Shown here piece after piece: positions 1 through 64,000 of a DNA stretch of 64,000 nucleotides; positions within the stretch are counted from its first letter, which is position 1; every line of letters starts with the position of its first letter. Made by a program: the position numbers and the translations under genes. A model generated the notes under the pieces. That model searched no databases, was not told the DNA's origin, and saw only the letters and a program-made list of their open reading frames with translations. The DNA lies in the sequence record PV730302.1; one strand, written 5' to 3'. Source of the stretch: a phage.

Positions 1-636
1 GAAGAGCAAAAACAAATTTTAGATGAGTTACTGGAAGAATACTTCGGTGGATATCCTATGTCATGGCGCCCGTATATGTTCATTGAACTTTACACATCAT
101 CACTCGGCAAGACCAAAATTCCTATCCGATACACTTGCAGTAAGTGTGAAAAGGATAGACAAGTCTTATTCAATTTGAAACAGGCCAAGTTAGATAACCC
201 TACAATTGAAGTGGCAGGCTTGAAGCTAACATTCAAATTTCCGGAAATAGAATATCACGATAAATCTGAATTGATTTTGAACACCCTCCAAACCGTAGAA
301 GATGAAAATGGAAAATATAATTGGTCAGACCTTTCTGAAGAGGACCAATTAGCCGTAATAGATGCTATAGACTTATCCACTTTAGAGGATATAGTTAAAC
401 AAACTAGCCCTATTCATTTCGAACTCAAATACGGATGCTGTAATCGTAGAACAATTACGTATACCGATATTTTAGAGGTGTTTAAGCTTATAGTCAATCC
501 GGATGAGATATTTTTATTTTACCAAATAAACCATTTATTGGTAAAGAACAATTATTCATTAGAAAGCATTATGCAGATGATTCCAATCGAACGCGGTATT
601 GCTTTGTCTTTGGTTGAAAAGGACCTTAAGAAATGA
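1..636 (+). CDS. 51: baseplate hub assembly protein, gp51-like (5' end outside window)
   Basis: Reading frame is open from nt 1; lies immediately upstream of the gp27-like gene as in T4 order 51-27-28-29-48-54; Cys-containing small protein. Identity by synteny only. Confidence 0.4.
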
Positions 637-1802
637 GTTCAAAAACTATGCAACGTGAAGGCTTTCCTAATATTAGTATACGCCTTTACGAAGATTATGA
701 CGCCTGGTTAGAGCATCGTTTTGTTGAACTAGGCGCGACATTTACTACTCTAACAATGCGAGATGGACTTTACGGTAGTAATGAAGGATTGCTCCAGTTT
801 TATGATGCAAAGAACCTTCATACTAAAATGGACGGCGAACAGATTATTCAAGTTTCCGTTAAGAACGCCAACTCTGAGCGTACCCAATCAAGAATTTATG
901 GAAGTAAGCACTTTGCTGTAGGAGTGGATTCGAAGGGTGATAATATCATAACAATACAACTCGCCCCAATCCACTTTTTAGAAAATCTTAAATTCGGACG
1001 TATGTTCTTCCCAAGTGTTCAAGAAACATTAACCGAAATGATTGGTGTTATTTATCAAGACCGCCCACTTCTTGCACCTCCATTGAACGGGATAAACGTT
1101 TACGTTCCTAATGTTCCTTGGTGTGATTCAATGGACCGTTATATGGAATTTGTACGAGAAGTAGGTATGGCTGTTGAATCTGATAAATTTGTATTTGTCT
1201 GGGAAGATATAGATGGTATTTCTATTATGGACTACGAATTTATGGTTAATCAAGAGCCAATTAATTTTGTGGTAGGTGAGCCGCGTTTAATAGGCCAATA
1301 CGTTCAAGATATGGATACTCCTATCGCATTTGATTTTGAATGGTTAACTAAAGCCAACCAGCATTCCAGAAAGCCATATGAAAACGCTACTATATACGCC
1401 CACTCTTTCTTAGACAAAAACGCCACACGAATTACTTTTGGCGATGGGCAAAACAGTATATTGGTTTCTCGCTCTGGCGGATATTCCGATTATACCTATC
1501 GAAATGGATATGAAGAAGCTGATAGATTAGTTACAATGGCCCAATACGACGGCTACGCGCATTGTAAGGTATACGGTAACTTTGAACTAACTCCAGGTGA
1601 TAAGATTAATTTCTACGACCCTAAAAACCAATTCCAATACGATTTTTATGTAGACGAAGTTATTCATGAAGTGAGTAACAATACATCAATTACAAACCTT
1701 TATATGTTTACTAATGGTAAGCCTATTAAGATTGAAGAACCACCGAAGGTTAAAAATGAACTTAAAACTGATACTCCCGATCAAGAAAATAACGCTGGGT
1801 GA
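633..1802 (+). CDS. 27: baseplate hub subunit gp27
   Basis: 389 aa (T4 gp27 is 391 aa); position in hub cluster; start overlaps upstream stop (ATGA). Confidence 0.65.
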
Positions 1803-2283
1803 TAAAGAGATTTCTATTCCTAAATTGGGTCTTAAACACCAGAAATTGGTTAAAGATGAAAAAGACCCTTACAAGGCTCTTCACATATTAATGAATTCCA
1901 TTTATAAAGATTTATCCGCGGCAGAGACTGATTTTGCCGCTCTTCACCTTTTAGAATTCAATGGAAGATTAAAAAGTAAAGTAACCAAAGACGGGTTTAC
2001 TTATAACTTAAATGACCTTTATATTTGCCAACGACTTGAATTCCAATTCCAAGGTAAAACATTTAAATTTAAATCACATGAACCATTTCAAACATTTGGG
2101 CCTGTTGATAGTGTATTACAGTCCCTTTACCTTGGTGATGATGTACCAGATTTTCTGGATATGCCTGCCTTTGTTGCTACATGGGCCGACGATATAACTT
2201 CTACTATAGCTATCCCTGGTCCTAATGGTCCTATCAAAGGATTGCTTAAAATCATGGATATCTTAAATGAAGAACGAATCTAA
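1756..2283 (+). CDS. 28: baseplate hub distal subunit gp28
   Basis: Track ORF 1714..2283; first ATG at 1756 (MNLKLIL...) gives 175 aa, close to T4 gp28 (177 aa); overlaps 3' end of gene 27. Confidence 0.55.
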
Positions 2284-4003
2284 TCAGAATAGTTTTCGTC
2301 GCAATAAACTGATTGAAGAAATGGCTCCTCAGCGTCGTGCTGAGGCGCTAGCCCAAACTCAGAACGACGAATTAGGAAATATATCAGATGTTTTATCCGA
2401 TTCCCAGGCGGCGTCTGAATTGCTCTCTGAAGTGGTTGAGACAAAGTCTAATCAGATTATTAGTTCTGTAGACCGAGTAGATAAAAGCGTCCAAGATGTT
2501 GTTGCCGGGACAGAATTAACGGCTGAAGCTATATCAGAACAAACTCAACAATCTAAAGCTCTTTCGGATGCACTAAACGAAAAGATTAATAAGCTTTCTA
2601 ATATGTTAGAGGCTAAATTTTCTGGTATTTCTATTCCACCGGAAGGGAGCTCATTAAAGGTTATTGAAGACTCTATTCCGGAAGAACCTAAGGCCGAAAC
2701 TCCTAAAGTTCCTGCTGTTGTTGAAGATATTCTTCCACCTGAAGATAATAAACCTGACGCTGAATTTATGCCTGAGCCTCCTAAAAATTCAGATGAAGGT
2801 AAAGAAGGTGATAAGACTTCTCTTTCCGAGAAAATAGAAGCCCTTACTAAAATAACTGAAAAGGGATTTAAAGCTTCTATAGGCGTCGCTGATAGAATTT
2901 CAGGCATGCTTTTTAAGTATACCATTACCGCTGCCGCTGAAGCTGCTAAACTCGCCGCAGGTTTAGTCCTTTTAATATTTGGTATAGATGCCATTCGTGT
3001 GTACTTCCAATATTTCATGGACCAATTTGAGGCAGGATGGAAAGAATTTAACGATAAGTTTAAAGAGTGGGGACCATTACTTGAAGGGCTAATGACATGG
3101 GCCAAGAATGCTGAAGCCATGTTTAGTGAAGGGAACTGGTTAGGTCTGGCTGAAGCCATTATTCGTGGTATGGTTAATCTTACTAAAAATATGGCCCAGC
3201 TTTTAATGCTCGGTATTTCTAAGTTGATTTCTGCCATTTTAAGCAAAATACCTGGTATGGGTGAGTTAGCTGAAAACGTGGAGGCTTCCGCTTTAATGTC
3301 GTATCAGCAAAATACAGGAGCCACTTTGGATGATGAAGACCAAACTAAAGTAGCCAAGTACCACGATAGACGTTCTGCCGAGGCTTTAGAAACAGCCGAG
3401 AAAATGAATAAGAAGTATAAGGATAAACCCGAGCTTATAAACCAAGCAGAGAAATACGGTAATCTTACTAAAGAACAAGCTGACCAATTACGTGCAGGTG
3501 GAATTGACACAAGCTTCCGTGACCTCCCTGAAGAAGAACGATTAGAGTATTTCAAGAAGCGGGATAAAGCCCAAGCCGATATTATTCGTTTGACTCAAAC
3601 TGCTGATAATATAATGAAGCCTGATTCTAAAGATATCGAAAATGCTAAAGCATTTAAAGCTGATATCGAGAAACAATTGGCCGACCCTATTATGGCTAAA
3701 GGCGGAGCACCGAAGGACCTTAATATCCAGCAATTACTTGATAAGATGAATAAATCTTTAGAGAAATTTAATGAAGCTGAAAAGCCTAAACCTGCTTCTG
3801 TAGCGGAATCTCCTGAAAATACCCAGGTTAAAAAGGTGGATGAGCAAATGAGAGCAAAGGAAAATGCTAAATATAGTCAGCAGGCTCCAACTCAAATAAA
3901 TCAGCAAACGAATATCAAGAAAACGAGTAAGACTAGTTATAATTTACCTCCACAGTCCTCTACTCCTGCTCCTGGTATGCGTCAAGCTACTAAAGTTAAT
4001 TAG
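2267..4003 (+). CDS. 29: baseplate hub / tail length determining protein gp29
   Basis: 578 aa (T4 gp29 590 aa); extended, low-complexity, coiled-coil-like sequence typical of tape-measure-like proteins; synteny. Confidence 0.65.
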   Translation: MKNESNQNSFRRNKLIEEMAPQRRAEALAQTQNDELGNISDVLSDSQAASELLSEVVETKSNQIISSVDRVDKSVQDVVAGTELTAEAISEQTQQSKALSDALNEKINKLSNMLEAKFSGISIPPEGSSLKVIEDSIPEEPKAETPKVPAVVEDILPPEDNKPDAEFMPEPPKNSDEGKEGDKTSLSEKIEALTKITEKGFKASIGVADRISGMLFKYTITAAAEAAKLAAGLVLLIFGIDAIRVYFQYFMDQFEAGWKEFNDKFKEWGPLLEGLMTWAKNAEAMFSEGNWLGLAEAIIRGMVNLTKNMAQLLMLGISKLISAILSKIPGMGELAENVEASALMSYQQNTGATLDDEDQTKVAKYHDRRSAEALETAEKMNKKYKDKPELINQAEKYGNLTKEQADQLRAGGIDTSFRDLPEEERLEYFKKRDKAQADIIRLTQTADNIMKPDSKDIENAKAFKADIEKQLADPIMAKGGAPKDLNIQQLLDKMNKSLEKFNEAEKPKPASVAESPENTQVKKVDEQMRAKENAKYSQQAPTQINQQTNIKKTSKTSYNLPPQSSTPAPGMRQATKVN

Positions 4004-4011
4004 GATTAATA

Positions 4012-5100
4012 ATGAAAGCAAAAGAAATTGACATTAATGTAGCCTCCTTGTTTAAAGGAGGCTCAAAGACCTCCGCCGGCCAGTCTAAAGCTAAACCGGC
4101 CCAAACTACAGTAATGGCCCAATACCCGGCAGAAAGGGTCTCCGGTAATGATACCTCCACAGATATGGTGTTAAGCGATTTATATAAAAACGGCTTACTT
4201 TTTACAGCGTATAATTTTAGCTCTCGTGTATCACCTGATTTGCGTAATGACCGATCAAGTCAAATGTCTAAAAAGTTTTCAAAAGCTGCTAGTAAGCTTA
4301 CCGGCAATACCGGAGGATTCAGCGCGGTTAAAAACTTGTTCAGTAATAACTCTAAGGGAGTTAAATTTGACAACCAAGCTTTGGCGAATATTTTACTCCC
4401 ACGTTCTAAATCTGACGTAGATTCGGTGTCGCATAAATTTAATGATGTCGGTGAATCATTAATTACTAAAGGCGGAGGTACTGCTACAGGTATTTTAAGT
4501 AACGTTGCAAGTACTGCAGTATTTGGTGCGTTGGAATCTGTGACTAATGGCGTAATGGCCGATTCAGGCGAGCAGATATACACCACAGCCCGTAGTATGT
4601 ATGCAGGGCCTGATAACCGTACTAAGGTATTCACTTGGGAAATGACTCCACGAAACGCCCAAGACCTTATCCAGATTATTAAAATATACGAAATCTTTAA
4701 TTACTATTCTTATGGTGAAACCGGCAACTCAGCCTTCGCTGGTGAATTAAAAGAGAAGATTGATACCTGGTATCGTTCTACGTTTAAAAAAGAAGCTATT
4801 GACAAGTTTGACGGTAAGCTATTAGGGGAAAGTATTACAAGCTTCCTTTCTAATGTTATTGTGGTAAGTAATCCGACCATTTGGTATATCCGAAACTTTG
4901 GTGATAGCAGTTCATATGATGGTCGTGAAGATATTTTTGGTCCATGCCAAATCCAGAGTATCCGTTTTGATAAAACTCCGGACGGCCATTTTAACGGATT
5001 GGCTATTGCTCCTAACTTACCATCTACGTTTAGTTTAGAAGTTACTTTCCGTGAAATCATTACTTTGAACCGTGGCTCACTTTATACGGAAGGATTCTAA
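4012..5100 (+). CDS. 48: baseplate tail-tube junction protein gp48
   Basis: 362 aa (T4 gp48 364 aa); synteny after gene 29. Confidence 0.65.
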   Translation: MKAKEIDINVASLFKGGSKTSAGQSKAKPAQTTVMAQYPAERVSGNDTSTDMVLSDLYKNGLLFTAYNFSSRVSPDLRNDRSSQMSKKFSKAASKLTGNTGGFSAVKNLFSNNSKGVKFDNQALANILLPRSKSDVDSVSHKFNDVGESLITKGGGTATGILSNVASTAVFGALESVTNGVMADSGEQIYTTARSMYAGPDNRTKVFTWEMTPRNAQDLIQIIKIYEIFNYYSYGETGNSAFAGELKEKIDTWYRSTFKKEAIDKFDGKLLGESITSFLSNVIVVSNPTIWYIRNFGDSSSYDGREDIFGPCQIQSIRFDKTPDGHFNGLAIAPNLPSTFSLEVTFREIITLNRGSLYTEGF

Positions 5101-6029
5101 TGTATACTTTACAAGAATTTCAGAACCAGGCAATTAATATTGACCTACAGAGGAATAACCTGTTTAGTGTAGTATTTGCAACGGTTCCTTCTTCTAAATC
5201 TCAAGCGCTCCTCGACCAGTTCGGTGGAGCTTTATTTAACAATATCCCATTGAATAGCGATTTGTTTGGTATTACACAAGGAGAGTTGACCCAAGGTGTT
5301 ACGACATTAGTGACAGCGGGCACTCAGAAGTTGATTCGTAAGTCAGGCATAAGTAAATATTTGATTGGAGCTATGTCATCCAGGGTTGTGCAGAGCTTAC
5401 TAGGAGAGTTTGAAGTAGGTACATATCTGATGGATTTTTTCAATATGGCCTATCCTACGGCAGGTCTTTTAGTCCACGCCGTTAAAATCCCGGATAATAC
5501 TTTGAACTATGAAATGGATTTGAACCACAACTCACCTAACATCAAAATTACCGGAAGAGAATATTCTCCATTAGTATTAAGCTTCCGTATGGATTCTGAA
5601 GCTGCTAACTACCGTGCTTTTAATGATTGGGTCAATAGTGTTCAAGACCCTATTACACAATTAAGAGCATTACCGGAGGATGTTGAAGCTGACATTCAAG
5701 TCAACCTTCATTCCCGTAATGGATTACCACATACGGTAGTAATGCTTAATGGTTGCGTTCCAATGAGCGTATCTTCCCCGGAATTATCTTACGACGGTGA
5801 TAACCAAATTGCTTCATTTGATGTTACATTTGCTTATAGAAGTGTACAGACTGGTGCAGTTGGCAAACAAGCTGCTTATGAATGGTTAGAAGATAAAGTC
5901 CTTAAAGGCGTGGCGGGTATAAGTGAGAGCAATTCCCTGAGTTCTTCAGTAGCTAAATTAAGCCGACTTTCAGGAGCTTCTAGTGGATTAACAGGATTGG
6001 TTAATAGTGGAATATCGAGGTTGTTATAA
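5100..6029 (+). CDS. 54: baseplate tail-tube initiator gp54
   Basis: 309 aa (T4 gp54 320 aa); start overlaps gp48 stop; last late gene before the strand switch. Confidence 0.65.
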   Translation: MYTLQEFQNQAINIDLQRNNLFSVVFATVPSSKSQALLDQFGGALFNNIPLNSDLFGITQGELTQGVTTLVTAGTQKLIRKSGISKYLIGAMSSRVVQSLLGEFEVGTYLMDFFNMAYPTAGLLVHAVKIPDNTLNYEMDLNHNSPNIKITGREYSPLVLSFRMDSEAANYRAFNDWVNSVQDPITQLRALPEDVEADIQVNLHSRNGLPHTVVMLNGCVPMSVSSPELSYDGDNQIASFDVTFAYRSVQTGAVGKQAAYEWLEDKVLKGVAGISESNSLSSSVAKLSRLSGASSGLTGLVNSGISRLL

Positions 6030-6034
6030 CAAAA

Positions 6035-6056
6035 AAGGAGAGCATATGCTCTCCTT
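6035..6056. terminator. perfect 22-bp palindrome between convergent genes (putative bidirectional terminator)
   Basis: aaggagagcat/atgctctcctt located 5 nt after the gene 54 stop and 8 nt before the stop of the minus-strand ORF 6064..6354. Confidence 0.5.
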
Positions 6057-6063
6057 TAGGGGT

Positions 6064-6354
6064 TTATTTACGGAACGAAATGAAACCTGCTGTGGTCATT
6101 AGTGGTTGCTTTTTAACAAACACCGTAACCGAAATAGGAGCTTCGGATTCGAGTTGTCCTGTCACTACACCGTTAAAAATGTTTTCGGTTTGTTCTGGAT
6201 AAGAAAAATTCTCAACAGGTCGGATATCAAACTGTTTGTCTTCACCGAAAACTCGACGTAATTCATTACCCACTGCACTGTCAAACTCTTCAGAAGCAGG
6301 GATAACGTTTTCAACTACCAGTTCTTGACCATTAAAACGGAATGTAGATTTCAT
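6064..6354 (-). CDS. hypothetical protein (position of T4 alt.-1/-2/-3 small ORFs)
   Basis: 96-aa ORF downstream of the alt-like genes on the minus strand. Confidence 0.4.
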   Translation of the reverse strand: MKSTFRFNGQELVVENVIPASEEFDSAVGNELRRVFGEDKQFDIRPVENFSYPEQTENIFNGVVTGQLESEAPISVTVFVKKQPLMTTAGFISFRK

Positions 6355-6411
6355 AATGTTCTCCTCATGTTTGTGTAAGGTAATAGTACCACATCCTTGT
6401 GGTAATGTAAA

Positions 6412-8538
6412 CTACATTTTGAATTTATTTGATAAAGAAGAGATATCCAAAGATGCAGCAAGGATTTCCATAGCCTCGTTACTTTCAGAAATGGATTCAC
6501 TAACCAAGAACTGTTTAAAGCCGTCCATCAGGCGAACTTCACCAGTTTCCATCAAATGGTCACCATCGTAAACAGATTCACTGAGCTCTGAAGGAGGTGT
6601 TACGGTAGCTTCCATAAGGTATTTGTGAGATACTCTATCATTCATGGCAAAAGCCGCTACTTTATCAACCTTCAACAATAATCCACGCGGAAGGATAATT
6701 TCTGCTTCTTCGGCATATTCTGTAAGGTCACCAGGAGCGATAACTTTAACTGCTTCAGCACCTCGAATAACCATACCAATTTCAGCAATTCTATCCGCAG
6801 GACCTTCAGGTGCAATTGGATTACCGAACTCGTCTTCTTCCCATTCTACCTCTTCGTCATCGACTTCACCCACATCAGATGAACTACCGCTAGCCAATTT
6901 AAACAACTCATCAGCGGAGGATAAAGAACCTTCGCCGCCAACAAAAACGGCTTGGTTGTCGAGGGCCATATAATTTTTACCAAATTCACCAAAGATGTTA
7001 GGCTTTAATGAGGCTGACACAAAGTTCTTAAAGTAAAATGTTTTGTTATCGATATTATGGCGCAGAATTTTGTATGGCAAATCCTGACCACGATACAAAA
7101 TAGTACCCTTAGGAAGTTTAATACCCTTAGTAAATGCTGAGTCTAAATCCTTAATCAATTTAATAGCCGTTGTATTGTTTTCGGATTCAGGTTTACCTAA
7201 AAGGAATAAGTTCATAGGAGCATATTCAGCTGCGCAATATTCAATAATAGCATTGCTTTCGTCTTTGGTTAGGTCCTTAGGTTTAATGAGCTCGCCTGAA
7301 TAAGCATATGCATCACTAATAGAATCGTTAACCAGTTTATAAACGGCTTCCATAGCGAAAGCAATTCGAGAGGCCTTTTCTGAAGGAGAACCCTTAAAAC
7401 GAGCACTCAAGTTATTAACAATTTTCTTAATAATATCCAGACTATTGGTTGTATTGATTTGCGAAAGACCACTTAAAAGTCTATCGACTTCTGTATTAAA
7501 AAATGCCATATTATTAGAGTAAATTTCAAACCCTTGTTTATCTCTATTAGCATAATTTAGTTTAAATTTACTATCAGTCATTAAAGCGTGCGTGAGGGCA
7601 ATAGTGTATCTAAAGTTGGCAAGGTCCTCGCTCTTAGATTTAAACTGAGAAGCCTGGCGCATTTTAGTAATAGCACCTTTTTTAAAGTTCTGACTAATCT
7701 GTTCAATACCTTCATTCTCAGGGCCTTCAGCCGTGTGAACCGGTACAGAAGCTTCAAACTCGTTATAAACCTGCAATTCTTTAGGGGACAAAGTTTCAGG
7801 CTCAGCAGTAGAATACTGTGCGGCTGCTGCCATACGACGGGAAATCTTAGTACGGGTAATGACAGCCTTATCAGTACGTTTCTCTTCAACTTGTGCAATA
7901 GATGCCGCTACTGCTTCGACCTTACTTACGGCCTGGCCGGTTTTCTTAGAAACATACACTTCGCCAACTTTAGACTCAACTTTAGTATAAAGATCGGCAT
8001 TAATTTCAGGCATACCCTTGATATCTTCAATATTAGCACCGCGACGTACTAAAAGAACGTAGGTATGTTTTCCGCTGAATTGGAACATGTCGTCAACAAC
8101 TTTAAACTTACCACCGGTACGGGCCATAGCCAAACGAGCTAATACGCGCTGAACGGTAGGGCCTTTACCTTTCATTTTCTTAGTAGGGAAACGGAATAAA
8201 ACCGCGTCCATTTTAAGTTTGTTTATTTGTTCGTATATGGTATCGAAAATGGTGTTCAGTGTACCGAGTGGATCGGTACCCAACCCACCCTTGAGTTCTG
8301 CCGGAGCGCCTTTAGCAGACAAACTCATCAAAATAACATGAACATATTTGTCGCCCGGCTTAACCATTTTAATAGCGTCTCCTTGAGACGCATAAGATAC
8401 CATACGAGCAACCAGATTATCGTTACCTGGGGCTTGGATAGAGAAAATCTGTGGAATACCGGAACCTGGTTTAAGATTTGTTACTGGATAGTTTTTAGCG
8501 GAATCACTATCAAAAACCTCATTTAAATTTTCCATCAT
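6412..8538 (-). CDS. alt: Alt-like ADP-ribosyltransferase, paralog B
   Basis: 708 aa; shares blocks ARMVSYAS.GDAIK, HVILMSLSAKG.PAELKGGLG, RFPTKKMKG with the upstream paralog; C-terminal ART-like motifs YRGQ, FVSASL, EAEIILPRG (R-S-E). Confidence 0.7.
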   Translation of the reverse strand: MMENLNEVFDSDSAKNYPVTNLKPGSGIPQIFSIQAPGNDNLVARMVSYASQGDAIKMVKPGDKYVHVILMSLSAKGAPAELKGGLGTDPLGTLNTIFDTIYEQINKLKMDAVLFRFPTKKMKGKGPTVQRVLARLAMARTGGKFKVVDDMFQFSGKHTYVLLVRRGANIEDIKGMPEINADLYTKVESKVGEVYVSKKTGQAVSKVEAVAASIAQVEEKRTDKAVITRTKISRRMAAAAQYSTAEPETLSPKELQVYNEFEASVPVHTAEGPENEGIEQISQNFKKGAITKMRQASQFKSKSEDLANFRYTIALTHALMTDSKFKLNYANRDKQGFEIYSNNMAFFNTEVDRLLSGLSQINTTNSLDIIKKIVNNLSARFKGSPSEKASRIAFAMEAVYKLVNDSISDAYAYSGELIKPKDLTKDESNAIIEYCAAEYAPMNLFLLGKPESENNTTAIKLIKDLDSAFTKGIKLPKGTILYRGQDLPYKILRHNIDNKTFYFKNFVSASLKPNIFGEFGKNYMALDNQAVFVGGEGSLSSADELFKLASGSSSDVGEVDDEEVEWEEDEFGNPIAPEGPADRIAEIGMVIRGAEAVKVIAPGDLTEYAEEAEIILPRGLLLKVDKVAAFAMNDRVSHKYLMEATVTPPSELSESVYDGDHLMETGEVRLMDGFKQFLVSESISESNEAMEILAASLDISSLSNKFKM

Positions 8539-10623
8539 TTACCCTTGGATGAATTTTTCTGGGATGTCATAGAGGTCTATGCATGAAGCCAAAAGAGGCA
8601 ATACATCAAACCGTGTAGATTTAACAAATGAATCAAAAGATACAGGGCTTTCGGAAGTATCGAAGTCATCTTGATATACGACCAACTCGCCGGTTTCCAT
8701 TAGTACGTCACCATCATATACCACAGATTCTTGAAGCTCATCTGTTGTCATAACTTCAGCTTGGATGAGTTTTGTATTACTAGATGTTGTTCCATCATTA
8801 TTAGAAGCATCTGTTATTTTATTAACTTTGACCATTAATCCACGCGGTAGAATAACTTCAGCTTCAGTTGCTATTCCGAGATTTCCTGGATATACGACAT
8901 TAACTTTATGAGCTCCATCAATCGCCCATCCTATTTGAACTTTAACATAATCAGGATTTTCTTTATATGCTCTTATTTCATTAGGATTAATAGTTATTCC
9001 TTCTTCATTTTTATCGACTGTCAATTCATTACGAACTTCCGGTTCTAAAAGACCAATACCTGCGTGCGTAACACCAAAACGTCCAAAAATGATAGGAGTT
9101 AAAGAAGTAGATACAAAATTTCTGAAATAGAACACTTTATTTTTAACTAGTGCTTCGTATATAGGAGCAGTCATACTCTGGGCACGATAAACTGTAATGC
9201 CTTCTGGTATACGGTCACCATTTTCAAAAGCAGAATCCAAATTATTAACTGCGGATTCGATATCTTTTTCGCTCATAACCTCATAGTTCTGAGGATTATA
9301 ACGTCCTAAAAGAAGATTATTTATGTCTGTATATCCTGAACCACAATATTCTCTGATGCCGCGCTTTTGTGATGGGGTATATTTAGAGCCCTCACGAGCA
9401 ATAGTAATATCGACCATAATACCGCCACCCACACCAGCAAAACTATATACACGTTTTTTAATGAACTTGGTCTTGGTGGCTTTCCACTTCGCATCGGTCA
9501 ATTCATTCCAGAGGTCGTCAGGTTGGCCTTTACGAGTTTTGTTATGCCGGGCCAGCCATTCACCTTTGTATTCTTCGAAAACGGTATTAATAGCAGAGGC
9601 ATATTTTTCTAGAGCTTTAACAGATGTCAAAGGTTCGTTTTTGATGGCCGTAAGAATTTTATCTTTAATTTTCTCTTGGATTTCGCCAATACCGTGAAGT
9701 GGGAACAATTTATAGTCGTAATGCAATTCTTCAGCAGTGCCTTCAGCTACTATATTAGCAACCCTATTTTTAGCCGCAGGAGAATTGTTATTAATGACCA
9801 TTTCCTGGGCCTCAGGGATTAATGGAACTGTTGCCGGTTTATTAAAATCCGCTGCAGTAGCTTCATATTTCTTAAACAATTCACTTTCATTACGATAAGA
9901 TTCCAATGATTGGCTTGCTGCAATGGCGCGCCTAGAAATCTTAGTCTTGGTTATAACCATTTTATCAGTGCGACGTTCTTCAACCTTAGCAATACTGCCG
10001 GCAATAGCAGTTTCTTTAGTAACCTGCACACCTTCTTTTTTGGAAATATAAACTTCACCGACATCAGAATCTACCTTAGTATACAATTCAGCATTAATTC
10101 CAGGCATACCTTTGATATCTTCGATATCAGCTTGTTTACGAACTACTAAGATGTAAGTATGTTTACCGGTAAATTGGTACATAGCCGGAACCACTTTAAA
10201 ACGTCCACCGGTTTTCTGTGCTACCAAACGTTGGATAATACGTTGAACGATAGGGCCTTGACCTTTCATTTTCTTGGTAGGAAAACGGAACATCACGGCA
10301 TCCATACGAAGCTTTTTAACTTGGTCATAAACCACATCAAAAATAGTATTAATCGCATCTACAGGAGTAGGGCCAAGGCCACCTTTAAGTTCGGCTGGAG
10401 TACCTTTAGCTGAAAGGCTCATAAGGATAACGTGGGCATATTTATCACCCATTTTAACTTGTTTAATAGCATCACCTTCAGAAGCGTAGGATACCATACG
10501 AGCAACTAATTGGGATTCTGCGTCGCCGATCTTCCAAATCTGGGGTACTTTAAGTTTAGGGTTCAAGTTTACTGTAGGCAGTGTGCCTTCGGACTCAAAC
10601 ACTTCATTTAATTGTTCGGTCAT
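8539..10623 (-). CDS. alt: Alt-like ADP-ribosyltransferase, paralog A
   Basis: 694 aa (T4 Alt 682 aa); N-terminal LNEVFESEG..PKLKVPQIW resembles the Alt capsid-targeting region; C-terminal YRAQ, FVSTSL, EAEVILPRG motifs; stop abuts start of paralog B (TAAATG). Confidence 0.75.
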   Translation of the reverse strand: MTEQLNEVFESEGTLPTVNLNPKLKVPQIWKIGDAESQLVARMVSYASEGDAIKQVKMGDKYAHVILMSLSAKGTPAELKGGLGPTPVDAINTIFDVVYDQVKKLRMDAVMFRFPTKKMKGQGPIVQRIIQRLVAQKTGGRFKVVPAMYQFTGKHTYILVVRKQADIEDIKGMPGINAELYTKVDSDVGEVYISKKEGVQVTKETAIAGSIAKVEERRTDKMVITKTKISRRAIAASQSLESYRNESELFKKYEATAADFNKPATVPLIPEAQEMVINNNSPAAKNRVANIVAEGTAEELHYDYKLFPLHGIGEIQEKIKDKILTAIKNEPLTSVKALEKYASAINTVFEEYKGEWLARHNKTRKGQPDDLWNELTDAKWKATKTKFIKKRVYSFAGVGGGIMVDITIAREGSKYTPSQKRGIREYCGSGYTDINNLLLGRYNPQNYEVMSEKDIESAVNNLDSAFENGDRIPEGITVYRAQSMTAPIYEALVKNKVFYFRNFVSTSLTPIIFGRFGVTHAGIGLLEPEVRNELTVDKNEEGITINPNEIRAYKENPDYVKVQIGWAIDGAHKVNVVYPGNLGIATEAEVILPRGLMVKVNKITDASNNDGTTSSNTKLIQAEVMTTDELQESVVYDGDVLMETGELVVYQDDFDTSESPVSFDSFVKSTRFDVLPLLASCIDLYDIPEKFIQG

Positions 10624-10658
10624 AATAATTCCTCTTTAATAACCTTATTTATGCCAGA

Positions 10659-10676
10659 AAAGGCCCTAAGGCCTTT
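10659..10676 (-). other. GC-rich stem-loop between small ORF and alt start
   Basis: aaaggcc-ctaa-ggccttt inverted repeat; minus-strand RNA hairpin followed by a short U tract; possible weak terminator or RNA stability element. Confidence 0.35.
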
Positions 10677-10677
10677 A

Positions 10678-10860
10678 TTAAAGTACTAACAGCGTACGGT
10701 ACACTTCAAATTTAGGACCCTTTTCATAGCGGTCGAAATTATCTTTAAAATCGGCGAACGCGATTTCATTTTCAAATTCAAGGACAATTTGGGACACTGC
10801 AGTGGAGACATCCCCACCTTCTTTATATCCAATAACCACGGTTTCTAAATAAGCTTTCAT
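10678..10860 (-). CDS. hypothetical protein
   Basis: Track ORF 10678..10902 overlaps the ligase 3' end; internal ATG at 10858-10860 (MKAYLETVV...) sits just after the ligase stop. Confidence 0.35.
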   Translation of the reverse strand: MKAYLETVVIGYKEGGDVSTAVSQIVLEFENEIAFADFKDNFDRYEKGPKFEVYRTLLVL

Positions 10861-10861
10861 A

Positions 10862-12385
10862 TTATAGTCCAGTTTGAGACCAATCACCAAATACATCTTC
10901 AAATGTATCAGCTTCTGTTTTATCGAAACGCCAACCTTTAATAATTGGAAGGAAAATACCTACGGTATCAGTACGTCCTTTAGAGTGAACCCAACCATTA
11001 CATTCACAGTCGGCAATACGGCCAATCAATTTACCTTCACGAGCTTGTTTCATAAGAAGTTCACGGTCTAAATCAGGACGGTCTTCCAGTGGAATCAATA
11101 CCTTTTTACCTGATTTATCTTTCTTATGGGTAGTATCTTTAAAGCCTGAGCCACAGTCACTTGTAATTCGACGGCAATGTGATACTAATTCAACACCACC
11201 AAGTTTGTTAGGGTCCTTCGAGTGTTCATAATAACCTACCACTTCTAAAGCGATATCTATTACTTCTTTGAACTTGATAAGATTCTTAGAACGGCGATTT
11301 TCCCAGTAGGAGTCCATGTTCTTAAGGATAATACCTTCCAGACCTTGGTCGACATATTTTTTATAAACGACTTTAGCTTCTTCAAGATTATTAACCCACT
11401 GGTTTTCGATAGCTTCAACACGCGTTGTGCCATGCAATACGACATTATGAGCAACCATAAGTTCTAAGGCTGTAAAGCGTACATCATACTTATCGCCTTT
11501 AATTTTACCTTCGGAATATACGACATCCAATGGGACATAATCCCATGCCTGTAATACCATACCAGCGGCTTCAGTAGCCGAAATAGTTCCTTGAAGAGCT
11601 TTGTTAGCCAAGCCATTTGACGTAGAACGATCGGCGACAGTTTGGAATTCCTTAGCCTTACTTAATTCAGGAAGTTCCTCGTCAAACATACTAAACAAAT
11701 CATTAGATGCTTTAGGTTCTACCTTAGGAGTATGGTAAACTAATTCGCCATCAATCATAACGCCATTAGGATGGCGTTGTCGAGCTTCTTCGGTCATGGC
11801 CATTAATTCAGCAGCCAAAAGATTAAGCCCTTGATATTCATTACCACCACGAGTAAGGAATGTCACACCATCGTTACGAACTTCGGCAAAACAACGAGCA
11901 CCATCAGCTTTTAATTGAGCAAACGCTGGCCATTTAATATTTTTCTTAATCAAAGCTTCATCATAAGAACTCGCCAACATCTGCGGTTGTTCAGGGATTA
12001 AACCTTTCCAAACCTTGTTAGCAATAGAAATCGATGCACCACATTCAAGGTCGCGCATCATTACACGACGTAATACCTCGGCATCCGGGGCCTTAGCATC
12101 AGCAATGATTTGAGCCAGTTCTTCAATAGCCGCATTACCCGTAATCTTACGTGTGGCTAATGTGAATTCAGCGAAATCAAGAAGGTCTTCAAGAGTAATC
12201 ATACCAAAGGATTGAGATGTAAATCCAGGTTCTGGCCACTTTTTAATACCGTAGTTCAGACGACGGGTATAAGCCATACGATAAACACGTTTCAGAAGCT
12301 CATTGTCCTTTTCACGAGCAATAATGGCTTCTTTAGCTTTAGTAGAATCAATAGCAGCAATTTCGTTTAAAATATCTAAAATCAT
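10862..12385 (-). CDS. 30: ATP-dependent DNA ligase
   Basis: Track ORF to 12424; start set at M14 (MILDILNEIAAI...), which matches the T4 ligase N-terminus as recalled; KADGARC adenylation motif (KxDG); C-terminal ...FEDVFGDW..TGL. Confidence 0.9.
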   Translation of the reverse strand: MILDILNEIAAIDSTKAKEAIIAREKDNELLKRVYRMAYTRRLNYGIKKWPEPGFTSQSFGMITLEDLLDFAEFTLATRKITGNAAIEELAQIIADAKAPDAEVLRRVMMRDLECGASISIANKVWKGLIPEQPQMLASSYDEALIKKNIKWPAFAQLKADGARCFAEVRNDGVTFLTRGGNEYQGLNLLAAELMAMTEEARQRHPNGVMIDGELVYHTPKVEPKASNDLFSMFDEELPELSKAKEFQTVADRSTSNGLANKALQGTISATEAAGMVLQAWDYVPLDVVYSEGKIKGDKYDVRFTALELMVAHNVVLHGTTRVEAIENQWVNNLEEAKVVYKKYVDQGLEGIILKNMDSYWENRRSKNLIKFKEVIDIALEVVGYYEHSKDPNKLGGVELVSHCRRITSDCGSGFKDTTHKKDKSGKKVLIPLEDRPDLDRELLMKQAREGKLIGRIADCECNGWVHSKGRTDTVGIFLPIIKGWRFDKTEADTFEDVFGDWSQTGL

Positions 12386-12395
12386 AATCACCTCA

Positions 12396-12674
12396 TTAGT
12401 CATGGATTCTATTATAAGCCACATCAGCCAAAAGCAAGTCTAATCGCTTATGATAAGAGAACACAAATCTCATTCGCCCATCAGATTTGAACTTGGACAT
12501 AAAGTGGACATAAATGAATCCCTGTTCGACGCATTCGCGCCAAACAGGATGGTCTTTAGCCGGATTTACATCAAATGAGTAATCATGATTCACATGACGA
12601 ATAAACTGGTTTACATGACCATAATCCATTGTAGTGGTAGGACCATAGTCTGAAATTGTATGAACTACAAACAT
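12396..12674 (-). CDS. hypothetical protein (T4 30.1 position)
   Basis: Track ORF 12396..12707; probable start at internal ATG 12672-12674 just after the upstream stop. Confidence 0.35.
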   Translation of the reverse strand: MFVVHTISDYGPTTTMDYGHVNQFIRHVNHDYSFDVNPAKDHPVWRECVEQGFIYVHFMSKFKSDGRMRFVFSYHKRLDLLLADVAYNRIHD

Positions 12675-12675
12675 A

Positions 12676-13314
12676 TTAACCTCGAGCAATCCATTCAACT
12701 GCGGCATTATTACGAAGGGATTCGATGGCTGCGATATCGTCCCATGAATTAACCTTTACGGCTAAATTAGGTTTAAAGTCACGTTCACCACGAGCTAACC
12801 AATAAACTTGGATATCCATGAGAACATTAGATGCAGCATCACAGTGGTGAGCCAAATCATCAACATAAAACTTAATACGTTTACCGTACGTATTTTTAGC
12901 TCTTATGAAGAGGTCTTCTTTTGATTCTGAATGACCACACATCAGAATCTCCTTGAATGCGCCAGGGAACAAAGCATTCAAATTGAATTGTCTATTCAGC
13001 AGGGCATCAATTGAGTCGCCTAGCGCAGTCACGGCTACAAAATCGAAGTCTTTTTTGAGCTTGTTGATATGTTTTAATGCGTCCATGTAAGGAGACAGAT
13101 AACGAATAAAATCTGACTGATTGTACTTCTCGATTAAACGAGCGCCTAATTCATTATCACAATTAAACAGCTCGCCTGGAGATAAGAAACGTTCGTCCTG
13201 AATCATATTCAAAATATGTTCTAAAGGCAAATTATATTTCTGTGCGAAATAAGGCAAGCCGGACTGCCAACTTAAACATACTCCATCGATATCTGTTAAG
13301 ATAACTGGTTTCAT
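12676..13314 (-). CDS. HAD-superfamily hydrolase-like protein (T4 30.2 position)
   Basis: N-terminal ILTDIDGV (HAD motif I DxDG), later VTALG, RAK and YVDDL motifs in HAD order. Confidence 0.5.
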   Translation of the reverse strand: MKPVILTDIDGVCLSWQSGLPYFAQKYNLPLEHILNMIQDERFLSPGELFNCDNELGARLIEKYNQSDFIRYLSPYMDALKHINKLKKDFDFVAVTALGDSIDALLNRQFNLNALFPGAFKEILMCGHSESKEDLFIRAKNTYGKRIKFYVDDLAHHCDAASNVLMDIQVYWLARGERDFKPNLAVKVNSWDDIAAIESLRNNAAVEWIARG

Positions 13315-13778
13315 AATAAATCTCTCAATTTGTTTAGGATGTCGATAAACTCTTTTTCAGTTAGTATTGTATCACATTCTGTAAGGTGGCTTGCCATAGA
13401 ATGCTTTAAAACTTTGCCCTTTGTAGCTTGTAACGCATCGCGAAATCCTGGGTTTTGGATCGCTGCTTCAAAATAAGCATTTTCGTACAACTCTTTCCAT
13501 GCTGTAGAGTATCTTGAAATGGGAGTTCCAAGCCAGAACAGCGTCCCGCGGTCCGCAGCTCTAGCATAAGCTCTTCCAGTTTGTTGTGCGGCCAGACCGG
13601 ACATCCCAAATATACGTTTTTGTTGTTCAACATTTTTCACCTTACACCCTTGGAGGAATCCTTCGAGTCCTCCAAATTGGATACCATCCATAACGAAAGG
13701 CCATTTAGCAAAGTTACTTAATGCGCATGATGGCCATGGGAAGTTGCTTCTAATTTCTAATTCAGACATCTTTGACAC
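13311..13778 (-). CDS. NADAR/YbiA-like protein (T4 30.3 position)
   Basis: 155 aa; FPW..ALSNF...PF..DG..F...E.F.Q..K pattern resembles NADAR (DUF1768) N-terminal signature. Recognition from memory, not searched. Confidence 0.4.
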   Translation of the reverse strand: MSKMSELEIRSNFPWPSCALSNFAKWPFVMDGIQFGGLEGFLQGCKVKNVEQQKRIFGMSGLAAQQTGRAYARAADRGTLFWLGTPISRYSTAWKELYENAYFEAAIQNPGFRDALQATKGKVLKHSMASHLTECDTILTEKEFIDILNKLRDLL

Positions 13779-13977
13779 TTATAATTTCAACATCAGCCCA
13801 ATGCCCATAACCCGGCAGACGGTCTTCAATAGATAATCCGCCATCAGATTTCAGCATTTTAATTGTCATGATATAAGGGTCTAAATGGTCTGCCGTATGA
13901 GGAGAAACATCAGTCACACGATAAGTCACTTCGACCATTTCCGTACCTAATAATTTCTGAATCAATTTCTTAAACAT
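13762..13977 (-). CDS. hypothetical protein
   Basis: 71-aa ORF in a tightly packed same-strand array. Confidence 0.35.
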   Translation of the reverse strand: MFKKLIQKLLGTEMVEVTYRVTDVSPHTADHLDPYIMTIKMLKSDGGLSIEDRLPGYGHWADVEIISVKDV

Positions 13978-13978
13978 A

Positions 13979-14173
13979 TTATCCTCGCTTTAAACATTTG
14001 ATTACAGACAGTTCACCACCCATGCGAACGTCTTCAGTTCCATCGACCCATAAGACGGTGTAGGCTTCTTTAATAGTATCATTACCTAATTTAAAAGCAG
14101 GTAGAACCTTGGAAATCATTCCGGGAATACCTACACCTTTTAACTGAACCGTTTGCGATAAGAATAATTTCAT
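13979..14173 (-). CDS. hypothetical protein
   Basis: 64-aa ORF, same strand, abutting neighbours. Confidence 0.3.
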   Translation of the reverse strand: MKLFLSQTVQLKGVGIPGMISKVLPAFKLGNDTIKEAYTVLWVDGTEDVRMGGELSVIKCLKRG

Positions 14174-14174
14174 G

Positions 14175-14483
14175 TTAGCCTCGGTATTTCATTTGGAAGC
14201 AATGCTGCTCGTTACATTCAATAAAGAACTTGCGGTCTGCAGCAGAAATAATAATTCGTTCGTCTTGACGGGCGTCCGTTTTGATAGATTTCATATCATA
14301 AGACACTTTATCATACGGTATATAGATTTTATACACGTCGCCATTCTGGGCGAAATCAACACGGAATAGCTCTAGACCTATTAAATCAGTTACAAGACTG
14401 TTTATAGCATAGAACCCGTCAAGCTGACTAGTAGGCAAACAGTACCATTTACCTTCAATAAACTCTAACATAATTAACCTCAA
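14175..14483 (-). CDS. hypothetical protein
   Basis: 102-aa ORF; stop/start overlap with neighbours. Confidence 0.4.
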   Translation of the reverse strand: MRLIMLEFIEGKWYCLPTSQLDGFYAINSLVTDLIGLELFRVDFAQNGDVYKIYIPYDKVSYDMKSIKTDARQDERIIISAADRKFFIECNEQHCFQMKYRG

Positions 14484-14767
14484 TATCTCATCTGAAAGCC
14501 GTGTGATTTAACATTACCACCATAGATGTCAGAGGTATTGACTTCACGGGCGACACTTGGGTCGATATTGATATCATGGTTGAGCTTAGTGATTGCTAGG
14601 GTATCACGACCATTAACAGTACGGAATTCTACAGGGCATACAACATCGGCATAAGCCTTAATAGATTCACGAGTAGGTTGTTTGTCGGCAGGAACGTCTT
14701 TACCTGCTTTAGAGAAAACAACTTCACAGAAATTTTTACGAGTATCAAAATAAGTGGTCATAAACAT
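14480..14767 (-). CDS. hypothetical protein
   Basis: Track ORF to 14800; the first 11 codons are encoded by a GGAGGC-UUCG-GCCUCC hairpin (14783..14798); likely start is ATG 14765-14767 preceded by GAGGAAA. Confidence 0.4.
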   Translation of the reverse strand: MFMTTYFDTRKNFCEVVFSKAGKDVPADKQPTRESIKAYADVVCPVEFRTVNGRDTLAITKLNHDINIDPSVAREVNTSDIYGGNVKSHGFQMRY

Positions 14768-14808
14768 AATATTTTCCTCAAAGGAGGCCGAAGCCTCCAT
14801 TTTTAAGA

Positions 14809-15174
14809 TTAGATATCGAATTCGTTCAGAACTACATCAAAGATTGCTTCCAGGTGTTCAGGTTTAGCTCGGTTGCTCAGGATGTGACGAATCCAAGTTT
14901 TAACCAGAAGCTTACGATTAACACCGTTCCAGCAAGGATGGGTACCTAAATCACGTTGACGGAAATCGTCATCTAAAGCGATTTTAAAAGTAGAACCTTC
15001 CATTGTGATTGAAACCGTAATACCATTTTCAAAGCGCATATAAACGTAGTTAGGAGTCATGCACTGTTCGATTTCGCACACGGTGCCGTTGTTGTGTTTC
15101 CACAGGCAAATAACTTCAGAAGAACCAGCGATACCGTTAGAAACATATTTACGTTCGAAGTTGATGTAGTTCAT
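14809..15174 (-). CDS. hypothetical protein
   Basis: 121-aa ORF with its own upstream promoter-like cassette. Confidence 0.4.
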   Translation of the reverse strand: MNYINFERKYVSNGIAGSSEVICLWKHNNGTVCEIEQCMTPNYVYMRFENGITVSITMEGSTFKIALDDDFRQRDLGTHPCWNGVNRKLLVKTWIRHILSNRAKPEHLEAIFDVVLNEFDI

Positions 15175-15215
15175 TTTATTCTCCAGTTTGTTTTCGTATT
15201 ATTTGGTACAGGTCT

Positions 15216-15244
15216 ATAATAACACAACCTGTACCAAAGTAAAC
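15216..15244 (-). promoter_or_regulatory. early sigma70-like promoter (GTTTAC-N17-TATTAT) with -10 in loop of a 9-bp-stem hairpin
   Basis: Minus strand: GTTTAC, 17-nt spacer, TATTAT; flanked by ggtacaggt/acctgtacc inverted repeat (15205..15235); upstream of ORF starting at 15174. Confidence 0.5.
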
Positions 15245-15248
15245 TGTT

Positions 15249-15617
15249 TTATGCAACTTTAATCCAATTATCTAAATTTAATTCACCTTTAGCTTTCATT
15301 TTTTCAATCAACTCATCAGCAGTAGTGCGACCATTTTGATACCATGTAACATCTTCAGAATAACCAGTTTCTTCATCTTCATAAGTCTTACAACGAATCT
15401 TACCAAGAATCAAAGTTTTCAGTTCGTAGGTATCACCGGTAAAAAAGTTTGTTACTATAATTTTCCAAGAGAAGTCATCAGAAGGACCTTCCGGAGTCAT
15501 GCAACCTACAAATTCAAATTGTTCTTTGTACAAGTGCCATTGCATTTCTTTGGTTTCGATAGCTTTATAACCGTCGTGGTCTTTACCTTTGATGTATGAG
15601 TTAAGATTGATTTTCAT
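15249..15617 (-). CDS. hypothetical protein
   Basis: 122-aa ORF; its 5' leader is a near-identical copy of the leader of ORF 14809..15174. Confidence 0.4.
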   Translation of the reverse strand: MKINLNSYIKGKDHDGYKAIETKEMQWHLYKEQFEFVGCMTPEGPSDDFSWKIIVTNFFTGDTYELKTLILGKIRCKTYEDEETGYSEDVTWYQNGRTTADELIEKMKAKGELNLDNWIKVA

Positions 15618-15658
15618 TTTATTCTCCAGTTTGTTTTCGTATTATTTGGTACATGTCT

Positions 15659-15687
15659 ATAGTATCATGCCTACCGGAGATGTACAC
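15659..15687 (-). promoter_or_regulatory. early promoter-like element (GTGTAC-N17-TACTAT)
   Basis: Minus-strand -35/-10 hexamers with 17-nt spacing, directly downstream of a terminator hairpin and upstream of ORF start 15617. Confidence 0.45.
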
Positions 15688-15704
15688 CCTTTTTTTAAAG
15701 ATTT

Positions 15705-15734
15705 AGAAACAAAAATGGGACTCCGAAGAGTCCC
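15705..15734 (-). terminator. Rho-independent terminator (GGGACUC-UUCG-GAGUCCC + U-rich tail)
   Basis: 7-bp GC-rich stem with UUCG tetraloop on the minus-strand transcript followed by AUUUUUGUUUCU; begins 5 nt after the stop of the small ORF 15740..15901. Confidence 0.6.
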
Positions 15735-15739
15735 ATAAC

Positions 15740-15901
15740 TTATGCCTGAGGCTTACCAAAGCAAGCAGCATCTGCACGCAATACTGCACGAGCACGAGCT
15801 TGAAGCTTATCAACTACCTGATTGATACGCTTGTTGGACGCACGCTTGTAACCAGCGCGTTTAGAGGTACCGTCAACTACTTTAACTTCTTTCTTAGCCA
15901 T
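15740..15901 (-). CDS. small basic protein, 53 aa (absent from ORF track, under 60 aa)
   Basis: Hand translation: MAKKEVKVVDGTSKRAGYKRASNKRINQVVDKLQARARAVLRADAACFGKPQA; clean ATG..TAA ORF with a dedicated terminator immediately downstream; RBS weak (GAGA). Confidence 0.4.
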   Translation of the reverse strand: MAKKEVKVVDGTSKRAGYKRASNKRINQVVDKLQARARAVLRADAACFGKPQA

Positions 15902-16164
15902 TTTTAAATCTCTTAAATTAGGATGCAGGACTTATTGGCGTTGCCTGCGCAAGCCCTCAAGGGGAACATAGGTTTCGGATATTTAACGACAGGATAACCA
16001 TAAACCTCGTCATCATACCAACCACGACTTAGACAGATAACCTTTTTCTGACGCGTGATAGTACAAAATACATTCAAGAGGTACACCGTAAAACTGTTGG
16101 GGTCTTAAAACTATAATGATTCGCAAATCATTAATCAAACAGTTCGACGGCTCCTCGATTTAAC

Positions 16165-16413
16165 TTACTTCAGGGTAATAATAAAATGACGTACTGCTTT
16201 ACGAGCTGCTGAAGCCAAAGGCTTAGCAAATTTCAGTTCATCTTTAGCTTCCAGTTCAGCAGCCAGAGTAGCCTGAGCTGGGTTCAGATGTTTGAAATAA
16301 CGCAGGATTTCCAGTGCTTCGGCTTCAACATCAATAGATGCGCCGTAGTTTTCGTGACCGTTGTTCCAAGCGTTGCGTTGCAGTTCAAGAGCGTGATTCA
16401 GATGTTTGTTCAT
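16165..16413 (-). CDS. rIII: rIII-like protein (by size and position)
   Basis: 82 aa, same length as T4 rIII, located immediately downstream of gene 31 as in T4. Sequence identity not verified. Confidence 0.4.
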   Translation of the reverse strand: MNKHLNHALELQRNAWNNGHENYGASIDVEAEALEILRYFKHLNPAQATLAAELEAKDELKFAKPLASAARKAVRHFIITLK

Positions 16414-16559
16414 TTTAAATTCTCAATTCGAGATAAAGATTGGTGGACACGTTCTTCTGAATTTCACTTCCTTTCGGCAAGTCTCTCAGTTGTAGTCCAC
16501 CGCTTAGGATTCTCCGGTTAACTAACTAGTCCGGCAGCCAATCCATATTATTATTTATA

Positions 16560-16883
16560 TCACTTATAAAGACACGGAATAGCTTTATAGTGACAGGTAA
16601 CGAATTTTTGTTTAATTTCTTTAGGTTGTTTAATACCTAATGCAACCAACGGATGAGGCACGTTAGCAATCTTACCAACAGGAAGTGGAGTCAAATCACC
16701 TACTTCACAAAAATCTTCAGGGACATCAGGTCCTACAGAATAAATTTCACAAAGTTCAGGGATTTCACCTTGATGAAGTTTGCCAATAACGATACCAGAT
16801 GCAGTAGTTTCTTCATCACCAGCTTGTTTTGGTTCGGAAACGAGAATAACATATTCTCCGACCGCTTTAATAGGAAGTTCCAT
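16560..16883 (-). CDS. 31: co-chaperonin GroES homolog gp31
   Basis: 107 aa; [38 protein letters not shown] and C-terminal [23 protein letters not shown] match T4 gp31 as recalled. Confidence 0.9.
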
Positions 16884-16941
16884 ATTTAATCCATATTGTT
16901 TTGTTGATAGATTAATAATAACACGCTATTCTTAAAGCATA

Positions 16942-17241
16942 TTACAGGACAAGCAGAGTTTCAGTCTGAAGGCCGTTAATGGAAATCAGCTTATCGAAAC
17001 GGAATGAGCGCCAATCACTGGCCTTAGTATCAAATACTCTGATATAATTAACAGGTTCTTTATTGGCTTCTGGTCCAGGGGCCTGGACTTCTTTATACGG
17101 AAGCAGGTCTAAGTCACGTGTACAAGTCATACGACGGGCACTACCATCAGCCTTTTCAAACAGGACTTCATGAGTACCGACAGACAAAATAGTCTTGACT
17201 TTTTCACGGAGACGAATTGTTTCTTGTTCAGTTAAAATCAT
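16942..17241 (-). CDS. hypothetical protein (T4 31.1 position)
   Basis: 99-aa ORF downstream of gene 31. Confidence 0.4.
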   Translation of the reverse strand: MILTEQETIRLREKVKTILSVGTHEVLFEKADGSARRMTCTRDLDLLPYKEVQAPGPEANKEPVNYIRVFDTKASDWRSFRFDKLISINGLQTETLLVL

Positions 17242-17243
17242 AA

Positions 17244-17477
17244 TTACCCCAGAATAGTTTTTATAGTGGTTGCATTACGCTCTTTTAGAGCATTTAAGAG
17301 CCTATGGCAATTATCAAGAATAGGTACTGTTTTGTAATTCATGTTGGCATAAACCCACTCAGATTTATAGTACGATTTCCATCGAGAGAAAAAGTACTTT
17401 TTGTATTCTACTGAATAGGCTACTAAGCTTTCGCCTTTTGAGTTCAGACCTGAAAACTTAACTAGACGAAATTTCAT
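17244..17477 (-). CDS. hypothetical protein
   Basis: 77-aa ORF; start abuts stop of cd. Confidence 0.35.
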   Translation of the reverse strand: MKFRLVKFSGLNSKGESLVAYSVEYKKYFFSRWKSYYKSEWVYANMNYKTVPILDNCHRLLNALKERNATTIKTILG

Positions 17478-18022
17478 TATTCACCACAATAGTTTTGAAT
17501 TGATTCCCAGTTCAAAGAACGGAGACCTGTACGGTTATACTGGATAACTTCGATGCCTGATTCACGGAGGATATCGTCCCACCCTTCAGGATTTCGGTCA
17601 TAGAGCTCAGCATAAACCAATGTTTTAATTCCAGACTGCGCAATAGACTTAGCACAATCCGCGCAAGGAGATAACGTCACGTACATCGTAGCGCCATCAA
17701 TAGAACTTCCGGTACGAGCTGCAAACAAAATAGCATTCAGTTCAGCATGGATTTCATTTTTGGATGACCATGCAGCGTGAGCCATACGGTGTTCTTTAAG
17801 AAGAACAGATTTATGCGACATCCGCGTCGGGTCGTACACGACACGAGTCCAGTCCTGTTCCACTGCGTGGTCACAACAGTTCACACCACCGGACGGTGAA
17901 CCGTTATACCCTGTAGAAATAATGCGGCCATTCTTTTCAATAACCGCACCCACTTTCCATGAACAACATTTTGATTCCTGAGAAATCAGATAGGCAATCT
18001 GAAGATATGTACTTGCTTTCAT
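17477..18022 (-). CDS. cd: dCMP deaminase
   Basis: 181 aa; HAELNAI ... SPCADCA zinc-binding cytidine/deoxycytidylate deaminase signature; T4 position after pseT. Confidence 0.85.
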   Translation of the reverse strand: MKASTYLQIAYLISQESKCCSWKVGAVIEKNGRIISTGYNGSPSGGVNCCDHAVEQDWTRVVYDPTRMSHKSVLLKEHRMAHAAWSSKNEIHAELNAILFAARTGSSIDGATMYVTLSPCADCAKSIAQSGIKTLVYAELYDRNPEGWDDILRESGIEVIQYNRTGLRSLNWESIQNYCGE

Positions 18023-18393
18023 TACATCACCATGATATAGGCAGATTTAGCAGTTTCAACACGATATAATTCATGTCGCAATTTCGTGATTGATTTTACA
18101 CGTGAGGTTAATATACCATAACCATCTTTAAAGCGTTTTTTCTTATCGAAAAATACTACACCCGCTAATGAACTACCAATTTCAACTGGTAACATAGTCA
18201 GCAGCACACCATCATAATCAGCTGGGTTAATGCTTTTGAACAGGGTATCATTCATCAACAAAGATCGGATAAATTGTATAGCGCCATCAGAGAGACCGCG
18301 ATGGTCTCCATCCTTATCTTCTTGTAATGCGGTGGTAATAGCTTCTACTAAACTAATCATTAATATACACCCTCTGCGCTTCGACCAAACCAT
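18022..18393 (-). CDS. hypothetical protein
   Basis: 123-aa ORF, same-strand array. Confidence 0.4.
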   Translation of the reverse strand: MVWSKRRGCILMISLVEAITTALQEDKDGDHRGLSDGAIQFIRSLLMNDTLFKSINPADYDGVLLTMLPVEIGSSLAGVVFFDKKKRFKDGYGILTSRVKSITKLRHELYRVETAKSAYIMVM

Positions 18394-18589
18394 CTGAACC
18401 GAGTTTCAACTGGGTAATTTGGTCGCCATTTTTAGGATTAACGATAACCAATACCGCGCGCGGTGATTCCTGGATTACTCGCAGAGTTGCGTCAGGAAAA
18501 CGTACAGAAACCTTATTAATCAGGGCTTGAGCAAATTCTTTAACTTTAACGTGGAACTGCTCTACAGTAATAGGTTGTTCGCTCAGCAT
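18353..18589 (-). CDS. hypothetical protein
   Basis: 78-aa ORF; overlaps downstream neighbour by 41 nt, so true start may be internal. Confidence 0.3.
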   Translation of the reverse strand: MLSEQPITVEQFHVKVKEFAQALINKVSVRFPDATLRVIQESPRAVLVIVNPKNGDQITQLKLGSDGLVEAQRVYIND

Positions 18590-19143
18590 TAGATGGTCTC
18601 CAACTTAAGTTGTTTGGTAGTGGTAGCTTGGGTAACATCGCCTTTAACAATATAACACACTTGTTGGAACGAGCTGGTCAAAAGCTCTTCGGCCTGACGA
18701 TCGGCTTGTTCCTTTGTGTTATGGCGAGAATGAACTTCAATCTTACCATTTTTAACAATAAGCACTTTCCAATCGGCTGTAGCTTTTACTGGCTTAGGTT
18801 CCGGCTTTACAGCAATACTCGTAGTAGCCAGTGGACGTACTACTTCAATAAAGTATTCGAATTCATGGGCAAAGGCGCCTACTGAATTAAAAAGAACACT
18901 AGTTGCATCGTCGGGATTACCTGTGATTTTGCTCAGGTCAACAAACATCAACTCATCGTATACACGAATTCGGCTTACACGTGGCTTCCCGTTATGGTAA
19001 TCAATTTCAACTTCAAACGGGTTCATACCTACATACTTGGCAAAAGCTGTATTGAGGCCGTAAGCACCGTTATTAGTGAATTTGTTTTTAGTGTATTCAC
19101 CGACGAACTTATAAAACTTACGCTCTTCAAAGAACTGGCTCAT
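18589..19143 (-). CDS. hypothetical protein
   Basis: 184-aa ORF. Confidence 0.4.
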   Translation of the reverse strand: MSQFFEERKFYKFVGEYTKNKFTNNGAYGLNTAFAKYVGMNPFEVEIDYHNGKPRVSRIRVYDELMFVDLSKITGNPDDATSVLFNSVGAFAHEFEYFIEVVRPLATTSIAVKPEPKPVKATADWKVLIVKNGKIEVHSRHNTKEQADRQAEELLTSSFQQVCYIVKGDVTQATTTKQLKLETI

Positions 19144-19205
19144 TTCGATTTCCTCATTTGTTTCGGTAGGGTCATCATATCACCGTCCTTGGTGAAAGTA
19201 AACAC

Positions 19206-19484
19206 TTAAATTGCTTCGACAACTACCGTTTGTTTCTGGAAGTCCATTTTGCATGAAATAGCCAAAATGTGATTATCAATTTTAAATGGAACAATTGCAA
19301 ATGCTGCCCCAGGCGTGAGTTGAACAGTGATTGCATCAACCGCATCCGGGAACATGATTTCCAGAATAGCAGACAAACGACCGTGCACTTTTAGTTCAGT
19401 CGACGTGTCGACGGGTTCGTATAGGTAATCAGATACAATCTGACTAAAAACGGTTTTAACAATTTCAGAATAAGTAGGGAACAT
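19206..19484 (-). CDS. hypothetical protein
   Basis: 92-aa ORF. Confidence 0.35.
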   Translation of the reverse strand: MFPTYSEIVKTVFSQIVSDYLYEPVDTSTELKVHGRLSAILEIMFPDAVDAITVQLTPGAAFAIVPFKIDNHILAISCKMDFQKQTVVVEAI

Positions 19485-19491
19485 AATAACC

Positions 19492-19707
19492 TCAGTGTAC
19501 TGTATGGACCTTCACGTTAACAATAAACCTGTCAACGACTTCAGTCAGAGGAACGAACTCAACATAGTACTCGCCTTTGTAACGTTCATTGAGGTCATTA
19601 CGAAGGGCTGCTAGTGAGTTAATGAGGGCAGGAGACATATTCAGACCTACCAGTTTCTGAAGCTCTTTATAAGCTTCTTCTTCAACTTCATGGTGTTTGT
19701 TATACAT
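19492..19707 (-). CDS. hypothetical protein
   Basis: Track ORF 19492..19812 overlaps neighbour; ATG at 19705-19707 (MYNKHHEVEEE...) lies 2 nt after the upstream stop. Confidence 0.35.
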   Translation of the reverse strand: MYNKHHEVEEEAYKELQKLVGLNMSPALINSLAALRNDLNERYKGEYYVEFVPLTEVVDRFIVNVKVHTVH

Positions 19708-19896
19708 AATGTTCTTCCAAGAAGGCAAGGAGTTCAGGAGCGGATTTAAAAATACCACCATCGACCTTGTCTTCATCTTTATAGTCCATAACATCCAGGC
19801 CAATGCGTCCATCAGTTAAAGGCCACACGCCGAAGAAAAAGCATTTACGTTTTTCAATTTCTTCGATTGTACGAAAAATCTTTTCGATATTATTCA

Positions 19897-19897
<1 letters not shown>
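19700..19897 (-). CDS. hypothetical protein
   Basis: Track ORF 19700..19927; ATG at 19895-19897 (MNNIEKIF...) overlaps the pseT stop (TTAATGA arrangement). Confidence 0.4.
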
Positions 19898-21134
<1,237 letters not shown>

Positions 21135-21265
21135 TATACTCTGCTCCCAAGAGTTTGTAAACTACTTTCCAAAAAGACCATGCATACACATGCTGAACAC
21201 AATCCCAAAACAAAAGAATGCAGCGCCAAATCTAACGGCATCCCAACCACAAACACATGTCTCAA

Positions 21266-21556
21266 TCATTTGCACTTCTCCTCTTTTAGTCCGGAACGAT
21301 AATAACATAACATAGATTTCTGGTCTTGTACATATCTTTTTACGTCATTCAACCAAATACGATGTTCTTGAGAATCTTCAAATGGCATTCCAACCCAAGC
21401 TTTACCATCGATTACCTTAACCTGCCATTTAACATTATGTTCGGCGATAGGTTGTGGCCATGAAGGATGCAGTTGTTGCTTAGGCACTACAGGGATGTCC
21501 TGGGCACATCCAACTAACAAGCCAATAGATAATACTACCACAGATAATTTAATCAT
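21266..21556 (-). CDS. outer-membrane spanin (o-spanin) lipoprotein
   Basis: 96 aa; signal peptide with lipobox LLVGC; 4-nt overlap with upstream i-spanin; position matches T4 pseT.2. Confidence 0.6.
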   Translation of the reverse strand: MIKLSVVVLSIGLLVGCAQDIPVVPKQQLHPSWPQPIAEHNVKWQVKVIDGKAWVGMPFEDSQEHRIWLNDVKRYVQDQKSMLCYYRSGLKEEKCK

Positions 21557-21906
21557 TCTGTAATGCTCCTGAAGTCTTCTGTAAAGGAATCGAAGGACTT
21601 GTTGATTTGTTTTTCGACCAGTCCTGGCTTACTTGCCACCACGTGCGCCTTCTTCGAATCTTTACGGAGCTTTTCATTTTCTACCTTAATTTTATCCATT
21701 CGGGCATTCATTTCAGTAGTACGGAATTCAATATCCGAGTATTGGCCACGAAGGTCATCCACTGCTTCGGCATTCTGTTTGGCCGTTTGCTGGGTTGTTT
21801 TCAGTTCTTCGGTAAGGGTATCAATACGGCTTGATTGATACGAAATAAAACCGTAAGCCCCTACTGCAATGGCCCCAGCTAAAAGGTAAATACTTAATTT
21901 AGACAT
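21553..21906 (-). CDS. inner-membrane spanin (i-spanin)
   Basis: 117 aa; N-terminal TMD (LSIYLLAGAIAVGAYGFISY) followed by a charged, coiled-coil-like segment; position matches T4 pseT.3. Confidence 0.6.
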   Translation of the reverse strand: MSKLSIYLLAGAIAVGAYGFISYQSSRIDTLTEELKTTQQTAKQNAEAVDDLRGQYSDIEFRTTEMNARMDKIKVENEKLRKDSKKAHVVASKPGLVEKQINKSFDSFTEDFRSITE

Positions 21907-22394
21907 TTGGTAATAATCTCGATGATGTCATCACGTGACAGGGAATTGATAAGAACCGTTTTAGGGTTTTCACACTGGATTTTATACGTTTCGAACATAA
22001 AACATAATTCTTCAGCGGTGTGGTAAGGACTTGAAATGCCAAGGCGATTAAACTTGTCGCTTAATGGGTCGCAAATCAAATAGAACGTGATGCCTGAGAT
22101 TTTAACATTAGGCTGGCTGATGTTAATGAATACCTCGGCATCGTACTTGGAAAGGTTGTTTTGGAGAAACTCAACCATAGAGTTGACAGCTTCAGGCATG
22201 GCTTCACGCTTTTCTTCAGCATAACGGGTAGAGTATTCTTTTTGCTTGATTTTCTTTTTAGCATTTTTGGCTAAAGTAACACGAAGATCGGTCAGGTAAC
22301 CTACTGCACGAGAACCTTTAAAAACTTGGATACCGTCAGTAGAGTCACCAAAAGCCTTAACAACCATTTCGTTAGTAATCATTTGCATATTCAT
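21894..22394 (-). CDS. alc: Alc-like protein (by position and size)
   Basis: Track ORF to 22409 begins ATGAGGAGA..., which looks like the SD for the ATG at 22392-22394; about 166 aa, similar to T4 Alc (167 aa); located upstream of spanins as in T4. Sequence identity not verified. Confidence 0.35.
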   Translation of the reverse strand: MNMQMITNEMVVKAFGDSTDGIQVFKGSRAVGYLTDLRVTLAKNAKKKIKQKEYSTRYAEEKREAMPEAVNSMVEFLQNNLSKYDAEVFINISQPNVKISGITFYLICDPLSDKFNRLGISSPYHTAEELCFMFETYKIQCENPKTVLINSLSRDDIIEIITKCLN

Positions 22395-22423
22395 TTGTTT
22401 TCTCCTCATTAGTTGGTAAGTCT

Positions 22424-22452
22424 ATACTAACACAACATGAGGAGATGTAAAC
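22424..22452 (-). promoter_or_regulatory. early promoter-like element (GTTTAC-N17-TAGTAT) embedded in SD-sequestering inverted repeat
   Basis: 8-bp arms ctcctcat (22402..22409, covering the SD) and atgaggag (22437..22444, in the promoter spacer). Confidence 0.45.
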
Positions 22453-23600
22453 TACTCTACCATAATTTCTTTCAAATATTTTTCAGGGATTTGGGCTTTA
22501 TGGTTTTTCAAGAACACAGAGTTAATCTGGTCTACAACCGTATCATAATTAATGCCACCTACGTACGCCTGCATAAGAATAGAGAACAACCCTGGGAAGT
22601 CCTTAAGGATTAATTGACCTGTAACAGCGTAGTCCTTACGGTCGCGGCCCTTAAGTTGGGAGTACGCTGCTTCTAACAAGGCCAATGATTGTTCTAAGTA
22701 ATCTAAATGGATGCGTTCAAAGGCATCGATTTTCTCGATAGCAAACGAATCCGTACTGAACAGGCCACGAAGGTCGTCGGTTCCGCCAGCCACTACAACT
22801 TCAAACAAACGTTCGTTATTGTTAATGGAATCTTTGGTATGATGCAGTGCACTGTACCAGGCAGTTTTGAGTTTAAAGAACGTACCATCTTTAAGTACAA
22901 AGATGAAACCTTCAATACCCTCTTGTTTACGGATGTTTTCTACGAAATCACCTTCAGTGAGGTCATAGCTTTCAACCAAATGCTTACGCAGGGCCCCATC
23001 TTTAAACAATTCGGCATACGGAATATATTCACCTGTTTCATTATTACGAACGTTCAACAGGATGAGATTTGTTTCTTGGTAAGCCAGCACGATACGGTTG
23101 GTAGGTGCAACATATTCAAGGTTGCAGGTATACCCAGCTTTGGTGATTTCTTCCAGACGGGCAGCAAAAGCCTCGTTCTCAGGGAGACGAAGGAACCGTA
23201 AAGAATCATGCACCATTGATGAATGGATAGAGCCTTTAGATTTAACAGAAAGATACTGCCGGTCCATGAATGTAGAAATCAGAGAACCATCTTCCTTAGC
23301 CATTACGAGGTCAATATTTTCTGGTGACAAATCCAGACCGATAGTCAGTGGGTTTTCGTCGAGGTTAAAGAACTTTTGCATAGGACGAGCAGCAATACGT
23401 ACAGGACCGTTCTCGTCCATTTCAAACATAATGCCTCGGCACTCTAGTGCGCCGTCTTCCAACCAATCACTGTACGATGCATAGTTATAACTAAAGATGC
23501 GATAGTTGACTCCTAGCGCACTCTGAAAGTCTTTAAAGAAGAACTTAGATTTAGTCGAGTTTTTAACCAGGGCCATCAAGTTATCATATAATTCAATCAT
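22452..23600 (-). CDS. rnlA: RNA ligase 1
   Basis: 382 aa; YRIFSYNYASYSDW, ALECRGIMFEMD and KEDGSL (lysine adenylation motif) match T4 Rnl1 as recalled. Confidence 0.85.
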   Translation of the reverse strand: MIELYDNLMALVKNSTKSKFFFKDFQSALGVNYRIFSYNYASYSDWLEDGALECRGIMFEMDENGPVRIAARPMQKFFNLDENPLTIGLDLSPENIDLVMAKEDGSLISTFMDRQYLSVKSKGSIHSSMVHDSLRFLRLPENEAFAARLEEITKAGYTCNLEYVAPTNRIVLAYQETNLILLNVRNNETGEYIPYAELFKDGALRKHLVESYDLTEGDFVENIRKQEGIEGFIFVLKDGTFFKLKTAWYSALHHTKDSINNNERLFEVVVAGGTDDLRGLFSTDSFAIEKIDAFERIHLDYLEQSLALLEAAYSQLKGRDRKDYAVTGQLILKDFPGLFSILMQAYVGGINYDTVVDQINSVFLKNHKAQIPEKYLKEIMVE

Positions 23601-24034
23601 TGCTTTATCCTATGTTGGGTATTCCAAGGTGGATTAAATTTTTTTATGAACATTGGCTCTTCAAGAGACATGGTCTCAACTGACATAGTTCCAAGTTCGT
23701 TAGTCATCGACAGATTAAAGCACTGCCGTGCATAGAACTCTACCTTTTTACCTGCCATTAATGCTTCATGAATCAGAATGGACTTAGTCGAATCTGACGT
23801 TTGGTCCTTACGATTAATGGCTGTTCGGTAGTAGTTGATGCGCTTACGAAGATTTTTAGTCTTCCCGATGTAGACTAGTATATCATCAACCGCTATAGCA
23901 TATATGACATTTTGTTTATTTGGTACCGTAAGTGGAGCTATGGTGGCGTCATCTTGGAGTTCTAGGGTGACGTACTTGATAAAGCTAAATTCGTCTGCGA
24001 TTTCTTTCATAGCAATAAGGGGCCGAAGCCCCAT
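23597..24034 (-). CDS. denA: endonuclease II (GIY-YIG-like)
   Basis: GIY-YIG-like segment IYAIAVDDILVYIGKTKNLRKRINYYR; position between rnlA and nrdB. The first 8 codons are encoded by a GGGGC-UUCG-GCCCC hairpin, so the true start may be ATG 24008-24010 (137 aa). Confidence 0.65.
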   Translation of the reverse strand: MGLRPLIAMKEIADEFSFIKYVTLELQDDATIAPLTVPNKQNVIYAIAVDDILVYIGKTKNLRKRINYYRTAINRKDQTSDSTKSILIHEALMAGKKVEFYARQCFNLSMTNELGTMSVETMSLEEPMFIKKFNPPWNTQHRIKQ

Positions 24035-24037
24035 TCC

Positions 24038-25177
24038 TTAAAAATATTTCTTATACGATGCCATTACTTTTTCATCAACATCGTTATCAATTTGTGCTAC
24101 AAGGTAAGAACTGATTTCCACTTCCTGAGGAGCAGCCTGTACAGCATCAGAGTTCAGGTATTCGCGAATCCAAGGATATGGATGGCGGGCAGGGGCATCA
24201 GTAATAGGACATGGTAAGCCACATTGCTTCATACGAGAAACTGTCAGGTAATCGACAAAAGCACCCATGTTCTGAGTATTTAATCCAGGGCAAGTACCAT
24301 CTTTGAACAGGTGAGCGGCCCATTCTTTTTCTTGACGGTTAACTTCCATGAAAATATCAACTGCTTCTTGTTCACACTCTTGAGCAATTTTAACCCATTC
24401 AGCACCATCAGTACCAAGTTGGAGTTGACGAATAATGTACTGGGTACCTTTAAGGTGAAGCTGTTCATCACGTGCAATGAACTTCATAATCTTAGCATTA
24501 CCTTCCATGATTTCCATGTTTTTATGGAAGTTAAAGGTGCATGCGAAAGATACGTAAAAACGAATAGCTTCCAGGGCGTTGATTACGTGCAGACAGAGGT
24601 AAAGAGAACGCATTAGTTCGTATTTAGCCTGTTTTACGCCTTCGCTAAACTCATGATATTCTTCTAAAGCATTCTGATAAAGGCGAGTTTTCTCGATAAC
24701 GTCATCATAATAACGACCAATGGATTCGGCACGTTTCATGATAGCATCATCTAACAGAATTTCATCAAATACCTTAGATGGGTCTGTATAGAGGTTACGC
24801 ATGATATGGGTATATGAACGAGAGTGAATGGTCTCACTAAAGGTCCATGTAGCCACCCAAGTATCAAGGCTAGGGTCGGAAATCAAGGCTTGGAGTGCTG
24901 CAGAAGGAGCACGACCTTGGATACTATCCAGAAGTGATTGATACTTCAGGTTATTGGTAAAAATATTTTGTTGGAATTGTGGAAGCTTATTAAATTGAGC
25001 AGCATCCATCATCAAGTTGACTTCTTCTGGACGCCAGAAAAAACTCAACTGCTTTTCACAAAGCTCTTCGAATACTTTATGACGTTGGATATCATAACGG
25101 GCAATACCCAATCCTGAACCAAAGAACATCGGCTCGACTAAAACATCAACTGGGGTAGTATTAAAAACTGTAGACAT
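24038..25177 (-). CDS. nrdB: ribonucleotide reductase small subunit
   Basis: 379 aa continuous ORF (no intron interruption); ferritin-like di-iron helices with conserved E/H residues; synteny with nrdA. Confidence 0.85.
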   Translation of the reverse strand: MSTVFNTTPVDVLVEPMFFGSGLGIARYDIQRHKVFEELCEKQLSFFWRPEEVNLMMDAAQFNKLPQFQQNIFTNNLKYQSLLDSIQGRAPSAALQALISDPSLDTWVATWTFSETIHSRSYTHIMRNLYTDPSKVFDEILLDDAIMKRAESIGRYYDDVIEKTRLYQNALEEYHEFSEGVKQAKYELMRSLYLCLHVINALEAIRFYVSFACTFNFHKNMEIMEGNAKIMKFIARDEQLHLKGTQYIIRQLQLGTDGAEWVKIAQECEQEAVDIFMEVNRQEKEWAAHLFKDGTCPGLNTQNMGAFVDYLTVSRMKQCGLPCPITDAPARHPYPWIREYLNSDAVQAAPQEVEISSYLVAQIDNDVDEKVMASYKKYF

Positions 25178-25212
25178 ATTATTCTCATTTATTATGGGTT
25201 TAAATTATTTTA

Positions 25213-26016
25213 TCACATATTATGTATAAGCACTTCAGTCTGGAATGACACACCTTTTGATACTTTTTGATATCTAGTTTCAAAATATTCAATTTTGAAA
25301 TTGTTGGATAGGGCCCAATCTTTTAGAATGTTGTTATTAGTAACATCTGATAAATTATTAGTTATAATAAATTTAGACTTTGACTGTTTAATTTTATCTA
25401 ACAATTCTAATTCATCCTTTTCTTCCCATCCTGAATATTTAAATTTGGTAGAAAGATATGGTGGGTCGATGAATAAGTTCTTGTTTTCAAAATCTAAATC
25501 TCTGAATGATTTATTTGAAAAACTTAACAGATGTTGTCTATTTTTAAAAGCGGCGAATTTATCCTGTTGCGATTTATTAAAAGAAGTTCTAGAGTATTTG
25601 GCTCTATCCGCAAAAGAAGCTATATACTTATCATCTTTAGAAAATTTTAACATTGAACTGAATGCAAATAAATGTAGAACATACAAATACAGTCCGTTTT
25701 TAGTTTTATCGTATTCCTTTGCCAGAGAGTAAAACGGTTTAGGGTCCACATCATTTAAGCCGAAATCATCAATGATTTGGACAACATCGTTCATTGATGA
25801 AGTTTTCATCGCGTTGTACATATTGATGACATGATAATTAATATCATTACACTCAACTCGTCGCCCACAATTCATAGAAAATCCGAGGCCACCACAAAAG
25901 GCATCTAAAACTGTATTATCATCAAAGCCCAATACAAATCTATTAATAAAATCCATGTATTTGTGTTTTGAACCCGGGTAAGTTATTGCCGAACAGTATT
26001 TCATATTACTCCTCAT
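25213..26016 (-). CDS. Dam-like N6-adenine DNA methyltransferase
   Basis: 267 aa; YPGSK (Dam N-terminal motif), DAFCGGLGFS (FxGxG AdoMet motif) and IDPPYL (DPPY catalytic motif) in alpha-class order; resembles T4 Dam as recalled; AT-rich relative to flanks. Confidence 0.7.
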   Translation of the reverse strand: MRSNMKYCSAITYPGSKHKYMDFINRFVLGFDDNTVLDAFCGGLGFSMNCGRRVECNDINYHVINMYNAMKTSSMNDVVQIIDDFGLNDVDPKPFYSLAKEYDKTKNGLYLYVLHLFAFSSMLKFSKDDKYIASFADRAKYSRTSFNKSQQDKFAAFKNRQHLLSFSNKSFRDLDFENKNLFIDPPYLSTKFKYSGWEEKDELELLDKIKQSKSKFIITNNLSDVTNNNILKDWALSNNFKIEYFETRYQKVSKGVSFQTEVLIHNM

Positions 26017-26058
26017 TTGTTAGTGACTCGTCCGTGAGTCAATTATAATCAGATTTTA

Positions 26059-28314
26059 TTAAAGCTTACATGCTGCACAATCGTCGGCTTTAGGAGTTTC
26101 GATTTCATAGTCATCAGTACCAGAGCCATCACGGGTATTATGGTAATAAAGGTTCTTACCACCGTAGTACCAGAAATACAACAGGTCATCAAGCATTACT
26201 GACATCGGAACTTTTCCTTTTGGGAAAATCTGCGGGTCATAATATGTATTAGCTGATGCCGATTGACACACCCATTTCAACGCTATTGCCACTTGGGTAA
26301 GATAAGGTTTATTACCTTTCTTAGCAAGGGTCCAAGCGTAATCGTAGAGTCCTTGGTTATGTTCTACATTAGGAACTACCTGACGGAAGTTACCTTCTTT
26401 AGATTCTTTAATACTTACCGGACCGCGTGGAGGTTCGATACCGTTTGTAGAGTTGGAAACCTGGCTGCTTGATTCACACGGCATAAGTGCTGATAATGTG
26501 CTATTACGGATGCCATGTTTAGCCAAGTCTTCCCGCAACGACGTCCAGTCACAAACATAGTTAGGGGCTGCGATTTGGTCAATCTTTTTATTGTACCAGT
26601 CGATAGGTAATTCGCCTCGAGACCATTTAGTGTCTGAATAATACTCGCAAGGTCCTTTTTCTTCGGCCAACTTGATTGATGCTCGGATAAGTCCATATTG
26701 TAATCTCTCAAACAGTTCATGAGTTAAATCATTAGCGTCTTCATAAGAAGCAAAGTTGCTTGCCAACCAAGCGGCGTAGTTAGTAACACCAACACCCAGA
26801 TTACGACGTTTCTTGGCCTTCAGAGCTTCAGGAACAGGATAATCTTGGTAGTCCAATAGGTTATCAAGTGCACGTACCTGGACTTCAGCGAGCTCGTTGA
26901 TTTTGTCTTGGTCCTGCCAATCGAAGTTATCCAATACGAATGCAGACAACGTACACAAACCAATTTCAGCGTCCGGACTATTCACGTCAGTAGTAGGGAT
27001 AGCAATTTCACAACACAAGTTGCTCTGTCGAATAGGAGCTTTTTCACGAATAAATGGTGTGAAGTTGTTAGTGTTATCAACGAACTGAGGATAAATTCGT
27101 GCAGTGCCTGAGCGTTCGGTCATGAACAATTCGAAAAGGTCGCGTGCTTTAATACGTTTCTTACGAATACTAGGGTCTTTTTCTGCGGCTTCATACAATT
27201 CACGGAAACGGTCTTGGTCTTCGAAATAAGAATAATAAAGCTCACCACCCATTTCGTGAGGACTAAACAACGTGATGTAATCATTTTTACCGAAACGTTC
27301 CATCATAAGGTCGTTCATCTGGATTCCGTAGTCCATATGGCGAATACGGTTCTCATCGACACCTTTGTTGTTTTTCAGAACGAGCAGATTTTCAACTTCC
27401 AAATGCCAAATAGGATAATAAGCAGTAGCAGCGCCGCCACGGATTCCACCTTGTGAACATGATTTAACAGCAGTCTGGAAATGTTTCCAGAATGGAATAA
27501 CGCCAGTATGTTTGACTTCACCCATGCCAATACGAGAACCTTCAGCACGAATCATACCAACGTTGATACCAATACCTGCACGTTTAGAAATGTATTCAAT
27601 TATTGAGTTAGCAGTTTTGTTAATAGATTTCAGCGAGTCGCCTGCTTCAATAACCACACAAGAACTAAATTGACGAGTCGGTGTACGTGCTCCAGCCATA
27701 ATAGGAGTTGGTAATGAAACCTGACGGGTACTTACAGCATCATAAAAACGAATAATATGTGCCAAACGATTACCTGGCTCTTCTTGGTGTAAGGCCATGC
27801 CAATACACATGATAGCGAACTGAGGGGTTTCGTAGATTTTACCCGTGGTCTTATCTTTAACCAGATATTTCTCTTTCAGCTGCATCGCACCTGCATAGGT
27901 CAATTCAAAGTCACGTTCATGCTTGATATGAGATTCTAAGAAAGTAATTTCTTCTGCAGAATATCGAGACAGCAATTCAGGGTCATATTTACCTTCGTTA
28001 ACACAATAGGAAATATGGTCGATAAAGCTACGTGGTTCGAACTGGCCATAAACTTCTTTACGCAGTGCAAACATCAATTGCTTTGCAGCAACATATTGGT
28101 AATCAGGTTCCTCAACCGAAATAAGGTTGGCTGCGACCTTAACAGTCAGATTCTGGATATCTTTGGTAGTCATACCATCACGAAGATGAGATTTGATTTC
28201 TTCGTATAATTCATAGGGGTCGATTTGGGTTCCTTCACAGCCCCAAGTCAGAACTTTAATAATTTTTTGTGCGTCAAAATCTTGGGATACACCACTACTT
28301 TTTTGTACTTGCAT
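26059..28314 (-). CDS. nrdA: ribonucleotide reductase large subunit
   Basis: 751 aa (T4 NrdA 754 aa); class Ia RNR active-site region ...NLCCEI.../...MPCESS...; C-terminal Cys pair. Confidence 0.9.
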   Translation of the reverse strand: MQVQKSSGVSQDFDAQKIIKVLTWGCEGTQIDPYELYEEIKSHLRDGMTTKDIQNLTVKVAANLISVEEPDYQYVAAKQLMFALRKEVYGQFEPRSFIDHISYCVNEGKYDPELLSRYSAEEITFLESHIKHERDFELTYAGAMQLKEKYLVKDKTTGKIYETPQFAIMCIGMALHQEEPGNRLAHIIRFYDAVSTRQVSLPTPIMAGARTPTRQFSSCVVIEAGDSLKSINKTANSIIEYISKRAGIGINVGMIRAEGSRIGMGEVKHTGVIPFWKHFQTAVKSCSQGGIRGGAATAYYPIWHLEVENLLVLKNNKGVDENRIRHMDYGIQMNDLMMERFGKNDYITLFSPHEMGGELYYSYFEDQDRFRELYEAAEKDPSIRKKRIKARDLFELFMTERSGTARIYPQFVDNTNNFTPFIREKAPIRQSNLCCEIAIPTTDVNSPDAEIGLCTLSAFVLDNFDWQDQDKINELAEVQVRALDNLLDYQDYPVPEALKAKKRRNLGVGVTNYAAWLASNFASYEDANDLTHELFERLQYGLIRASIKLAEEKGPCEYYSDTKWSRGELPIDWYNKKIDQIAAPNYVCDWTSLREDLAKHGIRNSTLSALMPCESSSQVSNSTNGIEPPRGPVSIKESKEGNFRQVVPNVEHNQGLYDYAWTLAKKGNKPYLTQVAIALKWVCQSASANTYYDPQIFPKGKVPMSVMLDDLLYFWYYGGKNLYYHNTRDGSGTDDYEIETPKADDCAACKL

Positions 28315-28380
28315 AATTTCCTCAATATGTTAGGTTCTACAATTATTCTATCATAGAACCTGTTAAGCATGGACTGATAT

Positions 28381-28674
28381 TTATAGGTCTTCTAATGAGA
28401 ACGTGTCTTTGAAAAGTTTGTTAACAATCAAGGCTATCACATCCCCATGACAGTCCTTAGGTTTACAGGTACACGCTATTCGCATACCTCTAAGGGTTTC
28501 AAGATGTTCTCTTTTAATTTCACCTGATTTTATTTTAGCAATAAAGTATTCTTTAAAGTTCTTGATGTTTTCCTCACGGGTCCCATCTTTAAATGGATTA
28601 CCCCACATGGTTCCACGTTGGATGTTGACATCAAAATCTTCTTTATACTTGTTAACAACTCTACAGACTCTCAT
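28381..28674 (-). CDS. small Cys/His-motif protein, possibly DUF4326-like
   Basis: 97 aa; WGNPF ... ACTCKPKDCHGD pattern; position of T4 nrdA.1/nrdA.2. Family assignment from memory only. Confidence 0.3.
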   Translation of the reverse strand: MRVCRVVNKYKEDFDVNIQRGTMWGNPFKDGTREENIKNFKEYFIAKIKSGEIKREHLETLRGMRIACTCKPKDCHGDVIALIVNKLFKDTFSLEDL

Positions 28675-28735
28675 TATAGCACCAAATTAAGTCCGACCAT
28701 AATAACCAAAAACAGAGTACAGATTATTTGAATTT

Positions 28736-30512
<1,777 letters not shown>

Positions 30513-30522
30513 TATATTTTCC

Positions 30523-30762
30523 TCACGCTTTCTTAGCGATTTTCCAGTCAGCTTTAAATTGGTCAACGTCTGAGTGGTGAATCCAGAAACCCGATGAGCT
30601 ACCGTCTTCGTAAAGAGGACAACCATCACACTCATCTTTCCACCCCATTGCACACAAAGCTTGTTCAGCTTTTTCCAGAGCTTCCGGGTTATTACCTTGG
30701 ATTGTGAAGTACCATTTGCCTTTAACTTCAGAATCGTTGATTGATTCACGTTGTAATTTCAT
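30523..30762 (-). CDS. hypothetical acidic protein with Cys cluster
   Basis: 79 aa; CAMGWKDECDGC motif; composition typical of phage early proteins. Confidence 0.4.
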   Translation of the reverse strand: MKLQRESINDSEVKGKWYFTIQGNNPEALEKAEQALCAMGWKDECDGCPLYEDGSSSGFWIHHSDVDQFKADWKIAKKA

Positions 30763-30838
30763 TTTATTCTCCGGTGTTTAGTTGTTATCTCAGTATGGGG
30801 CCATTATATCATAGCCCCATTTGGCTGTACACCACTTT

Positions 30839-31216
30839 TTACTGAATATCAAAAGTCGCTTTAATCAGGGCAATGACTTCAGCGGCATTTTTGTGATTGA
30901 CTTGTACATGAATGGTTTGGGTATCAATATCAGGGGCATCGCTATCAACTTCTAGGAAGTGACAGAATTCCCATTCACCGAGTTCAAAGTACTCATCAGG
31001 CCCACCCATACTATTCAGGATGGTGCCATCTTTCATTTCAACTTTTTCAACAAAATAATCACCTTCAATATAACTCATATCCAGGACTTTGAAGGAATTG
31101 CCATGTCGTTCCATCAACCTGACCATGCACGAATTATAATTATCATCAGGACTACCAGCGATGAATTGTTTTTTAGCAGCAGGGTCTAATACGTAAAATT
31201 TACCAGTTTCCATCAT
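30839..31216 (-). CDS. hypothetical protein, paralog family X (member 1)
   Basis: Track ORF starts with TTG at 31285; ATGATG at 31211-31216 preceded by GAGGAAA; shares YFEL..EF..F and IH..V........I.L.K.TF C-terminal pattern with ORF 31828..32211. Confidence 0.45.
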   Translation of the reverse strand: MMETGKFYVLDPAAKKQFIAGSPDDNYNSCMVRLMERHGNSFKVLDMSYIEGDYFVEKVEMKDGTILNSMGGPDEYFELGEWEFCHFLEVDSDAPDIDTQTIHVQVNHKNAAEVIALIKATFDIQ

Positions 31217-31274
31217 TTTAATTTCCTCATTTTTGTTGAGGGAACATATTATCATGTTCCCGTCGGTTTGTATA

Positions 31275-31502
31275 CTAAGCTTCAATCAAATTCATATAAA
31301 ATTCAGCGTCTTCCGGGTGCATCCCTTCGCAATATTCATTTTGCATAAAGCGGGTAAGGTCTTCAAGAGGACCTTGGACTTCAATTTGAATACTAAAGAA
31401 TTGGGTATCTTTAATGTAAGTCATACACAAAGAAGGATAACGATTACGGATAACTTCGTAAGTGTATTCAAAATCAACGATATCAATATTAACCTTAGCC
31501 AT
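31275..31502 (-). CDS. hypothetical protein
   Basis: Track ORF to 31520 begins ATGAGTGAGGAAAAT (likely the SD); probable start at ATG 31500-31502 (MAKVNIDIV...). Confidence 0.4.
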
Positions 31503-31534
31503 TTTATTTTCCTCACTCATTAGTTGATAGGTCT

Positions 31535-31563
31535 ATAGTATCATGTTTAAAGCAGATGTAAAC
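31535..31563 (-). promoter_or_regulatory. early promoter-like element (GTTTAC-N17-TACTAT)
   Basis: Part of a roughly 40-bp cassette (ttgataggtctatagtatcatgtttaaag...) repeated near 32230, 49094 and 49421. Confidence 0.45.
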
Positions 31564-31565
31564 AC

Positions 31566-31826
31566 TTATTTTTGAATTTTATCGAGCCATTTACCAAGTT
31601 TAATCATTTCTTTGGTAGCTTTTTCCATACTTCTGAATTTAACCAGTAAAGGTTGAGCATCAACACCCATAACTAAAGTGGTTACAAGACTATGTTCACC
31701 TACAAGCCATAACGAATACGTTTGGATATCGAGCCCATAATTTCGGTCTTTATGAACTCGTACACCCATCACTTCAAACTGTTCGCTGGCTTTTTCTACT
31801 GCATCCAGGAAATCATCTTTAGTCAT
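31566..31826 (-). CDS. hypothetical protein
   Basis: Track ORF to 31889; ATG 31824-31826 (MTKDDFLDAV...) lies 1 nt from the upstream stop. Confidence 0.4.
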   Translation of the reverse strand: MTKDDFLDAVEKASEQFEVMGVRVHKDRNYGLDIQTYSLWLVGEHSLVTTLVMGVDAQPLLVKFRSMEKATKEMIKLGKWLDKIQK

Positions 31827-31827
31827 G

Positions 31828-32211
31828 TTAGGCCTTAAAAGTTTTTTGCAAAAGTTCAATGATTTGGTCAACGTTCTGTTCGGTAACAATGCAATGGATT
31901 TGAGTCACACCTGCTTTAGTAACAGGTCCGTCAACTTCATCTTGTTCGGCATATTCACGGAAGCAATAGAACTCGTCTTCATGCAATTCAAAATATTCCT
32001 CTAGTGTCCCGTCTGCACTAAAAATCTCGCCATTTGCACATTTGATTTTAGTTACAAATTTATCCCCATCCGTAGTCATTGTATCCTTTACTTCAAACCA
32101 TCCGCCATTGTCTTGGATAATATCCACCATATCGTTATTATTGATAGGGGTGATATTAATAAAAGATTTGATACGCTCAGGACGAAGTTCGTATTTTTTA
32201 CCGATTTCCAT
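31828..32211 (-). CDS. hypothetical protein, paralog family X (member 2)
   Basis: 127 aa; N-terminal MEIGKKYEL and C-terminal block shared with ORF 30839..31216. Confidence 0.45.
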   Translation of the reverse strand: MEIGKKYELRPERIKSFINITPINNNDMVDIIQDNGGWFEVKDTMTTDGDKFVTKIKCANGEIFSADGTLEEYFELHEDEFYCFREYAEQDEVDGPVTKAGVTQIHCIVTEQNVDQIIELLQKTFKA

Positions 32212-32240
32212 TTTTATTTCCTCATGTAGTTGATAAGTCT

Positions 32241-32269
32241 ATAGTATCATGTTTAAAGGCATTGTAAAC
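32241..32269 (-). promoter_or_regulatory. early promoter-like element (GTTTAC-N17-TACTAT)
   Basis: Immediately downstream of the gene 32 terminator hairpin; stem-loop plus promoter arrangement. Confidence 0.5.
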
Positions 32270-32280
32270 CATTAAATGCC

Positions 32281-32304
32281 AAAAAGGGAAGACCGAAGTC
32301 TTCC
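32281..32304 (-). terminator. Rho-independent terminator downstream of gene 32
   Basis: GGGAAGAC-UUCG-GUCUUCCC hairpin followed by UUUU on the minus-strand transcript, 18 nt after the gene 32 stop. Confidence 0.6.
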
Positions 32305-32321
32305 CATTATGAATCAATAAC

Positions 32322-33227
32322 TTATAGACCAGCTAACAGGTCGTCCAGACCATCGTCATCAGAAGGACTTACTGACGGCTCAGGAGTAGTGGAACGAGTC
32401 GGTGTAGACGGTTTGGAATCATATGCATCAAGGTCTGCACTGAATGCGTCCAGGTCATCACCAATCTTATCAGCGGCTGCAGAAGCTTTAGCGGCAGCAC
32501 CACCAAGAGCAGCTGTACCAACAACTTTCTTAAACTTGGCTTCGTTAGTTTCGAATGATTTGAAATCGAGCAGTTTAGAAAGGTCGTGCATTTCTTCCAT
32601 CAATTTAGCTTGGTAAGCTTCATCATTGATGTTAGGAATTTCAGACTGACCCATGAATTTGGAATCGTCGTAGTTCTTGAAGTCGCCAACTTTCTTAGAT
32701 TTCAGTACGAAGTTCGCACCATCAAACGGACATGTTACGTCAATCGGAACTTCACCGATATCGGTATCAACTTCAACCATCTGGTTGATTTTATCCATAA
32801 TTTTCTGACCGAAACGGAATTTAAACACTTTACCTTCGTTAGCAGGCACTGCACTATCCTTAATAACAAGGATGTTAGCCCAGAAGGAAGTTTTACGTTT
32901 CATCAGTTTGTATTCGGCATTATTAGTATTAAAGGTATCATTCTGGTTCATGTATTTACATACAGGACATGAATCGAAATCACCGTGAGTAGACGTACAG
33001 TTTTCAATATACCATTGACCATTTTTCTTAAAGCCGTGGTTAACGAGCTTAATGAATGGAGATGGATTTTCTTCGTTTTTCGAAGGTAGGAAACGAATTA
33101 CCGCAGTACCAACGCCATTGTCATCTTTCAATTTCCATTCAGCTTTATCATCGGAAGAGAAAGAAGAACCACCTTTCATTGCAGACAGTTGAGCAGCCAG
33201 TTGGGAAGGGTCTTTACGTTTAAACAT
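32322..33227 (-). CDS. 32: single-stranded DNA-binding protein gp32
   Basis: 301 aa (same as T4 gp32); MFKRK..., [35 protein letters not shown] zinc motif, acidic C-terminus. Confidence 0.95.
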
Positions 33228-33317
33228 TTTATTTACCTTAGCAGATTTTAGCAGTTGTATTTTATTAACAGTTTTTAACAGATTGAGTTAGTATATTAAC
33301 ACAGTTGGTTTGAAGCA

Positions 33318-33971
33318 TTAAAACTTACAAGATTTGATAGTTTCAATGAACAATTTACGAGCTTCTAAATTATCGATTATAAGAATTTTCTTATAAGCAT
33401 TTAATTTAGTCGAATACTTAGACCACACTAAATCGTTGGTCTGTTCATCATGTTTATTTATTATATCCATAAATGAATCAAGCAAAATAAACGTTTCGAA
33501 TGAAATAACATTCGATTGAAGGAGCTTAAAAATATAGCTCGAGTTAACTTTTTTATTATAATCAAAAATTTCAGAAAGCGCTTTAACTTCCACTTTCTTA
33601 CTAAAATAATAAATGTTTTTGATATCATCCTCAAAAACTTGTTTTATTCTTTTAAGTCTACCGATATATTCTCGGTAAAAGACTAAGGCGTCAGCATCAC
33701 TGATGTCGCCAATCCACGCGTCTTGGTTAGCCACCAAGTTACTCATGAAGATAAGAGCAAGCTCTTTCAAAGTGTATTTATCACTCAATTTCTCAAAGAA
33801 ATATTTGTCACGACGTTTTTGATAAGCCGTATCAGAGATTCGCATGACCCAGTTATATTTGATAACATCGTATTTGGCATTGAAGTGATGTTTGAGCATT
33901 AAGTATAGTGAATATACGCTCTTACCATTCACCATACGGTTATTGTTTGGTGGCATGCGAATCTTAATCAT
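33318..33971 (-). CDS. 59: helicase loader gp59
   Basis: 217 aa (same as T4 gp59); MIK.RMP, GKSVY.LYLM.K.H.N.KYDVIKYNW.MR.SD.AYQKRRDKYFF, AWIGDISDADALVFYREYIGRLK match T4 as recalled. Confidence 0.9.
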   Translation of the reverse strand: MIKIRMPPNNNRMVNGKSVYSLYLMLKHHFNAKYDVIKYNWVMRISDTAYQKRRDKYFFEKLSDKYTLKELALIFMSNLVANQDAWIGDISDADALVFYREYIGRLKRIKQVFEDDIKNIYYFSKKVEVKALSEIFDYNKKVNSSYIFKLLQSNVISFETFILLDSFMDIINKHDEQTNDLVWSKYSTKLNAYKKILIIDNLEARKLFIETIKSCKF

Positions 33972-34270
33972 AACAAGAAATCCAGAGTATTAGTTTTTTG
34001 CGTTCGGGCCATTGAAGGTCGAAGCAAGTTATCATCAATGGCTTCGTTCATAATTTTATCAATAATTCCTGCAGGCAAATAACGAGCAAAGTTACCTTCA
34101 GGGATGCTGTTCTCTTCCAACCATGCGGTAGCCGCTTCGAGGTAACTACAACCTTCAGCCTCAACAAAGGCCTCAATATCAAGGCCATTCTGTTGTTTGT
34201 TTACCAATACATGGACAGGTTCGGAAGCGGTATTAACCGCTCCATCAAAATCATTCAAAGATTGTGTCAT
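33968..34270 (-). CDS. 33: late transcription accessory protein gp33 (by position)
   Basis: 100 aa (T4 gp33 112 aa); located between 59 and dsbA as in T4. Confidence 0.5.
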   Translation of the reverse strand: MTQSLNDFDGAVNTASEPVHVLVNKQQNGLDIEAFVEAEGCSYLEAATAWLEENSIPEGNFARYLPAGIIDKIMNEAIDDNLLRPSMARTQKTNTLDFLL

Positions 34271-34529
34271 ACAGTTCTACCACTTCAGTTTTTTCGTCTT
34301 CGAAACGTTCACGAGTGCCTTTATGGTACAGGGAGAACAGTTGGTTAAACATTTTACCGTCCACACCAAGTTCAGTCTTAGCACGGTCTTTGATATCTTT
34401 AATTTCGTCGCCATAAGCTTCCATTTTTAATTTAGTATCGGAAGCAGACTTAATCAGTTGTGCCAATGTGTTACCATGTTCTTCTTGATTGAATTCAACT
34501 TTCACTTTTTCTTTAGCCATTATATTCAC
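34251..34529 (-). CDS. dsbA: dsDNA-binding protein DsbA (by position)
   Basis: 92 aa (T4 DsbA 89 aa); between 33 and rnh. Confidence 0.5.
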   Translation of the reverse strand: MNIMAKEKVKVEFNQEEHGNTLAQLIKSASDTKLKMEAYGDEIKDIKDRAKTELGVDGKMFNQLFSLYHKGTRERFEDEKTEVVELYDTIFE

Positions 34530-34530
34530 C

Positions 34531-35478
34531 TTAATAAAAATCAGCTACTGTAGCAGTTAGTTTAGACAAACCAGATTTAACGAAATAAGGATAGACTTTA
34601 GATTTCGAAGGTTTGTTATACGTATTATATCTTTCAGTAATTAAAGCAACAATATCATCTGGAATATAGTCCATATCAATTAAGATTTGGTTTTCACAGA
34701 AACGTTCATATTGTTCTTCAGTAAGAAGTGTTTTAATTATATCACGGTCGTAATAATTCAGAGCAATCGCTTCAAGTTCCCTGGCACGAGTGCTAGGAGT
34801 ACGTTCGCCTTCAACCATTGTCAACCAGTAGTCACCACGAACTTTAATACTCGCAACGTTATCCTTGCGGTCGCCTTTAACAACCTTAGTTACACAATCA
34901 AGCAATGCATCGCCGGATTTTGTTTTGACGAATTTTTTCTGCATTGGAGACCATTGTTTTACCCCAGGGAATTTATGAAGTTGGGTAAAGTCACCATCAG
35001 AAGAACCAATCATAACAGGGTGACCTAAAGCCGTAAGGATGCGAGTCAATACAGCAATATGGTCATCAGCTTCGATTGTATCGATATTCATAACAATATA
35101 AGGCATGTTTTGTTCCAGTTCATCAACAATAATATGCATTGCTGTGAATAAACCTTCCCAATCAAATGGTGATTCGTCACGTGCCTTAGCACGGTTTTTC
35201 TTATAATAGGAAGAATAACGACGACGCCAATAACCTGATTTGGAGTTATCAACACAAATAACCAGTTGGTTGTAACCTTGTTTTTTAAAGTCTTTAATAT
35301 TTTTCTTAATTGAATTCAACACGAGGTGTCGAAGCATTGCTGTAGTTACTTTAGGAAATCCAGCATTTTCGCCAAATTCTTGGAATGCTGCCGCCATAAT
35401 GATTTGGCTGAAATCTAAGAGTAAAAATCCATCTTTTTGTTGGTCTTCTTCAGGAAGTAAAAAATCTAAATCGTTCAT
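34531..35478 (-). CDS. rnh: RNase H (5'-3' exonuclease, FEN-like)
   Basis: 315 aa; LLDFSQI, SGYWRR..YYKKNR, EADDHIAVL, SSDGDFTQLHK..VKQWSPM.KK, KGD.KDNVAS.KVR match T4 Rnh as recalled. Confidence 0.9.
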   Translation of the reverse strand: MNDLDFLLPEEDQQKDGFLLLDFSQIIMAAAFQEFGENAGFPKVTTAMLRHLVLNSIKKNIKDFKKQGYNQLVICVDNSKSGYWRRRYSSYYKKNRAKARDESPFDWEGLFTAMHIIVDELEQNMPYIVMNIDTIEADDHIAVLTRILTALGHPVMIGSSDGDFTQLHKFPGVKQWSPMQKKFVKTKSGDALLDCVTKVVKGDRKDNVASIKVRGDYWLTMVEGERTPSTRARELEAIALNYYDRDIIKTLLTEEQYERFCENQILIDMDYIPDDIVALITERYNTYNKPSKSKVYPYFVKSGLSKLTATVADFY

Positions 35479-35545
35479 ATGAACCTCTGTTCAAGTAGTT
35501 GAGAGGTCCATTATATCATGGCCTTAGGATAAGTAAACACTTTGC

Positions 35546-35553
35546 TATAAATA
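35546..35553 (+). promoter_or_regulatory. T4-type late promoter -10 box TATAAATA
   Basis: Exact TATAAATA 32 nt upstream of the gene 34 ATG. Confidence 0.65.
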
Positions 35554-35585
35554 GTTCTATACCCTGAAAACGAAAAGGAAATAAA

Positions 35586-38500
35586 ATGGCTGATATTTTA
35601 AAACCTGCATTCCGTGCTACATCCGGACTCGATGCTGCGGGCGAGAAAGTTATCAATGTTGCCAAAGCCGATTACAATGTATTAGATGATGGCGTCAACG
35701 TTGAATTCTTTATAGATGAGAACACCATCCAGGCGTACGACGAGACGCGCGGATATAAGAATGGGTTTGCCGTAATCCATGACCAACGTATCTGGGTTGC
35801 TCAACGCGATATCAATGCTCCTGCAGGAACTTTTACTCCAGGCTATTGGACTGCTACCCGTACTGACCCTAAATGGATTACCGTAGCGTCTCCTACACGC
35901 CAGCTGGCTTCCGGTGAATATATTGCGGTGGATTCCGCTGCTAGCTTTACTACATTTACCCTGCCTCCGAACCCTACTGATGGCGATACCGTTGTAATTA
36001 AAGATATCGGTGGACGTGTTGGGTATAACGAAATAAAGGTCCAATCTAGTTCTGCTCCTGGTGGCGGTAACCAGAAAATTGTTCGTTTTGGTAATCAGTT
36101 TACTGAGACCTTAATTACGAAGCCTTTTTCTTATAACATGCTTATCTTTGCTAACCGTCTTTGGCATTTCTGGGAAGCTGGTAACGAAGAACGCGGTATT
36201 CGTGTAGAACCGAACATGGCCCAGTTCCAATCACAAGCAGGTGATAACGTTCTCCGTCGTTATACTTCAGGTGCAGTGATTAAGTTTACTCTTCCTAAGT
36301 ATGCAAACCAAGGCGATATGATTAAAACCGTTGATATTGATGGTTTAGGAAGTAAATTCCACTTAATCGTTGAAACGTTTGATGCTTCATCTTCATTAGG
36401 TAAGCTTGGTCAGCATAGCATGGAATTCCGTACCTCTGGTGATGGATTCTTTGTTTATAACTCTACCGAAAAATTATGGTATGTTTGGGACGGGGACCGT
36501 CAAACTCGTTTACGAGTAATTCGTGACGATGTTGAGCTCTTGGCTAATGAAAGTGTTATTGTTTTCGGCCCTAATAATACAACACCTCAGACGATTAATA
36601 TCACATTACCTACAGGCGTAGCCCAGGGCGATGTCGTTAAAATCGCATTAAACTATCTTCGTAAAGCTCAGACGGTAAATATTAAGGCCGCTGTAGGAGA
36701 TAAAATAGCTTCTTCAGTTCAATTGCTCCAGTTCCCTAAACGTTCTGAATATCCGCCGGATACCGAATGGGTTCTGAATGATGTATTGACCTTCAATGGT
36801 AACTTAAGTTATACTCCTGTTATTGAACTGAGTTATATCGAAGACACCACTACAGGTGGCAAATATTGGGTTGTTGCTCAGAACGTTCCTACTGTAGAAC
36901 GTGTGGATTCTAAGGATGATTTAACCCGTGCTCGTCTTGGTGTTATTGCTCTGGCGTCACAGACCCAAGCAAACGTTGACCATGAAAATAATCCTGAAAA
37001 AGAACTGGCTATCACCCCACAGACTTTAGCTAATCGTGTAGCGACTGAATCACGTCGTGGTATTGCTCGTATTGCTACAACGGCTCAGGTAAACCAGAAT
37101 ACCGGATTTGCATTCCAGGACGATTTGATTATTTCTCCTAAGAAATTAAACGAACGTACTGCTACCGAAACCCGTCGTGGTGTGGCTGAAATTGCTACGC
37201 AACAGGAAACTGATGCAGGCGTTGATGATACAACCATTATCACTCCTAAGAAGCTACAGACGCGCCAGGGAACTGAAAGCCTGTCAGGTATAGTAAAATA
37301 CGTATCCACCACTGGAACCACTCCTGCGACTTCTAGAGCAACTGTAGGTACTAACGTTTATAATAAGAACACAACTACTTTAGTTATTTCTCCTAAAGCT
37401 TTGGACCAATATAAAGCTAACTATGAGAACCAAGGTGCTGTATATCTTGCTACGCAAGCCGAAGTTAATGCGGGTGCTACTAACCCTGGTTTTAGTAACT
37501 CGGTTGTTACACCTGAAACATTAGGTGCTCGTCGTGCTTCTGATACTAATCACGGTTTAATTGAAATTGCTACGCAAGCAGAGACTGATACTGGAACTGA
37601 TTATACTCGTGCGGTAACGCCTAAGACGTTAAATGACAGGAATGCTACTCAAACACTTACTGGTATTGCTCGTATTGGTACTCAAGTAGAATTTGATGCA
37701 GGTGTATTAGATAATGTTATTTCAACTCCGTTGAAAATTAAAACACGTTTTAATAATACTGCTAGAACTTCTGTCTCAGCAGCCAGTGGTTTGATTGAAT
37801 CAGGAACCTTATGGAACCATTATACACTAGATATCCGTGAAGCAAGTAATACTCAACGTGGTACGGCTCGTTTGGCTACCCAAACTGAAGTTAATACTGG
37901 TACTGATGACAAAACAATCATCACTCCACTTAAGCTTCAAGCTAAAAAGGCTACCGAAAACGCTGAAGGTATTATCCAACTCGCTACTCAGGCTGAAGTT
38001 ATTGCTGGTACGGTAAGTAATAAAGCGTTTAGTCCTAAGCATTACAAATATATCGTCCAACAGGAAAAATCCTGGGAAGCTACTTCTGCTCGTAGAGGAT
38101 ATGTTAAATTAACCACAGGTACAGCCACTTGGGAAGGTGATGATACTAATGGTTCTGTTGCTAACCTGGCTAAATTTGAAGATAATGGCTTTGCTATTTC
38201 CCCTCTTCAAATGAATACGGCATTAACTCACTATCTTCCGATTAAAGGTAAGGCTTTTGACTCTGATAAATTGGACGGATTTGATTCTGCTCAGTTTATT
38301 CGTCGTGATATAGCACAAGATATTAATGCTAATATGACATTCAAACAACCTGTTAGAATTGAAAGTACTTTAGCGGTTACCGGTGCGGTTAATTTGAGTG
38401 GCTCTGTTATTTCAAATAATACTACATTAACCGGTTCTACTACAGTCAATAGCAATTCTACTGTAGGCGCTTTGAATTACATTGAGTTCACTTCACTTTC

Positions 38501-39461
38501 GCAAGGCTCGGGTACTTGGACCTCTCAACATGATAGCAATGTTAAAGCTCCTGTATTTTTAAATATAACTACTCTAGCTGGCGCATCTAGATACGTTCCT
38601 TTAATTAAGCAACGTTATAAAGATGGAACATTTACCTTTGGTACATTGACAAATGAACCTACTTCAAATGATGAAGGTGCTTTTGTTATTCATTATATAG
38701 ATGCGGTAAAAACCCAGCGTAAATGGACCTTTAGACGGAATGGTGATTTAGAAATAACTGCAGGTAATTTCGTTCTTGGTAATGGGTCTGCTGTAATTAA
38801 TGGTGGTCTTAATGTTACTAAAGCTTCTGGTATTACAACCACTGGGCTAGTTGCCAATAGTGAATCCAGATTCGAAGGTGCTGTTACTATTAACAACTTC
38901 CTTACGGTAAGCAACAAAGCTACACTTAACAACGGCTTAGCTGTTCAGAAATATGCAAGGGTTACAGGAGATAAGACTTCTGACATCTATAGCAGAAAAC
39001 CTACAATGGATAATGTTGGTTTTTGGTCTATAGACATCAACGATTCAGCTACTTATAACCAGTTCCCAGGTTATTTTAAAATGGTTGAAAAGACCAACGA
39101 AGTAACCGGACTGCCGTATCTGGTCCGCGGTGAAGAAGTTAAATCTCCTGGTACGTTAACTCAGTTCGGTAACACTCTGAATTCGCTTTACCAAGATTGG
39201 ATTACCTATCCAAATACTGCAGACGGAAGCACCACTCGTTGGACTCGTACTTGGCAGCAAAATAAAAATGCTTGGTCTGGATTTGTTCAGGTATTTGATG
39301 GCGGTAACCCACCACAACCATCTGATATCGGTGCTTTGCCTTCAGACAACGCTTCAATGAGTAACTTGACCATTCGTGATTGGTTAAGAATCGGTAACGT
39401 ACGCGTTGTTCCGGACCCGGTAACTCGTTCTGTTAAATTCGAATGGATTGATACACCATAA
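35586..39461 (+). CDS. 34: long tail fibre proximal subunit gp34
   Basis: 1291 aa (T4 gp34 1289 aa); repetitive beta-rich sequence; heads the 34-35-36-37 cluster. Confidence 0.85.
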   Translation: MADILKPAFRATSGLDAAGEKVINVAKADYNVLDDGVNVEFFIDENTIQAYDETRGYKNGFAVIHDQRIWVAQRDINAPAGTFTPGYWTATRTDPKWITVASPTRQLASGEYIAVDSAASFTTFTLPPNPTDGDTVVIKDIGGRVGYNEIKVQSSSAPGGGNQKIVRFGNQFTETLITKPFSYNMLIFANRLWHFWEAGNEERGIRVEPNMAQFQSQAGDNVLRRYTSGAVIKFTLPKYANQGDMIKTVDIDGLGSKFHLIVETFDASSSLGKLGQHSMEFRTSGDGFFVYNSTEKLWYVWDGDRQTRLRVIRDDVELLANESVIVFGPNNTTPQTINITLPTGVAQGDVVKIALNYLRKAQTVNIKAAVGDKIASSVQLLQFPKRSEYPPDTEWVLNDVLTFNGNLSYTPVIELSYIEDTTTGGKYWVVAQNVPTVERVDSKDDLTRARLGVIALASQTQANVDHENNPEKELAITPQTLANRVATESRRGIARIATTAQVNQNTGFAFQDDLIISPKKLNERTATETRRGVAEIATQQETDAGVDDTTIITPKKLQTRQGTESLSGIVKYVSTTGTTPATSRATVGTNVYNKNTTTLVISPKALDQYKANYENQGAVYLATQAEVNAGATNPGFSNSVVTPETLGARRASDTNHGLIEIATQAETDTGTDYTRAVTPKTLNDRNATQTLTGIARIGTQVEFDAGVLDNVISTPLKIKTRFNNTARTSVSAASGLIESGTLWNHYTLDIREASNTQRGTARLATQTEVNTGTDDKTIITPLKLQAKKATENAEGIIQLATQAEVIAGTVSNKAFSPKHYKYIVQQEKSWEATSARRGYVKLTTGTATWEGDDTNGSVANLAKFEDNGFAISPLQMNTALTHYLPIKGKAFDSDKLDGFDSAQFIRRDIAQDINANMTFKQPVRIESTLAVTGAVNLSGSVISNNTTLTGSTTVNSNSTVGALNYIEFTSLSQGSGTWTSQHDSNVKAPVFLNITTLAGASRYVPLIKQRYKDGTFTFGTLTNEPTSNDEGAFVIHYIDAVKTQRKWTFRRNGDLEITAGNFVLGNGSAVINGGLNVTKASGITTTGLVANSESRFEGAVTINNFLTVSNKATLNNGLAVQKYARVTGDKTSDIYSRKPTMDNVGFWSIDINDSATYNQFPGYFKMVEKTNEVTGLPYLVRGEEVKSPGTLTQFGNTLNSLYQDWITYPNTADGSTTRWTRTWQQNKNAWSGFVQVFDGGNPPQPSDIGALPSDNASMSNLTIRDWLRIGNVRVVPDPVTRSVKFEWIDTP

Positions 39462-39469
39462 GAGGTAAT

Positions 39470-40594
39470 ATGGAAAGATTTATGGCTGAATTTGGACAAG
39501 ACTACGTTCAAATTCCTGTACTATCTGAAAATAATGCCGTTAGTTATAAACTTAGTATAGCAGGGAGCTGTACTAAGTCCACTAAAAAGGCTTATATCAA
39601 ATTTCAAGATGAGGACTTCGGTCCTCAGAATTTCCAATCCGGGTTAAATTTGGTTGAAATAGACCCAACAAATAACACAATAGTAACTACAAAATCATAC
39701 GCATTTACCAAAGACCATGATGTTATTTCCCAAGCGTTTATAACTTATATTTCATCTATACCCGCCGGTAGAATTGTTTGCTTTATTTCTTCTGGTAAAT
39801 TAAACGCCTCGCAAGTATTAATTGATTGGTTTAGGGCTTCCGGTTCTACGGCGTTCCCCGATAAGTGGCTCATCGATAAAGTGGATACTTCTTATTCAGC
39901 TTTTTATGTTTCAGGAAGAAATGCTATAGTAATGGAACACGTGCTTTATAACGACGGCGTTTTGGTAGAAGACGTTTCCACCCCATTAGAAGTCGTTTAT
40001 GACAACTTTAATGATGTAGGAGGAACTGGGTTCCCTGTTAGAGTCATTGAAGATGAAAACACTTATTATAGCGGAGCTACTCAAGAAATTAAAAGGTTTC
40101 CTACCGAATCCGCCATAACTCCTTGTGCCGGTTATAATATGGTTCCTGGAGATTTCTTTTATCTCAAATTCCAAATGACCTATGACCAGGCTTTAAAAGA
40201 TTTAGGGACGACCCAGATGTCTGTACGATTTTTTAATGGCCAGGAAATGCTTCAATCCACTGATATCAATATTCCTGTAGGAGCGGGCTCTCCACCGGCA
40301 GGCGCATGGATGTCTTTTGAGCGCGTAATAGAAGTTCCGCCGAATGCCAATGGTTTTACATTATATTGTAGAAAAACTGTCTCAGGCGGAGTAGGAGGTG
40401 TTAGGAATGTTATGTTTGGCGAAATAGCTAGACCTGAAGATACCCCTAAATCCGCTGAAATTGGTGTTAATGGTATTCGTATGAGCTACGGTACTGAAAC
40501 CCGTTCAATGGGTAATGTTATTGCACAATTGAATGACAAATCATCTGGTAATGCAGGTAAGGTGTTTGTTCAAGAGTTTAAAGAAAAATATTAA
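39470..40594 (+). CDS. 35: long tail fibre hinge protein gp35
   Basis: 374 aa (T4 gp35 372 aa); synteny. Confidence 0.7.
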   Translation: MERFMAEFGQDYVQIPVLSENNAVSYKLSIAGSCTKSTKKAYIKFQDEDFGPQNFQSGLNLVEIDPTNNTIVTTKSYAFTKDHDVISQAFITYISSIPAGRIVCFISSGKLNASQVLIDWFRASGSTAFPDKWLIDKVDTSYSAFYVSGRNAIVMEHVLYNDGVLVEDVSTPLEVVYDNFNDVGGTGFPVRVIEDENTYYSGATQEIKRFPTESAITPCAGYNMVPGDFFYLKFQMTYDQALKDLGTTQMSVRFFNGQEMLQSTDINIPVGAGSPPAGAWMSFERVIEVPPNANGFTLYCRKTVSGGVGGVRNVMFGEIARPEDTPKSAEIGVNGIRMSYGTETRSMGNVIAQLNDKSSGNAGKVFVQEFKEKY

Positions 40595-40615
40595 GGGACC
40601 GTAAGGTCCCTTTTT
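40595..40615 (+). terminator. Rho-independent terminator after gene 35
   Basis: gggacc-gtaa-ggtccc hairpin followed by TTTTT, starting right after the gene 35 stop. Confidence 0.65.
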
Positions 40616-40617
40616 GC

Positions 40618-40625
40618 TATAAATA
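40618..40625 (+). promoter_or_regulatory. T4-type late promoter -10 box TATAAATA
   Basis: Exact TATAAATA 25 nt upstream of the gene 36 ATG, directly after the terminator. Confidence 0.65.
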
Positions 40626-40650
40626 CGTTATCTAATAAAGAGGAATAACT

Positions 40651-41298
40651 ATGGCTGATTTAAAATTAGGCTCAACCGCTGGAGGTTCCGTTATATGGCA
40701 CCAAGGCAATTTTCCGCTGACGCCGGTATCAAATGATATTTTATATAAGACCTACAAAATCTATACTGAATTTAATAAGCCTCAAGCCGCAGATAACGAC
40801 TTTGTTTCTAAAGCCGCCGGAGGCACATATAAAGGTACTGTTAATTTTGAAAAAGGTATAACTTTTAATGATTCCGCTGGGTATGCTATTAAATTGGGTG
40901 CCAGAGAAGGTGGACAACCTTTTACCGCTTCATTTAAGATTAAAGGGGCTTTTGGCCTTGAAACTGAAACAGGAACTCCGTTTGTAATCTTTAACCCTAC
41001 CACTACAGTAGGAGCTAACCGACTTACTGTAATGGGCGATATCCTGGGTCGACATATTAAAGATGAATCTGGAAGAGTGTTTTCTCCAGGGAATGCTCCG
41101 ACAAAAGCACAAGTTGGATTAAGCGATGTAGATAACGCAAAACAGGTCCAAATAAATAATAGTAACATACAATCTATGGCTGGTGTTCTTTCAGCCCCGA
41201 ATTTCATATCTAGGAACCCAGGTACATTGAACGAACACGTTCCTCGTATCGACCAGGTTGTTCTTAGAGGTACATCTGAAGATTTTGGATATTATTAA
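40651..41298 (+). CDS. 36: long tail fibre distal connector gp36
   Basis: 215 aa (T4 gp36 221 aa); synteny. Confidence 0.7.
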
Positions 41299-41306
41299 GA
41301 GGCATT

Positions 41307-44300
41307 ATGGCTACTTTAAAATCGATACAATTTAAAAGAAGTAAAACACCAGGAGCCAAGCCTACTGCAGCTCAGTTAGATGAAGGCGAACTGGCTATTA
41401 ACTTGCGTGACCGCACTATTTTTACTAAGTCAGACCAGGGACAGATTATCGATTTGGGCTTTGCAAAAGGCGGACAAGTTGATGGCGATGTTAATATTAA
41501 CGGGACCCTGAATTTAAATGGTCCTGAAATTGTTGCCTCCGGTGGTTATATAGAATTTAACTATCGTACGACAGGTAGTGGCTCTTGGGCAGGTCAGCAC
41601 AATGCCAAAGCTCCTATTTTTGCTGATTTAAGTGCGGCTGCATCTACTTCAGAATACAACCCACTGATTAAACAACGCTTTAAAGATGGAACATTTTCAG
41701 CAGGTACACTAGTAAGCGAAGGCAGTTTTAAATTCCATTATATTAATGAAGCCGGTGATTCGAAATATTGGACCTTTAATCGTAATGGTAATTTTCAAGT
41801 TGATACTGGTGGCTTGACAGTTACAGGCGGTAGTATTTCCACTTCAGGAAACGTAGCTGCTTCCGGCTTTTTATCAGCACCACAGGTTAATAGTAAAAAT
41901 ATTATTCTTGATTCGAAAAATTTCGGACAGTATGACATCCAATCTTTAGTTAACTATGCTTACCCTGGAACAGGCGAAGAAAATGGTATAAACTATCTTC
42001 GTAAAGTTCGAGCTAAATTGGGTGGAACTATTTACCACGAAATTGCTTCTGCACAAACCGGTAAGAATGATGAAATTTCTTGGTGGACTGGGAATACTAT
42101 TAATACTAAGTTGATGGGGCTTCGCAATGATGGGGCTATGGTATTACGTCGTTCACTTGCTATTGGCACAATTACTACCGATGAAAATACTAACAACTAC
42201 GGTTCTCCTACTCCAATGGGGGAAAGATATATTGCTCTAGGCGACCCTGCCACCGGTTTAAAATATATTAAGCAAGGTGTTTACGATTTAGTAGGTAATT
42301 GGAATTCCGTTGCTTCTATTACTCCTGATAGCTTCCGTAGTACTCGTAAAGGTTTATTTGGTCGTTCAGAAGACCAAGGCGGAACATGGATTATGCCTGG
42401 AACCAATGCGGCCTTTTTATCAGCTCAAACTCAGGCTGACGGGAACCACGCTGGCGATGGTCAGACGCATATTGGTTATAACTCCGGTGGAAAAATGTCG
42501 CACTATTTCCGCGGTAGAGGTCAAACCAATATTAACACCCAAGAAGGCATGGAACTTAACCCGGGTATTCTTAAACTGGTAACCGGTGCAAATAATGTGC
42601 AGTTTTATGCTGATGGGACTATTTCTTCTATTCAACCTATTAAATTGGATAATGAGATATTTTTAAATAAATCCAATAATACTGCAGGTCTTAAATTTGG
42701 CGCCCCTAGCGGAGTTAATGAAACAAGAGCTATCCAGTGGAACGGTGGTACTCGTGAAGGACAGAATAAAAACTATGTGATTGTTAAAGCATGGGGTAAC
42801 TCATTTAATGCCGCCGGTGATAAATCTCGCGAAACGGTTTTCCAAGTATCAGATAGTCAAGGATATTATTTTTATGCCCATCGTAAAGCTCCAACCGGCG
42901 ACGAAACTATTGGACGTATTGAAGCTCAGTTTGCTGGAGCTCTTAATGCTAAAAGTATTAATGCCATCGAAAATTTTAAAGTTAATGGATTAAGCACTTT
43001 AGTCGGCGGAGTTACAATGAGCAATGGGCTTAATTTAACTGGTGGCGCCACTTTTAACGGTCAAGTTAAAATGGGTGGTACCGCTGACACATTAAGAATT
43101 TGGAATGCCGAATATGGTATGATTTTCCGACGTTCGGAATCCGGTTCTTCTGCTTCATTCCATCTTATTCCTACCCTCCAGAATGCCGGCGAAAACGGTG
43201 GAATAAGTGACCTTCGCCCGCTTTCCATTAATTTGGCCAATGGCACGGTTATAATGGGTAATAAAAGTGCTGGGTATGGTCCACTTTTTACAGTAGACAA
43301 CGTAAGTAAATTTGTCCAGACCGACTGTAGACTGCGTGTTAATATGGATTCCGACGCCATTGTGGTAAATGCTTCTTCTCAGGCGTCATCTAACTTTATC
43401 CAAGGACGTAAAGCCGATGTTACAAAATGGTATCTCGGTATTGGCGACGGTGGTAACGTTGTTCGTTTACATAACTATACTTATTCGCATGGTATTGCAT
43501 TAAACTCTGATACTGTTGATATAACCAAGGCACTTAAAATTGGTTCCGATGTTCGTATTGGTCCTGACGGTAATATTACAGGCAGCACTGCATTAGATAA
43601 CTTTAAAAACCTGAACACAACGTTAGACCGTAAAGTTAACACAGGCGGCTGGTCTGGCGGCGCTACTACAGGTTGGTATAAATTTGCTACTGTAGAAATT
43701 CCACAATCGACAGGTACAGCATCCTTTAAAATATCAGGCGGGTCTGGATTTAGTTTTAAAAGTTATGGTCAGGCTTCAATAGCCGAAATAGTCCTTAGAA
43801 CCGGCAATAATAACCCTAAAGGCCTTAATGCTACGCTGTGGAATAGAACTTCTGAAGCTATTTCTCAGATTGCTTCTGTTAATACAAGCGAAGATATCTA
43901 TGATATTTACGTTTACTTAGGTGGGTATTCTAATTCTTTGGTAGTAGAATATACATGCAGTAGCAATAGTAAAGTAACCGTAGTGGGTATTAATAGCGGT
44001 GTCCAGCCTTTGGTAGAAACATTACCTGAAGGTCATGTTGTAGGTAAATCTGTAAGAATGCTGAACAATATTGACGGAATGTTCGCTGCCGGCGAATCGG
44101 ATATTGTTACACGTGGTGAATACGTTACCAATAACCAAAAAGGTATGCGTATCAAATCCAGCGGTAATGATATAGGTTCTAATGCCGCTTTGATTAGAAA
44201 CGACGGTGGAAGTTTTTATATTTTAGTTACAGATAAAAACACGGCAGAAAACCCGAATGCAACTGACGGGTTGTGGAATGGCTTAAGACCTTTCACTATC

Positions 44301-45236
44301 AACATGGCTGACGGTCGTGTTGGTATGAACCATGGGTTAAATATTACTGGTGGTGGTCTGAACGTGGCGGGTGGCCTTAATGTCACCAGTGGTAATACTA
44401 GTTTAGGCAATATCTCGTCTCGTGTGGTTTCATACGCTAGCGCCGGCGCTGTTTGGACTGATGCCGCGGATGCAATGAAATCTAAAATCACCTTTATGGC
44501 AGACCATGGCGATTTATCTAATTCAGGTGGTTATTATCCTATTGTCGGTGCATGGAGTAACTATGGTTCAGCGGGTTATCGTCAAACCTTTGAATTTGGA
44601 TGGGTCGGCACTGGTACCACAGTTGGTTGGCGCGATGGCATTATTCGTATTCGCGGAGATAACGCTAGTGGCCAACAAGCAAGATGGCGCTTTACAATGG
44701 ACGGCCTTTTAGATTGCCCTGGTAAAGTACAGATGCCACAAACAAGTGCCTTTGGTGTTAATACAACTAACTCACTCGGTGGAAGTAGTATAACATTTGG
44801 CGATAGTGATACCGGTATTAAGCAAAACGGTGATGGATTATTAGACATATATGCGAACAATATACAAGTATTCCGTTTCCAAAATGGTGATTTGTACTCG
44901 TATAAAAATATAAATGCTCCTAACGTTTATATTCGTTCTGATATTCGTTTGAAATCAAACTTCAGGCCTATTGAAAATGCTCTTGAAAAGGTTGAACAGC
45001 TCGATGGTTTAATCTATGATAAAGCAGAGTATATTGGTGGTGAAGCGGTTCAAACTGAAGCAGGTGTTATTGCTCAGAAACTTAAAGAAGTATTACCTGA
45101 AGCTGTGCATGAATCTAAAGATTCACAGGAAAATACAGTTCTGGGTGTTTCGACACAGGCACAAGTTGCTCTGTTAATTGAAGCGGTTAAAACCCTGTCG
45201 GCTAAAGTTAGAGAACTTGAAGCTAAATTAAATTAA
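41307..45236 (+). CDS. 37: long tail fibre distal subunit gp37 with C-terminal intramolecular-chaperone-like domain
   Basis: 1309 aa; C-terminal ...[32 protein letters not shown]...[15 protein letters not shown] resembles auto-cleaving intramolecular chaperone (S74-like) domains; longer than T4 gp37 (1026 aa), as in T2-type fibres. Confidence 0.8.
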
Positions 45237-45240
45237 GAAA

Positions 45241-45256
45241 AGGGCCTTCGGGCCCT
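45241..45256 (+). other. intercistronic RNA hairpin AGGGCC-UUCG-GGCCCU
   Basis: Between the gene 37 stop and the gene 38 RBS; no U tract, so more likely a stabilising or processing hairpin than a terminator. Confidence 0.4.
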
Positions 45257-45267
45257 AAGGATTTATT

Positions 45268-46056
45268 ATGGCAATCGTAGGATTACCTGGTTGGGTCGGC
45301 CAATCTGCAGTTGATGAAACTGGCCAGCGATGGATGGATGCAGCGATGCGAGATGTTCGTGTAGCTGTTCCAGGTTGGATGGGTTCGATGGCTAACCAAT
45401 CAAAAGAAATTTACTTATCTATAGGGGCCAATCATAACTATGATAGGAATACCCTTATAAACTGGATGAGAGCACAAGGTGGAGCGCCTGTGGTTATTAC
45501 AATCACTGGTGACTTAGTATCTAACAGCAGAGGAAACCCGTGTCTGGAATTCCCTAGCAACTTACCTAATGCATATATTCAACTTACTATTAATAGTGGT
45601 GTAACTGTTTATGGGCGAGGAGGTAATGGTTCTACTAATGGTTCTGCAGGCCAAGCAGGTGGTACAGCAATCCATAACGCTGCTGGAACCAAATTGCGTA
45701 TTCGAAACAATGGTGCTATCGCTGGCGGTGGCGGCGGTGGCGGTGCTGTATCGTTACAGAACAGCTATCCGACTAACGGTACCTGTGGCGGCGGTGGTGG
45801 TAGACCATTCGGCGTCGGTGGGAAAATAGGGTCTGATGCCATATTGTCCGGTGCAAACGCATCTCTAACTGCCGCTGGCTCAGGTGGTACCACGGTCCAA
45901 TACGGCGCAGGTAACGGCGGTAATGTTGGTGCTGGCGGTGGACGAGGATGGGGCAAAAACGTTTATACCTCTGCAGGCGGTTCAGCTGGTGCAGCCGTTA
46001 CAGGCAATGCTCCTTCTTGGCAGAACGTAGGAACCATCTACGGAAGCCGTGTGTAA
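45268..46056 (+). CDS. 38: receptor-recognising adhesin gp38 (T2-type, glycine-rich motifs)
   Basis: 262 aa; conserved N-terminus MAIVGLPGW.G.SAVDETGQRWM; C-terminal half made of poly-Gly motifs (GGGGGGG, GGGGGRPFGVGG, GAGNGGNVGAGGGRG) separating short variable segments. Confidence 0.8.
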   Translation: MAIVGLPGWVGQSAVDETGQRWMDAAMRDVRVAVPGWMGSMANQSKEIYLSIGANHNYDRNTLINWMRAQGGAPVVITITGDLVSNSRGNPCLEFPSNLPNAYIQLTINSGVTVYGRGGNGSTNGSAGQAGGTAIHNAAGTKLRIRNNGAIAGGGGGGGAVSLQNSYPTNGTCGGGGGRPFGVGGKIGSDAILSGANASLTAAGSGGTTVQYGAGNGGNVGAGGGRGWGKNVYTSAGGSAGAAVTGNAPSWQNVGTIYGSRV

Positions 46057-46067
46057 TACTTCTGTAT

Positions 46068-46075
46068 TATAAATA
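46068..46075 (+). promoter_or_regulatory. T4-type late promoter -10 box TATAAATA
   Basis: Exact TATAAATA 18 nt upstream of the holin ATG (RBS AAAGGAGAAA). Confidence 0.6.
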
Positions 46076-46093
46076 TCTTTAAAGGAGAAAAGT

Positions 46094-46747
46094 ATGGAAC
46101 CAAAAGTAGGATTTTCATTATCAGACCTACTTTTTGGACTTCTTGATAGAATTTTTAAAGATACTTCTTCCGGGAAAGTAGTTTTTTCCCGGGTCCTAGT
46201 CGTGATATTATTGTTCTTTATGGCACTGGTTTGGTATAAAGGCGAGTATATTCTAAACTTTTACAAAGAGACAACTTATGCCTCTTATACTGAAATGATT
46301 AGACAAGACCAGGACAATAGATTTAAAATTGCGGCTATCGAGCAGCTCCGAATAGTGCATTCTTCTTCAGGCGCGGACTTCACAGCAATATATTCTTTTA
46401 GGCCGACAAACATGAATTATTTTGTGGATATGGTGGCCTACGAGGGTAAATTACCGGAAACGGTAGACGCAAAAAATACGGGAGGGTTTCCAATTGACAA
46501 AACGTCAGTAGAATATATGGCTGGAGTTAACGGGAACTATTTTGAATCAAGTACTGAATCAGTGTTTCTCCCTACAAAGAAGAAAACACAATTCACGTAT
46601 ATGTTTTCATGCCCGTTTTTTAATTTGGATAACGTCTACGCCGGCTCGATATCGTTGTACTGGTATGATATCAAACCGGATTTAGGATTTCCTAGACTTT
46701 CGTCTATGTGTGGTCAAGCCGGGAGGACATTAGGTCGAACACGTTAG
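46094..46747 (+). CDS. t: holin T
   Basis: 217 aa (T4 T 218 aa); DRLFKD, SRV.VVILLF.MA.VWY TMD, IVH.SS.ADF.A.YSFRP.N.NYFVD..AYEGKLP, C-terminal Q.A.R.LGR match T4 holin as recalled. Confidence 0.9.
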   Translation: MEPKVGFSLSDLLFGLLDRIFKDTSSGKVVFSRVLVVILLFFMALVWYKGEYILNFYKETTYASYTEMIRQDQDNRFKIAAIEQLRIVHSSSGADFTAIYSFRPTNMNYFVDMVAYEGKLPETVDAKNTGGFPIDKTSVEYMAGVNGNYFESSTESVFLPTKKKTQFTYMFSCPFFNLDNVYAGSISLYWYDIKPDLGFPRLSSMCGQAGRTLGRTR

Positions 46748-47019
46748 AAATTGGAGGTATACATCATTAAATAACGGTGTATATCTTCATACCCTTCATT
46801 AAATTGCTCAATAAGAGTTTCACGCTCATCTTCAGTTAAAGACTTAAATAATTTGTTATAAGACAAACCATTAAGTTCCTTTCCATGTTCATTACGAATA
46901 CCTAACTCATTCAAAAAGGCAATAAACTCATCACGACGTTGCATGATGTCTTCACAATCCGTTTTAATCAAAATGGAAACAATAGTGGCAATTTCGGAAA
47001 CGATTTCAATTTTAGTCAT
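46744..47019 (-). CDS. asiA: anti-sigma70 protein AsiA
   Basis: 91 aa (T4 AsiA 90 aa); IVSILIK, FIAFLNE.G, LI..FNEG.E...RYL.MYT match T4 AsiA as recalled. Confidence 0.85.
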   Translation of the reverse strand: MTKIEIVSEIATIVSILIKTDCEDIMQRRDEFIAFLNELGIRNEHGKELNGLSYNKLFKSLTEDERETLIEQFNEGYEDIHRYLMMYTSNF

Positions 47020-47060
47020 AATATTCTCTTCAATTCAGTACGACATTATCTGATAGGGCT

Positions 47061-47089
47061 ATACTAACATATCCTTAGGGATTGTAAAC
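47061..47089 (-). promoter_or_regulatory. early promoter-like element (GTTTAC-N17-TAGTAT) upstream of asiA
   Basis: Minus-strand -35/-10 with 17-nt spacer about 40 nt upstream of the asiA ATG; overlaps the 3' end of a small ORF. Confidence 0.4.
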
Positions 47090-47233
47090 ATGTTCTTCGT
47101 TCTTTTTAACATATTCCTGATACATCTCTTCTATTGGTTCCTGGAACTTAAAATCAGCTCCCAGGAATTCCTCAAAGCACTCCTGCTCACGTGTACGCAT
47201 GCCTGTTACTGTATTCTCTAAGTTATGACTCAT
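47075..47233 (-). CDS. small acidic protein, 52 aa (absent from ORF track)
   Basis: Hand translation MSHNLENTVTGMRTREQECFEEFLGADFKFQEPIEEMYQEYVKKNEEHVYNP; weak SD (AAAGG). Confidence 0.3.
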   Translation of the reverse strand: MSHNLENTVTGMRTREQECFEEFLGADFKFQEPIEEMYQEYVKKNEEHVYNP

Positions 47234-47322
47234 AGCCTTTACCCTTATGTTTCTGTTTACGTTTAGACTCTTTAAGATTTTTCTTCTTGTCCTTATGGAC
47301 GGAAGCCTTATTGAAATCGTGC

Positions 47323-47604
47323 TTAGCTACCAGATTGTTCACGTAATTTCCTTAATTGATATTCAAGAGAGCTGATAATTTCTTTATTAGTTGCAATATA
47401 CATATCACGTAGGAATGGCTTCAACCCTTCCATATTCCCATGGATTGTCTTAGAACTAATATTCTTTATATATTCATGGTCTAAAGCATCCCAAGCCGGT
47501 TGGTTGACATAAGTTCCCCAGTTGTCTTCCAGCATGACATTCAGTCGTTTAACATGATTAATATGGGTTTCGATTGCATCGATTTGAAGTTGTTTAAGAT
47601 TCAT
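47323..47604 (-). CDS. hypothetical protein (T4 arn position)
   Basis: 93 aa (T4 Arn 92 aa); between asiA and motA. Positional guess only. Confidence 0.3.
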   Translation of the reverse strand: MNLKQLQIDAIETHINHVKRLNVMLEDNWGTYVNQPAWDALDHEYIKNISSKTIHGNMEGLKPFLRDMYIATNKEIISSLEYQLRKLREQSGS

Positions 47605-48101
47605 TAGTAAAGGTCCTCAGAGTAAAGTTCTTTTTCACTACCACCACGTTCAATACGAACCTGATTAGCATATGTTGCAATTATCATTGCTTCTTCACGA
47701 GTCCAATAATTACCATATTGGTCGACAAAGCCTTGGTCATCATCACAGACAAATCGTGTTACCAATTTATCTTCAACTGCCTTGATAACCGCACCCATAT
47801 CTTTAGAGTAATGACGTGTCGCAGGAATAACCAGAGTTCCACCATCTTTTAACTTAAAACGGTTTGCAGCACACACAATTCGACGCTGGAATTTTTGGTC
47901 TTCACACCAATGGGCCACTTGCCAACAGATTTCAGGAACCTCTTCTAAAACATCCTCTTCTGTATATTCGGTGTAATCACCATAGGCCTGTAATTTAGCT
48001 GCTAGACTTTCAGGCGTCTCACGAGAAAGAGCTTTATCTAATAAAGCCAAACGGTGTTTAAAGGATAATTCTTTACCTTTTAATGGATTCATTTGAACCA
48101 T
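47604..48101 (-). CDS. hypothetical protein
   Basis: 165-aa ORF; start abuts neighbour's stop. Confidence 0.4.
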
Positions 48102-48418
48102 CCTTTAACACGTTGCCAGAGGCTTTTCTGTTGAGCTTTATTAACACCAATTGAGCGAATAACAGGTTGTGATTCCTGGTATTCTTTATAGTCCGCTTTA
48201 TAAACTTCATAAGCCGCCGGAACAAAGGTGCTGATTGCTGCCATAAAGTTTTTGCGAATACCCATAGAAGCTTCAGAACCACCACGGATGATTAAGTATT
48301 TACCTGCTTTAATCTTAACAATAGTGCCGAGGTAAGCACCGTGGTACCAAATATCCCAACCTTCTTGAGTAGGTTCTGCACAACGACGAAGTTCATTAAC
48401 AATATTCAGCTTGTTCAT
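48089..48418 (-). CDS. hypothetical protein
   Basis: 109-aa ORF downstream of motA. Confidence 0.4.
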
Positions 48419-48432
48419 AATAATTTCCTCAG

Positions 48433-49068
48433 TCAGATAATTGCGTTGGTTACGGTTTTGATAACTTCAGATGATACGTTTTGGAAGTCGATATAAGTAT
48501 TCTTACCACCAGTCTTAATCTTAACATCAAGATTCAAGGAAGTAAACACTTGTTTTTCTTTATCAGTCATATTATAACCGAAGATGCGCATCATGCCATC
48601 ACGACGGACTTCAATTTGACGGATACCGTTGGTACGTTTAGCGAATCGAACTTCAAGGTTGCTACGGTTTTCAGCAATTTCACGAATCTCGATACGGTCT
48701 TCTAATAAAGCTTTAACTTCATCAGCCAGTGTTACCATTTCAGGAGTAACACCACGTGAACTACGCGTTTTACGTTTTTCCAACATCTCTGGAGCATTTT
48801 CAGAAGCGAACAGGTCGGCAGCTTTTTGAACGAGGTCCATTGCTTCACCTGTAGCCACTAAACCGTCACCAGATTTTTCGATGAATCCTTTCTTAATCAA
48901 TACACCGATGTTAGAGTTAACCACTGCTGCACTAAATTGCTCACTCAGGGCTTCACGGACTTCGCCTGAAGTGATGAAGTTATGCTTGATGATATGTACT
49001 AAGATCGAAGCAGTTTTTTCATTCAGGGTGTCTTCAGAAGCTTTGATGATATAAGTAATTTTAGACAT
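48433..49068 (-). CDS. motA: middle transcription activator MotA
   Basis: 211 aa (same as T4 MotA); MSK.TYIIKAS.D.LNEKTA, AEVRE, AVVNSNIGVLIKKG..EKSGDGL, EKRTNGIR, MRIFGY match T4 as recalled. Confidence 0.9.
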   Translation of the reverse strand: MSKITYIIKASEDTLNEKTASILVHIIKHNFITSGEVREALSEQFSAAVVNSNIGVLIKKGFIEKSGDGLVATGEAMDLVQKAADLFASENAPEMLEKRKTRSSRGVTPEMVTLADEVKALLEDRIEIREIAENRSNLEVRFAKRTNGIRQIEVRRDGMMRIFGYNMTDKEKQVFTSLNLDVKIKTGGKNTYIDFQNVSSEVIKTVTNAII

Positions 49069-49102
49069 TTTAATCTCCGATAACCATTTATTTGATAGGT
49101 CT

Positions 49103-49131
49103 ATAGTATCATGTTTAAAGCGAAAGTAAAC
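49103..49131 (-). promoter_or_regulatory. early promoter-like element (GTTTAC-N17-TACTAT) upstream of motA
   Basis: Copy of the repeated 40-bp cassette; about 35 nt upstream of the motA ATG. Confidence 0.5.
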
Positions 49132-49172
49132 TTTATTTTGAGCTCTTTTTCAAGAGCTCCGGTAAAAATTAC

Positions 49173-49388
49173 TTAGATTGAAAGTTCTTTAATCTCTGTG
49201 ATTAAAGCAGCTTTCCCTTCACGAAGTTTTTCCAGTTCACGACCATTAGAGCCGCGAACTACTAAGGAATTTATCTCCACTTCTAACCAATTCAGTTTTT
49301 CAACTAGTTCTTTACGTTTAGCATTCATGCCAGGTTTAACTTTACCGAAACGGATGGTAGCGTTTTGGGTATTTTTCATCTTATTCAT
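49173..49388 (-). CDS. hypothetical small basic protein
   Basis: Track ORF begins with GTG at 49406; ATG at 49386-49388 (MNKMKNTQ...) preceded by GGAGAT. Confidence 0.35.
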   Translation of the reverse strand: MNKMKNTQNATIRFGKVKPGMNAKRKELVEKLNWLEVEINSLVVRGSNGRELEKLREGKAALITEIKELSI

Positions 49389-49426
49389 TTTGTATCTCCA
49401 TTTCACTCTGTTGTTTTGATAGGTCT

Positions 49427-49455
49427 ATAATAACACGTTTAAAGCAGATGTATAC
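49427..49455 (-). promoter_or_regulatory. early promoter-like element (GTATAC-N17-TATTAT)
   Basis: Directly downstream of the terminator hairpin at 49475..49496. Confidence 0.4.
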
Positions 49456-49474
49456 CTTTATTTTCACTAAACCC

Positions 49475-49496
49475 AAAAAAGGAGCCCGAAGGCTCC
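49475..49496 (-). terminator. Rho-independent terminator (GGAGCC-UUCG-GGCUCC + U6)
   Basis: Hairpin begins right at the stop of the 34-aa peptide ORF downstream of gene 52; followed by UUUUUU on the minus transcript. Confidence 0.65.
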
Positions 49497-49601
49497 TTAC
49501 TTTTTAAAGTGGGCTGCTATTAAACCTATAGCTAAGCCTGTCGCCAGGCCTAGGATAACAGCAAAGATACAGAGTAACAAGAACTCGACTCCAAGGCTCA
49601 T
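49497..49601 (-). CDS. small hydrophobic peptide, 34 aa (absent from ORF track)
   Basis: MSLGVEFLLLCIFAVILGLATGLAIGLIAAHFKK; ATG overlaps the gene 52 stop (ATGA), suggesting translational coupling; single predicted TM helix. Confidence 0.4.
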   Translation of the reverse strand: MSLGVEFLLLCIFAVILGLATGLAIGLIAAHFKK

Positions 49602-50926
49602 AGAGCCTCCAAATCTTTAATATACTCAGTTACAACATCAGTGGTTTTCCAATATTGATGCTCTTCTTTCTTAGCCTTGGCTTCGAGGGCCAGTTTCTTA
49701 GCTTCATCAGAAGTGATATGGAAAATGTTCATGGCCACTAGTTTATCGGCATATTCGCCATAGACTTTATTACCAGCCAATTCTTCGGTTAAAACCTTAC
49801 GAGTCTTACCTTGGATAACCACAGTTCCATCAATAACATCTTTGATGAATGTGGCTTTAGCCAATGCCAGTTTGAAAGCTTCTTCGGTTTCGATGATTTT
49901 ACCATCAATACGTTTCTGTACAAAGGTCTTACGGACCTCAACGAAATCACGAATCAGTTCAACTGCATCTTCGTAAACCTTAAGTTTACCTTTTTCATTA
50001 ATGACGGTCAGGTTTTGTGAACGACGTTCGATTAATCCGAAATCCTTCATGAGTTTTTCGTGTTTCTTATCTTCATCAGTAGGCAATTCGTATTCTTTAC
50101 GAATCTTAACCTTGAAGCCGAAACCGTTCTCGTCACAGTCATCGTCATATGTGATATACCCTTTTTCTTCCAGAGGGTCTAATACCTTAGCCACATATGT
50201 TTCACGGTCATATTTGTACGGGATTTCCGTGATATGCATTTGGGTTCGGGATGTGAACTTATACGTTCCACGAATCTCATAACTACCTGGTTCAATCTCA
50301 ACAACATCACCGCGGAATTCAGGATAAGCCACTTTAGGTTTGGTTACTCGTTTTTCCTGAAGAACTTGCAATACAGCTTTCTTAACAGAATCAAAACTAT
50401 GAGGAAGAATATTAGTTGCATAACCAGTTGCAATACCGGAAACGCCATTAAGAAGAACAGTAGGAATAATAGGCAGATAAAAAGCCGGTGGCTTATGTTC
50501 GACATCCGCATGAACCGGAGCATATTCTGTGTCCTTATAAACTTTGGCAAAGTTACTTCCAATACGTGCAAAGATATAACGAGAGGCTGCAGCCTTTTGA
50601 ACCAGTCGAGAACCGAAGTTACCCTGACCATCTAACAGTGGATAGTTGTTATTCCACGTGTTAGCCATCAAAGCGCCAGCTTCCTGAGCAGAACCTTCAC
50701 CGTGGTGATATCCAAGGTCGGCCACGCCACCTGCAATAGAAGCTAGTTTGTGGAATTTTTCTTTATTACCACGAGCCATATCAAGACAACGAGCAACTAC
50801 AAAACGTTGTACAGGTTTAAAGCCATCAATCATATTTGGAATGGCTCGGTTTTCGACAGTATACATTGCATAAGCCAATGCTTCGTTGTCGATAATACTT
50901 TTTAAACCACGAGATGTTAATTCCAT
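49598..50926 (-). CDS. 52: DNA topoisomerase II medium subunit gp52
   Basis: 442 aa (same as T4 gp52); GyrA-like N-terminus (ALAYAMYTVENRAIPNMIDGFKPVQR) with active-site Tyr region. Confidence 0.9.
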   Translation of the reverse strand: MELTSRGLKSIIDNEALAYAMYTVENRAIPNMIDGFKPVQRFVVARCLDMARGNKEKFHKLASIAGGVADLGYHHGEGSAQEAGALMANTWNNNYPLLDGQGNFGSRLVQKAAASRYIFARIGSNFAKVYKDTEYAPVHADVEHKPPAFYLPIIPTVLLNGVSGIATGYATNILPHSFDSVKKAVLQVLQEKRVTKPKVAYPEFRGDVVEIEPGSYEIRGTYKFTSRTQMHITEIPYKYDRETYVAKVLDPLEEKGYITYDDDCDENGFGFKVKIRKEYELPTDEDKKHEKLMKDFGLIERRSQNLTVINEKGKLKVYEDAVELIRDFVEVRKTFVQKRIDGKIIETEEAFKLALAKATFIKDVIDGTVVIQGKTRKVLTEELAGNKVYGEYADKLVAMNIFHITSDEAKKLALEAKAKKEEHQYWKTTDVVTEYIKDLEAL

Positions 50927-50930
50927 AATT

Positions 50931-51071
50931 TTACCATACTAGTGAATGAATAGCCATAATGACATCGGAAATAAAAAGCACAACTTGGATAAGTCCGAAC
51001 ATTACTCCATAATACAGCGCTACTAATAAAGCAGCAAGGGCTACCGAGCAGCCCAAGATTTTATTAATCAT
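50931..51071 (-). CDS. small hydrophobic membrane protein, 46 aa
   Basis: Track ORF starts with TTG at 51119; ATG 51069-51071 (MINKILGCSVALAALLVALYYGVMFGLIQVVLFISDV...) overlaps the upstream stop. Confidence 0.35.
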   Translation of the reverse strand: MINKILGCSVALAALLVALYYGVMFGLIQVVLFISDVIMAIHSLVW

Positions 51072-51225
51072 TTTTAATAGTCTTAAGTAAACCGACAAAA
51101 GTAGAAAGAACCCAGCCAATAAGCAGAAAACTTAAGAATATTGGACCAGGGGTCCACACACCTAAAAAGAAGCAAACTGAACAGACTATAGCCATAATAA
51201 GTTCAATAAAAACTACGATAATCAT
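51064..51225 (-). CDS. small hydrophobic membrane protein, 53 aa (absent from ORF track)
   Basis: MIIVVFIELIMAIVCSVCFFLGVWTPGPIFLSFLLIGWVLSTFVGLLKTIKND; two predicted TM segments; preceded by GAGGAAA. Confidence 0.4.
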   Translation of the reverse strand: MIIVVFIELIMAIVCSVCFFLGVWTPGPIFLSFLLIGWVLSTFVGLLKTIKND

Positions 51226-51312
51226 ATTTTCCTCATTAGCGTCCGAAGACGCCTTTAGTTTTAAGATTGTTACGATAGAACTGCATCACATGTTCGTTAT
51301 GGAAATTGCTCA

Positions 51313-51762
51313 TTAGTAATCCTGCAGAATGAATTTAAAGTTATCAGCCAACATACGGTTCATTTCTTCCAGTGTCTGGAGGTCGGAACTATGATTGCGA
51401 GTGAAAGCCATTGCAATTTGACCCTTACCAAAGCCTGTAGTCAGAGGTTTCATCTTAGAAGCCGGTACATAAAGAACTTCATACACAACACCGTTCACTG
51501 CCATGGTGCGAGCTGATTGAGAACGTTTCTTACGAATGTTAGCCACGATACCATCAAGACCTTGAGCCGAACGTTGATTACCGACATAAAAACGAGCCGC
51601 TACGACACGGGAATCAGCTCCGCCTTTAACAAAGAAGTAGAAGCCTGGCTGAGCAGAGATTTCTTTAGAAGGTTTACCATTTTGGTATTCACCATTCTTA
51701 ACATAAGCAACAGTAGTAGCACCAGCAGACAGAACGTTACGGCGAGTCATATAAGTATTCAT
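51313..51762 (-). CDS. ndd: nucleoid disruption protein Ndd
   Basis: 149 aa (T4 Ndd 151 aa); [55 protein letters not shown] match T4 Ndd as recalled. Confidence 0.85.
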
Positions 51763-51811
51763 ATCAATTTCCTCAGTAGATTAATGTTTTGTTATCCAGT
51801 CAACGAGAACC

Positions 51812-51840
51812 ATTATAACATGATTCTCGAGGTTGTAAAC
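51812..51840 (-). promoter_or_regulatory. early promoter (GTTTAC-N17-TATAAT) upstream of ndd
   Basis: Consensus -35/-10 hexamers with 17-nt spacer; -10 flanked by cgagaa/ttctcg inverted repeat. Confidence 0.55.
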
Positions 51841-52208
51841 TATTTTTGTAGCTGTTCTAAAATAAATCCGCTCGTATAAAAGGAAGCGTTATAAACCTTG
51901 TTCAGCGGGTTCAAAGCCTGTCCGTAAGTATCACATAGTTCTTTGATAACATTTTCATAGCTTACATAATAACCACTATGATAATACGGGTCCATACTCA
52001 TACGAAATTTAATGAACCGATAAAAACCTGTTTCTGGGTCTTGAACGAAAACGAAATCAGCACTCATCATAATTTTTGAATCTACGCCAGGAATCATACT
52101 TTGATTGAATGCCACCGATGCATCTTGGAGGCTGAGTTGTTTAAAGAACATTACCTTAGCATTACCAAAAAAGATTTTAGACATGATAATTTCCTTATTC
52201 AGCGTCAA
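51840..52208 (-). CDS. hypothetical protein
   Basis: 122-aa ORF upstream of ndd. Confidence 0.4.
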   Translation of the reverse strand: MTLNKEIIMSKIFFGNAKVMFFKQLSLQDASVAFNQSMIPGVDSKIMMSADFVFVQDPETGFYRFIKFRMSMDPYYHSGYYVSYENVIKELCDTYGQALNPLNKVYNASFYTSGFILEQLQK

Positions 52209-52407
52209 CAGAAATAGCCATCAGTTCATCAACAGTAAGACACTGTACACTGGGTCCTACACAAAAGCGCTTAGTTGAATCATAAAGGTCTGTGGCATTA
52301 ACAGGTTGCAATTCAGTACCAACTTGCAAAGGAGAAATACGAATTAATTGTTGTCCATTATGTAATACAAAGCTCTCACCAACTGCAACATCTTTAAAAA
52401 GTTTCAT
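52195..52407 (-). CDS. hypothetical protein
   Basis: Track ORF begins with TTG at 52449; ATG 52405-52407 (MKLFKDVAV...) preceded by GAGGAAA. An alternative start at ATG 52441-52443 would overlap the peptide ORF. Confidence 0.35.
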   Translation of the reverse strand: MKLFKDVAVGESFVLHNGQQLIRISPLQVGTELQPVNATDLYDSTKRFCVGPSVQCLTVDELMAISVDAE

Positions 52408-52417
52408 AATATTTTCC

Positions 52418-52528
52418 TCAGAAGTTAAAGAATACACGTACATGGTCAATCATAAAAACGATTGGGAAAATGCTCAATACCAAAAATAACACAAACATGT
52501 TCCAAATTGCTTTAAGTAAGTTTTTCAT
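52418..52528 (-). CDS. small hydrophobic peptide, 36 aa (absent from ORF track)
   Basis: MKNLLKAIWNMFVLFLVLSIFPIVFMIDHVRVFFNF; SD GGAG lies inside an 11-bp inverted-repeat arm. Confidence 0.35.
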   Translation of the reverse strand: MKNLLKAIWNMFVLFLVLSIFPIVFMIDHVRVFFNF

Positions 52529-52554
52529 AATCATCTCCATTAGTTGATATGTCT

Positions 52555-52583
52555 ATAATATCATGATTAATGGAGATGTACAC
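52555..52583 (-). promoter_or_regulatory. early promoter-like element (GTGTAC-N17-TATTAT) inside SD-sequestering inverted repeat
   Basis: Arms catctccatta (52532..52542, contains SD) and taatggagatg (52568..52578, in promoter spacer). Confidence 0.45.
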
Positions 52584-52673
52584 TGTTTTATGCCAATTTC
52601 CACAACAATAAACTAAAACATACACAAATCACTGGGATACAGGTCAACCAAATAAGGCACCACATTTTGCTAC

Positions 52674-52940
52674 TCAAAATACTACCTCTTTAATTTCAAT
52701 CAATCCCCTGTACAATGCAGTGCGGAGGTCATAAAGAATATCTATACCGTCGACATTATCCAGTTTACCGTCGATAAGTTTTTGTAAATCTTCCTTTGAT
52801 GCGATTAAGGGACGGAGAAATTTACATTCAGAAAGAGATAACTCTGTAGTAATATCATCACCTTCACCTGATGCATCGTACATAGCGGCAACAACCGTAC
52901 CTGTAACTTTGTGTTTAGCGTAATATAATTTGATATCCAT
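52674..52940 (-). CDS. hypothetical protein
   Basis: Track ORF begins with TTG at 53000; ATG 52938-52940 (MDIKLYYAKHK...) preceded by GAGGAAA. Confidence 0.4.
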   Translation of the reverse strand: MDIKLYYAKHKVTGTVVAAMYDASGEGDDITTELSLSECKFLRPLIASKEDLQKLIDGKLDNVDGIDILYDLRTALYRGLIEIKEVVF

Positions 52941-53012
52941 TTTGTTTTCCTCATTAGTTGATAGGAAGATAGTAACACCATCCTTGGTGTATGTAAACAA
53001 CTTTATTAAAAA

Positions 53013-53582
53013 TTATAAGGCGAGATACCAGCCGTTGTAATTGCTCTTGCGGACTAGTTTTTTGATGGCTTCTCTGTCACCAGAGAACTTAGGAGTGAAC
53101 AGGACGTCGCCTGCCTCATTTACTGAAGTGTCGAATATGATTATACAGTCTGCAACTTTATGATTCAAGAGCGGTCCCAGGTTAATCCCTGTTCCATAAG
53201 GGAAGTCACCCGAGTATCCTGTAGTGCAGGAAATCCACTTAGAATCTGATTGATGGGTCTTGACCTCTACACGTAGTCCACAATACATAGGATGAGCTAA
53301 AACATCCCATGCATAGGTATAAGGGTCGTCATGGTCTTCCAGACCACTGTTAACGTATCCTTTCAACCAATCAGCAACCATGTACTCGGCATACGTTGCA
53401 ATGACACACCGAGTCAATACTTCTTTCTTATCTTGGGACGGGTCTTGGCTTAAGGAATACAGTACAGTATCCTTAATCTTAACCTTCATTTCGCCTGTTA
53501 AATCAGATGTCTTCAGGGTAAATGTCGGCATCTTCGACAGCCGAACCAGTCCCGGATTTGACAGATTCATAATCGCCACCAA
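53013..53582 (-). CDS. hypothetical protein; possible endonuclease IV (denB) by position and size
   Basis: 189 aa (T4 DenB 185 aa), two small genes upstream of rIIB; no sequence confirmation; the 5' 80 nt overlap the neighbouring ORF so the start may be internal. Confidence 0.3.
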   Translation of the reverse strand: MVAIMNLSNPGLVRLSKMPTFTLKTSDLTGEMKVKIKDTVLYSLSQDPSQDKKEVLTRCVIATYAEYMVADWLKGYVNSGLEDHDDPYTYAWDVLAHPMYCGLRVEVKTHQSDSKWISCTTGYSGDFPYGTGINLGPLLNHKVADCIIIFDTSVNEAGDVLFTPKFSGDREAIKKLVRKSNYNGWYLAL

Positions 53583-53829
53583 TATACAATTCTTCTACAT
53601 GGACATTACCAAAATAGATACGAGAGTTTTCACTCAATTTGCTATGGTCCAATTTTTTAAGGTTTTCAACTGAATCGAAAATCACATCTGTTGCAAAAAG
53701 ATGGCCTGTAGCTTTATCAGATGTGATTACATCCACACAATAAACCTTATCGGCCACATGGTTACCTTGGAGATAAGAATCTTTGATATCTTCGTCGCCG
53801 ACGTTCATGAAATTAATCATTTTACTCAC
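53503..53829 (-). CDS. hypothetical protein
   Basis: 108-aa acidic ORF. Confidence 0.35.
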   Translation of the reverse strand: MSKMINFMNVGDEDIKDSYLQGNHVADKVYCVDVITSDKATGHLFATDVIFDSVENLKKLDHSKLSENSRIYFGNVHVEELYIGGDYESVKSGTGSAVEDADIYPEDI

Positions 53830-54019
53830 CGAAATAAGAAATACGAACCTCTAAACAATGAGCATATGCACCCATCGCATCCAGTTGGGCAATCAGTAAC
53901 CCTTGTTGACGGATATCAAGAGTTTCAAAAACACCGCCTTTAATAAACTCTTCAAGAGCATTAATTTTCAGGACCAGTTGGTCATATTCTTCAATTACAC
54001 GTGCTTGGAAACCTAACAT
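53822..54019 (-). CDS. hypothetical protein
   Basis: 65-aa ORF downstream of rIIB; preceded by a GGAGGC-UUCG-GCCUCC hairpin (54032..54047). Confidence 0.35.
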   Translation of the reverse strand: MLGFQARVIEEYDQLVLKINALEEFIKGGVFETLDIRQQGLLIAQLDAMGAYAHCLEVRISYFGE

Positions 54020-54056
54020 AATTCCTCATTAGGAGGCCGAAGCCTCCGTTATTGAT

Positions 54057-55091
54057 TTAGTATTTGTATTCGTTTGCGAACTGTTCAGTGACGTCTTCCA
54101 GAACTTCATAATAACATACACGCATTTTAGCATCACCGTAATCGACCGGAATACTAACAACATCACGTGGGTTAACTTTACACGAAACTACTTTACAGCT
54201 TGAGTTACCAAAATGACCAATATAGCTACGAGAGCAAACGTGCAGACCACTTGAACAAGTTACTTCATCATCGTCATTTACACGAGAACGTGGCATTTTA
54301 ACAGGTTTGCCTGGTGAGTTATCAAACGTACCGGTACGACAGTCGGTGTAATCGGAGTTAACTACCTTCCACGTAATAAAGTGACCATCTTCAGTGATTT
54401 TGATATCGTTTGCAACCAGGAAGTCGAACAAACGTTGTACAGCTTTTTCGCTTGGGTTTTCTAACAGGTTCTCAAGGAACGGCAGGTAGAATTCGAAGTC
54501 TTCGCCATTTTCCATTGAGGTAATAATACGGTCAATCAACCCTGATCGCAATTCAATGCCTTGATAAACCAGACGTCCACCTTCAATACGAACGTTGCCT
54601 TTAACAAATGCCTTAACAGCCTCTTTAATGGAAATCAGTTTAATCGCGTCGTCAAAACGAGACTCTTTAAGAGCCTGTACGATGGCATCAAAATGTTTGT
54701 TCTTATTAGTGGTGTTCCATACTGTTCGGCCTTCGGTGATGGACACGAATTTAGAACTAGCATTCCAAATAATTTCCGGACGAGAACCACCAATAGTAGC
54801 TTCAACAGGAACTACACAAGGCTCGTTAGGAACTGTTACTTTGATATTTCCGGTAATAACCACTTCTGTTGGGGCATTAAGAGGCACAGTAGGCGCTTTT
54901 TTAAGCGATTTGGCCAATTCTTTAGCTACTTGAGAACGTTTAGCTTCTTCAGCATTTTTCAGGACTTTACGAATGGTATCAACCGAAACACCATACCAGT
55001 CAGCTAGTTCTTGCTGAGTATAATTACCAGATTTATAGAGGGAAACTACTTTCTCTTGTTCAGATTTAGCCAGACACTTAATATTGTACAT
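54057..55091 (-). CDS. rIIB: rIIB protein
   Basis: 344 aa; MYNIKCL.K.EQ, SGNYTQQELADW.GVSVDTIR.VLKNAEEAKR, VRIEGG.L.YQ.IELRSGL.DRI, FEFY.PFLENLLENPS.KAV.RLFDFLVANDI.ITEDG match T4 rIIB as recalled. Confidence 0.9.
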   Translation of the reverse strand: MYNIKCLAKSEQEKVVSLYKSGNYTQQELADWYGVSVDTIRKVLKNAEEAKRSQVAKELAKSLKKAPTVPLNAPTEVVITGNIKVTVPNEPCVVPVEATIGGSRPEIIWNASSKFVSITEGRTVWNTTNKNKHFDAIVQALKESRFDDAIKLISIKEAVKAFVKGNVRIEGGRLVYQGIELRSGLIDRIITSMENGEDFEFYLPFLENLLENPSEKAVQRLFDFLVANDIKITEDGHFITWKVVNSDYTDCRTGTFDNSPGKPVKMPRSRVNDDDEVTCSSGLHVCSRSYIGHFGNSSCKVVSCKVNPRDVVSIPVDYGDAKMRVCYYEVLEDVTEQFANEYKY

Positions 55092-55105
55092 AATATTTCC
55101 TTAGA

Positions 55106-57316
55106 TTAAGCCGCTTCCACGGCTTTCATGAATTTAACGATTTGAGCTACAGAAGCCTCGGTAATGGATGTTCCACGACGATACATGTAGTCCGAAACTA
55201 AATGGTAATCGGATTCAAACTGTACAGTCATTTTATCATTGTTGCTTGAAGCATTATTGGTTAACGTATTAAACGTTGTGTTACAGATTTTCTTGATAAC
55301 GGAAAGCTTGTCATCAGTGATATAGCCATGGAAATTCATATAACGGAATATATCATAGAAATTACTCAGACGAGTATATGCTTCAGTTACCGGCTTGTCA
55401 CTGAAATACTTGGTCATGAAATTAAGCTGAGGGAACTTAGCAATGATTTCAAGGTAATACCGAGCTCTAGTATTGCTACCAAGGTAGTCGTCAATATCTA
55501 CCGCATCCAATGCTTCAGCATAAGCTTCTAATGTAGCTTCCATCAGGCATTCACACTGGCCTAACTTTTTAATCTTTTTAGCAATCTGAGGGCGAATGAT
55601 ATGGAATTCGGTAGCACCAATCAAATTAGCCATACGGCACATGGTAGTGGTATTGATGTCAAAGATACCATAAGCTTCATCCATTCCCATGATATCAGAA
55701 CGGCTGCCAAACAGAACATAACCGGTAATTTCTTCTGCTTCAGCTGCGGTCAAATACATGGTCTCTGTTTGCCAACGCCCATCTTTAATGAACCAACGAT
55801 AAGCACTTGGTGTTTTAGGACGAGGTTCTGACGAACGAACCGTAACCGGAATCCATGGCTTAACAATTTTATTCAGTTCAGAGACTTTATAAAAATGAAT
55901 TGTGTCACCTTTAAAAAGTTCTTTAACTTTTTCGAGTTGTTGCATTTGCAGCATTGAATTCGGGTCGACTAAAATAAGGTCGGTCCCGTATTTAGGAATA
56001 TTGTGCTCTTTAACAATTTTCTTAGCCGAAGCACTGTTGTCCATTGCCAAGGCCCAAAGTCCTCGAACTAGCGGCACACGACCCTTTTCATCATCATAAA
56101 CAACATGGATTTCTTTCTTATTAATGCCTAATAAACTACTAAGTCCTGCCACCGAAGAAGTATTACCACTCGGCTTAATTCGTTTCAAACGTGGGTCTGA
56201 AACGATTTCGTAAACAACGCCTAAATTAAGAAGGTCGTTTTGAAGGGTATAACGCTGGTATAATTTCTCATATGTCAATTTTTCTGTAGTAAACAGGCTA
56301 GTTCCACCTTTTTTGGTAAGATAGTCACGAGCACTGTAACCAAGGTTAGAAAGGTCACGATAAACATGGCGCGGATTATCAGATTCAACCCATTCCTTTG
56401 TATCATTTTTAAAGACCACTGCATCCAGTGCTTCAATACGGGTTGCGATATTTTCCATCGTACGTTTATCAAGAGACAACACTTCACGAGACGGAGCAAT
56501 ATCCAGTGAACCCATAGGGAACTTAATATAAACTACATCATGGCGAGTACGCATCCATGTGCCTTTATTATAAGCAGAATCCAATGGATAGACAATACCA
56601 CCGTAAACAGCATAAAGTCCTGAACGTTCGAAGTTGCCATAATTTGTAGTGGTTACAGGATAGTAATCATCAAATTCAGGGAAATAATCAACTTCAACAC
56701 CGTCAACATCGCCAAGACCAATGAAAGGCCTCATGATATAACGAACTTCAGTTTCGAACTTACGGAAGTCTTCTTCGTCCACAGGAACCGTGATTTCGAT
56801 ACCTGTTTTATCACCCGGCTGCATAGGTTCTACGAAAGTAGGTTTAATCTGTGGTCCATCACCGTCCATATATGCTACATAACCACGAACTTCACCATTA
56901 TGCCATGACGTGATATTAAACGTTTCGGTATAACTGAACGGAGATTTTGAACCAAGGCCAAAACCACCGATGAAATCGTTAGAAGCGGTTTTGGACGACG
57001 CGAAATAAGAGTTATACAAACCTGTTTCGTTTTCATCACCACGAATTTGGAAATCACTCATGCCCGGCCCGAAATCACGGCATACAAAACGAGGGTCCAG
57101 TTTACCAGGAACCTGTACTTTCCAACGTTCTTTATTACCATTCAGAATATGGGCATCAATCATGTTGGTAATTAGTTCACGTACTACAGCACGTACCTTA
57201 TTACTATAAAGGTCTGATGACAGAATTTTAAAGACCTTAGGCGATGCCTGGATAGTAAAGCCTGTGGACTTAGCACCATTACCAATGATTTGTTCTTTTT
57301 CGGTTTCAATAATCAT
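55106..57316 (-). CDS. rIIA: rIIA protein
   Basis: 736 aa (T4 rIIA 725 aa); N-terminal GHKL/Bergerat-type ATPase-like region (VRELITNMIDAH...); adjacent to rIIB. Confidence 0.9.
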   Translation of the reverse strand: MIIETEKEQIIGNGAKSTGFTIQASPKVFKILSSDLYSNKVRAVVRELITNMIDAHILNGNKERWKVQVPGKLDPRFVCRDFGPGMSDFQIRGDENETGLYNSYFASSKTASNDFIGGFGLGSKSPFSYTETFNITSWHNGEVRGYVAYMDGDGPQIKPTFVEPMQPGDKTGIEITVPVDEEDFRKFETEVRYIMRPFIGLGDVDGVEVDYFPEFDDYYPVTTTNYGNFERSGLYAVYGGIVYPLDSAYNKGTWMRTRHDVVYIKFPMGSLDIAPSREVLSLDKRTMENIATRIEALDAVVFKNDTKEWVESDNPRHVYRDLSNLGYSARDYLTKKGGTSLFTTEKLTYEKLYQRYTLQNDLLNLGVVYEIVSDPRLKRIKPSGNTSSVAGLSSLLGINKKEIHVVYDDEKGRVPLVRGLWALAMDNSASAKKIVKEHNIPKYGTDLILVDPNSMLQMQQLEKVKELFKGDTIHFYKVSELNKIVKPWIPVTVRSSEPRPKTPSAYRWFIKDGRWQTETMYLTAAEAEEITGYVLFGSRSDIMGMDEAYGIFDINTTTMCRMANLIGATEFHIIRPQIAKKIKKLGQCECLMEATLEAYAEALDAVDIDDYLGSNTRARYYLEIIAKFPQLNFMTKYFSDKPVTEAYTRLSNFYDIFRYMNFHGYITDDKLSVIKKICNTTFNTLTNNASSNNDKMTVQFESDYHLVSDYMYRRGTSITEASVAQIVKFMKAVEAA

Positions 57317-57323
57317 ATTTTTC

Positions 57324-57527
57324 TCAATTCAGGTTACGTTTAAAAAGGTCTGCCACTTCAAGGAGCTCGTCCTTAGTAGCGATGTCGTTGAGTATTTTAT
57401 ATCTGATTTCTTTAAAGCGTTCTTTAAAATCCTCAGCTGCATTGATATCAAAAAATCGTTGGATTAACCGGAATTCTTTATGGACGGCTTTATCGAACAA
57501 ATCGATATTCACTTTAAAGTTTGTCAT
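57324..57527 (-). CDS. hypothetical protein (T4 rIIA.1 position)
   Basis: 67-aa ORF; SD GAGGTAG. Confidence 0.4.
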   Translation of the reverse strand: MTNFKVNIDLFDKAVHKEFRLIQRFFDINAAEDFKERFKEIRYKILNDIATKDELLEVADLFKRNLN

Positions 57528-57837
57528 TTTTAACTACCTCATGTTGAACATATTCTCTGGTAGAACCGAGTTCAGCCAGAATTCTTCTCATAGAACCCAT
57601 TGTACTTTTGTGCTCTCTGTGGCGATACATTATCTCTAAAACCTTTTCCTGGACAACAGGAGAGAGCGCCTGGTTATCTTTAATCTTTAAGGCAATAGAT
57701 TTTACAGCCTTTAAGTATTCGAGCCCCTTGCCGCTTGTAGTCACTACTCCTTCATCTTTACAGTTACGAATAGCCGTTTCCATAAAGGATAAAGCTAGGT
57801 TGTCAGTGTTCACTATACTGTTATCTTGCATAATCAT
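57514..57837 (-). CDS. hypothetical protein
   Basis: Track ORF begins with GTG at 57864; ATG 57835-57837 (MIMQDNSIV...) preceded by GAGGTGA. Confidence 0.4.
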   Translation of the reverse strand: MIMQDNSIVNTDNLALSFMETAIRNCKDEGVVTTSGKGLEYLKAVKSIALKIKDNQALSPVVQEKVLEIMYRHREHKSTMGSMRRILAELGSTREYVQHEVVKNDKL

Positions 57838-57910
57838 ATTCTCACCTCTAAATAATCCTATCACAGTTTTCTTATGTTGTAAACCCCGAAAAGGGCCCTA
57901 AGGCCCTTAA

Positions 57911-58063
57911 TTATTCAATTTTGTAGACTTGTCCTCGAACTTGATAAAATTCGCCTTCCCAGGTTTCTACCATAATGGTCACGTACTCTGCGAACAAAGG
58001 TCTCTTCTCAGCCCAGAGATATCCAAATTCACCGGTGGCTAGCGTTATCCAGTACTTTCTCAT
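57911..58063 (-). CDS. hypothetical small protein
   Basis: Track ORF to 58198 overlaps the topoisomerase 3' end; ATG 58061-58063 (MRKYWITLATGEF...) has a strong SD (AGGAGA); alternative start ATG 58088-58090. Confidence 0.35.
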   Translation of the reverse strand: MRKYWITLATGEFGYLWAEKRPLFAEYVTIMVETWEGEFYQVRGQVYKIE

Positions 58064-58106
58064 AAAGTCTCCTAATTGTATGGCACTCATGTACCATACA
58101 TATTTA

Positions 58107-59924
58107 TTACGACATCCAGGCCTTACGGAGTTGAGGGTCGTTTCCGAGGAGCATTTCGAACTGTTCTTTCCAATCTTCAGGCAATTGAACCACATCAAAT
58201 TTAGGGTCTTGAATCATTCGACGATATTCAGCTTTCTCAAGAGAACCTAGTCCTTTGATATAACGAATAGAATGTTTTGGTAGAGAGTCCTTAGCTTTGG
58301 TATAACTAGGAACATCATAGAACCATTCTTGTTCTTTACCAACCTGGGCAATAATCACCGGAGTTTTACAGAATCGTACTCGACCCTGTTCGAACAATTC
58401 AGGCCATTGACTAAAGAAGGCCAGCAATGATGGGTAAATCGAACCAGTACCATCCACATCAGCATCAGTCATGATAGCGATATTACGATAGTTAGTTTTC
58501 TCTGCAGGTTCGCCAATAACCAGTCCAGTGATTGCACAGATATCAAATAGTTCCTTGTTCTTCATGATATCTGTTGCCGACATTCCCCAGGTATTCATAA
58601 CCTTACCACGTAATGGATAACCACCTTGAAGGTCTTTATTACGGACTTCAATGAAAGGACCCATAGCGGAATCACCTTCGGTTAGGAACAAGGTTGTATC
58701 GGCGTCTTTGCCGTATAGGTTAGCTTTAATATGCTTATGGACCTTGGCTTTAGAAGCTTTCTTAGCGGCTTTAGTTTCGGCGGCTTTTTCAGCTGCTAAT
58801 TTACGTGCTAAAGCCGCTTCAACGATAGGCATAATCAACCCTTCGTCTTTAAGAATATACTGTGAGATTTTCTTTGCATCAATTTGAATATGGTTACGAA
58901 TTTCACCGAATGGTGACGTCAAACGTTCTTTAGTCTGGGAATCAAAACGCATATTACTCATATCGCGAATGAACATCACCATCGTAAGGCATTCTTTAAC
59001 TCGTGCCTTACTTACTTCAATGCCTTTATATTTCTTCTTGATGCCTGGCAAGAGATGTTCGCAGATATCATCAAACACACATTCAACATGATGACCACCA
59101 TTCTTAGTATGAATATTGTTCACATAAGTTAGGTGGCGGAATCCATCCGGAGATGTAGTAAATGCCATTGAGACATTATCGGTTTCTTGAATTACTACAT
59201 CTTTACCAAATTGATTAGCATACTTTTTAAAGTTACCATCTACTTTTTTACCATTAAAAGTAAATTGGATACTAGGATAAATTACAGCTAGAGTTTTAAG
59301 ACGATCTAGAGTAATATCCAGATAAATTTGTGATAGAGAGTTCTCTTCAAAATGATTAAAGTCTGGAGTGAATATAACCGAAGTACCCTTACCTTTAGAT
59401 TTCTTAGTAGACCAACCTTTGTTTTCCATTCCATTGGAACAGTTAACTGTAATTTCATTCTCGCCATCAGAGGTGATGCCTGTGAACAAAACGGAGAAGA
59501 TATTAGTTAAACTACTACCGACACCATTCATGCCGCCTGTCTTACGCTCAGCGTCATCTCCAAAGTTACCACCCGCCTTTGGAATAGTCCATGCTGCTAC
59601 AGGACCTGGAATCTGTTCACCATTTTGGTCGGTGACCATTGCTTGTGGAATACCACGACCATTATCAGAAACTGAAACCTGGTTATTCTTAATTTGAACA
59701 TCAATTTTATTTGCGAATTTAAAATTGGTACGAATAGCTTCATCGACAGAGTTATCAATGATTTCGTCAATTAATTTAACCAGTCCAGGAACATAGTTTA
59801 CCTGTGTAAAATTACCAAACAGGAATCGACCGTGAGCTTCATTAGCACTGGAGCCAATATACATCCCACTACGTTTTTTGATATGTTCAATGTCGGACAG
59901 TACTTTAATTTCATTCTTAATCAT
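58107..59924 (-). CDS. 39: DNA topoisomerase II large subunit (fused gp39/gp60-type, GyrB-like)
   Basis: 605 aa single ORF; N-terminal GHKL ATPase (GLVKLIDEIIDNSVDEA), TOPRIM-like region (LFLTEGDSA...DADVDG); longer than T4 gp39 (516 aa), consistent with inclusion of the gene 60 portion without a bypass element. Confidence 0.85.
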   Translation of the reverse strand: MIKNEIKVLSDIEHIKKRSGMYIGSSANEAHGRFLFGNFTQVNYVPGLVKLIDEIIDNSVDEAIRTNFKFANKIDVQIKNNQVSVSDNGRGIPQAMVTDQNGEQIPGPVAAWTIPKAGGNFGDDAERKTGGMNGVGSSLTNIFSVLFTGITSDGENEITVNCSNGMENKGWSTKKSKGKGTSVIFTPDFNHFEENSLSQIYLDITLDRLKTLAVIYPSIQFTFNGKKVDGNFKKYANQFGKDVVIQETDNVSMAFTTSPDGFRHLTYVNNIHTKNGGHHVECVFDDICEHLLPGIKKKYKGIEVSKARVKECLTMVMFIRDMSNMRFDSQTKERLTSPFGEIRNHIQIDAKKISQYILKDEGLIMPIVEAALARKLAAEKAAETKAAKKASKAKVHKHIKANLYGKDADTTLFLTEGDSAMGPFIEVRNKDLQGGYPLRGKVMNTWGMSATDIMKNKELFDICAITGLVIGEPAEKTNYRNIAIMTDADVDGTGSIYPSLLAFFSQWPELFEQGRVRFCKTPVIIAQVGKEQEWFYDVPSYTKAKDSLPKHSIRYIKGLGSLEKAEYRRMIQDPKFDVVQLPEDWKEQFEMLLGNDPQLRKAWMS

Positions 59925-59976
59925 GTTATTTCCTCATGTAGTAGGAGAATATTATCCCATTTCACTTAAAGCATAA

Positions 59977-59992
59977 AAGGGCCGAAGCCCTT
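59977..59992 (-). other. RNA hairpin AAGGGC-UUCG-GCCCUU overlapping the lipoprotein gene stop
   Basis: Inverted repeat with UUCG tetraloop on the minus transcript, followed by a U-rich stretch; terminator-like, upstream of the gene 39 start. Confidence 0.4.
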
Positions 59993-60251
59993 AATCAAAT
60001 CTAATGGTCGACTTTTTAAAGAATAATCCAGAACAAACAGTTCCTTCAACCCTTTTACCTGTCGGACCCACAGCAATAAAGCCTGTACGTTGGAAATCAT
60101 CTTCAGAACAGCCAAATAGGTTATATCCTGTGATTTGGATTTGTTCGTAGCCATTTGCATCCAATACACGGGTGGCATTATCGGCATCAGTACAACCAAC
60201 CAACGAAACGGCTAGTACAAGAGCTGCAATAGAACGATTAATATATTTCAT
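59991..60251 (-). CDS. putative lipoprotein
   Basis: 86 aa; signal peptide with lipobox LVGC (MKYINRSIAALVLAVSLVGC); four additional Cys in the mature part. Confidence 0.5.
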   Translation of the reverse strand: MKYINRSIAALVLAVSLVGCTDADNATRVLDANGYEQIQITGYNLFGCSEDDFQRTGFIAVGPTGKRVEGTVCSGLFFKKSTIRFD

Positions 60252-60257
60252 AATTTC

Positions 60258-60434
60258 TCACTTAGTCAGAAGGTCGTAAAAACCGCCATTAACATGTTTA
60301 GGAGCCGAGACTAACCGAACAGCCAGCCGATGGCAATCAGGACAAACATCATTATCTCTTTCAGAGATTTTCTTGATTTTTTCATATTCTTTCGCACAGT
60401 CTTCAGATTGGCATTTGTAATCATAAAGTGGCAT
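60258..60434 (-). CDS. zinc-ribbon protein (CxxC...CxxC), 58 aa
   Basis: Track ORF to 60527; ATG 60432-60434 (MPLYDYKCQSEDC...CPDCH...) with strong SD AAGGAG; FmdB-like zinc-ribbon pattern. Confidence 0.45.
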   Translation of the reverse strand: MPLYDYKCQSEDCAKEYEKIKKISERDNDVCPDCHRLAVRLVSAPKHVNGGFYDLLTK

Positions 60435-60645
60435 TATAAGTCTCCTTCCAGAATTCAGTGCCTTCAGCAGTGATTTCACGGAACACTGCATAGATAGGGG
60501 TTTTATCGCCTTGATTTTCGTATACATAAACCGACGATAAACGAGAAAACGTATCAGAATGTTCCTTTTGAACCACGATTAAATCCGGGTTGAACAGAAC
60601 ATCTTCAAATTCTTCACGAGTCGAGTTCATCGTAACTTTAGCCAT
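60421..60645 (-). CDS. hypothetical protein
   Basis: 74-aa ORF. Confidence 0.35.
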   Translation of the reverse strand: MAKVTMNSTREEFEDVLFNPDLIVVQKEHSDTFSRLSSVYVYENQGDKTPIYAVFREITAEGTEFWKETYNATL

Positions 60646-60719
60646 TTTATTTTCCTCTCATTTGTTGATAGGGTAATCTTATCACTACCCTACCATATTG
60701 TATACTGTTTTTTTAAACT

Positions 60720-61271
60720 TTATGCAAAATGAATATCAGCATACTCAACTATAAAGCTCTCAGGAACAACCTTAAAGGTTCCAAGGAACACGATGTTATA
60801 GAGCTTAACGCCTTCTTCAACCCACTGGTCAGTGATGTAACCGGACATACTAGTGGTTTCATAAGTCGGACCGTACTTGCACTTGTATTCAAACGGTTTA
60901 GGTGAAACGAAAAAGACACCTTTACCTAATTTCCATTTGAAATCAACACCAACATGAGATTGGTCGATAGTTTCGACGTCTTGAGCTACTACGCCACGGA
61001 TATCATTGCTTTCACATACATACCCATCGTGGGATTCGACTTCTTCAACTACAGGAGCGATGTATCCAGTAAATTCAGTTGATTCCAGGAATTTAGGATG
61101 TACATAAGCCAATTGAGTTTCAGCATGACCATGTTTAGGAATAATACGCACTTTAACTTCTTTAATTCCACCCACTAAATTAGTACGAAGACCCACAACC
61201 TCAACAAAACGACCCGCGGCTTTTGAGCGAGATTCTTTGGATACACGAACAATTTCACCGATAGTAATCAT
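60720..61271 (-). CDS. hypothetical protein, paralog family Y (member 1)
   Basis: 183 aa; C-terminal YITDQWVEEGVKLYNIVFLGTFKVVPESFIV closely parallels the neighbour's GWVTDQWVEDGVELLNVVHAGDFSVVPRSAVV. Confidence 0.45.
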   Translation of the reverse strand: MITIGEIVRVSKESRSKAAGRFVEVVGLRTNLVGGIKEVKVRIIPKHGHAETQLAYVHPKFLESTEFTGYIAPVVEEVESHDGYVCESNDIRGVVAQDVETIDQSHVGVDFKWKLGKGVFFVSPKPFEYKCKYGPTYETTSMSGYITDQWVEEGVKLYNIVFLGTFKVVPESFIVEYADIHFA

Positions 61272-61313
61272 AATTTTCTCTCTTGGTTAATAAGTTTATT
61301 CTCCATGAGAGCC

Positions 61314-61342
61314 ATTATAACATGGCTCTCGATAAAGTAAAC
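61314..61342 (-). promoter_or_regulatory. early promoter (GTTTAC-N17-TATAAT) with -10 in loop of a perfect 9-bp-stem hairpin
   Basis: gagagccat-tataac-atggctctc (61307..61330); -35 gtaaac 17 nt away; upstream of ORF start 61271. Confidence 0.5.
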
Positions 61343-61344
61343 TA

Positions 61345-61893
61345 CTAATTCAATACATTAACCACTGCACTACGAGGTACTACGCTGAAATCACCCGCAT
61401 GGACAACGTTCAGAAGCTCAACACCGTCTTCAACCCACTGGTCTGTTACCCATCCACAGATAGGATTATCAAAAGGACGACGGATAGACACAGCAGCACA
61501 CAGAAGGTCAGTAGGGTCTTGTTCTTCAACTTCTTGGAACAGGATTAACTCTGCTTCATAAACCAGGTTTTTCTCTACTTTGTTATTATCTAACCGGCGA
61601 CCGTGGATGACGTAAGATTTGGCAAACCAGTCGCTTTTGGTAAATTCTTCAATAATAAATTCGCCTTCGCCAAAAACATCAGTCAGAGTTTTATAACCGG
61701 AAACCAAGGCCCTGGTTTTAATTTCAGGTTCAACCAGTTTGTAGGTTTTGCCGATTTCGATAGTCTTAGTAGTCATAGTGGTTTCCTTAATTTCCATTGG
61801 TTTAATAAGAGTGCCGTACATACTTGCAATGTCAAAATCAATCAGTTTAGCTGCCGGATTCGGGGTGTATTTAGGGTTATAATTAAATTTCAT
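61345..61893 (-). CDS. hypothetical protein, paralog family Y (member 2)
   Basis: 182 aa; shares C-terminal motif with ORF 60720..61271. Confidence 0.45.
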   Translation of the reverse strand: MKFNYNPKYTPNPAAKLIDFDIASMYGTLIKPMEIKETTMTTKTIEIGKTYKLVEPEIKTRALVSGYKTLTDVFGEGEFIIEEFTKSDWFAKSYVIHGRRLDNNKVEKNLVYEAELILFQEVEEQDPTDLLCAAVSIRRPFDNPICGWVTDQWVEDGVELLNVVHAGDFSVVPRSAVVNVLN

Positions 61894-62399
61894 ATTGTTC
61901 TCAATTCAATAAAATCTACGAGTTCAGCATGGGATTTGCGGAACATTACTTGGCGGTCACCGATGACAACCTCATCTTCTGGTATTTCGTAAACAGCAAG
62001 ATAGAATCCTTTAGAAGATAATTCGGCACGCTCTTCACGAGTGAACCAGCGCATCATATCATACTCGCTGGCAAAAGCAAAATGGTAGAGGTTAACAAAC
62101 CAACTAGGGATATAGTTATCTACACCTTTATAATCTTCATGTTCGAATTTGGTTTTAATTACCATATTAGAATTTTTAACCAACAATTCGTCTTGACTTG
62201 GTAGTGGAATATTTTTATTATTGGTATGATGGTGTCTAAAATTAGGTCTGTCGAAACCGACTTCCAATAACCAACCTTCACTCCATTCGTCAAATGAGCC
62301 TCTATACGGGGTTAATTGGCGACATTGTTGACGAGTGATTGCGATAACATCGCTGTTGTCTAAGATACTGAACGATGACTCCACTCGATAAATTTTCAT
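61890..62399 (-). CDS. hypothetical protein (possibly motB position)
   Basis: 169 aa; SD GAGGAG lies in an inverted-repeat arm; T4 MotB is of similar size and sits upstream of dexA, but identity is unverified. Confidence 0.35.
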   Translation of the reverse strand: MKIYRVESSFSILDNSDVIAITRQQCRQLTPYRGSFDEWSEGWLLEVGFDRPNFRHHHTNNKNIPLPSQDELLVKNSNMVIKTKFEHEDYKGVDNYIPSWFVNLYHFAFASEYDMMRWFTREERAELSSKGFYLAVYEIPEDEVVIGDRQVMFRKSHAELVDFIELRTI

Positions 62400-62426
62400 T
62401 TTGTTCTCCTCATGTTGATAGGGTAG

Positions 62427-62455
62427 ATAATATCATGCCATGAGGAGAAGTAAAC
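62427..62455 (-). promoter_or_regulatory. early promoter-like element (GTTTAC-N17-TATTAT) inside SD-sequestering inverted repeat
   Basis: 9-bp arms ctcctcatg (62406..62414, SD/start region) and catgaggag (62439..62447, promoter spacer). Confidence 0.45.
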
Positions 62456-62459
62456 ACTT

Positions 62460-63134
62460 TTATCGATTTTTTATACTTAATGGGTCGGGATTCTCAGGGA
62501 CATCTTCCAGGCCCAAGGCGTATCGTTGGGCATATTTAAGCATCAAGATATCCTTAGCACAGTCATGGATGGAGTCATGAGCAACAAAGCCGTTCAATGT
62601 TCCGTTAGGCAGAGGACACATGCTCAATCCACGAGTCAATGAATAGGCTTCGATAGCCGTACGGATGTCACGTTGGTTCCAGAATTTAACTGGTTCTAAT
62701 TTACTGGTATCAATTTCATTCTCAGGAACACCTTCAGAACGATAAGCATCGCGAATAAGGTCGACTAAGATTGGAAAGTCAAAGGACATTCCACGGCACC
62801 ACATCTGAGATTTCCATTGGTCTACTTCGTTTTTACGGCAGTATTCCAAGAAATTACCAAGGCCGATAGAAGTGGACACATCAATTTCGGATGGCGCCAG
62901 GTTTTTACGTGCTTCAGGCCCTTGCTCTTTCCACCACTGTAACGTGCTTTTAGAAAACAGACGTCTATCACGCTGAGAAGCGAGGTCAAATTTAATACGA
63001 AGGCCACGTTGAGTAAGCTCTTCAAACGTTTCTACAACCTCTGGATTGGGGTCATAAGCAATTACGGCGAGGTCGATAACCGCTGCGTTTTGGGTAGTGG
63101 CAAAGGTTTCGAAGTCAATAATTATATCTTTCAT
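62460..63134 (-). CDS. dexA: exonuclease A (DEDD 3'-5' exonuclease)
   Basis: 224 aa (T4 DexA 227 aa); N-terminal IIIDFETF (Exo I motif) and later H..HD motif; position upstream of dda. Confidence 0.8.
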   Translation of the reverse strand: MKDIIIDFETFATTQNAAVIDLAVIAYDPNPEVVETFEELTQRGLRIKFDLASQRDRRLFSKSTLQWWKEQGPEARKNLAPSEIDVSTSIGLGNFLEYCRKNEVDQWKSQMWCRGMSFDFPILVDLIRDAYRSEGVPENEIDTSKLEPVKFWNQRDIRTAIEAYSLTRGLSMCPLPNGTLNGFVAHDSIHDCAKDILMLKYAQRYALGLEDVPENPDPLSIKNR

Positions 63135-63370
63135 TTAACATACCTCATAAGGTCTCGGATTTGGCCGACGGTGTAGTCTTCAATATAAACCGAAGAGATA
63201 TTGTCGTCCAATAGACGCTGTACCGCAATAAAATCGTATTCAATCTCTTTAAGAGAATGCAAGACCTTATGTGCCTTGCCACTGATATTGGTATCGTCTT
63301 GGTTGACCTTAATAATATATTCGGTTTCAAATTTCAACTTATAAAATTGGTCTTTAGTTACTTTAATCAT
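63131..63370 (-). CDS. hypothetical protein
   Basis: Track ORF to 63421 overlaps the dda 3' end; ATG 63368-63370 (MIKVTKDQFYKLKF...) preceded by GAGGAAAA. Confidence 0.35.
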   Translation of the reverse strand: MIKVTKDQFYKLKFETEYIIKVNQDDTNISGKAHKVLHSLKEIEYDFIAVQRLLDDNISSVYIEDYTVGQIRDLMRYVK

Positions 63371-63377
63371 ATTTTCC

Positions 63378-64000
63378 TCAAACGTAATAAGCATCGGTAC
63401 GAGCACGAGTAATACTAACATAAGCCAGCTGTGAAGCTAAACTCACATCAGCCATATGCATACACGGTGTATAGATGAAACTGTTCTGGACTGTGAGACC
63501 CTGTGATTTATGGACAGTGCTCACAGGAAGAGCTCGAACCTTAGTAAACATTCTCTTAGCTTTCCAAAAATCGGCCCACTTAGGTTTCTTACCCGTTCCA
63601 CGCATGGCTTTGTACTCGGTAGCAACCTTAGCCAAGAAATAATGGAACTTCTCGACTGAAGCCTCGTCAATAACCTTTAAATGCTCTACGTAATACTCAT
63701 CGTCTTCATCGATAGATTCTACTTGCAGGTCCCAGTAATTAATCATTTGTCGAGTGCCTACATCCTTGGCAGACAAGAACAATGAGGTGTGGTTCACATC
63801 CAGAATACGAACCATTTGTCCGTTATTAAAAATAGTTTCAGAGAATTTCTTACCGTCGTATTCAAGTTCCTTCATAAAAGGCTCTTGCATTACCAGGATT
63901 TCACCCTTGATATAAGGTGCATCTGTTTCGTAAAGCTTTTTACGAATAATGCTATTCAGCTTTTCAACCGATTTATTTGTATAAGCAAACATCCTATTTT
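63378..64000 (-). CDS. dda: Dda DNA helicase (3' portion; N-terminus beyond window end)
   Basis: C-terminal SF1 helicase motifs: VHKSQGLTV (motif V/VI region), YTPCMHMADV, AYVSITRAR; matches T4 Dda C-terminus as recalled; frame is open to nt 64000. Confidence 0.8.
   Translation of the reverse strand, partial: NRMFAYTNKSVEKLNSIIRKKLYETDAPYIKGEILVMQEPFMKELEYDGKKFSETIFNNGQMVRILDVNHTSLFLSAKDVGTRQMINYWDLQVESIDEDDEYYVEHLKVIDEASVEKFHYFLAKVATEYKAMRGTGKKPKWADFWKAKRMFTKVRALPVSTVHKSQGLTVQNSFIYTPCMHMADVSLASQLAYVSITRARTDAYYV

Follow-up and report, generated by a model that had tools for sequence, protein, structure and literature searches.

Early promoters of a Dhakavirus enclosed by hairpins that pair the promoter spacer with the next gene's Shine-Dalgarno sequence: candidate translational insulators

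The DNA analysed here (64,000 nucleotides of sequence record PV730302.1, hereafter the window) comes from a T4-like phage of the Dhakavirus (JS98/IME08) group. An earlier reading made from the letters alone had pointed to inverted repeats at three minus-strand loci, and all three are present in the sequence. The genes that follow the repeats, which that reading had called unknown, are identified by homology as alc, a homolog of T4 ndd.4 and a homolog of T4 motB.2. The features are listed in their minus-strand order.

Locus 1
22452-22454, minus: stop codon TAG of rnlA (gene 63), directly adjoining the -35
22446-22451, minus: -35 TTTACA of a T4-type early promoter (preceded by G: GTTTACA)
22437-22445, minus: 5' arm TCTCCTCAT, anti-Shine-Dalgarno (anti-SD) sequence in the promoter spacer, upstream of the predicted start
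22424-22429, minus: -10 TAGTAT with TGn extension, in the loop
22401-22409, minus: 3' arm ATGAGGAGA, with the alc SD GAGGAGA
21894-22394, minus: alc, inhibitor of host transcription, 166 aa, ATG at 22394-22392 (by homology)

Locus 2
52577-52582, minus: -35 TGTACA (TATACA in relatives)
52568-52578, minus: 5' arm CATCTCCATTA, made up of the final 2 nt of the -35 and 9 nt of spacer
52555-52560, minus: -10 TATTAT preceded by TGA, in the loop
52532-52542, minus: 3' arm TAATGGAGATG, with the SD GGAG
52418-52528, minus: gene for a 36-aa hydrophobic peptide, homolog of T4 ndd.4, ATG at 52528-52526

Locus 3
62460-62462, minus: stop codon TAA of a dexA-like gene, 5 nt before the -35
62449-62454, minus: -35 TTTACT
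62439-62449, minus: 5' arm TTCTCCTCATG, made up of the final nt of the -35 and 10 nt of spacer
62427-62432, minus: -10 TATTAT preceded by TGA, in the loop
62404-62414, minus: 3' arm CATGAGGAGAA, with the SD
61890-62399, minus: 169-aa gene, homolog of T4 motB.2, ATG at 62399-62397

All three stems are perfect: 9 bp at locus 1 (22445-22437 with 22409-22401, 27-nt loop), 11 bp at locus 2 (52578-52568 with 52542-52532, 25-nt loop) and 11 bp at locus 3 (62449-62439 with 62414-62404, 24-nt loop). The span first reported for locus 2 (52532..52578) matches exactly, while that for locus 1 (22402..22444) caught the repeat but fell 1 nt short at each side, and that for locus 3 (62406..62447) likewise caught a repeat whose stem actually runs from 62404 to 62449. 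In each case the first 9-11 nt past a T4-type early -35 (GTTTAC-like) pair with the GGAG SD of the next gene. The 5' arms begin where the -35 (TTTACA, TGTACA, TTTACT) ends or overlap its last 1-2 nt, extend into the 16-nt spacer and end 7-11 nt before the -10. An extended -10 (TGn plus TAGTAT or TATTAT) follows the spacer in all three promoters, and this -10, together with the transcription start predicted from the consensus, lies inside the hairpin loop. Between the upstream stop codon and the -35 there are 0-5 nt. A-rich tracts lie 5' of the -35 (e.g. ataaaaaatcgataaaagtGTTTACT at locus 3), and A-rich sequence again follows the 3' arms (aaacaaATG, attATG and caaaATG at loci 1, 2 and 3). At locus 1 the motif GTTTACA is unchanged in 12 orthologous alc junctions. 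Neither the late-promoter sequence TATAAATA nor a MotA box is present at the three loci.

The 3' arms had been described as covering both the SD and the start codon. They do cover the SD, but the true ATGs come after the arms, at distances of 7, 4 and 5 nt, and the ATGs within the arms were ruled out as gene starts because of homology to Alc, Ndd.4 and MotB.2. The Alc protein of locus 1 is 50% identical to T4 Alc and 97-100% identical to Dhakavirus Alc, the locus 2 peptide is 58% identical to T4 Ndd.4 (E = 1.6e-10) and the locus 3 protein is 69% identical to T4 MotB.2. For annotation this means that in-arm ATGs are easily miscalled as starts, as has happened for IME08 regB and denV and apparently for T4 ndd.4.

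The three stems exceed chance. Of the 103 SD-led starts in the window, 3 are perfectly complementary over at least 9 bp to their own upstream region, compared with a mean of 0.32 and a maximum of 2 when upstream regions were permuted (300 permutations). Among perfect coding-strand stems of at least 9 bp with a loop of 10-45 nt, these three are also the only ones in the window that carry an SD and a start, and comparison with dinucleotide shuffles puts their fold z-scores at -4.7, -3.5 and -5.1 (loci 1, 2 and 3).

The sequence-only reading had set RNA that reads through from upstream against RNA initiated at the proximal promoter, and the predicted folds bear this comparison out: the read-through RNA buries the SD and the proximal RNA, which lacks the 5' arm, leaves it open. 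The SD core in read-through RNA has a predicted unpaired probability of 0.21, 0.00 and 0.02 at loci 1, 2 and 3, and from SD to AUG the predicted values are 0.15-0.37 in read-through versus 0.58-0.85 in proximal RNA. Predicted fold energies are -21.6, -19.1 and -19.5 kcal/mol for the window loci; the same pipeline gave -14.9 for e, -10.9 for soc, -17.9 for gene 49 and -20.7 kcal/mol for I-TevI, all of them experimentally established T4 blockers. The predicted stability of the window stems therefore matches or exceeds that of the proven cases.

We favor, as the probable reading of these folds, translational insulation, or immediate-early-only gating, in which each gene would be translated essentially only from its own early promoter, because the stem in read-through RNA would bury the SD and the SD of the proximal RNA would be free. 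Under this model a sigma-70 promoter of the T4 early type is set within an RNA hairpin that has the gene's own SD as its 3' arm. Polymerase arriving from upstream (from rnlA, from the genes before the ndd.4-like gene or from the dexA-like gene) would transcribe both arms, and the SD would be buried by a stem of 9-11 bp that is extended by inner pairs and has a predicted energy of about -19 to -22 kcal/mol, such that read-through RNA of the delayed-early, middle or late period would not be efficiently translated. RNA begun at the proximal promoter would start about 7 nt past the -10, in the loop, and would thus have no 5' arm and a free SD. The dose of the protein would then not be summed from upstream promoters, and its synthesis would end when early promoters are shut off; exposed GGAG sites may also be cut by RegB. 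The start sites, the existence of read-through RNA and the translational effect are what we infer from the sequence. There is precedent for such an effect, as synthesis of T4 lysozyme falls 100-fold with its SD in a helix and RNA begun inside the structure is translated (PMC3014915). Both alc and regB are early genes, and RegB is an early protein according to a time-resolved omics paper on T4.

Two of the loci qualify this model. Only 6 nt separate the rnlA stop from the 5' arm of locus 1, and a terminating ribosome could open the outer pairs, which hold GGAGA, resulting in a leaky block or in coupling. The promoter that most closely precedes locus 2 (52997) is another early one, and gating at this locus would set the dose and not the timing.

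Should the gating be real, it would add a general post-transcriptional layer to T4 early control, with protein output from long early units that have several promoters depending on the promoter from which the RNA originated. It would also provide a mechanism by which synthesis of some early proteins stops while RNA from upstream or middle promoters continues across the genes, and one that keeps mobile promoter-gene cassettes insulated from their neighbours. Insulated promoter-RBS parts could be modelled on this compact natural arrangement. With orthologs of alc, regB, ndd.4, motB.2, nrdC.8 and denV in T4, direct testing is possible in the best-studied phage.

A likeness to T4 e and I-TevI had been drawn at the outset. 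The geometry holds, but the promoter class does not, the promoters here being early sigma-70 (GTTTAC, 16 nt, TGnTAnnAT) and those of the T4 late type gp55 promoters (TATAAATA). In the T4 late genes (e, soc, 49 and I-TevI, and also I-TevII/III, Aeh1 mobE and segB) the SD is likewise held in a helix on RNA initiated upstream, and the promoter lies within the structure, such that the gene's own RNA lacks the 5' arm and is translated; judged by predicted folds and starts, the window loci are alike in both respects. Predicted stabilities are -11 to -21 kcal/mol for the late-gene cases and -19 to -22 kcal/mol for the window loci. What the window loci lack is an internal late (gp55) or middle promoter with late expression. 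Since the embedded promoters are early sigma-70 promoters, the temporal logic would be inverted, with the 5' arm in the -35/-10 spacer and expression from the own early promoter only, as opposed to late-only expression. We found no description of spacer-to-SD pairing at early promoters in a full-text literature search; older T4 literature lies outside that search and may hold an earlier description. As far as the sequence goes, then, the placing of a promoter within an SD hairpin, described before for a few late genes only, would appear to extend to early genes.

The sequence-only reading had let its proposal stand or fall with conservation of the complementarity in related phages, and the pairing is conserved, with compensatory changes in orthologs. 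The T4 orthologs of all three genes show the same spacer-to-SD pairing with different arm sequences (alc, AAGTCC(C)TCGTG / CATGAGGACTT; ndd.4, CTGTTCTTCC / GGAGGAACAG; motB.2, TCCTCGGTTAG / CTACTGAGGA), and further alc lineages have arms of their own (TCCTCATTTTGTTG / CAACAAAATGAGGA; ACCTCTCATTTT / AAAATGAGAGGT; TCTCCTCAG / CTGAGGAGA; TCCCCGTTTGGTTG / CAACCAAACGGAGA). Plain MAFFT alignment of the alc junctions lost the structural register of the 3' arms, so a hand-registered alignment was used. In this alignment of 10 lineages, which holds pairing lineages only and whose artificial anchors carry a bias of their own, 87% of cells are paired, versus 67% in shuffles and 40-45% with slid partners. 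Both sides have changed in 12 of its 15 pairs versus 6.0 in shuffles, and 0 of 500 shuffles reached the observed value. Within the genus (6 Dhakavirus relatives for locus 1, 4 for locus 2 and 6 for locus 3), alignment shows variation at 0 of 62 arm sites versus 22 of 76 loop sites (Fisher p = 4.8e-7); the 5' arms alone, which are otherwise unconstrained, vary at 0 of 31 (p = 3.4e-4). Stem mismatches on the mRNA strand comprise 10 G.U versus 3 A.C (p = 0.046), as expected for selection at the RNA level. For loci 2 and 3 a search for more lineages did not lead outside Dhakavirus and T4-like phages. SD pairing has been lost at the alc junction in 4-5 lineages (L045, L059, L053/58, L049/54/62), which carry a local hairpin instead, either within the spacer or spanning the -10 or the -35. 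The Dhakavirus denV, too, is not of the SD type. Given these exceptions, selection may act on the presence of some hairpin at the promoter and not on SD masking as such.

The three loci do not stand alone. They form part of a larger class and have sister hairpins of the promoter-early stem-loop (PeSL) kind. When each early spacer was paired with its own SD the duplex energies were bimodal, with a strong class at -11 kcal/mol or below in which the cognate spacer ranks 1-3 of 61 for its own SD, the exception being mrh.2 (7 of 61). T4 regB, denV, nrdC.8, alt.-3, mrh.2 and 30.8 fall in the strong class, and the class as a whole, regB, denV and nrdC.8 included, accounts for around a quarter of the early promoter cassettes of T4 and Dhakavirus, whereas the T4 late type comprises a handful of genes. 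Pairing at regB is kept in four lineages by four different arm sets, and gene-specific SD pairing is conserved between genera at alc, ndd.4, motB.2, regB and nrdC.8. Other early promoters, in the window and in T4, have strong hairpins across the -10 or within the spacer. A broader proposal, which we advance tentatively and would sooner doubt than assume, is that T-even phages possess a large and hitherto undescribed class of conserved cis-regulatory RNAs in which roughly one in four early promoter spacers (T4, Dhakavirus) encodes an anti-SD arm, such that the downstream gene would be translatable from its own promoter only. Such an insulator, possibly aided by RegB cutting the SD once it is exposed, would give a sharp immediate-early pulse of host-takeover or potentially toxic genes (alc, regB, ndd.4, nrdC.8, motB.2). 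If true, this would explain how densely stacked early cassettes escape cumulative expression from upstream promoters.

The nearest described relatives of these cassettes are the PeSL cassettes of RB49/phi1 (Arbiol et al. 2010, PMC2839356), where one stem-loop lowered lacZ expression to the same degree as rrnB T1; the study also noted PeSL-like sequences in JS98 and proposed PeSLs as recombination sites. Both types run from a stop codon through AT-rich sequence to a strong early promoter of the sigma-70 type, a stem-loop, an SD and an ATG, and the window loci have the strong sigma-70-like promoter with AT-rich sequence upstream, between stop and SD/ATG, that marks a PeSL. Both recur many times in the early and hyperplastic regions of T4-type phages, with signs that cassettes have been copied from gene to gene, and both share the idea of a gene insulated from upstream transcription. 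They differ in their stems. PeSL stems are local, occupy one of five positions (5' of the -35, covering the -35, within the spacer, covering the -10, or ahead of the start), are built on G/C tracts (often GGGG...CCCC) and were proposed as terminators, whereas those of the window are long-range spacer-to-SD stems based on CTCC/GGAG, with the -10 and start in a 24-27-nt loop, no U tract and the RBS as their obvious target. Classical PeSL-like local hairpins are seen at other promoters of the window.

With the PeSL precedent, including its lacZ effect, the hairpins may be thought to act on the transcript or the polymerase and not primarily on ribosomes, by attenuation of read-through, by blocking 3' exonucleases, which would set the 3' end of the upstream message, or indirectly by Rho termination on the untranslated RNA past a masked SD, SD masking then being one of several interchangeable stem positions. 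The strong -10 or spacer hairpins at other early promoters in the window and T4 fit such a transcriptional insulator, and the replacement of the SD-type stem by local hairpins in some alc lineages suggests functional equivalence. We nevertheless regard it as unlikely: at the three loci the 3' arms are followed by no U tract and there is no terminator-like call, the stems are not of the GC-rich GGGG/CCCC kind and their loops are 24-27 nt. The 3' arm always sits on the SD, across many independent sequences and spacer registers, which a generic roadblock would not require, and the SD pairing is gene-specific and crosses genera (alc, ndd.4, motB.2, regB, nrdC.8). A different role for the same stem would be translational coupling, where a ribosome terminating upstream melts the 5' arm and translation of read-through RNA is proportional to that of the upstream gene. 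The distances from stop to 5' arm (6 nt at locus 1, 9 nt at locus 2 if a 25-codon ORF is real, 9 nt at locus 3) are near the reach of a terminating ribosome, and the outermost pairs hold GGAG. Among alc orthologs, however, this distance is not conserved (6 to 23 nt, the latter in L056); the 5' arm keeps its position relative to the -35 and not to the stop, some relatives have lost the start of the small ORF before locus 2, and in T4 ndd.4 and nrdC.8 the anti-SD sequence lies well inside the spacer, with no stop codon within 15 nt of it. In our estimation coupling is quite improbable.

We give slightly less credence still to the idea that the stem hides the GGAG of the SD from RegB on polycistronic RNA and so spares read-through messages. 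RegB/S1 sites (GG*AGRAYARAA) lie in early-gene GGAG SDs; GGAG is present in all three window SDs, and GGAGAACAAAA at locus 3 fits the strong-site consensus GGAGRAYARAA (PMC3014915) exactly. RegB requires single-stranded RNA and is blocked by structure, and the T4 motB.2 SD is RegB-cut (PMC3014915, PMC1702504). Yet RegB sites are set by sequence and single-strandedness with no partner arm, loci 1 and 2 fit the consensus poorly, and T4 denV has the stem although its GGAG is RegB-resistant for want of an A-rich tail. Pairing is also kept where there is no GGAG at all (T4 alc GAGGAC, L046 GAGGAU, L057 GAGAGGU), and because stems persist there we reject protection from RegB as a general explanation. 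Least credible to us, and very improbable, is that the repeats have no function in RNA and are either a by-product of shuffled cassettes, in which a CTCC-rich box by the -35 meets a GGAG SD, or a DNA-level repeat for recombination or protein binding. Early promoters here do have a repeated leader in common (AGACCTATCAACTAATGAGGA), TCTCC, TCTGC or ATCCC opens several of the spacers, and PeSLs are proposed recombination sites (PMC2839356); identical arms at non-orthologous genes (T4 denV and IME08 regB; T4 alc and alt.-3) point to cassette copying. The following speaks against a by-product: (i) pairing extends far past CTCC/GGAG, with gene- and lineage-specific flanks that covary; (ii) the arms are invariant while the loops diverge; (iii) mismatches are biased to G.U on the sense strand; and (iv) with one exception, every strong-class SD has its cognate spacer ranked within the first 3 of 61. 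As for a single DNA-binding protein, the arm sequences are too different between loci.

Further searches of the window touched on other elements. Terminator-like sites were absent from all three loci, including the intervals between the rnlA or dexA-like stop and the promoter, and an intrinsic Rho-independent terminator was ruled out there on the missing U tract and the size of the loops; attenuation that needs no U tract, or that works through Rho, would be compatible with these features. Rfam 15 returned 0 matches at gathering score over the whole window, and a tRNA scan of the window found nothing. The stem search gave one more hit, of 8 bp, near 43200. Of the other long inverted repeats, I20, I21, I25 and I12 lie within coding sequence and are unrelated, and I14 is a bidirectional terminator.

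A 2.5-kb probe from the window matched Dhakavirus (LQ5, IME08 and the JS98 group) at 96-98% identity; these matches are T4-like Straboviridae, and the minus strand carries most of the window's early genes. The inverted repeats that the sequence-only reading had placed at three loci, joining a promoter spacer to a Shine-Dalgarno (SD) segment, were borne out, with verified coordinates and stems of 9, 11 and 11 bp, and the genes it had called unknown can be named by homology. Locus 1 lies between rnlA (gene 63) and alc by the IME08 annotation, alc being an inhibitor of host transcription that is 50% identical to T4 Alc; locus 2 is followed by the gene for a hydrophobic peptide of 36 aa, a homolog of T4 Ndd.4 (58% identity, E = 1.6e-10); and locus 3 follows a dexA-like gene and precedes that of a 169-aa T4 MotB.2 homolog (69% identity).

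Layout of the three loci (minus strand, 5' to 3')
Locus 1: TAG(rnlA stop)-TTTACA-TCTCCTCAT-gttgtgt-TAGTAT-agacttaccaacta-ATGAGGAGA-aaacaa-ATG(alc); stem 9 bp, loop 27 nt
Locus 2: TGTA[CA-TCTCCATTA]-atcatga-TATTAT-agacatatcaac-TAATGGAGATG-att-ATG; stem 11 bp, loop 25 nt
Locus 3: TTTAC[T-TCTCCTCATG]-gcatga-TATTAT-ctaccctatcaa-CATGAGGAGAA-caaa-ATG; stem 11 bp, loop 24 nt

Each embedded promoter is of the early sigma-70 type, with a T4 early -35 (GTTTAC), a 16-nt spacer and a TGn extension on the -10, and neither the late-promoter motif TATAAATA nor a MotA box was found at loci 1-3. The 5' arm sits in the spacer and is therefore upstream of any transcript from that promoter. The 3' arm contains a GGAG SD at all three loci; it was also said to cover the start codon, which does not hold, as the true starts lie 7, 4 and 5 nt past the arms. 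In-arm ATGs were ruled out as gene starts by comparison with Alc, Ndd.4 and MotB.2. Upstream of locus 2, a 25-codon hydrophobic ORF (MWCLIWLTCIPVICVCFSLLLWKLA, 52588-52665, minus strand) ends 5 nt before the -35; its coding status is doubtful, as some close relatives have ACG in place of the ATG (loci compared: L025-L027 and L032).

Folding of read-through RNA (started upstream, with both arms) against proximal RNA (started at the embedded promoter) was the check proposed with the original reading, and it came out in its favor: in predicted folds the stems form in read-through RNAs, RNAs begun about 7 nt past the -10 remain open, and the mean unpaired probability from SD to AUG is 0.15-0.37 vs 0.58-0.85. 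With 70 nt of upstream context, read-through RNAs of loci 1, 2 and 3 give SD-core unpaired probabilities of 0.21, 0.00 and 0.02 and minimum free energies of -21.6, -19.1 and -19.5 kcal/mol; in the same pipeline, the energies of the T4 blockers known from experiment are -14.9 (e), -10.9 (soc), -17.9 (49) and -20.7 kcal/mol (I-TevI). Compared with dinucleotide shuffles, the folds of the three loci have z-scores of -4.7, -3.5 and -5.1. A scan of the window for perfect coding-strand stems of at least 8 bp, with a 10-45-nt loop and carrying SD and start, yielded only these loci and a single 8-bp hit near 43200. Of 103 SD-led starts, 3 match their own upstream region with a perfect complement 9 bp or longer, vs a mean of 0.32 and a maximum of 2 in 300 permutations of the upstream regions; the similarity of the arms at loci 1 and 3 inflates this null.

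The pairing is also kept in relatives through compensatory change. T4 rnlA/alc (GTTTAC-AAGTCC(C)TCGTG...CATGAGGACTT-tatgATG) forms 11 pairs with one bulge and one G.U, the latter being A-U in one T4-like variant; its SD flank is GAGGACTT vs GAGGAGA in the window, and the spacer arm is altered to compensate (AAGTCC vs TCTCC). At 24 Alc loci from IMG/VR the arms are lineage-specific: TCTCCTCATG / CATGAGGAGA and TCTCCTCAG / CTGAGGAGA; the longer TCCTCATTTTGTTG / CAACAAAATGAGGA (14 bp) and ACCTCTCATTTT / AAAATGAGAGGT (12 bp); and, with one mismatch each, TCTCCGTTTAGTT / AACCAAACGGAGA and TCCCCGTTTGGTTG / CAACCAAACGGAGA. None of 500 shuffles was as high as observed on any alc covariation measure, the set being 10 distinct lineages, pairing ones only, in an alignment register set by hand.

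Covariation of the alc arms
Cells paired: observed 87.2%; shuffles 67.1 +/- 2.5%; partner slid 1-3 columns 40-45%
Pairs changed on both sides: observed 12/15; shuffles mean 6.0; partner slid 1-3 columns 1-5
Covariation score: observed 0.49; shuffles 0.16; partner slid 1-3 columns 0.06-0.10

For the other loci, no lineages were found beyond Dhakavirus and T4-like phages: T4 motB.2 (the locus 3 ortholog) and loci L020-24 have arms TCCTCGGTTAG / CTACTGAGGA, and T4 ndd.4 (the locus 2 ortholog) has CTGTTCTTCC / GGAGGAACAG in another spacer register than the window. Within Dhakavirus, variable sites number 0/31 in 5' arms, 0/31 in 3' arms and 22/76 in loops (Fisher p = 4.8e-7 for both arms, 3.4e-4 for 5' arms alone), and we know of no further constraint on the 5' arms. 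Stem mismatches on the mRNA strand are 10 G.U vs 3 A.C (23 stems, p = 0.046), a bias that modestly favors selection acting on RNA over selection for a DNA palindrome.

The original reading, given for three loci, has to be extended: they belong to a conserved class that includes T4. Among 61 pairs of early promoter and SD-led start from the window and T4, duplex energies between own -35/spacer and own SD are bimodal; the strong class (-11 kcal/mol or below) comprises the three window loci and T4 alc, ndd.4, nrdC.8, regB, denV, alt.-3, motB.2, mrh.2 and 30.8, and the cognate spacer ranks 1-3 of 61 throughout except at mrh.2 (7/61). At regB, pairing is kept in four lineages with four distinct arm sets: TTTTCCTCTTGAC / GTTAAGAGGAGAA (T4), TTCTCCTCTAGTTG / CAACTAGAGGAGAA (L079-81), TCTCCTGTAAG / CTTACAGGAGA (L083/84) and TCTCCTGTAG / CTACAGGAGA (IME08). 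IME08 nrdC.8 retains the SD pairing as well, and IME08 denV lacks it. Cassettes of this SD type make up 4 of 18 in a 40-kb IME08 segment. In a set of 50 confident cassettes, strong SD-type ones make up about a quarter and those with strong 12-15-bp hairpins spanning the -10 about a fifth; small hairpins inside the spacer (CCACaaggatGTGG type) occur in about seven, and the remainder lack a hairpin. Start codons at some early cassettes appear miscalled in databases: IME08 (L085, NC_014260) regB is annotated to start well upstream of its promoter-SD cassette, and IME08 denV and T4 (L037) ndd.4 at an SD-overlapping ATG (ATGGAG...), whereas the ATG led by the SD lies a few codons further on.

We favor translational insulation as the best supported, and probable, mechanism for loci 1-3. 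RNA reading through from upstream genes would contain both arms and have its SD masked, and RNA of the embedded early promoter would lack the 5' arm and be translated, so that dose would be set by the gene's own promoter only; were the upstream RNA middle or late, expression would be further confined to the immediate-early period. Of the original gating proposal, the geometry of arms and folds stands and the modelled mechanism is probable; the promoter class does not fit. Read-through across the junctions is plausible given that (i) upstream stop codons lie 0-5 nt from the -35, (ii) no terminator-like site was found between stop and -35 at loci 1-3 and (iii) MotA-box middle-promoter-like motifs (TGCTTnA, 11-13 nt, TAnnnT) are enriched, mostly on the minus strand (15 in the window vs 3.4 expected; 0/100 shuffles reached 15). 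This enrichment implies T4-like middle-mode transcription, as judged from motifs.

Examples of MotA-box sites (motif scan of the window)
16915-16939
28345-28369
33460-33484
34624-34648
51009-51033
59949-59973

Gating at locus 2 would set dose, not timing, because the closest promoter upstream of it, at 52997, is also of early type. At locus 1 a terminating ribosome could reach the outer pairs and so cause leakiness or coupling. A UUCG-tetraloop hairpin (GGGGCTTCGGCCCC, 24019-24032, minus strand, followed by TTATTGCTAT) near the nrdB/denA boundary may serve, upstream of denA-rnlA, as a terminator or as a stem that stabilises RNA; it would curb read-through towards locus 1 and probably not abolish it. 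The locus 3 SD matches the RegB consensus GGAGRAYARAA exactly (consensus from PMC3014915), and RegB may sharpen gating there; as a general reason for the stems it is excluded because they persist where GGAG is absent. Some alc lineages have a local hairpin in place of the SD-type stem, as at the alc junction of metagenomic relative L045, where the motif is spacer-internal; this argues that hairpins of any kind at a promoter may have a role in insulation in common, possibly a transcriptional one or one via Rho on untranslated RNA.

An SD-masking hairpin with an internal promoter has precedent: T4 e, soc, 49 and I-TevI are established examples, and I-TevII/III, mobE and segB proposed ones; at gene e the structure cuts lysozyme synthesis 100-fold and transcripts begun inside it are translated (PMC3014915). 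Those cases use late or middle promoters and are expressed late only, whereas loci 1-3 have early sigma-70 promoters. The PeSL (promoter-early stem-loop) cassettes of RB49 and phi1, with PeSL-like sequences noted in JS98, consist of a strong early promoter plus a stem-loop, set between stop codon and SD, and were proposed to be terminator/attenuators and recombination sites (PMC2839356). All five stem positions described for them are local, in contrast to our spacer-to-SD stems. The literature searched, which did not extend to older T4 papers or the 2003 genome review, was found to contain no account of an early-promoter spacer pairing with the SD; the principle is familiar, and its breadth, covariation and presence in T4 appear not to have been described before. 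Since the pairing occurs in T4 itself, the proposed gating is directly testable.

Other window promoters have hairpins that fit the PeSL description, those spanning the -10 corresponding to the published PeSL sub-class with stems over that box. The spacer pairs with sequence directly after the -10 at minus-strand early promoters with -35 at 15243, 30831, 21161, 61341, 51839 and 35537, for example TTTGGTACAGGT / ACCTGTACCAAA (12 bp, perfect, 15243-15202) and, at 30831, ATGGGGC...GCCCCAT; the resulting hairpins are strong (z about -3 to -4), enclose the -10 in their loops and have many T4 equivalents. Small hairpins of a recurring form, wholly inside the spacer, occur at minus-strand promoters with -35 at 52997, 19202 and 6411 (ACACCaaggatGGTGT, CACCaaggacGGTG and CCACaaggatGTGG) and also at T4 promoters. 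About 10 minus-strand early promoters (e.g. 22451, 52582, 49454, 49130, 32268, 31562, 52997 and 47088) share a promoter-plus-leader cassette: GTTTACa, 16 nt ending TGn, TAnTAT, AGACCTATCAACTAATGAGGA, then ATG. The same arms recur at non-orthologous genes (T4 denV and IME08 regB; T4 alc and alt.-3), and shared leader and identical arms together suggest that cassettes were copied or recombined, in line with the proposal made for PeSLs.

A perfect 12+12 palindrome (AAAGGAGAGCAT / ATGCTCTCCTTT, 6034-6057) with T/A runs on its flanks, between convergent ORFs 5100..6029 (+) and 6064..6354 (-), looks like an ordinary bidirectional intrinsic terminator despite SD-like and ATG-like strings inside. Finally, at about 10623-10700 (minus strand) an 8-bp complement, ACTTTAATA / TATTAAAG, flanks a hairpin that resembles a terminator (GGCCttagGGCC-tttt) and extends as far as the SD of a 694-aa gene, at the start of the ORF; this may be another SD-masking arrangement of different design.

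Follow-up and report, generated by a model that had tools for sequence, protein, structure and literature searches.

A Dam-like orphan adenine methyltransferase gene as an optional cassette between nrdA and nrdB of T-even phages

Genes and features of the nrdA-nrdB interval

The DNA analyzed here, referred to below as the window, is a stretch of 64,000 nucleotides (64 kb; sequence record PV730302.1) from a Dhakavirus-like phage. Within it the two ribonucleotide reductase genes lie on the minus strand on either side of a methyltransferase gene, with nrdA (large subunit, 26059..28314; Pfam families ATP-cone, RNR_lgN and RNR_lgC) upstream and nrdB (small subunit, 24038..25177; PF00268) downstream. 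Farther out from the two nrd genes come denA, which belongs to the GIY-YIG type, rnlA, a gene of the DUF4326/nrdA.1 kind, td and frd. A sequence-only reading of this DNA had pointed to a 267-aa open reading frame at 25213..26016, between nrdA and nrdB, and the frame is present exactly so, on the minus strand and between two flanks that Pfam identifies as these genes. It starts from an upstream alternative ATG at 26016. Since a second ATG at 26004, twelve bases 3' of the first, has an AGGAG ribosome-binding site ahead of it and GenBank relatives are annotated with the equivalent start (792 nt, 263 aa), the methyltransferase coding sequence is most probably 25213..26004 on the minus strand, encoding 263 aa. 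Besides these two points and the list of open reading frames, the gene call draws on the PF02086 and T4 Dam matches, the AF2 model and the dN/dS values given below.

The motifs YPGSK, FCGGLG and DPPY, from which the earlier reading had proposed a Dam-like N6-adenine methyltransferase of the alpha class, are found in alpha-class order at residues 9-13, 36-41 and 180-183, counted from ATG 26004. The AdoMet-binding motif I (FxGxG, here FCGGLG) is N-terminal to a target-recognition hairpin region at about residues 115-144, and DPPY, the catalytic motif IV, follows that region. PF02086, the family of D12-class N6-adenine DNA methyltransferases, is the sole Pfam family detected in the protein (E=1.4e-19, 71.3 bits where the gathering score is 22), and residues 13-249 in 267-aa numbering cover positions 1-251 of the 253 in its profile. 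PHROG 56 'DNA methyltransferase' matches at 2e-25. The closest PDB relative by sequence is T4 Dam, a significant match (E=9e-30) at about 33% identity. The AF2 model of the protein (pLDDT 86.8, pTM 0.85) is in accordance with this, as Foldseek against PDB places T4Dam first (1yf3, TM 0.85, E=6e-21) and EcoDam and DpnM next, and the top 24 matches are all T4Dam, EcoDam or DpnM, that is, exclusively GATC enzymes. The functional residues, in 263-aa numbering, are K13 (equivalent to K11 of T4Dam), D34-x-F-C-G-G of motif I, N53-D54 and D180-P-P-Y of motif IV. In the alignment K13 and residues 34-39, 53-54 and 180-183 are invariant or nearly so across the clade of this protein and the T4-type Dams, with P181 in at least 90% of the rows. 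Judged from sequence and predicted fold, the assignment of the protein as a full-length D12-class, alpha-group N6-adenine DNA methyltransferase is confirmed, and the E values for PF02086 and T4 Dam put it far outside what chance would produce.

Comparing five alleles in pairs gave dN/dS values of 0.06-0.18 at dS of up to 1.8, and therefore the gene appears to be under purifying selection and not a remnant; the reading frame is unbroken in all carriers. No cognate restriction endonuclease gene adjoins it, the neighbors being nrdA and nrdB at every locus with readable context. The top PADLOC model is 'orphan methyltransferase' (E=7.5e-32) and Type II methyltransferase models match weakly. The enzyme was thus rightly called an orphan from the sequence alone.

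Alignment with QL01, CF-SP2 and 236Ecol005PP delimits a cassette of 828 bp (25189..26016, unstranded), and precisely this segment is missing in QL01 and other Dhakavirus genomes. In this empty allele, which megablast detected in QL01 and in further related records among the matches listed, the flanks of nrdA and nrdB lie side by side within a span of 573 bp. The cassette is bounded by an imperfect direct repeat of 14/15 nt, both copies on the minus strand. The right copy, ATGAGGAGTAATATG (26002..26016), includes the ribosome-binding site and start codon of the methyltransferase gene, and the left copy, ATGAGAATAATATG (25175..25188), those of nrdB. A single copy is left in the empty allele, and the ends of the cassette are ambiguous by the length of this repeat. 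The junction by itself fits insertion and deletion alike.

A motif resembling T4 middle promoters, GCTTTA (MotA-box-like)-N12-TATAAT, lies over the nrdA stop codon (26042..26065, minus strand). The pattern occurs three times in the window against 0.11 expected, a count beside which we set PMC2790892 as support, and QL01 retains the motif in its empty allele. Here the motif is predicted to direct transcription of the methyltransferase gene together with nrdB, and in the empty allele that of nrdB only. Between this motif and the methyltransferase ribosome-binding site, RNA folding predicts a 6-bp stem-loop, GACUCA...UGAGUC (26024..26041, minus strand; -13.1 kcal/mol, z = -3.25), which is kept in all four aligned phages including the empty allele. 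It is not terminator-like because no T-run follows it, and a terminator scan of the cassette found none. Sigma-70-like promoter matches inside the gene were discarded, since they are oriented against the gene and shuffled sequence yields them at least as often. Since the cassette sits between the promoter-like motif and leader stem-loop of nrdB on one side and the nrdB ribosome-binding site on the other, the methyltransferase gene is presumably co-transcribed with nrdB.

The GC content of the gene is 30.7%, compared with 40.5% for nrdB, 41.7% for nrdA and 39.5% for the whole window. The gene had been described as visibly more AT-rich than its flanks, which it is, and this had been taken as a sign of acquisition, which does not hold. 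T4 dam (27.7%) and MX01 dam (30.9%) are equally AT-rich, and all alleles of the clade have a GC content of 26.8-30.7% whatever that of the phage that carries them; the Tequatrovirus allele has 28.8% and the Klebsiella-type allele 26.8%, the latter in a locus of 40% GC. Low GC as proof of recent acquisition was therefore rejected: it is typical of T-even dam genes, a family trait, and so AT-richness is weak evidence of recent import.

Carriers of the cassette and exchange between lineages

Among 50,697 phage records searched, nine encode a protein at least 60% identical and are referred to as carriers; they belong to four T-even lineages. The Salmonella phage CF-SP2 (Gelderlandvirus) is the closest, with 99.6% amino acid identity, followed at 94% by the Dhakavirus-like fDHCT2 and the Tequatrovirus vB_Eco_BGP, at about 79% by five further phages (Tequatrovirus where checked) and at 72% by the Klebsiella phage PhiKpNIH-6. 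The gene lies between nrdA and nrdB in all eight carrier records with readable context, the record of PhiKpNIH-6 beginning inside the gene, and likewise in 7 of 7 metagenomic places examined. The cassette is an optional and uncommon accessory gene of a well-known enzyme class and no new kind of system.

Comparison with CF-SP2 by sliding-window identity and blastn segments revealed a patch of about 3 kb centered on the cassette (approximately 24700..27650, unstranded), in which identity is 94-100%. Besides the cassette itself, the patch extends about 480 nt into the 5' end of nrdB and about 1.6 kb into the 3' end of nrdA. Since its bounds are sharp and the surrounding background is 63-82% identical, a recent exchange between genera is indicated. 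The methyltransferase gene of vB_Eco_BGP has 85-94% nucleotide identity to that of the window, while its flanks have 76-85%. These two cases bear out the lateral acquisition or exchange that had been suspected from the sequence alone. Compared with the alleles at 79% and 72%, the gene and its nrd flanks show a similar degree of divergence. The identity patterns taken together indicate that long residence and occasional lateral replacement both happen.

Sandegren et al. reportedly described, in 2005, free-standing homing endonuclease genes in the T-even nrdA-nrdB slot. Such genes are mobE and hef (PMC2790892; PMC2988022). The slot is indeed the mobE site of T4, as had been noted for this DNA, the T4 interval holding mobE and nrdB.1 in the order nrdA-mobE-nrdB.1-nrdB (PMC2790892, PMC2988022). 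Codon 42 of nrdB in the window is AAG (25054-25052), followed by FFWRPEE, and nrdB alleles of this AAG type are found in phages lacking mobE and are nicked by MobE (PMC2790892). Since the window has this MobE-sensitive allele type, mobE would be expected to displace the cassette in a mixed infection. No endonuclease gene was found near the cassette in the window, where td and nrdB are uninterrupted and denA is the sole GIY-YIG gene. Several carriers do have homing endonuclease genes within about 3 kb of the cassette, among them an nrdA split by a mobile endonuclease, an nrdB intron endonuclease, a GIY-YIG gene between td and nrdA, and I-TevI in td.

How the present distribution came about can be read in more than one way. 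We consider it possible, although rather unlikely, that there is no mobile cassette at all and that an ancestral T-even gene was deleted repeatedly and precisely by way of the 14/15-nt direct repeat, the carriers being the survivors. Recombination between the two repeat copies would yield exactly the empty site seen, the junctions are the same in all lineages, and among the Dhakavirus, Tequatrovirus and Klebsiella-type carriers the gene and its nrd flanks are similarly diverged (70-85% nucleotide identity). However, the nine carriers stand against about 95 related records that match at the nrdA and nrdB flanks only, which makes the gene rare, and both the high-identity patch in CF-SP2 and the Dhakavirus-type allele in the Tequatrovirus vB_Eco_BGP represent transfers. 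Histories of repeated deletion and of a mobile cassette are in any case compatible with each other. As for the means of transfer, the cassette could be co-converted when neighboring homing endonucleases break or nick nrdA, nrdB or td, in the way that MobE carries along a defunct I-TevIII intron. The shape of the CF-SP2 patch resembles MobE co-conversion tracts (PMC2790892) and endonuclease genes are close by in several carriers, but the window has none near its cassette and plain homologous recombination in co-infection accounts for the patch equally well. MobE itself is excluded as the driving force, since its gene takes the very slot in which the cassette lies. We regard such hitch-hiking as an unlikely explanation.

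Relation to T4-type Dam and the recognition site

The dam genes of T4 and MX01 are flanked by gene 56 (dCTPase) on one side and the primase gene (58/61) on the other, which agrees with the earlier remark that dam of T4 lies outside the nrdA-nrdB slot, and the methyltransferase gene of the window is about 43 kb from this canonical locus. A tblastn search of the 64-kb window with MX01 Dam as query found no second D12 gene, the window ending about 5 kb before the canonical locus. The check for a second dam at this locus, which the sequence-only reading had proposed for the full genome, was made in relatives. Gene 56 directly adjoins the primase gene, with no canonical dam between them, in CF-SP2, QL01, JS10 and fDHCT2, the last being the closest full genome; typical Dhakavirus likewise has an empty locus. 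Among Dhakavirus records only MX01 has canonical dam; its product is 76% identical to T2 Dam, and the next-best matches, also at 76% identity, are in T2 and T4-type phages. Each of the five carriers at about 79% gave one match to the window protein, a query which can detect T4-type Dam, and a second Dam-type match is missing in seven of the eight carriers with searchable whole genomes. With the canonical locus empty or matches single, the clade gene would be the only Dam-type gene in most carriers. The exception is vB_Eco_BGP, which has both, and simple functional redundancy of the two is therefore disfavored.

It had also been suggested that dam was relocated into the slot. This was ruled out, as the protein shares only 33% identity with the Dams of T4 and MX01, falls in its own clade and scores below the curated cut-off (114.85 bits) of TIGR00571, the NCBIfam model for Dam. 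With this model the window protein obtains 68.7 bits, the Tequatrovirus allele 93.6 and the Klebsiella-type allele (P0004) 87.4; the clade (68.7-93.6 bits) thus remains under the threshold, while T4 Dam (239.5) and MX01 Dam (200.8) are well over it. An exhaustive HMMER scan of 1.84 billion cluster representatives placed the protein in one 50%-identity cluster, with the next match at 32% identity, and IMG/VR yielded no relatives, whether scanned with the protein or with the alignment of the clade. On these comparisons the gene is a small, isolated and divergent sister clade of T4-type Dam, restricted to T-even phages.

Differences also occur in the part of the protein that reads DNA. We take F111, S112, M114, R116, P126 and R130 to be the conserved base-reading hairpin residues of T4Dam, going by the alignment, and Y119, N120, L122, R124 and P134 to be the hairpin counterparts in EcoDam, R116 corresponding to R124. 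In the alignment the protein retains the equivalents of F111 and S112, which are intercalating, and of M114 and R130. The R116 equivalent is Lys in the window allele and its 94% relatives and Arg in the 72-79% alleles, the P126 equivalent is Ser or Ala in the clade, and the whole clade has an insertion of six residues, (A/D)KYSR(T/N), after the R130 equivalent in the DNA-reading hairpin. In EcoDam, L122 and P134 contact the third base pair and R124 reads the guanine of the fourth, and the R124A mutation abolishes discrimination, that is, the requirement for C:G, at position 4 (PMC4417163). Because the R116 equivalent is Lys here and EcoDam R124A loses discrimination at that position, the specificity may differ from GATC, although GATC is the default expectation for the site of the enzyme.

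The window has 13 GATC sites against 198 expected (O/E 0.07), which makes GATC its most depleted tetranucleotide by far. The O/E ratio is 0-0.08 in other Dhakavirus loci and 0.2-0.4 in T4 loci, and the 5.7-kb locus of MX01 has none against 16 expected, despite a canonical T4-type dam. We have not found a published description of GATC depletion in such phages in the literature searched. With only 13 GATC in 64 kb, there would be very little for an enzyme strictly specific to GATC to protect. Depletion as evidence of specificity was nevertheless rejected, as MX01 with its canonical dam and T4 are likewise depleted; since MX01 joins canonical dam with equal depletion, this feature does not separate the hypotheses.

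An enzyme of the same class with a recognition site other than GATC, either relaxed (GATN/NATC) or extended by way of the enlarged hairpin, would give its phage a second, non-redundant methylation pattern. The Lys at R116, the Ser or Ala at P126 and the six-residue insertion all lie in the recognition hairpin and speak for this, as does the fact that EcoDam no longer needs C:G at position 4 once R124 is replaced by Ala (PMC4417163). The clade also lies under the curated Dam cut-off, canonical dam coexists with the clade gene in vB_Eco_BGP, and purifying selection is strong though there are just 13 GATC to act upon in the window. On the other hand, four of the six base-contacting or intercalating residues are kept and the 72-79% alleles keep the Arg, the solved structural neighbors are all GATC enzymes, and the GATC-poor MX01 with its canonical dam shows that a GATC enzyme in such a genome is not anomalous. 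The seven carriers in which a second Dam-type match is missing would, moreover, fit a substitution of canonical dam. A site other than GATC is thus conceivable, but the weight of these observations leans the other way. An enzyme that is decaying or catalytically dead, or that forms the methyltransferase half of a restriction-modification or defense system, is very improbable indeed. Nothing except the weak PADLOC matches to Type II methyltransferases points to it, against an intact frame in all carriers, catalytic motifs that are all kept, the low dN/dS, a best PADLOC match to the orphan class, nrdA and nrdB as neighbors everywhere and a cassette lacking any nuclease gene.

Proposed role and comparison with known systems

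From all these results we consider it likely that the gene encodes an active orphan D12 enzyme of a sister clade of T4-type Dam with a GATC-like site, carried on an optional nrd cassette that spreads by homologous recombination. The cassette of 828 bp has no promoter of its own, and its gene would probably be expressed in the early or middle period on transcripts shared with nrdB and through read-through out of nrdA. Its product would most likely act on the adenine within GATC or a near variant that contains ATC, which it would flip and, using AdoMet, methylate as the phage DNA replicates. As the Dhakavirus lineage is normally without dam, the cassette would give the phage its sole Dam-type modification. 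The expected benefit is shielding from host nucleases sensitive to adenine methylation, and the anti-restriction role suggested for this gene from its sequence is plausible. Having no mobility gene, the cassette would spread among T-even phages through homologous recombination via the highly conserved nrdA and nrdB flanks in co-infection, in which breaks by nearby homing endonucleases may help, and the empty site, mobE or hef would be its alternative alleles at the nrdA-nrdB locus. We find it doubtful that, instead, a Dam-derived enzyme has gained a new, non-GATC specificity from its enlarged hairpin and is selfish cargo that rivals mobE and hef, rides co-conversion tracts and protects dam-less, GATC-purged phages from certain host nucleases.

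For DNA modification and for the traffic of homing endonucleases, T-even phages serve as the classic model. At the locus described here, the slot in which selfish nuclease genes such as mobE and hef are found holds useful-looking cargo as well, apparently moved between genera through recombination in the conserved nrd flanks. Should the enzyme simply be specific to GATC, it would be a second Dam isozyme with a location of its own and would concern mainly annotators. If its specificity is not GATC, it would be a compact natural case of specificity change in the structurally best-understood family of adenine methyltransferases, and the new methylation mark would be relevant to the choice of therapeutic coliphages against hosts with restriction or methylation-dependent defenses.

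In GenBank relatives the gene is already named DNA adenine methylase. The entries 'dam' of CF-SP2 and fDHCT2, 'DNA adenine methylase' of 236Ecol005PP and 'DAM' of ECO07P2 are the same gene in the same slot, at 79-99.6% amino acid identity, and these names are automated only. A paper describing the clade, the slot of this gene or its specificity was not found in the literature searched. Type II restriction-modification differs from the present case, in which the methyltransferase gene has nrdA and nrdB at its sides and no adjacent cognate endonuclease gene. E. coli Dam and DpnM (DpnII methylase A), which are GATC-specific D12 enzymes, share fold and motif order with the protein (TM 0.71-0.75), but identity in the structural alignment is only 14-16%. 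The K9 contact of EcoDam presumably has no equivalent here, going by an alignment to the EcoDam sequence.

The mobE and hef cassettes are similar in their slot, in being promoter-less within the nrd transcription unit, in their sporadic distribution and in the exchanged tracts of the nrdA 3' and nrdB 5' ends. Unlike them, the cassette of the window encodes a methyltransferase, has no internal terminator and has no HNH or GIY-YIG nuclease domain, and because of the latter it would lack means of its own to force gene conversion. The nearest counterpart of the enzyme is T4 Dam (M.EcoT4Dam; PDB 1q0s, 1yf3, 1yfj, 1yfl). Both are orphan T-even enzymes with the alpha-class D12 fold (model TM 0.85), of similar length (259 aa in T4 and 263 aa here) and encoded by equally AT-rich genes, and the equivalents of K11, FxGxG, DPPY, F111, S112, M114 and R130 are common to them. 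They differ in that identity is 33% and the window protein is below the cut-off of the curated Dam HMM, in the replacement of R116 by Lys and P126 by Ser, in the six-residue insertion after R130 and two short deletions, and in genomic place, the T4 gene lying between 56 and 58/61 and that of the window between nrdA and nrdB.

A shared tract with CF-SP2

A patch of about 3 kb (window ~24700-27650), comprising the 5' end of nrdB, the methyltransferase and the 3' end of nrdA, is 94-100% identical to its counterpart in Salmonella phage CF-SP2 (Gelderlandvirus; locus L001), while the surrounding DNA is 63-82% identical. The edges of the patch are sharp, and it is a recent inter-genus recombination tract. 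GenBank labels around this locus in CF-SP2 (OM912978.1) are unreliable: nrdB is named 'hypothetical protein', nrdA carries the name of a vaccinia gene, I4L, and the methyltransferase is labelled 'dam' despite a score below the curated Dam threshold (NCBIfam TIGR00571). In the window, between td and nrdA, which is the place of T4 nrdA.1, lies a gene for a 97-aa DUF4326 protein (28381-28674, minus strand; PF14216, E=8e-22; PHROG 464).

Mobile endonucleases and the nrdB allele

Homing endonuclease genes were observed near the methyltransferase in other carriers. A mobile endonuclease gene splits nrdA in 236Ecol005PP (L003 6128-6838), an nrdB intron endonuclease is present in vB_Eco_BGP (L012 5660-6469), the td-nrdA interval of the carrier locus L009 holds a GIY-YIG/NUMOD3 gene encoded on the opposite strand (1929-2657), and I-TevI-type genes are found in td at three further carrier loci (L016, L018 and L019, 1-714 in each) and in CF-SP2 (L001 8254-8991). 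None of these types was found near the cassette in the window. The nrdB of the window has AAG at codon 42, followed by FFWRPEE (a segment of the gene at 25022-25064, minus strand). This type is found in phages without mobE and is nicked by MobE (PMC2790892), so during mixed infection mobE could displace the methyltransferase cassette.

GATC content and middle-promoter-like motifs

GATC occurs 13 times in the window (1-64000), compared with 198 expected under a maximal-order Markov model (O/E 0.07); CTAG, the second most depleted tetranucleotide, has an O/E of 0.62. The sites are at 1779, 4253, 7992, 8271, 10528, 11629, 13458, 18263, 18699, 22286, 49003, 54544 and 59303, and there is no GATC in the window between 22286 and 49003. 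At other Dhakavirus loci the GATC O/E is 0-0.08, and at T4 loci 0.2-0.4. The T4 middle-promoter-like pattern GCTTYA-N11-13-TATAAT was matched three times in the window (0.11 expected by chance), always on the minus strand: at 26042-26065, overlapping the nrdA stop codon upstream of the methyltransferase, at 34624-34647 and at 37819-37843.

The canonical dam in other phages

In both MX01 (L004 1935-3274) and vB_Eco_BGP (L011 5404-6743) the canonical dam beside gene 56 is accompanied by the same 561-bp upstream ORF (ORF28 and BGP_065, respectively), while in QL01, JS10, fDHCT2 and CF-SP2 the two are jointly missing. This shared pattern of presence and absence suggests that the canonical dam is itself an optional module of two genes.

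Follow-up and report, generated by a model that had tools for sequence, protein, structure and literature searches.

The 3' end of gene 37 and the whole of gene 38 in PV730302.1 very probably make up a long-tail-fibre tip module of the T2 type, in which gp37 would carry a self-removing chaperone and gp38 would be the cap that picks the receptor, most probably FadL and/or OmpF. Direct observations in the 64,000 nt of phage DNA that were analysed (the window) are the gene order, the identities of the domains, catalytic and docking positions that are conserved among relatives, the gp38 fold and a set of variable segments (HVSs) that is that of T2. The data contain nothing that contradicts the proposed architecture, and the receptor is its weak point.

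On the plus strand of the window lie the long-tail-fibre genes of a T-even phage, in the order g34-g35-g36-g37-g38-t (Table 1). Exactly as given in the preliminary description, the adhesin module starts at 44937, the first base of the TCT codon for Ser1211 of gp37, and ends at 46056, the last base of the g38 stop codon, with 31 nt between g37 and g38. Over its first 25 kb, the window shares 92–95% DNA identity with fDHCT2, AnYang, JS10 and IME08, while its tail-fibre module is closest to those of fDHCT2, IME341 and IME08. Since IME08, JS10, IME341 and AnYang are Dhakavirus by classification, these DNA identities assign the phage to the Tevenvirinae as a Dhakavirus-like member. No tRNA genes or Rfam families were found within the window.

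Table 1. Features of the long-tail-fibre locus; positions are those of the window, residues those of the encoded protein.
Feature	Position	Residues	Strand	Basis
g34	35586-39461		+	ORF; Pfam/PHROGs
g35	39470-40594		+	ORF; Pfam/PHROGs
g36	40651-41298		+	ORF; Pfam/PHROGs
g37, long tail fibre distal subunit precursor (139.8 kDa)	41307-45236	1309 aa	+	ORF; PHROG 1699; Pfam
Predicted mature gp37 C-terminal tip	44907-44936	1201-1210	+	Identity among relatives; S16 alignment
gp37 intramolecular chaperone/autocleavage domain (99 aa, 10.8 kDa) and stop	44937-45236	1211-1309	+	Peptidase_S74
Putative catalytic Ser	44937-44939	1211	+	SDIRLK motif
Putative catalytic Lys	44952-44954	1216	+	SDIRLK motif
GC-rich hairpin, UUCG loop (GGGCC-TTCG-GGCCC)	45242-45255		+	MFE fold
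g38, glycine-rich adhesin	45268-46056	262 aa	+	ORF; Pfam/PHROG
gp38 N-terminal attachment domain (Trp9, Trp22, Trp37)	45268-45402	1-45	+	Pfam Gp38_N
gp38 middle segment, beta-strand-rich link from attachment to specificity domain	45403-45606	46-113	+	AF2; Pfam GP38
gp38 C-terminal specificity domain and stop	45607-46056	114-262	+	Gly columns; fold
gp38 GRM1-5		114-121, 131-159, 174-185, 215-224, 238-246		Invariant Gly columns
gp38 HVS1-4		122-130, 160-173, 186-214, 225-237		Between Gly motifs
gp38 conserved end		247-262		
T4-type late promoter box TATAAATA	46068-46075		+	26 nt upstream of holin gene t
Holin gene t	46094-46747		+	Pfam Phage_holin_T, 4e-66

The gp37 precursor matched PHROG 1699 over its full length (4e-294) and gave Pfam matches to gp37_trimer, Gp34_trimer and Peptidase_S74, and the gene is annotated as gp37 in the records of IME08, IME341 and T2. 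A sliding comparison with relatives revealed the shaft to be a patchwork, with 88–91% identity to T2 at 41950-42400, about 81% identity to Tequatrovirus and Mosigvirus gp37 genes across 41450-42750, and a stretch from 43000 to 44900 that resembles IME08, IME341 and fDHCT2. Dhakavirus and Gaprivervirus phages share the tip, the chaperone domain and gp38 as a single block, to which T2 is less close. The patchwork fits the modular shuffling that has long been known at the long-tail-fibre locus (PMC3157838).

The preliminary description had read the SDIRLK segment near the end of gp37 as part of a chaperone domain of the self-cleaving type. All of the motifs it quoted are present, and Peptidase_S74 (PF13884, 'chaperone of endosialidase') aligns over all 58 positions of its profile with aa 1211-1268, at an E-value of 1.8e-15 and 57.4 bits (curated cutoff, 22 bits). 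The final 209 residues found chain A of the S16 structure 6F45 (7.7e-12) and the ICA domain of MyRF (7DC3), and a profile made from six gp37 tails reached 7DC3 at 2.4e-9 and a further tail fibre of a phage, 8JOV, at 2.8e-6, with GA-1 gp12 (3GUD) as a weak match (E 0.07); the NCBIfam profiles gave no match for either gp38 or the gp37 tail. The S, D, R and K of the SDxRxK motif are invariant in the window, T2, JS10, AnYang, VR20 and S16, and the putative catalytic residues Ser1211 and Lys1216 are spaced i/i+5. Dyads of the same spacing occur in endoNF (S911/K916) and MyRF (S587/K592), in which mutation of these residues to Ala prevents cleavage, and the S74/ICA chaperone family requires a terminal trimeric coiled coil (PMC8326128, PMC3742443). 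A putative heptad helix at about aa 1287-1308 of gp37 has hydrophobic residues at 1287/1290-91/1294/1297/1301/1304/1308, and this 3-4-3-4 spacing over the last ~22 residues is consistent with a predicted terminal trimeric coiled coil. The domain lies after the fibre shaft as the last 99 aa of the protein; its profile match, dyad and C-terminal position identify aa 1211-1309, at the level of sequence, as an S74 intramolecular chaperone/autocleavage domain. Such domains fold as an interdigitated trimer, and a monomer prediction would misrepresent the fold.

Cleavage is predicted at R1210^S1211, before the serine, because S16 gp37 is cut at DLNVS^SDRRIKK (PMC7917993), MyRF is cut at P586^S587, the serine being that of the dyad S587/K592 (PMC8326128), and the crystallised released domain of GA-1 gp12 (3GUD) starts at the serine aligned with Ser1211. 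The preliminary description had placed the cut after the Ser of SDIRLK, and that detail is not borne out by the three homologues, all of which indicate a cut before it. The predicted products are a mature gp37 of 1210 aa (129.0 kDa) and a released domain of 99 aa (10.8 kDa). N-terminal sequencing of mature gp37, put forward earlier as a check on the cleavage, would be blind to a cut at the C-terminal end, and the informative species would be the fragment that begins with SDIRLK. As the predicted new C-terminus is an arginine, tryptic mass spectrometry would be ambiguous for this cut. The domain could also be thought of as a non-catalytic relic that is kept on the mature fibre, but this is very improbable given that Ser1211, Asp1212, Arg1214 and Lys1216 are invariant, that conservation between S16 and T2 extends over the entire domain, and that the gp38 docking surface of S16 is described as exposed only after cleavage (PMC7917993).

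The ten residues predicted to end mature gp37 are identical in T2, SV76, fDHCT2, IME08, IME341, VR20, dhabil, dhaeg and CJ20, with one conservative change in AnYang, and the identity holds even where the adjoining upstream shaft sequence is completely different. They align with the residues of S16 just before its published cleavage site. Their conservation fits the proposed role as a docking surface for gp38, and it also fits the 'lock-and-key' pairing between gp37 tip subtypes and gp38 N-terminal subtypes of Trojet et al. (PMC3157838). In the window, a gp37 tip of the T2 subtype is paired with a gp38 N-terminus of the T2 subtype (36/45 residues identical to T2).

For gp38, the profile, sequence, structure and synteny tests agree on a protein of the T2/S16 type rather than the T4 type, as the preliminary description had maintained. 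Gp38_N (PF21721) matches aa 1-42 (5.7e-16, 58.7 bits against a cutoff of 25), GP38 (PF05268) matches aa 47-262 (6e-82, 275 bits), and PHROG 2056 ('tail fiber protein; host specificity') was matched at 3e-99. The three Pfam matches of the module (Peptidase_S74, Gp38_N and GP38) all exceed their curated cutoffs, and such scores lie well outside what chance would give. The protein also matches the solved S16 gp38 (6F45_D, 1.9e-45) and 9V85 (8.3e-45), identified here as the receptor-binding domain of PP01 gp38, over nearly the full length of both. An AF2 model, for which the alignment input was 56 diverse homologues, has a pLDDT of 90.1 and a pTM of 0.85, with the strands of the middle segment at pLDDT 95–98. 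Structure prediction had been named beforehand as a check, and in the PDB the model matches only 6F45_D (TM 0.82/0.86) and 9V85 (TM 0.77/0.91), the next match having E > 3. Trp9, Trp22 and Trp37 align with tryptophans of S16 gp38, W9 and W22 being at least 90% conserved among the 56 homologues; conserved gp38 Trp 'prongs' of this kind are described as inserting into the gp37 tip (PMC7917993).

The same evidence bears on a T4-type arrangement, in which gp38 would serve assembly as a chaperone without becoming part of the virion, and receptor binding would fall to the gp37 tip. Homologues in the JS10, T6 and JSE records do bear the name 'distal long tail fiber assembly catalyst', which was inherited from T4 nomenclature. 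However, gp38 matches GP38, Gp38_N and the solved S16 and PP01 adhesins over its full length, gp37 ends in a predicted removable S74 domain and has no receptor-binding extension, and no relationship is said to exist between T4 gp38 and the adhesin of T2/T6 (PMC3157838). The T4-type gp38/Tfa family is absent among the Pfam and PHROG matches of gp38. A chaperone-only gp38 was rejected on the lack of any Pfam or PHROG match to the T4 gp38/lambda Tfa family and on the S74 ending of gp37, and we regard the T4-type arrangement as having next to no probability.

In the specificity domain, glycine makes up 34% of aa 114-246, and the glycine runs coincide with columns that are invariant across the 56 homologues. 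The boundaries of the glycine motifs (GRMs) and HVSs in Table 1 are our own, set from these invariant columns and from published residue placements: residue 190 of T2 lies in HVS3 (PMC12529663), and the differences between SV76 and T2 fall in HVS2 and HVS3 (PMC3157838). Across eleven ungapped T2-type sequences, variation is found at 19 of the 65 HVS positions and at 7 of the 68 GRM positions (Fisher p = 0.008). An attachment N-terminus followed by poly-glycine motifs and variable segments had been proposed from inspection of the sequence, and the Gp38_N and GP38 matches, the invariant Gly columns and the enrichment of variation in the HVSs all uphold it. By sequence and model, gp38 is thus identified as a T2/S16-type adhesin, with an attachment domain and a polyglycine-helix sandwich of GRMs and HVSs.

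Two non-coding elements flank g38. A GC-rich hairpin sits between the g37 stop codon and the g38 ribosome-binding site (AAGGA), and its stem is kept with a different sequence in T2, VR20 and dhabil (GAGGGC-TTCG-GCCCTC) and also in JS10. The T2 record X04442 labels the hairpin a potential terminator. It was rejected here as an intrinsic terminator for the plus strand, since it has no U-run and the terminator scan scores it on the minus strand only; its folding z-score (-1.3) is unremarkable. The end of the module is marked by the late promoter box TATAAATA. This motif is not enriched in the window (5 observed vs 6.9 expected), and it is only the placement of the three plus-strand copies, before late genes, that is suggestive.

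The subtype of the adhesin was assessed by comparison with relatives. At the protein level, gp38 is identical by 98.9% to that of fDHCT2, 98.1% to IME341, 96.2% to AnYang, 94.3% to IME08, 93.5% to VR20, 92.7% to both dhabil and CLB_P2, 90.5% to dhaeg and 89.3% to T2, and all of these proteins are 262 aa long and align without indels. Identity is about 50% to JS10, S16 and PP01, and 41–46% to T6 and M1. Four of the five GRMs are identical to those of T2, GRM5 having the single substitution S239A, and HVS1 to HVS4 share 6/9, 11/14, 24/29 and 12/13 residues with T2, a total of 53/65 (82%) without indels. Against T6 (Tsx), M1, S16 and PP01 the figures are 0–3/14 for HVS2 and 1–3/13–14 for HVS4; for T6, M1 and S16, HVS2 shares 0–2/14 and HVS3 5–9/29. 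The comparison of variable segments with adhesins of known specificity, which the preliminary description had seen as a way to predict the receptor, therefore places gp38 by sequence in the T2 set.

Because the HVSs are those of the T2 set (53/65 identical), the predicted receptor is, by analogy, most probably FadL and/or OmpF. T2 uses FadL and OmpF as receptors (PMC3157838; PMC12529663), and complementation experiments in the BASEL study bore out its dependence on fadL (PMC8594841). For SV76, two residues from T2, the reported requirement is nevertheless for OmpF, FhuA and LPS in place of FadL (PMC3157838). The two sites at which SV76 and T2 differ are 161 and 207 in our alignment; residue 161 is V in the window, A in T2 and T in SV76, and residue 207 is G in the window, as in T2. 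There are eleven further HVS substitutions relative to T2, including A202 (D in T2) and V210 (F in T2), and D190 is as in T2. A literature search found no receptor experiments on phages with this Dhakavirus adhesin variant, CLB_P2 included. The prediction is a soft one because of the SV76 precedent, the 12 HVS differences, among them residue 161, and the lack of a matching receptor study.

A doubtful but conceivable alternative retains the architecture and changes the receptor: the 12 HVS substitutions would redirect or broaden binding (e.g., to OmpF plus FhuA/LPS, or to another porin), and FadL would not be used. In keeping with this, V161 occupies one of the two positions at which SV76 departs from T2 (PMC3157838), a single D190G change alters the behaviour of T2 toward a receptor-blocking protein (PMC12529663), and the isolation hosts of relatives with this allele are varied, O157 and the EAEC strain 55989 among them. 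Yet the HVSs retain 82% identity to T2 without indels, D190 and G207 are as in T2, and adhesins with common HVS sets usually have common receptors (Trojet et al., PMC3157838). It is likewise possible, if tentative, that the Dhakavirus variant (V161, A202, V210, Q129/A130 and others) differs from T2 in its receptor profile, either by the loss of FadL or by the gain of a second receptor. If this were true, natural alleles at 89–99% identity would provide a fine map of the HVS residues that switch receptors.

For the T2-type tip, with FadL and/or OmpF as the receptors favoured here, the following sequence of events would apply. The gp37 chain would be made as a 1309-residue precursor, of which the last 99 residues, the Peptidase_S74 chaperone, would nucleate tip trimerisation or set its register. 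When this trimer had folded, the Ser1211/Lys1216 dyad would cut R1210-S1211 and the 10.8-kDa domain would leave. One gp38 per gp37 trimer would then cap the exposed gp37 tip, docking via its Trp-bearing N-terminal domain, and its C-terminal polyglycine-helix sandwich of five GRMs would present the four HVSs distally, where they would contact a protein of the outer membrane, FadL and/or OmpF, as for T2, being the likeliest. Homologues are the source for the cleavage and where it falls, for the 3:1 stoichiometry, for a virion location of gp38 and for the receptor. The predicted autoproteolytic release has its basis in S16 (PMC7917993), MyRF (PMC8326128) and T2/T6 (PMC3157838). The 6F45 entry contains three gp37 chains and one gp38 chain, which is why one adhesin per fibre is proposed. 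In T2, T6 and S16, gp38 is known to sit on the virion at the tip of the fibre, and in the Dhakavirus LHE83 anti-gp38 antibody blocks adsorption (LHE83 paper).

The module is already known at the sequence level, being 98–99% identical to genes in public phage records, a number of which carry the annotation adhesin, and the processing of gp37, the capping by gp38 and the glycine-motif/HVS design have already been described for T2, T6 and S16. Its value lies in annotation and host-range prediction: the phage would be treated as one with a gp38 adhesin, not a T4-type gp37 tip, and FadL and OmpF would be the first candidate receptors. Some of the deposited relatives are under- or mis-annotated ('hypothetical protein', 'assembly catalyst'). 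The fDHCT2 record calls both genes hypothetical, and an adhesin label is given to nearly identical modules in IME341, AnYang, IME08, VR20 and dhabil. The module opens no new biological question.

Among known systems, T2 (LC348380, X04442) has the gene order 36-37-38-t in common with the window, together with an identical gp37 tip and cleavage motif (…|SDIRLKSNF) and the intergenic hairpin. It differs by 28 substitutions in gp38 (including 9 in the attachment domain, 12 in the HVSs and 1 in GRM5), by a gp37 shaft that is mosaic and 32 aa shorter in the window, and by its backbone, which is Tequatrovirus in T2 and Dhakavirus in the window. The Dhakavirus/Gaprivervirus phages fDHCT2, IME341, AnYang, IME08, VR20, dhabil, CLB_P2 and dhaeg are closer, with gp38 proteins 90.5–98.9% identical, the same flanks and holin and few gp38 substitutions, and all four variable segments of fDHCT2 and IME341 are identical to those of the window; the gp37 shafts of this group (1288–1324 aa) are recombined differently. 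LHE83, the subject of the sole Dhakavirus receptor paper found, has a different gp38 allele and uses OmpA; its gp38 is set apart by description, as diverging from that of Bp7 in the C-terminal region.

S16 (6F45) likewise has a two-protein tip, an S74 domain with SDxRxK, three N-terminal Trp residues and a polyglycine domain, whereas its gp38 is 48% identical overall and its HVSs are essentially unrelated (HVS2 0/14, HVS4 1/13). Marti et al. are said to have named OmpC of Salmonella as the S16 receptor in 2013. The gp38 of PP01 (9V85), a phage whose host is E. coli O157:H7 (PMC9603124), has a similar fold (TM 0.77/0.91, rmsd 1.9 Å, 50% identity) and keeps the glycine motifs, but differs in its variable segments (HVS2 3/14, HVS4 1/13). 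More distantly, the S74/ICA domains of endoNF, GA-1 gp12 and MyRF resemble the gp37 domain in their i/i+5 Ser-Lys dyad, their position at the fibre C-terminus and their terminal coiled coil, with MyRF and GA-1 gp12 being far removed in sequence (profile matches at 2.4e-9 and 0.07, respectively); the L-shaped tail fibre of T5 has also been named as a member of the S74/ICA family (PMC8326128). In endoNF, GA-1 and MyRF the exposed end is itself functional, whereas the predicted exposed end of gp37 here would be the docking site for a separate adhesin.

The shaft of gp37, the distal subunit of the long tail fibre, is a patchwork made by recombination (window 41450-44900). For some of its segments the nearest relative is T2 (88–91%), others come closest, at about 81%, to Tequatrovirus/Mosigvirus phages (W143 and ATK47 among them), and further segments are nearest to the Dhakavirus phages IME08 and IME341 (95–97%). 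No single deposited gp37 was found to span this shaft at high identity, the best being that of fDHCT2, with 87% coverage and 90.5% identity. In the adjacent glycine-rich adhesin gp38, the variable segment HVS2 is the sole low-confidence part of the structural model (mean pLDDT of 60 for residues 161–170), and residue 161 within it is one of the two positions that separate SV76 from T2.

Features of the long-tail-fibre gene region (window coordinates)
Feature	Position	Strand	Location
TATAAATA, T4 late-promoter box	35546-35553	+	5' of g34 start codon
TATAAATA, T4 late-promoter box	40618-40625	+	5' of g36 start codon
TATAAATA, T4 late-promoter box	46068-46075	+	5' of t start codon
GC-rich hairpin, UUCG loop	45242-45255	+	between g37 stop and g38 ribosome-binding site
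gp38 HVS2	45745-45786		aa 160-173

The three plus-strand copies of the late-promoter box lie 26–40 nt upstream of their start codons, and the motif is not enriched across the whole window (5 observed versus 6.9 expected). The hairpin between g37 and g38 keeps its stem, though not the stem's sequence, in other phages: GGGGC/GCCCC in JS10, and GAGGGC/GCCCTC in T2, VR20 and dhabil. The T2 record X04442 annotates this hairpin as a potential terminator. Since no U-run follows the window's hairpin on the plus strand, its function may instead lie in RNA stability or RNA processing.

Within the hinge protein gp35 (39470-40594), amino acids 57–128 match the Pfam family ILEI at 35.5 bits (E = 1.5e-8), exceeding its curated cutoff of 27 bits; the family comprises interleukin-like EMT inducer/FAM3-type domains, a surprising name to meet in the hinge of a phage fibre.

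Public records annotate the gp37/gp38 module inconsistently. Both proteins are labelled 'hypothetical protein' in fDHCT2 (L002, its retrieved sequence, 1062-5789), and the gp38 entries of JS10 (L004, 4983-5756), JSE and T6 (P0112) carry the T4-derived name 'distal long tail fiber assembly catalyst', which is unsuited to a gp38 of the adhesin type.

Follow-up and report, generated by a model that had tools for sequence, protein, structure and literature searches.

Organisation of the gene 52 region

The window analysed here is the whole 64,000-nt stretch of record PV730302.1, and its source phage is a Dhakavirus, a T4-type phage of the JS98/Bp7/IME08 kind. Around gene 52 the layout is syntenic with T4, with the minus-strand gene order ndd-stp-p53-52.1-52-p34 and with ndd.4 lying further upstream (Table 1). 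The initial annotation had placed four small hydrophobic ORFs in this region (those of p34, 52.1, p53 and the Ndd.4 homologue), and all four are on the minus strand exactly where it put them. It had overlooked the stp gene between ndd and p53, whose product is non-hydrophobic yet encoded in the same operon as ndd, p53, 52.1, gene 52 and p34.

Table 1. Genes and signals around gene 52, numbered from the first nucleotide of the window
Feature	Position	Strand	Description	Remarks
Terminator	49479..49498	-	Intrinsic terminator, GGAGCC-UUCG-GGCUCC then U6	Terminator scan; starts inside the p34 stop codon
p34	49497..49601	-	34 aa, single-pass membrane peptide (predicted), phrog_16377	ATG start; GGAGG 4 nt upstream
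gene 52	49598..50926	-	Topoisomerase II medium subunit, 442 aa	Anchor gene of the cluster
52.1	50931..51071	-	46 aa, T4 gp52.1 orthologue, Pfam DUF7396 (PF24129), phrog_3595	ATG start
p53	51064..51225	-	53 aa, two-helix hairpin membrane peptide (predicted), phrog_9347	ATG start; GAGGA 5 nt upstream; tblastn against phage records
stp homologue	51236..51313	-	25 aa, activator of the host PrrC anticodon nuclease	Pfam PF08133, E = 2e-20; annotated as stp in KIT01
ndd	51313..51762	-	Nucleoid disruption protein, 149 aa	Heads the unit; stop shares 1 nt with the stp start
Promoter-like site	51812..51839	-	Sigma-70 type, upstream of ndd; TTTACA, 16 nt, TG-TATAAT	11/12 matches; consensus match only
Ndd.4 homologue	52418..52528	-	36 aa, single-pass membrane peptide (predicted)	phrog_3098, E = 1.1e-20
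Ndd.6 homologue	52588..52677	-	29 aa from TTG or 25 aa from the first ATG	phrog_8851, E = 4e-16

Read from the sequence, the successive spacers from ndd to p34 are -1, +10, -8, +4 and -4 nt, a packing that is compatible with the translational coupling proposed in the initial annotation. The p34 start does overlap the gene 52 stop as ATGA (49598-49601). The same motif had been assigned to p53 and 52.1, which was an error: their overlap is 8 nt (ATGATTAA, with the stop codon TAA), not 4 nt. The 52.1 stop lies 4 nt ahead of the gene 52 ATG, and no Shine-Dalgarno sequence is obvious for gene 52 itself. The terminator that follows p34 (RNA fold of -19.1 kcal/mol, z = -2.1) is likely to be the 3' end of the ndd-to-p34 transcription unit. 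An Rfam scan of 48-54 kb returned no RNA family, and we therefore take it that no non-coding RNA is hidden there.

The small ORFs as coding genes for membrane peptides

We compared the number of ATG-initiated ORFs of 25-60 aa with a GRAVY of at least 1.4 in the window, which has 11, with that in shuffled sequence, which has 2.3 +/- 1.6 per 64 kb. Five of the 11 fall within 3.2 kb (49.5-52.7 kb) on the coding strand, and p34, 52.1 and p53 are the top three by hydrophobicity among the listed ORFs of 34-53 aa; the GRAVY values of the four ORFs run from 1.43 to 1.85. A chance origin of the hydrophobic ORF cluster is excluded.

The initial annotation named reading frames that related genomes fail to conserve as grounds for refutation; all four are intact among relatives, and pN/pS is 0.044 for p34 (from 12 distinct nucleotide versions, with 4/0/13 variable sites at the three codon positions), 0.34 for 52.1, 0.42 for p53 and 0.32 for ndd.4; the Ndd.6 homologue gives 0.22. 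Selection on the encoded peptides is purifying, and by these sequence measures the four ORFs, plus the fifth, are genuine protein-coding genes. The earlier description of them as genes for small membrane peptides, belonging to the 52/ndd region known from T4, is supported.

A scan on the Hessa scale agrees with the one or two transmembrane (TM) helices that had been ascribed to each peptide, predicting one helix in p34 (residues 7-28), one in the Ndd.4 homologue, two in p53 (2-20 and 29-47) and, in 52.1, one strong and one marginal segment. Segments of 17-21 residues with dG < 0 are present in all five peptides, while the stp control gives +17 to +24. On this scale, then, all five have the predicted TM segments that characterise the integral inner-membrane micro-protein class, and membrane insertion is in keeping with the predicted TM helices and hairpin.

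Peptides flanking gene 52

Upstream of gene 52, the mechanical ORF of 52.1 runs back to a TTG at 51119 (62 aa), and the 46-aa form matches DUF7396 over residues 1-46 of 46 (76.1 bits, gathering score 27) and phrog_3595 with E = 5e-25. It is 91% identical to T4 gp52.1, has the same length and, as in T4, stops 4 nt short of gene 52 and overlaps the preceding gene by 8 nt; nothing material separates the two. Every one of the 37 loci that have 52.1 places it immediately before gene 52, and its amino-acid sequence is conserved in 898 phage records. Among 1.84 billion representatives, a full HMMER scan found only nine clusters at 50% identity, all of them from T4-type phages, and searches for homologues outside T4-type phages returned none for either 52.1 (13 clusters) or p53 (6 clusters). 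In the alignment the N-terminal hydrophobic half varies and the C-terminal half is invariant (YYGV.F...QVVLFISD.I....S..W); 17 columns of the 52.1 alignment are invariant across 13 clusters, which come from several genera. Helical-wheel angles place Q29, D36 and S43 in a polar stripe, and AlphaFold2 models the peptide as a single continuous helix (residues 2-45, pLDDT 96).

Downstream of gene 52, p34 carries a glycine zipper (G18xxxG22xxxG26) and ends in HFKK, and is present in 55 phage records at 90% identity or more (54/55 at 95% or more). It occupies the position of T4 motA.1, and like MotA.1 it is hydrophobic, begins with an ATGA over the gene 52 stop and lies upstream of motA. MotA.1 differs in being a 49-aa member of phrog_3487, whereas p34 is a 34-aa member of phrog_16377 with one TM helix and the glycine zipper. 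Homology of p34 to MotA.1 was ruled out on the separate families and on a tblastn search of the window with T4 MotA.1, which gave no match. Of the 47 loci compared, 37 have a tiny hydrophobic ORF that overlaps the stop of gene 52 or begins shortly after it, with an ATG within 10 nt in 32, a TTG or GTG start in three and a position 25-36 nt downstream in two; the ten loci without one belong to more distant T4-type phages. The downstream sequences at these loci include at least eight unrelated ones. We regard this recurrence of a peptide at the gene 52 stop, drawn from differing families, as a mildly new observation.

p53 and the ac position

The initial annotation had likened these peptides to T4 ac, and for p53 the likening is apt. 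Like ac, p53 lies between stp and 52.1, shares 8 nt with the start of 52.1 and ends in ...ND; the two are similar in size (53 aa and 51 aa), and both are predicted two-helix hairpins (Ac structure as given in bioRxiv 10.1101/2025.06.30.662393). AlphaFold2 models p53 as helix-loop-helix (helices 2-21 and 28-52, pLDDT 74), and helix 1 contains an invariant in-membrane Glu8.

The two differ in family: T4 Ac and JS98 orf256 both match phrog_2501, whereas p53 matches phrog_9347 only. BLASTP gives no alignment of p53 with Ac, and hhalign a probability of 0.5%. A BLASTP comparison of T4 Ac with JS98 orf256 also returns nothing, though both belong to phrog_2501; pairwise BLAST is therefore uninformative for such peptides, and we relied on profiles. 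An iterative HMM search on a small local set merged p53 with Ac, which we judged to be hydrophobic-composition drift and discarded because of the hhalign probability, the distinct PHROG families and the co-occurrence of the two genes in JS98. Since both JS98 and UP19 have p53 together with a true Ac-family gene, p53 is not a diverged ac allele. No Ac-family gene was found within the window.

Homologues of Ndd.4 and Ndd.6

Two homologues of T4 peptides lie, as in T4, between ndd and denB. The Ndd.4 homologue is 56% identical to T4 Ndd.4 (tblastn, E = 9e-13) and occurs in 596 phage records. Its mechanical ORF runs from an ATG at 52540 (40 aa), and the 36-aa form from the internal ATG at 52528. 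Comparison of start codons across relatives shows a conserved GGAG 6 nt upstream of 52528, whereas the ATG at 52540 is neither conserved among them nor preceded by a Shine-Dalgarno sequence, and the phrog_3098 profile begins at residue 5 of the 40-aa form. The 36-aa start chosen in the initial annotation is thus upheld; T4 Ndd.4 is annotated at 42 aa. The Ndd.6 homologue, a fifth hydrophobic peptide that had been overlooked, is 48% identical to T4 Ndd.6 (tblastn E = 2e-7) and differs from it in its TTG start. Counterparts of T4 ndd.2, ndd.2a, ndd.3 and ndd.5 were not found within the window.

Annotation status

The novelty implied for the four peptides did not survive comparison with deposited genomes, as all four carry annotations in KIT01 and two of them, 52.1 and ndd.4, in T4. 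They are deposited as hypothetical or predicted membrane proteins, all four fall in PHROG families and 52.1 has a Pfam DUF entry. We conclude that they are real conserved phage genes already annotated in relatives, and that the original call was correct but ordinary. Public annotation is uneven and in places wrong: many records lack p34, stp and p53, two different start codons are in use for ndd.4, and some homologues carry labels as odd as 'sugar ABC transporter permease', 'naphthalene 1,2-dioxygenase' and 'acridine resistance'. The remark in the initial annotation that three of the frames were absent or mis-started in the ORF track would fit this unevenness.

A proposed role in the host envelope

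In T4 the transcription of motA.1, 52.1, ac, stp and ndd.2-ndd.6 is early, and their proteins went undetected by mass spectrometry (PMC9697503, Table S2). The T4 deletion saDelta9, which runs from 52.1 through denB, is viable with a yield of about 50% and abolishes phage-induced synthesis of phospholipid and phosphatidylglycerol (PMC6071114). Expression of T4 Ac by itself makes E. coli more sensitive to acriflavine and ampicillin; the authors' proposal is that Ac blocks AcrAB-TolC (bioRxiv 10.1101/2025.06.30.662393). In the literature on motA.1, ndd.4 and 52.1 we found gene-list mentions and no functional study.

The reading we favour, and consider probable, is that these are coding micro-proteins in coupled operons that insert into the host inner membrane and modulate the envelope as accessory factors. 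The early region of this Dhakavirus would comprise a probably translationally coupled operon, ndd-stp-p53-52.1-52-p34-terminator, and a separate upstream unit of ndd.6 and ndd.4. Each hydrophobic product would be a micro-protein of 29-53 aa that places one or two helices in the inner membrane of the host at an early point of infection. Two are orthologues of T4 gp52.1 (DUF7396) and Ndd.4, and two belong to lineage-specific families in the ac and motA.1 positions. Once inserted, each may act through helix-helix contacts made inside the membrane with a membrane protein of the host, or possibly of the phage, as suggested by the invariant C-terminal helix of 52.1 with its polar stripe, by the p34 glycine zipper and by the invariant Glu8 of p53. 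The consequence would be altered envelope physiology, for example in efflux, permeability or phospholipid synthesis, and the peptides would be accessory host-takeover factors dispensable in laboratory hosts. A bacterial likeness is AcrZ, a small membrane regulator of similar size class that binds AcrB, with the same presumed single-TM-helix binding mode; the phage peptides have no sequence relationship to it.

Several observations sit less easily with a role in the envelope. The T4 counterparts are undetected in the proteome, yet tiny hydrophobic peptides are expected to escape detection. The phosphatidylglycerol phenotype maps to a deletion of about 3.4 kb and about 12 genes, not to any single peptide; p53 is non-homologous to Ac, so the Ac phenotype carries over to it by analogy only; and AlphaFold2 gives 52.1 one 44-residue helix, not a hairpin.

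Alternative readings

The initial annotation had suggested superinfection-exclusion or membrane-depolarising factors, that is, peptides that exclude superinfecting phage or behave as viroporin- or toxin-like molecules oligomerising into leaky pores. Polar stripes and GxxxGxxxG motifs also occur in oligomerising or pore-forming TM peptides, and both the Q29/D36/S43 stripe of 52.1 and the zipper of p34 would suit such a role, as would the high hydrophobicity of the peptides and the early expression of their T4 counterparts. However, PHROGs, Pfam, NCBIfam and PADLOC yielded no exclusion, holin or toxin family (type I toxins included) at E <= 1, the best such match being a sub-threshold one of the Ndd.6 homologue to TsaT (12.5 bits, cut-off 80). 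Searches against solved structures, NCBIfam and PADLOC gave no matches, and, DUF7396 apart, none of the four profile collections gave a functionally annotated family. We found nothing in support of the suggestion. Superinfection exclusion in T4 is the work of imm and sp, which lie elsewhere in the genome; early depolarisation would damage the phage's own energy supply, and loss of the region in T4 lowers the yield by only about half. We consider exclusion or pore formation unlikely.

A tether is no better placed: 52.1 and the peptide downstream of gene 52 might be functionally tied to gp52 and hold or regulate topoisomerase II, or the replication complex, at the inner membrane, and this would explain the 4-nt junctions that bracket gene 52. 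The invariable placement of 52.1 before gene 52, the hydrophobic ORF at its stop in 37/47 loci and the missing Shine-Dalgarno sequence of gene 52 all speak for a tether, and gp39 and gp52 were reportedly found in membrane fractions in fractionation studies of the 1970s. Set against these, saDelta9 still replicates without 52.1, and a 2024 paper on the structure and biochemistry of T-even topoisomerase II makes no mention of membranes or small subunits. The library searched held nothing on membrane association of the T4 topoisomerase. The unrelated sequences downstream of gene 52 argue against a specific conserved gp52 interface, and the ten more distant loci lack the downstream ORF altogether; we doubt the tether strongly. 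Far less credible is that the frames are functionless, being either translated spacers that feed ribosomes to gene 52 and its neighbours or chance ORFs. Hydrophobic ORFs do arise readily at 39% GC, several spurious ones occur in other frames, and the 4-nt and overlapping junctions fit a coupling role, but pN/pS lies well below 1 (0.044 for p34) with changes concentrated at third codon positions, and both the invariant columns of 52.1 and its amino-acid conservation across so many phage records tell against it.

Implications

As a discovery the finding carries little weight, and it has some practical value, for annotation among other things. With Ac absent and p53 in the ac position, the phage is predicted to be naturally acriflavine-resistant unless p53 substitutes for Ac. 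A bolder and improbable extension is that across T4-type phages translationally coupled micro-membrane proteins, a near-invariant 52.1 upstream and an interchangeable TM peptide at the stop codon, bracket gene 52 other than passively, either as a link between the topoisomerase or replisome and the inner membrane or with the invariant polar-striped 52.1 helix as the long-sought T4 phosphatidylglycerol-synthesis factor lost in saDelta9. Around gene 52 small TM peptides keep their places despite turnover of the sequence families that supply them. Together they offer a defined candidate set for unexplained T4 envelope phenotypes, acridine sensitivity and phosphatidylglycerol synthesis. Phage micro-proteins aimed at host membrane machines form an under-studied class.

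Small hydrophobic genes around gene 52

All four hydrophobic reading frames that the initial annotation had placed around gene 52 and ndd are present, the 46- and 36-aa versions being internal ATGs within longer mechanical ORFs (62 aa from TTG and 40 aa from ATG, respectively). GRAVY values range from 1.43 to 1.85 across the four peptides, and a scan on the Hessa scale, with values that reportedly come from Hessa et al. 2005, agreed with the predicted one or two transmembrane (TM) helices in each. Insertable segments were found in p34 (one, residues 7-28), p53 (two, 2-20 and 29-47), the 46-aa peptide (one strong and one marginal) and the 36/40-aa peptide (one); the hydrophilic control Stp gave +17 to +24 kcal/mol. 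AlphaFold2 modelled p53 as a helix-loop-helix (helices 2-21 and 28-52, pLDDT 74) and the 46-aa peptide as a single uninterrupted helix (2-45, pLDDT 96), so that the latter may be either a hairpin or a single span. Chance in AT-rich DNA does not explain the cluster: the window holds 11 ATG-ORFs of 25-60 aa with GRAVY of at least 1.4, against 2.3 +/- 1.6 in shuffles, and 5 of the 11 are packed into 3.2 kb of the coding strand, among them the three with the highest hydrophobicity of the listed 34-53 aa ORFs.

We used pN/pS across 56 related loci, taken from GenBank records and IMG/VR contigs and found through gp52, to examine selection on these frames. A lack of conservation would have refuted the initial annotation by its own criterion, and the frames proved conserved.

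Features of the gene 52 region, with pN/pS across the related loci (gene 52 and stp for comparison)
Feature	Coordinates	Strand	Product	pN/pS	Remarks
motA	48433-49068	(-)			
77-aa ORF	49173-49406	(-)	77 aa (71 aa from first ATG)	0.14 (five relatives)	between p34 terminator and motA; basic, not hydrophobic; counterpart of JS98 orf253
promoter-like site of the 77-aa ORF's own	49454-49427				
p34	49497-49601	(-)	34 aa	0.044	only 4 proteins from 12 different nucleotide versions; codon-position counts of variable sites 4/0/13
gene 52	49598-50926	(-)	442 aa	0.20	
52.1	50931-51071	(-)	46 aa	0.34	
p53	51064-51225	(-)	53 aa	0.42	
stp	51236-51313	(-)	25 aa	0.13	activator of PrrC anticodon nuclease; Pfam PF08133, E = 2e-20
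promoter-like site upstream of ndd	51839-51812				strong, 11/12 matches, extended -10
ndd.4	52418-52528	(-)	36 aa	0.32	
ndd.6	52588-52677	(-)	29 aa from TTG	0.22	fifth hydrophobic peptide; phrog_8851, E = 4e-16

Gene order and translation signals

The stretch 49300-52700 is 93-96% identical in nucleotide sequence to the Dhakavirus genomes C6, IME08, 04086, IME341, Bp7 and JS98, and matches 656 T4-type phage records in total. Its minus-strand order (motA, 77-aa ORF, p34, gene 52, 46-aa ORF, p53, stp, ndd, two larger ORFs, 36/40-aa ORF, 29-aa ORF) follows the T4 layout of motA, motA.1, 52, 52.1, ac, stp, ndd, ndd.1-ndd.6 and denB, except that T4 has no annotated gene in the interval of the 77-aa ORF. 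Stp lies inside the span originally described and was not mentioned there; it is annotated in the relative KIT01 and left out in several others, including Bp7, C6, MX01 and FB.

Of the two overlaps first reported, that of the p34 start with the gene 52 TGA stands, as ATGA, whereas p53 and the 46-aa ORF overlap by 8 nt (ATGATTAA), not 4. The junctions from ndd through to p34 (-1, +10, -8, +4 and -4 nt) make this a single compact unit, whose genes may be translationally coupled. Shine-Dalgarno sequences precede p34 (GGAGG, 4 nt upstream), p53 (GAGGA, 5 nt) and the 36-aa ndd.4 start (GGAG, 6 nt), and an intrinsic terminator with a UUCG loop begins inside the p34 stop codon. Gene 52 has no recognisable Shine-Dalgarno sequence at 50926-50935 (-), and its ATG falls 4 nt after the 52.1 stop (TGG TAA AATT ATG), an arrangement shared with T4; ribosomes that terminate on 52.1 may therefore be needed for its translation.

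Identity of the peptides

The 46-aa ORF is identified as gp52.1 by its matches to Pfam DUF7396 (76 bits, cut-off 27) and phrog_3595 and by 91% identity to T4 gp52.1. It is present in 898 phage records, yet at 50% identity the 1.84 billion representatives contain just 9 clusters of it, each similar to proteins of T4-type phages. In the alignment the N-terminal hydrophobic half is variable and the C-terminal half nearly invariant (Y20 Y21 G22 V23 F25 Q29 V30-D36 I38 S43 W46), with Q29, D36 and S43 on one helical face (240, 220 and 200 degrees), which suggests a generic anchor joined to a specific interaction helix. Among the matches listed, one homologue is mislabelled 'sugar ABC transporter permease' (GEP001), and for some the sole feature under the match is 'acridine resistance'.

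Homology likewise assigns the 36/40-aa ORF to Ndd.4 (phrog_3098, E = 1e-20; 56% identity to T4 Ndd.4; 596 records). The 36-aa start at 52528, as initially proposed, is better supported than the 40-aa version, because the GGAG and the 'MKK/MKN' methionine are kept across relatives, several phages have ACG or ACT in place of the upstream ATG, and the PHROG profile starts at the same methionine. Annotations give 40 aa in JS98 and KIT01 and 36 aa in MX01, ABTNLsp5 and UP19; mislabelled homologues among the matches listed are called 'naphthalene 1,2-dioxygenase' (ph0021, Kha5h). The Ndd.6 homologue, missing from the original list, has AGAGG 7 nt upstream of its TTG, and JS98-type relatives have ATG at that codon.

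p53 (phrog_9347) occupies exactly the position of T4 ac, with the same 8-nt overlap with the 52.1 start and the same '...ND' ending, the latter because the junction with 52.1 is shared. It nevertheless does not belong to the Ac family: phrog_2501 is the match of both T4 Ac and JS98 orf256, and profile-profile comparison of the two families gave 0.5% probability. Both genes are carried by JS98, UP19 and a third locus. Searching the whole 64 kb by tblastn with five Ac-family members found nothing, so ac is missing from the window phage. The p53 family is a narrow one, with about 57 close records and more remote members in Enterobacter, Klebsiella, Kosakonia, Serratia and Erwinia phages.

Between ndd and p53, some Dhakaviruses (JS98, loci L003/L006, 2387-2790; UP19, locus L055, 2307-2456) have additional genes for small TM proteins, absent from the window, namely a 49-aa Ac-family gene (phrog_2501) and one for a 57-aa peptide (phrog_5941), so that the genus is polymorphic for Ac. 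In the record of vB_EcoM_005 (locus L039, MK295203.1, 2744-4131), 52.1 is missing, p53 is fused to a 70-aa product and gene 52 is down to 395 aa; as the record measures only 155 kb, this reflects either a deletion or an assembly defect.

Conserved positions and changing families

p34 (phrog_16377) fills the motA.1 position yet is unrelated to T4 MotA.1 (phrog_3487). Its records, 55 at at least 90% identity (54 at at least 95%), are all apparently Dhakavirus-like, and it is unannotated in many among the matches listed. VR25-like phages have a 32-aa relative, with G18xxxG22xxxG26 at the same positions in both. Of the 47 loci with a recognisable gene 52, 37 have a hydrophobic ORF of 23-77 aa that either overlaps the stop of this gene or comes shortly after it. 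The ATG lies 10, 4 or 1 nt before the gene 52 end in 32 of these; of the other five, three use TTG or GTG as start codon and two are found 25-36 nt downstream, one of the two in a locus whose gene 52 is truncated. These ORFs comprise at least eight sequence types without detectable relationship. On the upstream side 52.1 is constant, and the positions beyond it hold varying sets of four or more small two-helix peptide families, among them Ac (phrog_2501), p53 (phrog_9347), one of 57 aa (phrog_5941) and one of 43-44 aa; in more distant T4-type phages, different small TM ORFs again take these places. Conserved position with turnover of sequence families fits a plastic accessory region better than it does a specific interface to gp52.

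The gp52 N-terminus itself differs among near-identical Dhakaviruses, with 459 aa, about 17 of them extra (MADVIDTLFKQ...), at loci L007, L023, L049 (C6), L055 (UP19) and L056, and 442 aa in the window, JS98 and T4; 52.1 lies 4 nt upstream of either form. The short form may be derived, as more distant phages also have the long one. The public record of phage 04086 divides gene 52 into three CDS.

Possible functions

In T4, motA.1, 52.1, ac, stp and ndd.2-ndd.6 are early transcripts whose proteins were undetected by mass spectrometry (PMC9697503, Table S2). T4 without ac is acriflavine-resistant, and expression of Ac by itself sensitises E. coli to both acriflavine and ampicillin, for which its authors propose a block of AcrAB-TolC (bioRxiv 10.1101/2025.06.30.662393); a 2026 PNAS paper restates this block as an assumption. 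The T4 deletion saDelta9, which takes out 52.1, ac, stp, ndd, ndd.1-6 and denB together, leaves a viable phage with about half the yield and abolishes phage-induced phospholipid synthesis, especially of phosphatidylglycerol (PMC6071114). A literature search for functional work on 52.1, motA.1 or ndd.4 turned up none.

The genes, their families, the operon structure and the membrane character of the peptides are shown by our observations. As to function, the best-supported reading is that the peptides are early accessory inner-membrane micro-proteins, which would act on host envelope machinery via intramembrane contacts, to judge from Ac, the saDelta9 phenotype and the conserved motifs. The initial suggestion of superinfection exclusion or membrane depolarisation finds no support, since profile searches gave no match to such families and T4 can do without the region. 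That small TM peptides bracket gene 52 does suggest a tether holding the topoisomerase to the membrane, but saDelta9 is viable, the downstream peptide turns over and a recent topoisomerase II structural study is silent on any membrane link, all of which weaken this idea. Pure translated spacer or chance ORFs are excluded by the amino-acid-level constraint evident in pN/pS and the 52.1 alignment.

The finding is thus correct and already known, since all four peptides are annotated in KIT01 and belong to PHROG families and 52.1 is in Pfam; the sequences stand in GenBank as hypothetical or putative membrane proteins. Our additions are modest: the peptide that takes the place of ac is not Ac, in a phage with no gene of the Ac family; 52528 is the better choice of start for ndd.4; an Ndd.6 homologue had been overlooked; and the TM peptides flanking gene 52 are interchangeable, while their position is conserved.
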